From Dicyema japonicum (taxonomy: Eukaryota > Animalia > Dicyemida), in NCBI GenBank assembly GCA_011109175.1, contig RDEW01000021.1, forward strand, positions 780,405 to 828,130: a stretch of DNA of 47,726 nt, written 5' to 3'. The position numbers were made by a program, and so were the translations under genes. Below, in pieces: positions 1-47,726 of this stretch. Numbering within the stretch: position 1 is the stretch's first letter; each line of letters begins with the position of its first letter. The notes under the pieces are model-generated. The model made no database searches. It was not told the origin of the DNA and was given only the letters and a program-made list of their open reading frames with translations.

Positions 1-93
1 TAAAAAAACCGTAATACCAAACTAACTATCATGTGATCTCGGTATGCTACAAAAGAGACTTCAGATTGGCGCACTAAAAACAGTTTTTAGCGT

Positions 94-159
94 GGCGTCA
101 TGCGGTTCACCTGTTGTTGTGGTGGCGCTCAGTGCAAGTTCTGCATGGAAGAGAACCGC
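94..159 (+). ncRNA. HDV-like ribozyme fold (copy L1)
   Basis: P1 GGCGUC(94-99)/GGCGCU(124-129); P2 GCGGUUC(102-108)/GAACCGC(153-159); P3 ACC/GGU; P4 GUGCA/UGCAU. Helix order matches the HDV nested double pseudoknot. J4/2 is GGAAGA and lacks the catalytic C. Confidence 0.65.
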
Positions 160-219
160 TAGACTTTCCCTACCATTCTGCGATCTTCAGATGGGTGGCC
201 TATCAACTCCCCCGTTTTC

Positions 220-264
220 TCTTTACTACTTCTGTCTGGTGATGTAGAACCTAATCCGGGACCC
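220..264 (+). other. 2A-like ribosome-skipping motif SLLLLSGDVEPNPGP
   Basis: Positions 241-264 encode DVEPNPGP, in frame with the endonuclease start MTILQLNVNG at 274. Confidence 0.9.
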
Positions 265-3200
265 AACTGCACAATGACTATTTTACAATTAAATGTAAAT
301 GGAATCCGCAATAAAGTGTTGGAATTACGATCCCTTTTATCCCTTTTGAAAGTGGACATTGCCCTCATTCAAGAATTGAAGCTCTCTATAAAGTCCCCAA
401 CACCTTGTTTTCCTGTGTACTTCGCAGGGACCGAACAAGAAGTCTCAGAGGAGGATTATTGACTATCGTTAAGGATGGACTCAAATTTACGGATGTCACT
501 CCTTCTGTATCTTTTCTCTGCGAATGGGATCTTATTCTGGAACAGATTTCCTTTTCTCCGAAGAGATGTTTTACAATGTGTAATGTCTATATCCCGCCTC
601 AGGGGTCATGTACTACTTCCTACATCCCCAACCTATTGCGACTGTGTGGACTAAAGGATCTGCTACTATACGGAGACTTAAATGCCAAACATCCGCTCTG
701 GCTCCCAGGGGTCATGTAGTACTTCCTACATCCCCAACCTATTGCGACTGTGTGGACTAAAGGATCTGCTACTATGCGGAGACTTAAATGCCAAACATCC
801 ACTCTGGGTTTGGACACAATCAGTCGACAATCGTGGAGAGTACATCCTATCTATACTCGACGGATTAATTATTCTCAATAATCCGGATTCCCATACGAGG
901 ACCTTCAATCCGAAGAGGGGATAGCCCAACTTGCCCAGACTTGTCATTATACACTCCCTCCCGTGCTGGATACCTTACATGGGATGTTCGTTATGGTTTT
1001 ACAAGCGACCATAACCCAATTGTATTGAAACTGATAAGATCTATCTCTGCCAAGATGTTCTACAAAGTTCAAGAACTATTCGAAGTCAAATTGGTTTGGA
1101 TTCAGCATGAATGTGGATAATTGTCTATCGGGACTCGTTGTAGAAAACTTCTTTATTGAAATGGTAGCCATGATGCTAACTTCAGTTATTCGAAAAGCGG
1201 ACAGAATATTCATCCCAATATCCTCTTACAGAAAATTCAATCCGAAACTATCTTCGGGCATCCTGGAACTTATCAAAAAACGGGATGCTTTGAAGAAAAC
1301 CGGAATGAATTCAGATNATTCGAAGGCAAATTGGTTTGGATTCAGCACGTGTGTGGATAATTGTCTATCGGGACTCGTTGTAGAAGACTTCTTTGTTGAA
1401 AAGGTAGTTATGATATTAACTTCAGTTATTCGAAAAGCGAACAGAATGTTCATCCTAATATTTTCTTACAGAAAATTCAATCCGAAATTATCTTCGGGCA
1501 TCCTGGAACTTATCAAGAAACGGAATGCTTTGAAGAAAACCGGAATGAATTCAGATGGCTCTATATCGTCCATATGCTCTCTAAATTGCAAAATTTTCCA
1601 ACTAATCCGTGATAAACACAGACACAAATGGAGTCGGCTTGTTGGTCGACTATGCCACAAGAACTCGTGTGGAACTTTCTAGAAGACACTAAAGAGTATC
1701 AACAGCCTCACAAAGGAAGATGACGGCGGAGTGGAAACCGTTACCCTTGCCCCGGAACATGCACGGAAACTCGCTAATAACCTCATGAAATTCTGTGTCG
1801 ATCAACCACAAGGACTTCTCTAGATCTCTGCATGTCAAACGAGATAGTCCACAACAGTCGATATATACGACGTTCTTTACTCCCTACAACGTGGAAAGGA
1901 TTATTAAATATCTGAAAAGGAGCCTGTGGCCCCGACGGTGTCTGTGCTATCCACCTTAAACACCTAGAACCTCAGGCTCATATTGTGTTATCAAGACTAT
2001 ACAACCAGTCTATAAATTCCCATACGATACCAAACATATGGAAGAACTCATTGATTAATCCAATCCTCAAACCTGGAAAATCAAAAGACATTCCATCCTC
2101 TTACCGCCCTGTCTTTATAACTTGCGCCTTGTCAAAAGTGTTGGAGAAGCTTGTACTAATGTTAATTACCCCTGTTCTACAATTTCTTGATTTTCAACAT
2201 GGCTTCAGATCATGCCGTTTTACAACAACGCATTTAAGATCTGTCTCTCAGTTCATCACAGACGGCTTCAACATGAAGACGCACTTACTGACGGCTCTGG
2301 TGTCTATAGATATACAGAAAGCCTTCGACTCGGTTTCGAGGACTCTCCTAACAAAGAAGATCTTTAACTCAAATTTACATCCGAGCATCATGCTATGGCT
2401 GAAAGACGTGGAAGAGTCCGGATTGGAAAAATTACTTCAAAATCAAGACTACTCCCTAATGGGGTCCCACAAGGCTCCCCTCTGTCTCCTTTCTTATTTA
2501 ACTTATTTCTACACGATTTACCTACTATCAATGATCAGGACACCATGTTTTTATCTTATGCGGACGACCTGATTATCGCTGCAAGGGACAAATCTCCCTC
2601 CAGGGCTGTGGCGGTGGTTCAGTCACACCTCAACCAGGTGTTGACTGGTTATCCATGAATTTGCTGTCTGTGTCTGCATCCAAGTCTCAGTTCACGCTAT
2701 TTACTACGGACAGAAGATTTAAAGATGGACTTGAGATATTCCTCGGAAACATTCCTATCCCTTATACATGAATCCAGAAGATCCTTGAAGTAACTTTCGA
2801 GTCTCTGATGACGTTTGCCAGTCACAAAGAGAAGATGTTAACAAAGGGTCTTCGAAAATGGAACGTTCTAAAAACCATCGTAAAGAAGAGCCCCTTCCCT
2901 CCTACTGCTTGGATCAGCAAAGTATATCTTCAAGTTATTGCGCCGACGATTGTATATGCCTGTTCTGCCTGGAGATTCGCCATTCCTTCTACGAGGTTGG
3001 AGCGTATGAATTCTCTCAGACGGAAGATCATGAGACACATACAAATCAGACTCCACATTCGTCCCCAGTCTGCTTTCAGAGGAGGCGACGGTGAGAAATG
3101 CCTGGGCTTCCTACGTATGTGCAATGAGCTAGGAAACCCATTCAGAGAGAGGGTGGTTCATGCGGAAGAATTCAGATCGCCATTAAATAAGTGCACTCCG

Positions 3201-3419
3201 ATAGAAATCCTTTGCAGAACTAATAGAAGACAATTCAGAAACGCTATTGGTTTACTGGAGGAGCATTCGAAGAGAATTCGAAAGATGTTGGAGGCTGAGA
3301 TCACTTAATTTAGCAAGTTAATTCTATCTTTCTTGGTGGTCTTGAGGTTAAATAAATAAAATTAAAAAATATAGCAAATCAAACAGCCGAAGAAAAAATG
3401 AGACAAACAGTTTCGTCAT

Positions 3420-4480
3420 AGTAATCTTCGATAATAATTTTCTGTATCTTATGTTAACGGAATCCCCAAGAAAGAACCATGTTTCTTTTTTTTCCTTTTG
3501 TTTTTACTCATTACTTGATCTCAACAAACTCGGGTTTATAGGAGTTCATGAATAAGAAGCATTTAGCCAACTCGGTCAGAGCAACCACATACAGTTGACT
3601 AAACGCTATTCGATCTAAGATTTATGTGAATTCTTCCTATGATTCAATACACTCACGTGGGCCATCAACAATACGAATAAAAAATGTCGGAAAATATATT
3701 GCAAACAGACGTACCCTCTTCTCTACTGTCCTTTTCCCTTTATGCTACTCCTAAGCCAGTAGACGGTCACCTAGCTGAATTTCAGTTACGAAGATGAACT
3801 GTCCTCAAGGGTTTCGTATTTCTTATTTTAAAAAAGTTTCAGCCCTGGTTGAGGCTGATAATAGTCGTCAGTGCATGTTGAAAGGCATCAACGCAAATAC
3901 TGTCTCAAGCTATGTGTTCCTCGCAATTATATGGGAATTAGTGCCCCCTTTTTGTTTGTGCAGTCAAATCCAGGAGGTTCCAGTTGCAAAATATATTCAG
4001 TGGCGTCAAGTCCACCCTTGATAAGTTCGTTTATGGTCATTCACCTCACACTAATTCCATGACCATATAAATAGGAGAGGGCATAAATCTTTTTTTTAAA
4101 TCGTTTTCCAGCATCCCCACCTCTGAACAATGCAAACATCGAGCATTCACGTTGACCCAGTGTTCCAGTGATGCGCGGGTAAGATCCCTGAACAAACCAC
4201 TGCTGTCATTTATCGGTTCGGAGTCATGATTTTTCTACTACTTTATATGTTAGGAGATTGTCACGTGACTGCCAAAATTTATACCGAGGATTTTTAGCTG
4301 GCGAACAGTTTGATAACTTGTATTTTTCTCACAATTATCAAGTCATTTGCATAGGACAATGAAATAATCTTATTTGATTTAAAGGTGGGAAAAGGCCTTT
4401 GACTCAGTTGATCGTGAATACCTGAAAGGCTGCACGATACCTCATCTACTGCCAGGTGCTAACGTAGAATGAACCGAGTG
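3420..4480 (-). CDS. Unidentified multi-exon gene (partial reading)
   Basis: Open stretches such as RIAFSQLYVVALTELAKCFLFMNSYKPEFVEIK and DSEPINDSSGLFRDLTRASLEHWVNVNARC, bounded by short GT..AG segments. Boundaries are approximate and no family is recognised. Confidence 0.25.
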
Positions 4481-4989
4481 ATTGTTCTCTACCTAGGGCC
4501 TAGAATAAGGTAGATCTACCAACGAGGACAAAAACTTCATAAGAGTTCCGATTACTGATGATTGCAAGGATTCAATCATTATTATCCGAGAACTTTTAAA
4601 ATCACTAAGAAAAATGTTAAAAACACTAATTAAGTCATCCAAGGTTCCATAATTCCTGGACCCTCCGTGCGTTGTCTAATAATGTCCCAACTGTAAAACG
4701 GTAGAGCCTCTGCAAANNNNNNNNNNNNNNNNNNNNNNATCCAAGGTTCCATAATTCCTGGACCCTCCATGCGTTGTCTACTAATGTCCCAACTGTAAAA
4801 CGGTAGAGCCTCTGCAAAGGAAATTGATCAGAATGTCTTTCTTTATGAGAGATTGTAATAGTTTGGGATGCACACGTGTAGATATTCCCTCACTGAATTT
4901 AGTTTATTGAGTTTGGAAGAGAATATCGCATACCTATGCGGGACAGGAATTAATTTTTTATTTAACCCCCAAGAAAATGCTAATCCAAC

Positions 4990-6970
4990 GTGGCATCATG
5001 TGGTCCACCTTTTATGGTGACGCTGAGTGACTCTATGCACAAAAAAGGACCTGCACTTTTCCCCATCTGGAGTCATCTTCAGACTACAACCCTGCTCCCT
5101 CAGCCTCCTCTGGACAAAAGACCTAACCTTACTACTTGCCGGTGACGTAGAGCAAAACCCAGGGTCGCAACGACAATTCTACAGCTTAACATCAGAGAAA
5201 AAATTCTCGAACTACGCGCTTATCTGAATAAACAAAATGTGGATGTGCAGCAACTCAAGAGACCAGATTGACGCCTACCTCAACTAGTCCTTTTTTCCCT
5301 GGATACAACTGTATCTGTTTGGACCGGTTGAACCGGAAAGGCGGAGGCCTCATGTTCACCATTAAGATTAGGTTACTGTATACTGACATCACAGATGACC
5401 TTTCGAAGTTGAACAACCTAAGGAACCTGATTATTTGTCGAGATTTAAATGCCAAACACCCAACTTGGCTAATATCACAACGGGTTGACTCTAGAGAATC
5501 GCCAATGTCGATCCTCAACAATCCGAAGACCCATACGAGGACGCCCTACAAGGATAATGAATGTTATACCTCTCCGGACCTTACACTTTGCTCTACTAAC
5601 CTAACTTCAACCATTTCATGGTCTGTCGACTATGACCTCAACTCCGGTCATAACCCAATCATCATCGGAATCAAGAAAGCCTTTCCTCCCATGAAAGAAA
5701 CTATGTCATTCTTCAACTATAAGAACGCAAACTGGAGAGATTATACAACTTTCACAGACATAATGCTACAAAATTTGGACACCAATATATTCAAATCTAT
5801 TGACGGAGCTGTGAAAAANNNNNNNNNNNNNNNNNNNNNNNNNNNNNNNNNNNNNNNNNNNNNNNNNNNNNNNNNNNNNNNNNNNNNNNNNNNNNNNNNN
5901 NNNNNNNNNNNNNNNNNNNNNNNNNNNNNNNNNNNNNNNNNNNNNNNNNNNNNNNNNNNNNNNNNNNNNNNNNNNNNNNNNNNNNNNNNNNNNNNNNNNN
6001 NNNNNNNNNNNNNNNNNNNNNNNNNNNNNNNNNNNNNNNNNNNNNNNNNNNNNNNNNNNNNNNNNNNNNNNNNNNNNNNNNNNNNNNNNNNNNNNNNNNN
6101 NNNNNNNNNNNNNNNNNNNNNNNNNNNNNNNNNNNNNNNNNNNNNNNNNNNNNNNNNNNNNNNNNNNNNNNNNNNNNNNNNNNNNNNNNNNNNNNNNNNN
6201 NNNNNNNNNNNNNNNNNNNNNNNNNNNNNNNNNNNNNNNNNNNNNNNNNNNNNNNNNNNNNNNNNNNNNNNNNNNNNNNNNNNNNNNNNNNNNNNNNNNN
6301 NNNNNNNNNNNNNNNNNNNNNNNNNNNNNNNNNNNNNNNNNNNNNNNNNNNNNNNNNNNNNNNNNNNNNNNNNNNNNNNNNNNNNNNNNNNNNNNNNNNN
6401 NNNNNNNNNNNNNNNNNNNNNNNNNNNNNNNNNNNNNNNNNNNNNNNNNNNNNNNNNNNNNNNNNNNNNNNNNNNNNNNNNNNNNNNNNNNNNNNNNNNN
6501 NNNNNNNNNNNNNNNNNNNNNNNNNNNNNNNNNNNNNNNNNNNNNNNNNNNNNNNNNNNNNNNNNNNNNNNNNNNNNNNNNNNNNNNNNNNNNNNNNNNN
6601 NNNNNNNNNCAACCGTCTTAAAGTTGATAACACCCTATGTCGAGCTCCGACTACCATAATGCACATCGCAAAGCTGAACAATATTCTAACCAGTCTCTTT
6701 GACCACTTTATCAAACAAAATGGTAAGAGTTTTTTAACCTTAACCCTCCAACCGTACCTGTCGTCGACAGACCGTCCTGTGTCAAGCAGTTTCCAGAAGC
6801 ACATCACCCCAATTGGTTTTCTCACGAACACTGTCCCCCACCCGTACCGTGACTGTGTTGGGTCAAAAGTCCAACATCGGGAGAAGCTGAGAAAGCTCAT
6901 CAGGATTGTCGGGATCACCTAATTAAATTCAAAAGATTAATTATTAATGTTTTTGGGTTAGTAATAATAA
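4990..6970 (+). mobile_element. Degenerate Ingi/Vingi-like LINE copy 2 (gap at 5819-6609)
   Basis: HDV-like head and LLLAGDVEQNPGS. Endonuclease motifs CRDLNAKHP, SPDLT and GHNPI. ORF end VGIT* followed by a TAA-rich tail at about 6955-6970. Confidence 0.85.
4992..5054 (+). ncRNA. HDV-like ribozyme fold (copy L2, degenerate)
   Basis: P1 GGCAUC/GACGCU, P2 GUGGUCC/GGACC, P3 ACC/GGU. P2 covaries with copy L1 (GGUUC/GAACC versus GGUCC/GGACC). Confidence 0.55.
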
Positions 6971-7404
6971 AGCGATGACCTATATACAGTCCATAGGAGA
7001 AGTGAGTATAACTGCTTTCAATACATTCAATTTCTTTGTGTTTCCTGGATATGGGAATAAGGATGTCCCCAATGTACAGTTCTGTCACACACTGAGGTAA
7101 ATATTGTGAATATGCATTTTGCTCCCGACACTTTAAAAGAATTAATTCCGAGCAGATAATTGGAAAAAAGATAAAAAGTAAATTAAATTTATTGAAGCAA
7201 AAAAACACCATCATAGCCAGAACGAAAAGGTGATCCCGACCTCCCTCAGGAGTCTTTGAATCCTCTGACTTGATTGAAGTTTCGTCCAAGGGAAACTCCT
7301 CTAGAAAAATTATAAAAAATTAATTTTATGTAAAGAAAAATATTGGAAATTAATTTAAAAATGAATAAATATTAATTAAAATTCCAAATTATATAATTTT
7401 GTTG

Positions 7405-10274
7405 ATGTTCGACACTCTCTGGTCTCAAATTAACCAAGTTTTAGTCAAAATTGTTGATGACAAAACTCTCCCAAGAGAAGAATGGATATCTACCATTCAG
7501 TAAATTGTTTGACACTCTCTGGTCTCAAATTAACCAAGTTTTAGTCAAAATTGTTGATGACAAAACTCTCCCAAGAGAAGAATGGATATCTACCATTCAG
7601 TAAATTTTCCGCTCATTCGCAGAGTATGCTGCCAATTCATCCGATTGGATGACCAATACCCTGTCTCCATTACCGAATGCATTCGGGAGTTCACAGAAGG
7701 GATCATTCTCGATTGGGAAAACGTAAAATAGTAAAAACTCTATTTTAAGAAACTCAAAAATGTCCAGTCCGGATTCCTTGCTGTGTACGCAGACATTTTC
7801 TGCCAATTTTATCTGTTCTGTCGTCAGCTATGTGACCTATTTTTCGTGAATATGCGGCACATAATTAGACTCAGAGATGAGTTCAAACTCAAAAATGTCC
7901 AGTCCGGATTCCTTGCTGTGTACGCAGACATTTTCTGCCAATTTTATCTGTTCTGTCGTCAGCTATGTGACCTATTTTTCGTGAATATGCGGCACATAAT
8001 TAGACTCAGACATAAGTTCAAGGAACAATATGACAACTATGCCCTCGACAGAGTACCCATAACACTCACTCTAGGTTCTCCTACTTCAGTGGAAGGCCAT
8101 CGTCATCGATACTCATATTGAAAGTCTGATGGCCGAGGCCTTTCAGGAAATCAAAAAGTGGTGGATTGGCCTCATTTTAGGGGGTTCCTCGAGATGACCT
8201 TCAACCCCCACTTGATAGTCTTTCTGTTTTCTCTGATTTCCGTTGATAACAGTATTAACCTGACGAGGTATGTTTCCTACGAAGAAATGATAAATTTCGG
8301 AGTAAATGCCGTCATGAAGATGTTTAATGAGGTCAAGAAAGAATTATACATAAATTCACAACAGGATTATGACGAGTTTGAGGATGACCCCTTCGAGTTC
8401 GCGTTGCTCTACACTAATGTACGACTCCCTCTCAATGTAGTCTTACGCACATCTCTTTATTAAACGGTTTGAAAAATTCTTCCCCGAAATGATTGAGAAT
8501 CTGATCAACGAACTCTCCAGTGGGACTCCATTCCTCTCCATAAACAATGTGTTCTTAGTTTTTACCCTTAGATTATCAATTTGGTGGAAATTAGCGATAA
8601 ATTCTACGACAACGTGGTCTATGGGAACAAATACCTTAGGAATTACGTATACGACCGGGCCTTCTTCAAAAATAAGACCCACTACCAGGACTTGTTCTCC
8701 CATAACATAGATAATGAAAACTATGAAGGTTATTGTCGACTTATTCAGACGCTTTTAAGATACTCAAGTGCTTTGAACAAAATCCCAACGTTCTGGTGGA
8801 CCTATCGACCTTTGTAAGGAAGAATATCCGCAAGAAGCTGGATTCCTCAATAAGGGCAATTTCCCCGGCCATTCCGTCCGTCGAAGTACCATTTTATTGC
8901 TAATAGGCCGCCCAAATATTTGTCTCATTAGTTGAGGACAAACATCAGACTCTCTCTCAGATCGTAACGGTTCAGCTCAATTCCAGCAGCACATTGCTCT
9001 CCTCCATAGATAATGCCATTAGTGATATAATCAATGAATACTCACTTAAGGTCGGTTCCATTCCATGTCCATTCGATGCGGTACCTTTAAGTCAGAATAT
9101 AGCTCTCTCTATTTGTCGACGACGTACTGTCTAAGAACTGGCGGAATTTAGATGGAGATGCCCCAATTTCCACTACTACATTCAAGATGATCTGTCTTAT
9201 TCGGAACCATCAATCATTCTTTGAAGTTCCTATCTGTGTTATTTTAGAAATACATGCAGAACCTGTTTGAACGTCTTCATAAAAATGGATACCAGCTGTT
9301 CAACTCCTTAGAGCTTGACACAGCTAATCAGATTAAGGTTTGGGTTTGTTTATTGTAGACTTTGTGTGGGAAGCAGAATATGCAACTGATCCTCGATTTT
9401 ATCAATGCTGTGGACAACCCCACGAGAGAAGAGTACATGAATTCCATCGGAGCTGAGACTTGTTGTTTATACCCCTTCATATTCCCCGTTTTACCTTTAT
9501 TTATTCGCTAGAAAATTCATATGCTGGAGACAGACGAGATATACATTTCTATTGACAAACTTCCCTCGGAAATGCTGAGTTTACTGGAACAGTTTAAGGA
9601 TTATTACTGTAAAGCTCACCACCTCGTCAAAATTGATTTTCTAGTGAACTATGGCTCTGTGGAACTGGATTTGTACGATCTGAACGGTCAAGCTGTCTCC
9701 CTTATGGTGAATATATCACAAGCAGCTATTTTGTTTTTAATGTTGTCTATTTGCTGAGAGTTAGGGGGGATCGGATGTCTTTTGAGGACTTGTGTGAGCT
9801 GACTGGCCTCAGCAGAGATGTATTACTCCATTTTTGTAGACCTCTTGTTCAGGCTGAAGTGTTGGTTGTTTTTTATTTTGTATTCCAGTGCATTTCTGAA
9901 TATGGACTGTCCCTATGTTCCGTCTTTCTAAACTATGGACCCCTGGATTGCCGACCTACAGAGATTTTCAAGAATTCTTCGAATAAGGTTGACTTTGGTT
10001 TAACGGGAGATACGTAAAAGTGACGACGAAGAGGATAAGAAATGGAGGGTTTGGGTGCTGTCGTCGTTTATTGCCCGCTATTTGAAGCAGAATAACACTG
10101 TGAACCATCAAACTATGTGGGATAATGTTAACGTGGTATTATTGGTAGATTTGTGAGTCGTGGAAGAATATGTTTGTCTTTTTGTTCGATGACTTTAAGG
10201 AGGCCCTGGAACATTTAATTGATAGGGATATCATTGGGAGAGTTAATGATGATACTTACTTATATAATCCTTAA
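7405..10274 (+). CDS. Divergent cullin-family protein (N-terminus CUL2-like); about 16 introns of 20-27 nt
   Basis: Spliced reading starts MFDTLWSQINQVLVKIVDDKTLPREEW and includes FFE|KYMQNLFERL. It ends in a cullin winged-helix/neddylation region: IARYLKQNNTVNHQ...FKEALEHLIDRDIIGRVNDDTYLYNP*. Two local duplications (about 7408-7605 and 7750-8010) interrupt the 5' part. Confidence 0.8.
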
Positions 10275-12084
10275 TTTCTCACTCTATAGGCTTATTATTA
10301 TTTTTGGTTGTTTGTGGTTTTTTTGTTTATTTATTATGTTCCCTCGGACTACTAGAGGATAGTCGAGATTTATGGGGGATTACTTAATTGATTGACTTTG
10401 GCACTTTCTTGTTGATATTGGGGTTTTTTAAATGAAAATAGTAAGGTTAAACTGTCTCTTGGGAACGCTCGTGGAAGCATGTTAAGTACCATGTCATATT
10501 TGCAGTCTATGAGGATAATCTTTGTTAACTTTTTATAATAAAGTTTGGTGGGTTTGAACTCCAAATGTTGCCTCTTTAGTTCAAACTGATATTGGATGTT
10601 ATGATTTTATTATTTGTTAGAGAAAGAATAAACACTAAGAGCTACATTTACTGTCAAACGTTTTAGACATATCATTTAATACTTCAAATAAATTTCAAGA
10701 CTAATTATCCACTCCCTTATCGCTTGTCAAAACTCCCTATTCCTATAACTCTTGTTCAGGGGCGTAGCAAAGCTTACTGTTGTCCGGGACGAGTGTATGG
10801 TAATGATGCCTTTATAACTAGCTTATCGCGACTAATAATAAATAAAAGATCAAGTAAGAGTGAGGTGTGTATTTAATTTATTAAACAATAAACAAAAAGG
10901 TCACATACATCAATGTTCAATTGCTTCTTTGCTGTCAACAAAAGTCTGTTCCACAGTTTCTTTCACCTCGCCTGTCAGTAATTTCTCTTCATTGCTGATC
11001 AAAGATCAACATGAAAGGCGTTGATTTGACATTAAAGATTTCAAATATATGTGTATCTGTTTTAACTGAAAAAGAACGTTCACAATTAGCAATTTATTAG
11101 CCAACATTGAGTAATAAACGAATGTCTAAGCGCTGTCAATAGAACACGGTGATTGCTAGCAGTCGATCTTGTCTATGATGGAAAAACATCTAAAAAAAGC
11201 GAGTATAGCTTAATAACGTGCACTCTATGGCTTAGATCTGCTGCTGGCAAGATATCAAAATAATGAGTGAATACGACTAATGTTCCTAGTCCGATTCCCC
11301 TCAGTATGGTCTTGGTTTTGCCACATGCAGTATGATGATACCTAATATAGAAATCGGATGATTAATTAAATTATTACGATTTCTGAATAATTAATTATTA
11401 ATTCCGAGTGATGACGTATGTAAGGAAGTTGAAAATAAAAATTATGTTCGTTTTTCCGTATAATATTATTTTTGTAGTTTAATTTTTAATGCTTTTAGAA
11501 TTCATTCGCAGTTTTTATTTTCACGTCAAAGACCAGCCAGATGTCTTTTGTACGGACCATTTCGAATCTTCATTGTTTTGCTGATAGTGTGAAATAACGT
11601 TGGTGACAACGGCATTCCATTTGGAAGATATTGTGCTTTTGATTNTAGTTTAATTTTTAATGCTTTTAGAACTCATTCGCAGTTTTTATTTTCACGTCAA
11701 AGACCAGCCAGATGTCTTTTGTACGGACCATTTCGAATCTTCATTGTTTTGCTAATAGTGTGAAATAACGTTGGTGACAACGGCATTCCATTTGGAAGAT
11801 ATTGTGCTTTTGATTGCTTGTCGCCACTCGCCCCATGCGACTATTGATGAAGGTAACCAACCAAAACATAAATTTGAGGTGGATTGACGTCAACTTCGGA
11901 AAGAAAGACAGGAATGAGAATGGGGGGAGAAAAATAAGGATGAGTATATAATACTCTACTAATGATCCCGGTAATACATATACTAGATATTTCATGGTCT
12001 GCTTATTAGTTCAATGACATAATGTTATTTGTAGTCGACGTTTTTAACATTTTTGGTCAAAAAGGTGGTTAAAAAGTTTTCTTT

Positions 12085-12252
12085 CTCAATCGGATTCCTC
12101 TGCAAGGATGAGAGAAGGCTCTTTCGTACAGTAGTGGGAACAATGGAAGAAGACAGACGTTGGACGAGTCGATTGTTTTTGGGAACTGGGATTACCTAAC
12201 TGTCTGACGTTTTTTCCGTTTTTCTTTCTCGGTGATCCCGGGGTTCTTAATA
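12085..12252 (+). mobile_element. 5'-truncated 3' end of the LINE family seen at 24815-25900
   Basis: Aligns by eye to the 24820-24960 minus strand and to 35258-35412. Ends ctcggtgatcccgggg plus a TAAA tail. Confidence 0.75.
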
Positions 12253-12259
12253 AATAAAT

Positions 12260-22862: not shown

Positions 22863-23012
22863 GTATAATTAATATTTTTTCATCCGTTGATATTAATTTG
22901 TTTACTCACTAATTAATCAAAATTATTATAAAAATTAATGCTAATTAAAATAATTTAATATTAATGTGGCTTACCAATTAAATAATAGACTTTCAGGAAT
23001 TAACACGTATTG

Positions 23013-23612
23013 ATGTTTTTATTATTTCTTTTACTTTCATATTTTCATCTTTCTCTATCAGCAGAGACCTGTGAAGGTATAACTAATAGTTATCTCAGTT
23101 TGTATGACATTCTTCGAAACAGTACTCGGTCCTCTAACGGACTCAGAATTGAACAATTCAGAACTTGTCAAAGAAGCCATATTTTCAAAGTGTCAAAAAG
23201 CTCAAGGAAAGGAGTTTCGTCTAGTAACTTCATTAAATTATGATAGTGCAATGCCCTAGGAGCACTTCCTGACTCTCCAACCACAATGATGGGTACCGTT
23301 TCCACCACTGCCGCTTTCCTCCCCTATGAAAAGCTGTGTCTGAAGTTACACGAGCAAAACGATTTGATTTGTTCTCTCAAATATGGTTTTTTATTATTTT
23401 ATGTCTCAGATAAGCCAATTGACCTTTCCGAGGTTGATTTGAATAAATTGTCCATTAAAGAACTCAGAAAAATTCTGAATAAATGGAATGCGAAGGATAC
23501 GTGCCAGCAGTGTCCTGAGAAGAGTGACTATGTGAGGGCTGTGATAGGACAGATGCCAAAATATGACCCAACTTCGTGGAAAAAGAGGGTAGAAAATCAG
23601 GGGGAATTTTGA
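23013..23612 (+). CDS. MANF: MANF/ARMET (CDNF family) ER stress protein; 4 exons
   Basis: Signal peptide, then CEVC, KEFRL|CNALG, LCLKL..ICSLKYD|KPIDLSEVDLNKLSIKELRKILNKW..CQQCPEKSDYV, and an ER-retention-like end GEF*. Introns of 22, 23 and 24 nt. Confidence 0.92.
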
Positions 23613-23649
23613 TTACTATGGGGTTTATAAATCTGGTGATACCACCATT

Positions 23650-24700
23650 TTTGTTTAGTTATTGATTGAATTCCTTAGTGGGTTTGTCGGGTCCTCGAGC
23701 AATCATTGCACTTGGGGGTGCTTATTGGTGGATTAGTAAGAGTGGTGTGTTCGAGATTGCTCTAGTGATGATCTTTATTGGTGAGTTTGATGAATTCCTC
23801 TGATGAGAAATAGTATTTCTACTTAACCGATAATTATTGGGAGATTGAATAATCAAACTGAGGATACATATTAAAAAGATACGTGACTGTAAGGTGATCT
23901 TGGCCTCCTTTAGCATCCATTTTATACTTTCACGGTGTTCGTCCCGAGAGTCGACACTTTACTGGATTTAGGAGATGGCAATCGGGCCCCCGTTCCACTC
24001 AAGTTCCTCGAGTTGGCATTAACCGTGAGGAGGGGAACCTTTCTAGGGCCCCCGTGACAAATTNTTAGCATCCATCTCATACTTTCACGGTGTTCGTCCC
24101 GAGAGTCGACACACTTCCTGTACGTACGGGACACTTTACTGGATTTAGGAGATGGCAATCGGGCGCCCGTCCCACTCAAGTTCCTCGAGTTGGCATTAAC
24201 CGTGAGGAGGGGAACCTTCCTAGGGCCCCCGTGACAAATAGTATTTTTGTAAATTTCAATGATTGGCTTTTATTAGTGGAGGTTTAATAATAAATGTTAT
24301 GGGCTGTTGTATTCTATGACAAAAAACTGCATAATCATGAATACTATAATCACGCACGTGCATGCTCAAGGTTCTCAATAGTCTCCAGTTGTTACTTAAG
24401 CATCAAACATTTGTATAACGGTGGGTCACTAGCTTTTTAGATTATCCACAAAAAATTATTTGTATTACAACGTCGGATATTTACTAAGACGAATCAGCAA
24501 CTCAATCGCCTTGAGCGACAAATTGAGGTCAAACTCCAATGAGCTTCTTCCAGGTGGAGTCTCTTCTAATTAATAAACGTTTCATCGGCAAAGTTTAATC
24601 AAAATTTCCCGGGAATCAAATTTCTCTTAAACAGTCTAAGTAATAGTTAAGTACAGTACCCCCGTCTAAATGGAATCTCAGTTGACTCTAGCCACCTCCA
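23650..24700 (-). CDS. Unidentified Ser/Thr/Pro-rich multi-exon gene (partial)
   Basis: Intron-like gtaaagtgtcccgtacgtacag and gtatgagatggatgctaaag join open stretches (RKVPLLTVNANSRNLSGTGARLPSPKS). The region is duplicated around the N at 24065. Confidence 0.25.
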
Positions 24701-24814
24701 CTGGGTGTTCCAACGTATTTTACCTCAGATAAAAGAGCCAATAGTCATACATCAAGGATTATGACCTTTAACCAACTTTAAATAAACGACATTTTAACAC
24801 TAAACAAAAATTTC

Positions 24815-25900
24815 TGATCCCGGTATCACCGAGAAAGAAAGACAAAGTAAAGTCAACTAGTTAGGTGATCCCAGTTCCCGCAACCATCCTAAGCCTGTGC
24901 GTCTTCATTGTTCCCACTGCCGAACGGAAATGCCTTCTTTGATCCTTGCAGAGGAAGCTGATTGGGGAAGGAAATTTCTTAGCCAACCTATTTTCTTTTG
25001 CGTGGAACAGTGAGAGGCTTAGTGAGTGTCCATCTTCCTCGCAAATGCAAAGAAATCCGGAACCACACCTACGAGTTGTAGATTCCGACAGCAGGGGAGG
25101 TATTTTTGTTTCAGTGGTACCAGCATACGTATTGTTTAACTTTGCAGTAAGTTTAGTATTTGGATAGTGGTCTCTGATAACGCGAATCTCAACGCAGCAG
25201 AGGCATATTCCACAAATTATCTGGCGGTATATGGTTCCGATTGCTTTATTCATTTTCTATGGGGTCTTCTAGGTGAGGGCCCATGTGACATTCAAGTTCT
25301 GTAGTCGTTTGGTGAAGACTTGTTTGGTATGGTAGGTAGAATTAAGCAGTCTATCGTATGTCACTCCCAGGATTAGGGGGTTTCTTGTGACAGGTATCCG
25401 AGTATATCCAATGGAGATTTCTGGTTCTTCTTCGGACCGCAGGTCGGAAGTGAATAAAGTGCATGATTTCGGAGCTGATACCGAGAGACGGTTAGCCATC
25501 ACCAATCGTGGATGCAATCCACTTTCTTCTGTGCGAATGAGACTGCCTCTGTTTTCGAACTGCTTCTTGTTGCAATGATGATATCTTCAGCATATGAAAG
25601 CAGTAGCAAGTCCTTGTCAATGTCTGTTGGCAGGTCGTGGAGGATAAGGTTGAATAGATTGGGGGACAAAGACGAACCTTGGGCACTCCGTTTGGTAGTA
25701 ACGTGATCTTGATCTGAGATGGCCACAAATGACCCTCCCACGTCTTCCAGATAAAAAATTGGCCAGCCATAGCTTCAAGTTAGGGCAAATTTTTGAAAGA
25801 TTTTTCCAATTAAATGTTTCCTCGGTACCGAGTCAGCCTTGTTGATGTCGATCAAGACCATTGTAATATCCACCCCCAACTCAACGAATTCAGATTTTCA
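24815..25900 (-). mobile_element. 5'-truncated LINE (RT C-terminal half plus 3' UTR)
   Basis: AQGSSLSPNLFNLILHDLP, SYAEDIIIA and NPLILGVTYDRLL. ORF end GTGIT* and a ctcggtgataccggg stem-loop. Confidence 0.85.
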
Positions 25901-26399
25901 CTTGAAGTGTGTATCCTTTAGACATTTACTCCGACTTTCACTAAGGACTCCCTGCCAGTTAAGAAGTTTCTTATCCAGCTAAATAGGTAATTATGAACAT
26001 CCTTAAGTCATCCTCACAATTTCATTATTTTTTTGTCTCTGAGTAAATTATTTCTTTACTTCCGTTGAATCTTATACAAAATCCAAATCTTTTCCCCTTT
26101 AAATGCTTTCTGTAATGTAACATTTTTCAACTGATTGATTTTTCTAAACTCATTAAAGCATTTAATATTGAATGTCGATCCAATTAATTTAAATTTTATT
26201 AATATTTAAAATTAAAGGCCCGCAGGCATCGAGCATGCAATGTGAGTTACAGATCTTGGAGAATAAAAAAGTGAAATTTTACTGTTCAAGTATTCTTTTG
26301 ACACACTGGTTTAATTAAATTGTTATATACGATATCTGCCCCCTCTTTCGTCGAACAATTCCTCCTAAAGCTACCCTAGAAAGAGAACTGCCCTNGGAG

Positions 26400-27400
26400 T
26401 ATCCAGGTATAACAAGTTCAGGTGTCTTTGGCTACCAATTGTCTTCAGGATTTCCGAATTTAGATAGTATAAACAGTCTGCACACGACCTTCCTTGACGA
26501 AAGCCCCATTAAAACAAGAGCAAGAAATTTGACTCTTAATATGCAGACACATACATTTGAAGATACTCCTCTCGATTATCTTCGAGATAGAACAAATCCA
26601 ACTGATTGATCTATAACTCGGAAGATTCCTCTTTGATGGGGACTATCCACATTATAGACTTCTTCCCTTCCATAAAGGTGAAATAAACTCAATCCTGAGG
26701 CTTGCATTAAACAATTTTTGTAGAACATCAAACATTACGTCCGGGCCCTCTGAACATTACCATATTTATATCGTCGTCTCTTGCTGCGTTTACTTTGCAT
26801 TCCTTGATCTCAATTTTTGACTTCCCATATGGGAACTGATTCCTCCATAATTCTTAAGTCGTCCTCACAATTTCAATATTCTCTTGTCTCTGAGTGAATT
26901 ATTTCTTTACTTCCGTTGGATCTTATACAAAATCGAAATCTTTCCCCCTTTAAATGCTTTCTGTAGTGTAAAATTTTTCTGCTGCGGCTCTGAGCAACTG
27001 ATTGATTTTTCTAAACTCATTAAAGCATTTAATATTGAATGTCGATCCAATTTTATACAAAATCGAAATCTTTCCCCCTTTAAATGCTTTCTGTAATGTA
27101 ACATTTTTTTGCTGCGGCTCTGAGCAACTGATTGATTTTTCTAAACTCATTAAAGCATTTAATATTGAATGTCGATCCAATTAATTTAAATTTTATTAAT
27201 ATTCAAAATTAAAGGCCCGCAGGCATTGAGCATGAAATGTGAGTTACAGATCTTGGAGAATAAAAAAGTGAAATTTTACTGTTCAAGTATTCTTTTGACA
27301 CACTGGTTTAATTAAATTGTTATGTACGATATCTGCCCTTTCTTTCGTCGAACAATTCATCCTAAAGCTACCCTAGAAAGAAAACTGCCCTCTTCTTTTT
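26400..27400 (-). mobile_element. Heavily decayed LINE RT remnant
   Basis: GFRQGRSCADCLYYLNSEILK...LNLLYLD motif at about 26400-26520. Region internally duplicated. Confidence 0.6.
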
Positions 27401-27909
27401 TTGGGTTAAACAACTAACTTTTTTGTTTATTAAAACTTTTTTGGGATTTGCTACCCTGTGCAGGCAGTGCAACTCTCAACAATGCACAGCCACGACGTGT
27501 CTTATGAGAAAGGTATACATCACCCCTCTCCAATTCCAATTTCCGAAACCACCCCGCCCACAGAGAAGTTGTGTTGGATCNNNNNNNNNNNNNNNNNNNN
27601 NNNNNNNNNNNNNNNNNNNNNNNNNNNNNNNNNNNNNNNNNNNNNNNNNNNNNNNNNNNNNNNNNNNNNNNNNNNNNNNNNNNNNNNNNNNNNNNNNNNN
27701 NNNNNNNNNNNNNNNNNNNNNNNNNNNNNNNNNNNNNNNNNNNNNNNNNNNNNNNNNNNNNNNNNNNNNNNNNNNNNNNNNNNNNNNNNNNNNNNNNNNN
27801 NNNNNNNNNNNNNNNNNNNNNNNNNNNNNNNNNNNNNNNNNNNNNNNNNNNNNNNNNNNNNNNNNNNNNNNNNNNNNNNNNNNNNNNNNNNNNNNNNNNN
27901 NNNNNNNCC

Positions 27910-28255
27910 ATAAGTTTCATCCTGATTAGTTTCTTTATTAAGCGAAGTTCCTCCGTTTTCGGACGCTTTGAACTCCGGGGTGCAATTTGAGTTGATTTTA
28001 AAGCAGTAAGTGACACTTTATGTTCATTTAGAAACAGTCTAACTCTCTTTTTGATATTCGTTGCGAGAGAAGTGGATGCTTCCGTTGGTCTTCTGATCCC
28101 AAGAGTGAGTGACGGGGAAAGGAAAAATTTGACCCATTCCGAAGAAACGGCGTCAGGCTTCAAAACATCCTTGATGGTGGAGATCAGAGCCTTAATTAAT
28201 TTAGTAATTAAATTAACTATTGGTGTTTTTGGGTTAATAATAATAATAAAATAAA
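27910..28255 (+). mobile_element. LINE 3' end fragment
   Basis: Tail ttttgggttaataataataat resembles the LINE copy 2 end at 6950-6970. Confidence 0.5.
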
Positions 28256-28399
28256 ATATTATTTAAATTAATCACGTTTATGTTTATTTTTGTGGTACTT
28301 TGTCCGTCTTAATTGACTGTTAATTTAACAGTTAGCTTTTGGCGGAGACATTGTTGTTGGTTTAAACGCTATGTTCACTGAATGTCGTAGTTCTTGCCA

Positions 28400-30215
28400 A
28401 ATACATTTAATTATTGCTGTAATTATTACCGTTATCTTAAATTGTTAAAGAACATAAGGGAGTTGACTATTTTCAAGGTGGCATCGAGCTCTATGGCTGG
28501 ATCAAAGGGTTCGTTTGCTATCAGCGGCACAAATATGCAGGATACATAGTCCCCCCATTGACGTTCTATCAATAACATTGGGATAAGGGTAAGTATATTT
28601 TTTGGATAAACGAACACCTTAGAACTTATAATTAAGTCAGATTTTCAGCATCCCAAAGACCAAGACGTAAAGAGATGTTTCAGCATCTTCTGCCTACATT
28701 CCCGTAGGGGCCATCAGTTATTAGATCCATGACTAATTTTTCTGGAATCCTTAAAAATCTTTGTCAAGAAGAAGGAATTAAAGACCTGATCTTTAGAAAA
28801 AATCTTCGCTTACCTAGATGATTTTCCGCTCTTATGAATTGGAGTGATGAGCGAGTTCTTCCATATTTGGGGGATAGTGTTCCAGTTAACGGACGGGTTA
28901 AAAATTTCCGTTAGCTAATTGCGTATTTGCTTAGGTGAATTGAAGATACTTTGTCTGGGCCGCAGGCCCGTGAGTTCTTTAATCCGGCGATAACCTTGAG
29001 ACCTGCTTGTCTGAGAATAGTTCTTGGTAAGGTTTATTTTTCGGGTTGTAGGCACGTACTTTGATATCCAGTTGTTTAGAGAATTTTGATAAGCTGTTCG
29101 CAGCGTAATGTTTCATAAGTAGATTAGGGTATATATGTTCTGGAGAGGGGTTACAGGTTCCGTTCGCATACTTATATTTAGTTGTCTGATAGATTTCAAC
29201 TCCGTCGGATGGTATTTTTTCATTTGGTTCCTTCGTTTTATGAGTGTAAGTGTCCGGGAATTGAGGGTAGGTATAAAATTCGTGTATGATGAGAGAGGAA
29301 TAAATATGTTGTCAGCCTTTTGAATGGCCACACTGATGATTTTTGCGGCTTCATCTATCGAACGTATATAGGATAATAGTCCTTTGATCAATTCCAGGTC
29401 TATAAAGTCAGAGAATCCAGGCCAGTCAACCTTTTTATAATTCTTGAAACTTTTCGCTTCGGTCCGCAACGTCCGGCGTCTCCGAAATTCTCTTAACATG
29501 AGAAGGATGGGATTATAGTCGCTGGAGAATCTATAGTTCACATCCTATGTAGTGATTCCTGCTAAAAAAGGTGAACACAGGGTTAAATCAGGAGAGATGT
29601 AGCTATCAATGCTCTTTAAAAGAGTTCTTGTATGTAATTTATGATCATTCAGGATAAACATATCAATAGGATCATTTGCGATGAACTCGCCTCGGGTGTC
29701 AAAGGACTGTGAAGCTAGCCAAACGGGGTGTCGGGCATTTAGGTCACTGCATATTAGAGCGTTCTTTAGTACTGAGAGGCAGGGTATATTTGGGGTGTAA
29801 GATTTTGGGCAGGATACTTGTGGTGGAATATATAGGTTAATCAAGTTGATCCAAAAAGACGAGTATAGCTCCATTTTGATGGTGATCTGCTCCATGGTAT
29901 CGTCTGAGTCCAAAAGTTCTGAGTAGCGTTCTTTAGTACTGAGAGGCAGGGTATATTTGGGGTGTAGGATTTTGGGCAGGATACTTGTGGTTGAATATAT
30001 AGGTTAATCAAGTTAATCCAAAAAGACGAGTATAGTTCCATTTTGATGGTGATCTGCTCCATGGCATCGTCTAAGGCCAAAAGTTCTGAGTTCCGTCGAC
30101 TATGGCGGTGAAAGATACACCGTTCTTTATAATTGTGATTAGTCCTCCACCTGTCTTTCCTGACGGTCCTTACGGATTACTGTGTATCCCGGGAAAGAGG
30201 GTGTTAGCGTGGAGG
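28400..30215 (-). mobile_element. Degenerate APE-RT LINE, 5' end missing
   Basis: FPGYTVIRKDR..GGGLITIIK, CSDLNARHP, YISPDLTLCS, SDYNPI and IPQIWKNSLITPIHKSGK. Confidence 0.85.
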
Positions 30216-30545
30216 ATTTATTTATTTATTAATTTACTCCGGATACACCGAGAAAGAAATTAAAGTAACCAACTAATTAAGTGTATCCAGTTTCCGCTTT
30301 TACAGAAACAGAGTCCATCCGGAATCAACATAAAAGGTTAGACGTCCATTACATGCAGTTGTGGAAACCCCTCCAGTAGAGTGGGGAAGAGCAAATGATC
30401 CTTTTTCATGCCGGCCTGGCGCTGGGCGTCACCTAGACAGGTGAATCACATAACGCCACTCTATTAGGAAGAGAGAAAAGGAACAGACAAGCAAGCAGAA
30501 AATTTAAGCCATTTAACCACGCAGCACCACATGGCGCCACGCGGC
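30216..30545 (-). mobile_element. Short ribozyme-headed element, family B (copy B1, complete)
   Basis: 3x palindrome leader at 30516-30545, pyrimidine tract, HDV-like fold at 30395-30457, a body near-identical to 35694-35884, then the LINE-derived tail and (TAAA)n. Confidence 0.88.
30395..30457 (-). ncRNA. HDV-like ribozyme fold (copy B1)
   Basis: P1 GGCGUU/GACGCC; P2 GUGAUUC/GGAUCAU; P3 ACC/GGU; possible P1.1 UG/CA; P4 GCGCC/GGCAU; J4/2 GAAAAA. Confidence 0.7.
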
Positions 30546-30722
30546 AAAATATCTCAGCTCGAGTTGGTGATTTCGTATAGAATTTAAAAAATTTAAACTT
30601 TAACTAAACTTTTTCGATCTAAATTTATTAATAGTAAATATATATTTTAATAAATAATTAATATTTTATATTTACAGTGGAAAACCAATAAAAAATAGAT
30701 AAATAACGAATATTAAGAAACA

Positions 30723-31826
30723 ATGGGTAAAGATAGACTGAGGGATATTAATTTAGTAGCATAAACTAATGCATTTAGATCGAATATGTGGACGATCTCC
30801 CAAATTATGTTGGAGAAATAGCTGATGACCCAGTATTAGTAACATTTATGGATGAGGTTTGCACTAAGATTATTAATAGTGAAGGTTAGAGAACTTTGGA
30901 GTACATTGGAGGCCATGACAAACCACGTGGATACCGTAAAAAGATTTCACAAGTCAATCCTTGTGTCAACAGGAGACGATGAAGGTAAATATAATTAATT
31001 ATAAAAATCGATTAATTTACTATTTTAGACTAATATTGACTTTAGATCTCAAAATAAGATTAGACCAGGTCATGAACCAAATCAAAATAGTCGCTGCTGA
31101 AATTCGTGGATTCATTAAAAGTTTGTGAGTAATTATCAAAGAGTTGGAAAATGAGGTCGAACAGGAGGAGATCCTGAACGAGACTTCGGGTTATTTCAGA
31201 ATAAAACAGAGCCAGGTAAAATCATGTGGAATTTAAAGCTCATCGGTGCCTCGAATCGTTTCATTGAACTGATGAACAGCTACAACTCGGCACAGCTGGA
31301 TTATCGGGACAAATGTAAGAAAAGAATTCAGAGACATTTACAAATATGTCTGAGATTTTATTTAAAATAGCTGGGAAAGTCCTGGAAGAGAATGAAATTG
31401 AGGATATGCTCCAATCCGCAAACCCTAAAGTATTCACTCAAAATGTATGGACGGCTCGTAATCCCAGATTGTGACCGATGACGACAAAACCCTTTTGAAC
31501 GACGTGGAGGCCCGGCATAACGATATTCTGAGGCTTGAAAAAAGCATAAATGAAGTGACTGAGATGTTTACTGACATTGCCCAGTTGGTCGAGAGTCAGG
31601 TTATCTAGAAGACGCACAATTAGGGAGAAATATTAGATCAGTTAGAATACAACGTCGACCAGGCTATAGACTACGTCGACTCAGCCAGAAACGATACAAA
31701 AAAGGCGGTTGGTTTTCAAAGCAGTGCGAGGCGGGTAATATCTGTTACTCAGTCTAGAAACAACTCATTTGCTTGGCTGTAGTTGGGGTGATTATCATCA
31801 TAATTGTCTACATGTCTGTCAAATAA
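30723..31826 (+). CDS. Syntaxin-1-like Qa-SNARE; about 10 exons
   Basis: [10 protein letters not shown]-peptide; [14 protein letters not shown]; [35 protein letters not shown]|[11 protein letters not shown]; C-terminal TM segment [16 protein letters not shown]. Confidence 0.92.
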
Positions 31827-33399
31827 GCGCTTTACTAATAAAATTGACTTATTATTCCCAAAGTATTAATTAATGCCATTGAAAGTTTCTTAACGTAATT
31901 GCTATTACGCCAAGTACTAAGACAATCACCGAAATAAGTGGCCCGTCCCATATAGGGTTGATTTTTATACCCACCTACTATGGAATAAATTCTTGTCGCT
32001 GCTCTTTGACAAATAATTATTGCATGAAAATTATGATTAAAGTGATATTTTTATCATTAAACACAAATATTGCCGAAAAAACAACTCATATACATATTAT
32101 TAGCATCCCACGTGCTCGTGTTAGGTTTCTATAGCTCAGTACATCGAACCGGCAACCAGCAATTGTTGCGCTGATGGGAGTAGATTTAGGAAAGCAAACG
32201 AAGAGATTCAGATTTTCAGTCCTTAAAATATCTTAACGAGTAGATGAAAAGTAATAGAATTTCTTCTTACAGCCAAGGAATCCGCCATTTCTTAACTAAA
32301 GTGGAGAGATCCTACTATTTCTTTGAAAATAGGCATTCATTCGATAGCTGAAGAAACATAAGGCCAGAGTGAGTGCAACTAATTATTTTTAATTACTTCC
32401 TTTGTGAAGCCTTAAGGGAATCGATTTTTGCCCAGTTCATGACTAGTGGGCAACGAGTGCCGGGAAATAGGCCTGACGGCCCCTAGTTCGAATCCGCTGG
32501 TGTACATTCCGGTTGAAGGTTCCACACATCTACGACGCTCTGCCTGAGCAGAGTTGTAGCTAATATGGCTCTGCGTGATAGTGCAGTTTGTTAGGACTAG
32601 TGTTACTCTCGCAGAGGAAAATTTGATATGAGGATGCACTAAGTTTCGAATCCCATCTGATCAAAGTTGGGGAAACTTTCATATATCAAAATGAAATGTA
32701 TTCTAAGGTTCTTTACGTCAGGCCCGTCAGCTGAAAAAACGTGAAGAGTGAAGAAGTTAGGGTCTCTACTAAGAGACTGGGAAGACATTAAAAGGAGGGA
32801 AACTTTAGCAACATTGGCACTTAAGAAAATACAGTCAGATTGATGAGTAGTCCCCATGTATCATTCAAGACAAAATTGCGTTTCTGTAAAATTCTGGAAC
32901 AAGGGGCAGTCACACTGAAAAATAACTTCAATTACAGAAATCAACTACGGCCGTTGATGAAAATCAGGATTCCAAAAAAAGATTTGTATAAAGAGCTTAG
33001 GAATATGCAATTCACAGCTGAACTAACGGCCAAAAAGGAGAGGTGAAAGTTATTCGAACATATCCTAAGAAGAATTAAGCAGTTCCAACAAGCAATGCTA
33101 TGCAAATGTCCTCGCTGTTGTCTCTCTATTGCAATTCACAAAGATCTCGTGACTGTGAAGAAGAAACTCGAGAATGCAGACGACCTAGATATCCTTGGAA
33201 AAGTCGCTGGTACAAATACTGCTGTAATGGGGTATTAGGTGTTCCAGATTCGTGGGAGGTTGTATGTAGAGTCTTTCCAGATGAAATGGGTTTCAGGGTA
33301 CTCCAAAATTGGTCGGCTTGGTCCGATGGTCCAGACGTGAGACTACTTCTACTTCGACTTTTGCTTTGGTGGATGTTGTCGAATAGTCCGGTTAATACT

Positions 33400-33900
33400 G
33401 GCTAGTCTGAGGCTGTATGTCCAGAACACCCTCCTTTTAATAGTGTGCCTCTTTTTATGAGGTTGATGATCTCCTTGATGAAGAGTGGTTTTACAGAGGT
33501 GTTAGATCGGAGATATTGGTGGAGATGTTAGATTCGTCTGGTCGTAAAGCTGTACGTGTGTGTTGGAGAGAGTTATTTATTACGACAAGGCTTTCAATCT
33601 CAGATGAGACACACCCTTGTTAATCCAGTTTCTCATCAGCAGACCTTAGAGGATTTCTGCCATTAAAGTCTTCGCACACGATTATGTTCCTCAGGACGAG
33701 ATCCAAGAGAAGTCAGGATAAATGTGATGGAAATGTGTGTTAAATAACAAAAATATAACTACACTTCTGACCAATGATTTTCCAAGTTCAGTTTAAGTGG
33801 ATAATTAAAGTGGTCAATTCAATAATGGGAGTACTTGGAATCTGTCATCTGATCACCTGATAGACCTGAAAACTAAATCTGGAGGATCATATGTGAAAAG
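33400..33900 (-). mobile_element. Highly decayed LINE endonuclease remnant
   Basis: NIIVCEDFNG, LVVINN..TRT and SDLT motifs on the minus strand. May extend to about 32400. Confidence 0.5.
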
Positions 33901-34688
33901 CTGTGGTATTATTATTAGAATGACAGATCTGAGACTTTTCCTAAGCTTAATTATTTTAAAGACTCATGGAGACTGTGTCGAATATTCTGGAAGCTAAGAC
34001 TGCCTTAGCTGATTTTAACAAGGGTCACCTAAGTACAACGTGGCTAAGACTACTTGTGGATTCTAGCTGATTTTAACAAGGGTCACTCAAGTACAATCTA
34101 ACTAAGTATACTAAAATCTGTAAAGTAAAAATATATTTCTTAGAGTGATTGTAGCTTGTATATTCTTAATCTGGTAAACCGTCAAGCTCAGCGTTTCGAT
34201 AAGAACTAGTACATTCTCCCATATATTTTCTCGATCGATGTTTTCAACATTCTCCATTCCGCTCATTTTTAGAACAAACCGCGGAATCAACTGTTTCAAT
34301 GGTCCCCCGTCATTTCCACGCTACATATATAAAACCATTAAGAGAAGCAAATAATACATGAAACGTGTCCAAATAGTATTGGCATTAAGATTATCTACCA
34401 CGTTTCAAGGCAGACAATCTCTAGGTCTCCGGAAGGGACTCAATCCATAAATCCAGTCTACCCGCTTCCTTGGTTCTTATAGACTTATTGTCACCTGAGC
34501 ACCTCATTCACATGAACACGTAGAGAAAAAAAACAAGGGTTATGAGGAGATTAAAGCATTTAGTATACCAGGGTTTAAACTACCAGGAATAAGCTAATAA
34601 GAGAAAAGGATATTCTTAGTATAGAAGATAAGCAATAAAGCACGTGCCAAGTAAAACAAAATCAAACAATGATAAAATCAACGATCAA

Positions 34689-35054
34689 TTACTCTTCAAC
34701 CTTCTTCTTCCTCGTGGGAGGATTCCTATTTCTTCTCTCAGTCCTCGACCGAACACGCACGTGCTTGGAATGAATAGCACAGGAGACACAGTATCTAATA
34801 GGATAGAATATCTTGGGGATGTGCAAGACTGAAAATAAGGTTAATATTACCCTGAGAGGACATAGCATCACGTACATCCTTAAGATTCGGTCCATCAATT
34901 AGATTACGGACGACATTCTTCTTTATAGCTTTGTCCTTTGGTACAGCACGACAGCAGTTGGTACAACGAACAAAATTTACTCTGCCCCGTCCTGCTCTGT
35001 CTTTACCATGATTTCGTCTTTTAGTTGTCTACTATTAACATTAAGCAACACCAT
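34689..35054 (-). CDS. RPS26: 40S ribosomal protein S26 (eS26); 3 exons
   Basis: M|[37 protein letters not shown]...[16 protein letters not shown]. The first exon is ATG only, followed by a 24-nt intron. Confidence 0.95.
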
Positions 35055-35257
35055 TAGAGAGAAGTTAACACGTTGTATTTAAATTAAAAAAATATTTTAA
35101 TTTTTATATAATCTATTAATTATATATAACTAATATTAAATAAATTTTGTATTACTTAAGTTTGAATATTACTTAAAGGCATGTTCGCGTCTATGAAAAA
35201 GATGGAAACCTGTTTTGCCTGTCTAAGGCAAAAGAAAACCGATTGGTACATAAGTTC

Positions 35258-35412
35258 TCCTCTCCAATCGGATTCCTATGCAGGAATGAGAGAAGGTTCT
35301 TTTGTGTGGTAGTGAGAACAATAGAATACTACAGACGTTGGATGGTTCAGTTGATTACGGGAACTTGGATCACCTAACTGTTTGACATGAACTCTGGATT
35401 CTAAATAAATAA
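35258..35412 (+). mobile_element. 5'-truncated LINE 3' end
   Basis: Matches 12085-12252; ends in a TAAA tail. Confidence 0.65.
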
Positions 35413-35693
35413 GGGAATGTCCTCATTTCTTTCTTAAAGAGATTCTCCCTTGTTTGGCCCTCCTTTCACTCTGAGGGAATTATGGGAAAACCAAGCAATT
35501 GTGACTGAGCATCCTAGTCCATTGGTCTCCAAGTGGTTGAGAGAGCCAACCAAACTGCACTCAATTAGTTCTTCAGTTCTATCAACTACGGGTAATTTTA
35601 TTTAGTCGAAGCATCTTAGAAGAAACTAAGAAGGGATAGATCCGCAATATGGCATTAAATATTTGATAAGGGAGATATATACCTCCAGTCACC

Positions 35694-35884
35694 AAAAAAG
35701 GATCATTTGCTCTTCCCCACTCCACTGGAGGGGTTTTCACAACTGCATGTAATGGACGTCTTACCTTTTATGTTGATTCCGGATGGACTCTGTTTCTGTA
35801 GAAGTGGAAACTGGATATACTTAATTAGTTGGTTACTTTAACTTCTTTCTCGGTGTATCCGGGGTTAATAAATAAATAAATAAT
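35694..35884 (+). mobile_element. Family B short element (copy B3, 5'-truncated within J4/2)
   Basis: Near-identical reverse complement of 30216-30406. Starts aaaaaaggatcat and ends (TAAA)n. Confidence 0.85.
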
Positions 35885-36060
35885 CAGCTGCATCTTCTCT
35901 CAACAAGATAGGAAGTTGGAGGTACAAGATTATCTGAGAGATCTCATTGCACAATTTCGGAAGCTGTTCTTTAATCTTCGAATTCTGTCAACGCAGAGAA
36001 AGTGAGGTACTCTGAAAACTATAAAAAAATGTTAAGAAAATTAACGAGAAAATTAACTAA

Positions 36061-47726: not shown

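Follow-up and report, generated by a model that had tools for sequence, protein, structure and literature searches.

The question raised by this locus is whether the HDV-like folds that head its retroelements are working ribozymes, decayed ribozymes, or structures retained for another role. HDV-like ribozymes are found at the 5′ ends of R2, L1Tc and a few other retrotransposons, where cutting sets the RNA's 5′ terminus. The window, that is, the whole 47,726-nt stretch of Dicyema japonicum DNA analysed here, contains folds of this type in the SINE families A and B and in two LINEs, L1 and L2. A sequence-only reading had described the J4/2 strand of B, L1 and L2 as consisting of purines only, in contrast to a cytosine kept by family A, and had proposed two alternatives: that the folds had decayed repeatedly, or that they form a lineage devoid of catalysis whose structure was retained. 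Our results give slightly better than even weight to a fold that would derive from an HDV ribozyme and be conserved for its structure, with catalysis weak or dispensable. This structural-retention idea fits best, mostly on grounds other than a lost cytosine in J4/2.

B1 lies on the minus strand, runs from 30545 to 30217 (Table 1) and is a full-length member of a SINE-like retroelement family of very high abundance. The element is short (~330 nt) and non-coding, with an AUG-UGA inside the fold. Public assembler contigs from four runs (X1, X2, X6 and X5; three from one sample and one from a second sample) were placed on positions 30150–30650 where they were at least 80% alike. Summed word depth was ~1–3.4 million within 30218–30545, 11–32 thousand left of 30218 and 0–330 past 30558. 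Because repeats are collapsed in such contigs and were weighted by k-mer depth, allele shares taken from them are rough and depth does not equal copy number. Heterogeneous loose ends gathered at 30545 (52 contigs in X1 and 43 in X2), which is the dominant 5′ end of the B family. About 17,000 contig pieces of the family were placed in the largest run, and the ratio of inside depth (10^6 scale) to flank depth (10^2) points to a family size on the order of ten thousand. These results agree with the earlier description of B1 as complete (leader, fold and body), its ends lying at the depth cliff.

Table 1. Positions of the B1 parts, of related fold copies and of LINE ends in the window
Feature	Position	Strand	Size	Remarks
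B1 leader	30458–30545	−	88 nt	Set by depth edge, loose ends and homology to family A
B1 double pseudoknot, HDV topology	30396–30457	−	62 nt	Covariance model match, 81 bits
P1	30457–30452 with 30430–30425	−		GGCGUU/GACGCC in B1
P2	30448–30443 with 30401–30396	−		UGAUUC/GGAUCA in B1
P3	30442–30440 with 30433–30431	−		ACC/GGU in B1
L3	30439–30434	−		UGUCUA
J1/4	30424–30423	−		CA
P4	30422–30418 with 30412–30408	−		GCGCC/GGCAU in B1, 5-nt loop
J4/2	30407–30402	−		GAAAAA in B1
B1 body	30291–30395	−	~105–110 nt	
B1 3′ stem-loop tail	30239–30290	−	52 nt	Common to LINEs
B1 A/T-rich, (TAAA)n-like 3′ end	30217–30238	−		Depth falls left of 30218
B3, of the subfamily of B1	35695–35883	+		5′-truncated within the J4/2 A-run; 95% identity over 189 nt
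Decayed B-like copy with leader	16302–16472	−		23.6 bits in the covariance model
Family A fold	20612–20674	+		J4/2 TCAAAA; homologous leader upstream
Family A fold	13285–13347	−		J4/2 TCAAA
Family A fold, 3′ strand of P1 deleted	47022–47076	+		J4/2 TACTAAA
LINE L1 head fold	94–158	+		J4/2 GGAAGA, preceded by T
LINE L2 head fold	4992–5052	+		...GCAC AAAAAA..., C directly 5′ of the A-run
LINE 3′ end with the tail stem-loop copied by B	24820–24884	−		LINE 5′-truncated; endonuclease ORF 29545–29913
LINE L2 3′ end	12186–12262	+		Tail stem-loop and (TAAA)n end

B3 was likewise confirmed as near-identical to B1 and truncated inside J4/2. Loose ends of contigs recur at its start point, 30406–30407 in the A-run (27 contigs in X2); some of these look like copies in which P4 has diverged and not like truncations, and stalling of the reverse transcriptase at the GC-rich P4 is a possibility. 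In the decayed copy at 16302–16472 the fold is damaged by partial loss of the P4 region, and sequence has also been deleted internally before the tail. B1 adjoins a LINE of the same orientation (24820 to about 30215) at the latter's 5′-truncated head. Since other copies of this LINE diverge at 30217 in the contigs, B1 was inserted in or beside its 5′ region. The flanks of B1, inspected by eye, contained no convincing direct repeat (target-site duplication).

The relation of B to the LINEs is visible at its 3′ end. The tail at 30290–30239 forms a stem-loop (z = −3.1; none of 200 shuffles folded as well) and is identical to the LINE end at 24820–24884 at 43 of 65 aligned positions, as the sequence-only reading had noticed. 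A 14-nt core, TTTCTTTCTCGGTG, is identical in the B tail and in two LINE ends. The 11-bp stem (CUGGAUACACU with GGUGUAUCCGG) differs in sequence between B and the LINE, and pairing is kept by compensating changes. The first ~8 nt of the body (ATTTGCTC) also match the region after the fold in a related LINE. In stringent LINE/SINE pairs, such as eel UnaL2/UnaSINE1, the 3′ end of the SINE copies the stem-loop and short repeat end of its partner LINE, and B resembles them in both respects. Typical SINEs carry a pol III head (tRNA, 7SL or 5S); unlike these, B has a LINE 5′ fold in its place. ARAGORN found no tRNA-like head in B, and the leader contains T-runs (TTTT), which would act as pol III terminators. 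Taken together, the shared tail and stem, the truncated B3, the lack of a tRNA head and the coding capacity of the LINEs indicate that B is a LINE-dependent, SINE-like element carrying both ends of its partner.

The LINEs encode, in a single ORF, a 2A peptide directly followed by an AP-endonuclease and a reverse transcriptase. In L1 the AUG at 100 lies inside the fold (J1/2, fold nt 7–9) and is in frame with the 2A-endonuclease ORF, in which a TAG at 160 is the sole interruption. In both copies of the outside locus L008, which belongs to GCA_006345805.1, the ORF is open across the pseudoknot into the 2A and the endonuclease (MWFTFS...GDVEQNPGP; window 100–264, L008 9997–10170 and, on the minus strand, 3153–2960). 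It follows that translation of the fold gives a disposable leader peptide that is released by the 2A. A start codon in the form of CATG at the P4/J4/2 border was considered as an explanation for the purines, through a coding or Kozak constraint, and rejected, as the majority sequence there is ACG and the ORF starts at the AUG of J1/2.

Several further features of the window were recorded. Tandem duplications of 240 and 167 nt lie in two LINE coding regions (1078–1556 and 29758–30091), and there are many other two-copy tandem repeats of 110–280 nt. ARAGORN called a tRNA-like sequence with the anticodon UUA ("tRNA-Stop") at 20988–21063 (minus strand), ~300 nt beyond a family A copy, which is probably a tRNA-derived repeat or pseudogene. 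An ORF at 45252–45746 (minus strand) had a weak SAM-methyltransferase domain match and is likely a host gene exon.

To characterize the fold, a covariance model was built from six fold copies, and the window and outside loci were searched with it. Seven clear and two decayed copies were found in the window; the matches comprised B1 and the decayed B copy, three folds of family A, and those that head L1 and L2. Beyond the window, a pair of LINE heads was matched in L008, a locus of 21 kb in GCA_006345805.1, which we take to be an Octopus sinensis assembly. No fold was detected by the model in four LINE loci from metagenome assemblies (L002, L003, L004 and L009), and scans of metagenome and viral collections with the fold pattern returned chance matches only, in GC-rich contigs. 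A scan with our own descriptor of the HDV topology proved much too unselective and was discarded. Word-index searches yielded no matches with an N-terminal piece of the LINE and relatives at only ~40% identity with a reverse transcriptase piece, and a search of representative proteins returned many 2A-LINE N-termini.

The fold is a nested double pseudoknot with P1, P2, P3 and P4 in the canonical order and P2 crossing P1, as judged by pair counts and covariation. P1, P3 and P2 are of canonical sizes, and P1 begins with G1 paired to a pyrimidine, namely G1-C in B (GGCGUC/GACGCC) and A and G1-U in L1 and L2. In the model alignment, 81% of the cells are standard pairs, compared with 27–44% when the 3′ partners are slid by 1–3 columns. 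Both-sided changes occur in three of the six P2 pairs and two of the five P4 pairs, a number that 83 of 500 shuffles matched. In the second LINE of the outside locus L008 (3084–3161), P1 is ATCGTC/GACGAT as compared with GGCGTC/GACGCC, amounting to two compensated pairs. P4 varies freely in sequence and length among lineages and remains a hairpin. The weak points of B1 itself are private to it: the U-G wobble at 30452 (P1) is C-G in the family majority (30452 T>C), the U-G wobble at 30444 (P2) is C-G (30444 T>C), and the C×A mismatch at 30421 (P4) is U-A (30421 C>T), with the majority letters each holding 95–99% of family depth. As the helices covary and those of the family majority are perfect, the comparison indicates that the fold is maintained as structure in these lineages.

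The J4/2 strings quoted by the sequence-only reading are all present when its helix boundaries are used (Table 1), and the J4/2 of B1 is indeed purine-only provided that position 30408, directly 5′ of GAAAAA, is counted as part of P4. At this position, however, C accounts for 59%, 73%, 65% and 61% of family depth in the four runs, and B1 has T; the variant appears as A>G on the plus strand in X1, X2, X6 and X5. L2 also has a C there. The contrast between a family A that keeps the cytosine and B, L1 and L2 that lack it consequently does not apply to L2 or to the majority of B copies, and the B consensus contains a C that is replaced by T in B1 and a sub-lineage. The majority sequence reads ...GGCA C GAAAAA GGAUCA, in which C30408 and the next G form a CpG and a C-G-A-A motif; B1 has U-G-A-A here, without a C, and both B1 and L1 have T-G where the majority has the CpG. 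The LINEs of L008 have GUAU-C-UAAAAA and AGCA-A-C-AAACA at the P4/J4/2 border and family A has U-C-AAAA, so that a C lies within one nucleotide of some drawing of P4 everywhere except in B1 and L1.

One account of these T copies is scattered decay of a CpG, and it belongs to the foremost rival explanation, which we consider rather unlikely. According to this explanation, the C-type masters of B and of the LINEs are working HDV-like ribozymes that cut 5′ of G1, and the T copies lost the cytosine by CpG deamination, with B1, L1 and the others being dead on arrival or aged. The frequency of T speaks against scatter and for a founder. T at 30408 makes up 27–41% of family depth in the four runs, 5–7 times the level of decay at other CpGs, where either product reaches at most 6%, and far above the opposite-strand product at 30407 (6%); this frequency is like that of subfamily markers. 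B1 and B3 are alike at such intermediate-frequency sites (30328, 30335 and 30387, with majorities near 50%, and 30269, with 73%), which places them in one subfamily. At 30259, 30296, 30300, 30339 and 30378 (majority at least 83%) B3 has the majority letter, and the letters of B1 there are therefore private. The T share and the alleles shared by B1 and B3 together imply that a large sub-lineage without the C was amplified, and on the simplest reading a master bearing U at 30408 would have founded about one third of the B family.

B1 is an aged, decayed member of this U-bearing subfamily, and three further changes, private to it, weaken its helices. The C-G-A-A of the majority, the T of B1 within a CpG and these three defects make B1 an unfair picture of its family. 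Both halves of the earlier alternative stand in part, since B1 has decayed and a U-bearing sub-lineage has been amplified. The loss of the C looked more general than it is on account of a single old copy and of the point at which a helix was taken to end.

Sequence features that would suit a cleaving master are present. The core of HDV-family ribozymes has been described as G1-Y, a P1.1 of CC/GG, U..CG in L3 and C-R-R-A in J4/2, the last corresponding to C75-G76-A77-A78 in the HDV ribozyme (PMC6326823). The majority C-G-A-A at the P4/J4/2 border in all four runs conforms to C-R-R-A; L2 and family A have C-A-A-A, and the L008 LINEs have C-U-A-A and C-A-A-A. U, the preferred −1 base of HDV ribozymes (PMC1874588), precedes G1 in nearly all copies, with G at +1. 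Given the C-G-A-A, the U at −1 and the canonical helix sizes, residual or even good cleavage is conceivable in C-type masters, and the additional private decay in B1 would be expected of an aged copy.

Position 30408 may belong either to J4/2 or to P4. C30408 can pair with G30422 and may simply close P4. Of nine aligned copies, seven have letters at both places, and in all seven this pair (model pair 48–98) is standard: the three copies of family A have A-U, L2 and an outside LINE have G-C, and B1 and L1 have G-U. Pairability in seven of seven copies supports a P4 of five pairs and, in B, a J4/2 that truly consists of purines only, as far as can be judged from a G-C/A-U covariation that represents essentially one evolutionary event. 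The designers of an artificial HDV ribozyme inserted a spacer so that such a G cannot capture the catalytic C (PMC6326823). That the C faces a G with which it can pair in every copy counts against working C-type masters.

The remainder of the core also departs from the canonical state. The U...C-G reverse wobble of L3 has been described as crucial for catalysis (PMC6326823), and L3 is UGUCUA in B, UUUUAU in L2 and UUACUA in A, with L1 no better. The two C-G pairs of P1.1 are missing as well: B has CA after P1 and UGUCUA in L3, which permit at best U-A plus G-C, and family A has no consistent partner. Neither L3 nor the A-run of J4/2 showed a variant at 5% or more of the B family, and the non-canonical L3 is for this reason the state of the family and not a product of decay. 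Searches with the Rfam HDV, CPEB3 and drz families gave no match to the window or to the isolated folds, either at the gathering score or at E values up to 10. The second L008 LINE (3084–3161), in which L3 is UUCUCGU, GG follows P1 and A-C-A-A-A is unpaired, has a near-canonical core, and through this relative the folds of the window look like derivatives of a true ribozyme.

The leader provides a further argument. Cleavage 5′ of G1 would remove it, yet full-length copies keep the 88-nt leader. The sequence-only reading had attributed this retention to the loss of the C; that explanation does not hold, as family A keeps its C and has a homologous leader. Leader depth is ~1.0–1.4 million to 30540 and ~0 past 30558, about 35–50% of body depth. 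Depth falls by 32–60% across the 5′ edge of the fold, a step that agrees with masters that cut and could reflect many copies starting at the cleavage site. Among the best-supported loose ends of the B-family contigs, no cluster was found at G1. Among the LINEs, L1 (at 81–90) and the GCA_006345805.1 locus have CAGTTTTTAG just upstream of G1, and two marine-metagenome LINEs have nearly the same motif; the templates of the LINEs thus extend past the predicted cleavage site in the upstream direction. Inheritance of both the leader and this LINE motif, which cleavage would remove, weighs against masters that cut.

Sites resembling CAGTTTTTAG are at 81–90 in the window, 2483–2492 in L001 (GCA_006345805.1), ~283–295 in L003 and ~174–187 in L009. 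The motif is 3–13 nt upstream of G1 in L1 and in the GCA_006345805.1 LINE and may be an initiator-like start site; in the two marine-metagenome 2A-LINEs that have it, the downstream structure differs. The 5′ part of the B leader (30524–30538, GGCGCCATGTGGTGC) is a diverged duplicate of fold nt 1–15 and is followed by a pyrimidine-rich spacer. The first ~20 nt (30524–30541, minus strand, GCGUGGCGCCAUGUGGUGC) duplicate the three nucleotides before the fold and the 5′ strands of P1, J1/2 and P2, and "E-box palindromes" in the leader are pieces of this duplicate. An alternative, long-range P1 made with the leader's version of the P1 5′ strand would move the cut site to the 5′ end of the element. 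This possibility was unsupported, because it would put P2 and P3 ~75 nt apart and would still leave seven inherited bases upstream. In the L008 LINE head with the near-canonical core (3084–3180, minus strand), a 16-nt direct duplication of its own P2/P3/L3 (GGTTCACCTTCTCGTG) precedes the fold; by its sequence it looks like a template jump at the 5′ junction, ending at the start of P1.

A second rival explanation is that the fold is a working ribozyme with a different active site, in which an adenine of the A-run or another group is the general acid and L3 is remodelled. The invariance of L3 and the A-run across the family and the persistence of the fold in lineages both with and without the C would suit it. 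Against it, changing the C to G abolished activity in a designed HDV ribozyme (PMC6326823), and the inherited leader and the lack of 5′ ends at G1 speak against efficient cutting of any kind; we regard this explanation as very improbable. Least credible of all is that no RNA structure is selected and that the likeness to HDV is a by-product of conserved 5′-end sequence (a promoter, or coding for the LINE leader peptide), for although pseudoknot-free folding energies are unremarkable (z = −1.2, +0.7 and −0.8), the fold lies within the LINE ORF and the shuffles noted above reach the observed both-sided changes, lineages differ by compensation on both sides in three P2 and two P1 pairs, P4 is wholly different in sequence and length and stays a hairpin, sliding the partners by a single column makes pairing collapse, and non-coding SINE families retain the fold.

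Known systems offer partial parallels. The LINE of the window resembles L1Tc/NARTc and ingi/RIME of trypanosomes (Pr77, L1TcRz) in having a single ORF, an AP-endonuclease, an N-terminal 2A, a 5′ HDV-type fold and a short non-autonomous partner with the same head (PMC3185411, PMC3383444, PMC3708506). In the related SIDER elements the fold persists and activity is lost (PMC4035085). The L1Tc ribozyme starts at nucleotide +1 and cleaves in vitro, whereas the SINE folds of B and A are preceded by an inherited leader; moreover, the folds of the window have a non-canonical L3 and P1.1, and their host is an animal. R2 and the SIDEs derived from it are similar to B in that a 5′ HDV-like ribozyme and 3′ sequences binding the reverse transcriptase are kept in internally deleted dependants (PMC3414825). 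R2 is, however, site-specific in rDNA, has a restriction-like endonuclease and is cleaved from a 28S co-transcript, and unlike its SIDEs, B is dispersed and has its own leader and a unique body. With HDV and CPEB3, B shares the helix order P1-P2-P3-P1′-P4-P2′, a P1 of 6–7 bp starting from G-C/U and a 3-bp P3, and its majority shares C-G-A-A after P4, as in C75-G76-A77-A78 (PMC6326823, PMC4908430). It differs from them by the lack of U..CG in L3 and of CC/GG in P1.1, by a C opposite a G, by a longer J4/2 with six residues past the C, and by the absence of an Rfam match.

We therefore return to conservation for structure, which fits the covariation in P1, P2 and P4, the non-canonical L3 and P1.1 in all window copies, and the inherited leader. 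On this proposal, B would be a non-coding, SINE-like dependant of the single-ORF LINE (2A peptide, AP-endonuclease and reverse transcriptase). Its 3′ stem-loop and (TAAA)n, copied from the LINE 3′ end, would presumably be recognized by the LINE reverse transcriptase for target-primed reverse transcription. Its head would be a copy of the LINE 5′ end, a nested double pseudoknot that appears to descend from an HDV-like ribozyme. The catalytic core seems degenerate, with an L3 of UGUCUA lacking U...CG and a P1.1 lacking CC/GG, and the only cytosine near J4/2 (30408) would face a G and be replaced by U in about one third of the family. Self-cleavage is probably weak or absent and not needed for amplification. 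The fold might act as a structural 5′ module that binds the LINE protein for second-strand or 5′-end steps; alternatively, it might serve the start of translation in the LINE, where the AUG lies inside it. By analogy, protein recruitment for 5′ integration steps or LINE translation start is the likely role, and the R2 5′ RNA and ribozyme-assisted translation form the basis of the analogy. Ribozyme-assisted translation is treated in PMC4908430.

More tentatively, and with rather less than even confidence, we propose that the fold is an exapted former ribozyme. Having lost its core, and with a dispensable cytosine, it would be a selected 5′ module of an animal LINE, located within the first ~20 codons upstream of the 2A. 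SINE families numbering about ten thousand copies would have acquired it because LINE-mediated mobilisation or expression requires it in cis. The degenerate core, the inherited leader and the large sub-lineage without the only candidate catalytic C set these elements apart from the known cases. If confirmed, these elements would represent a natural case of a fold that has outlived its chemistry, in which other roles of the pseudoknot, such as protein recruitment or translation start, would be testable.
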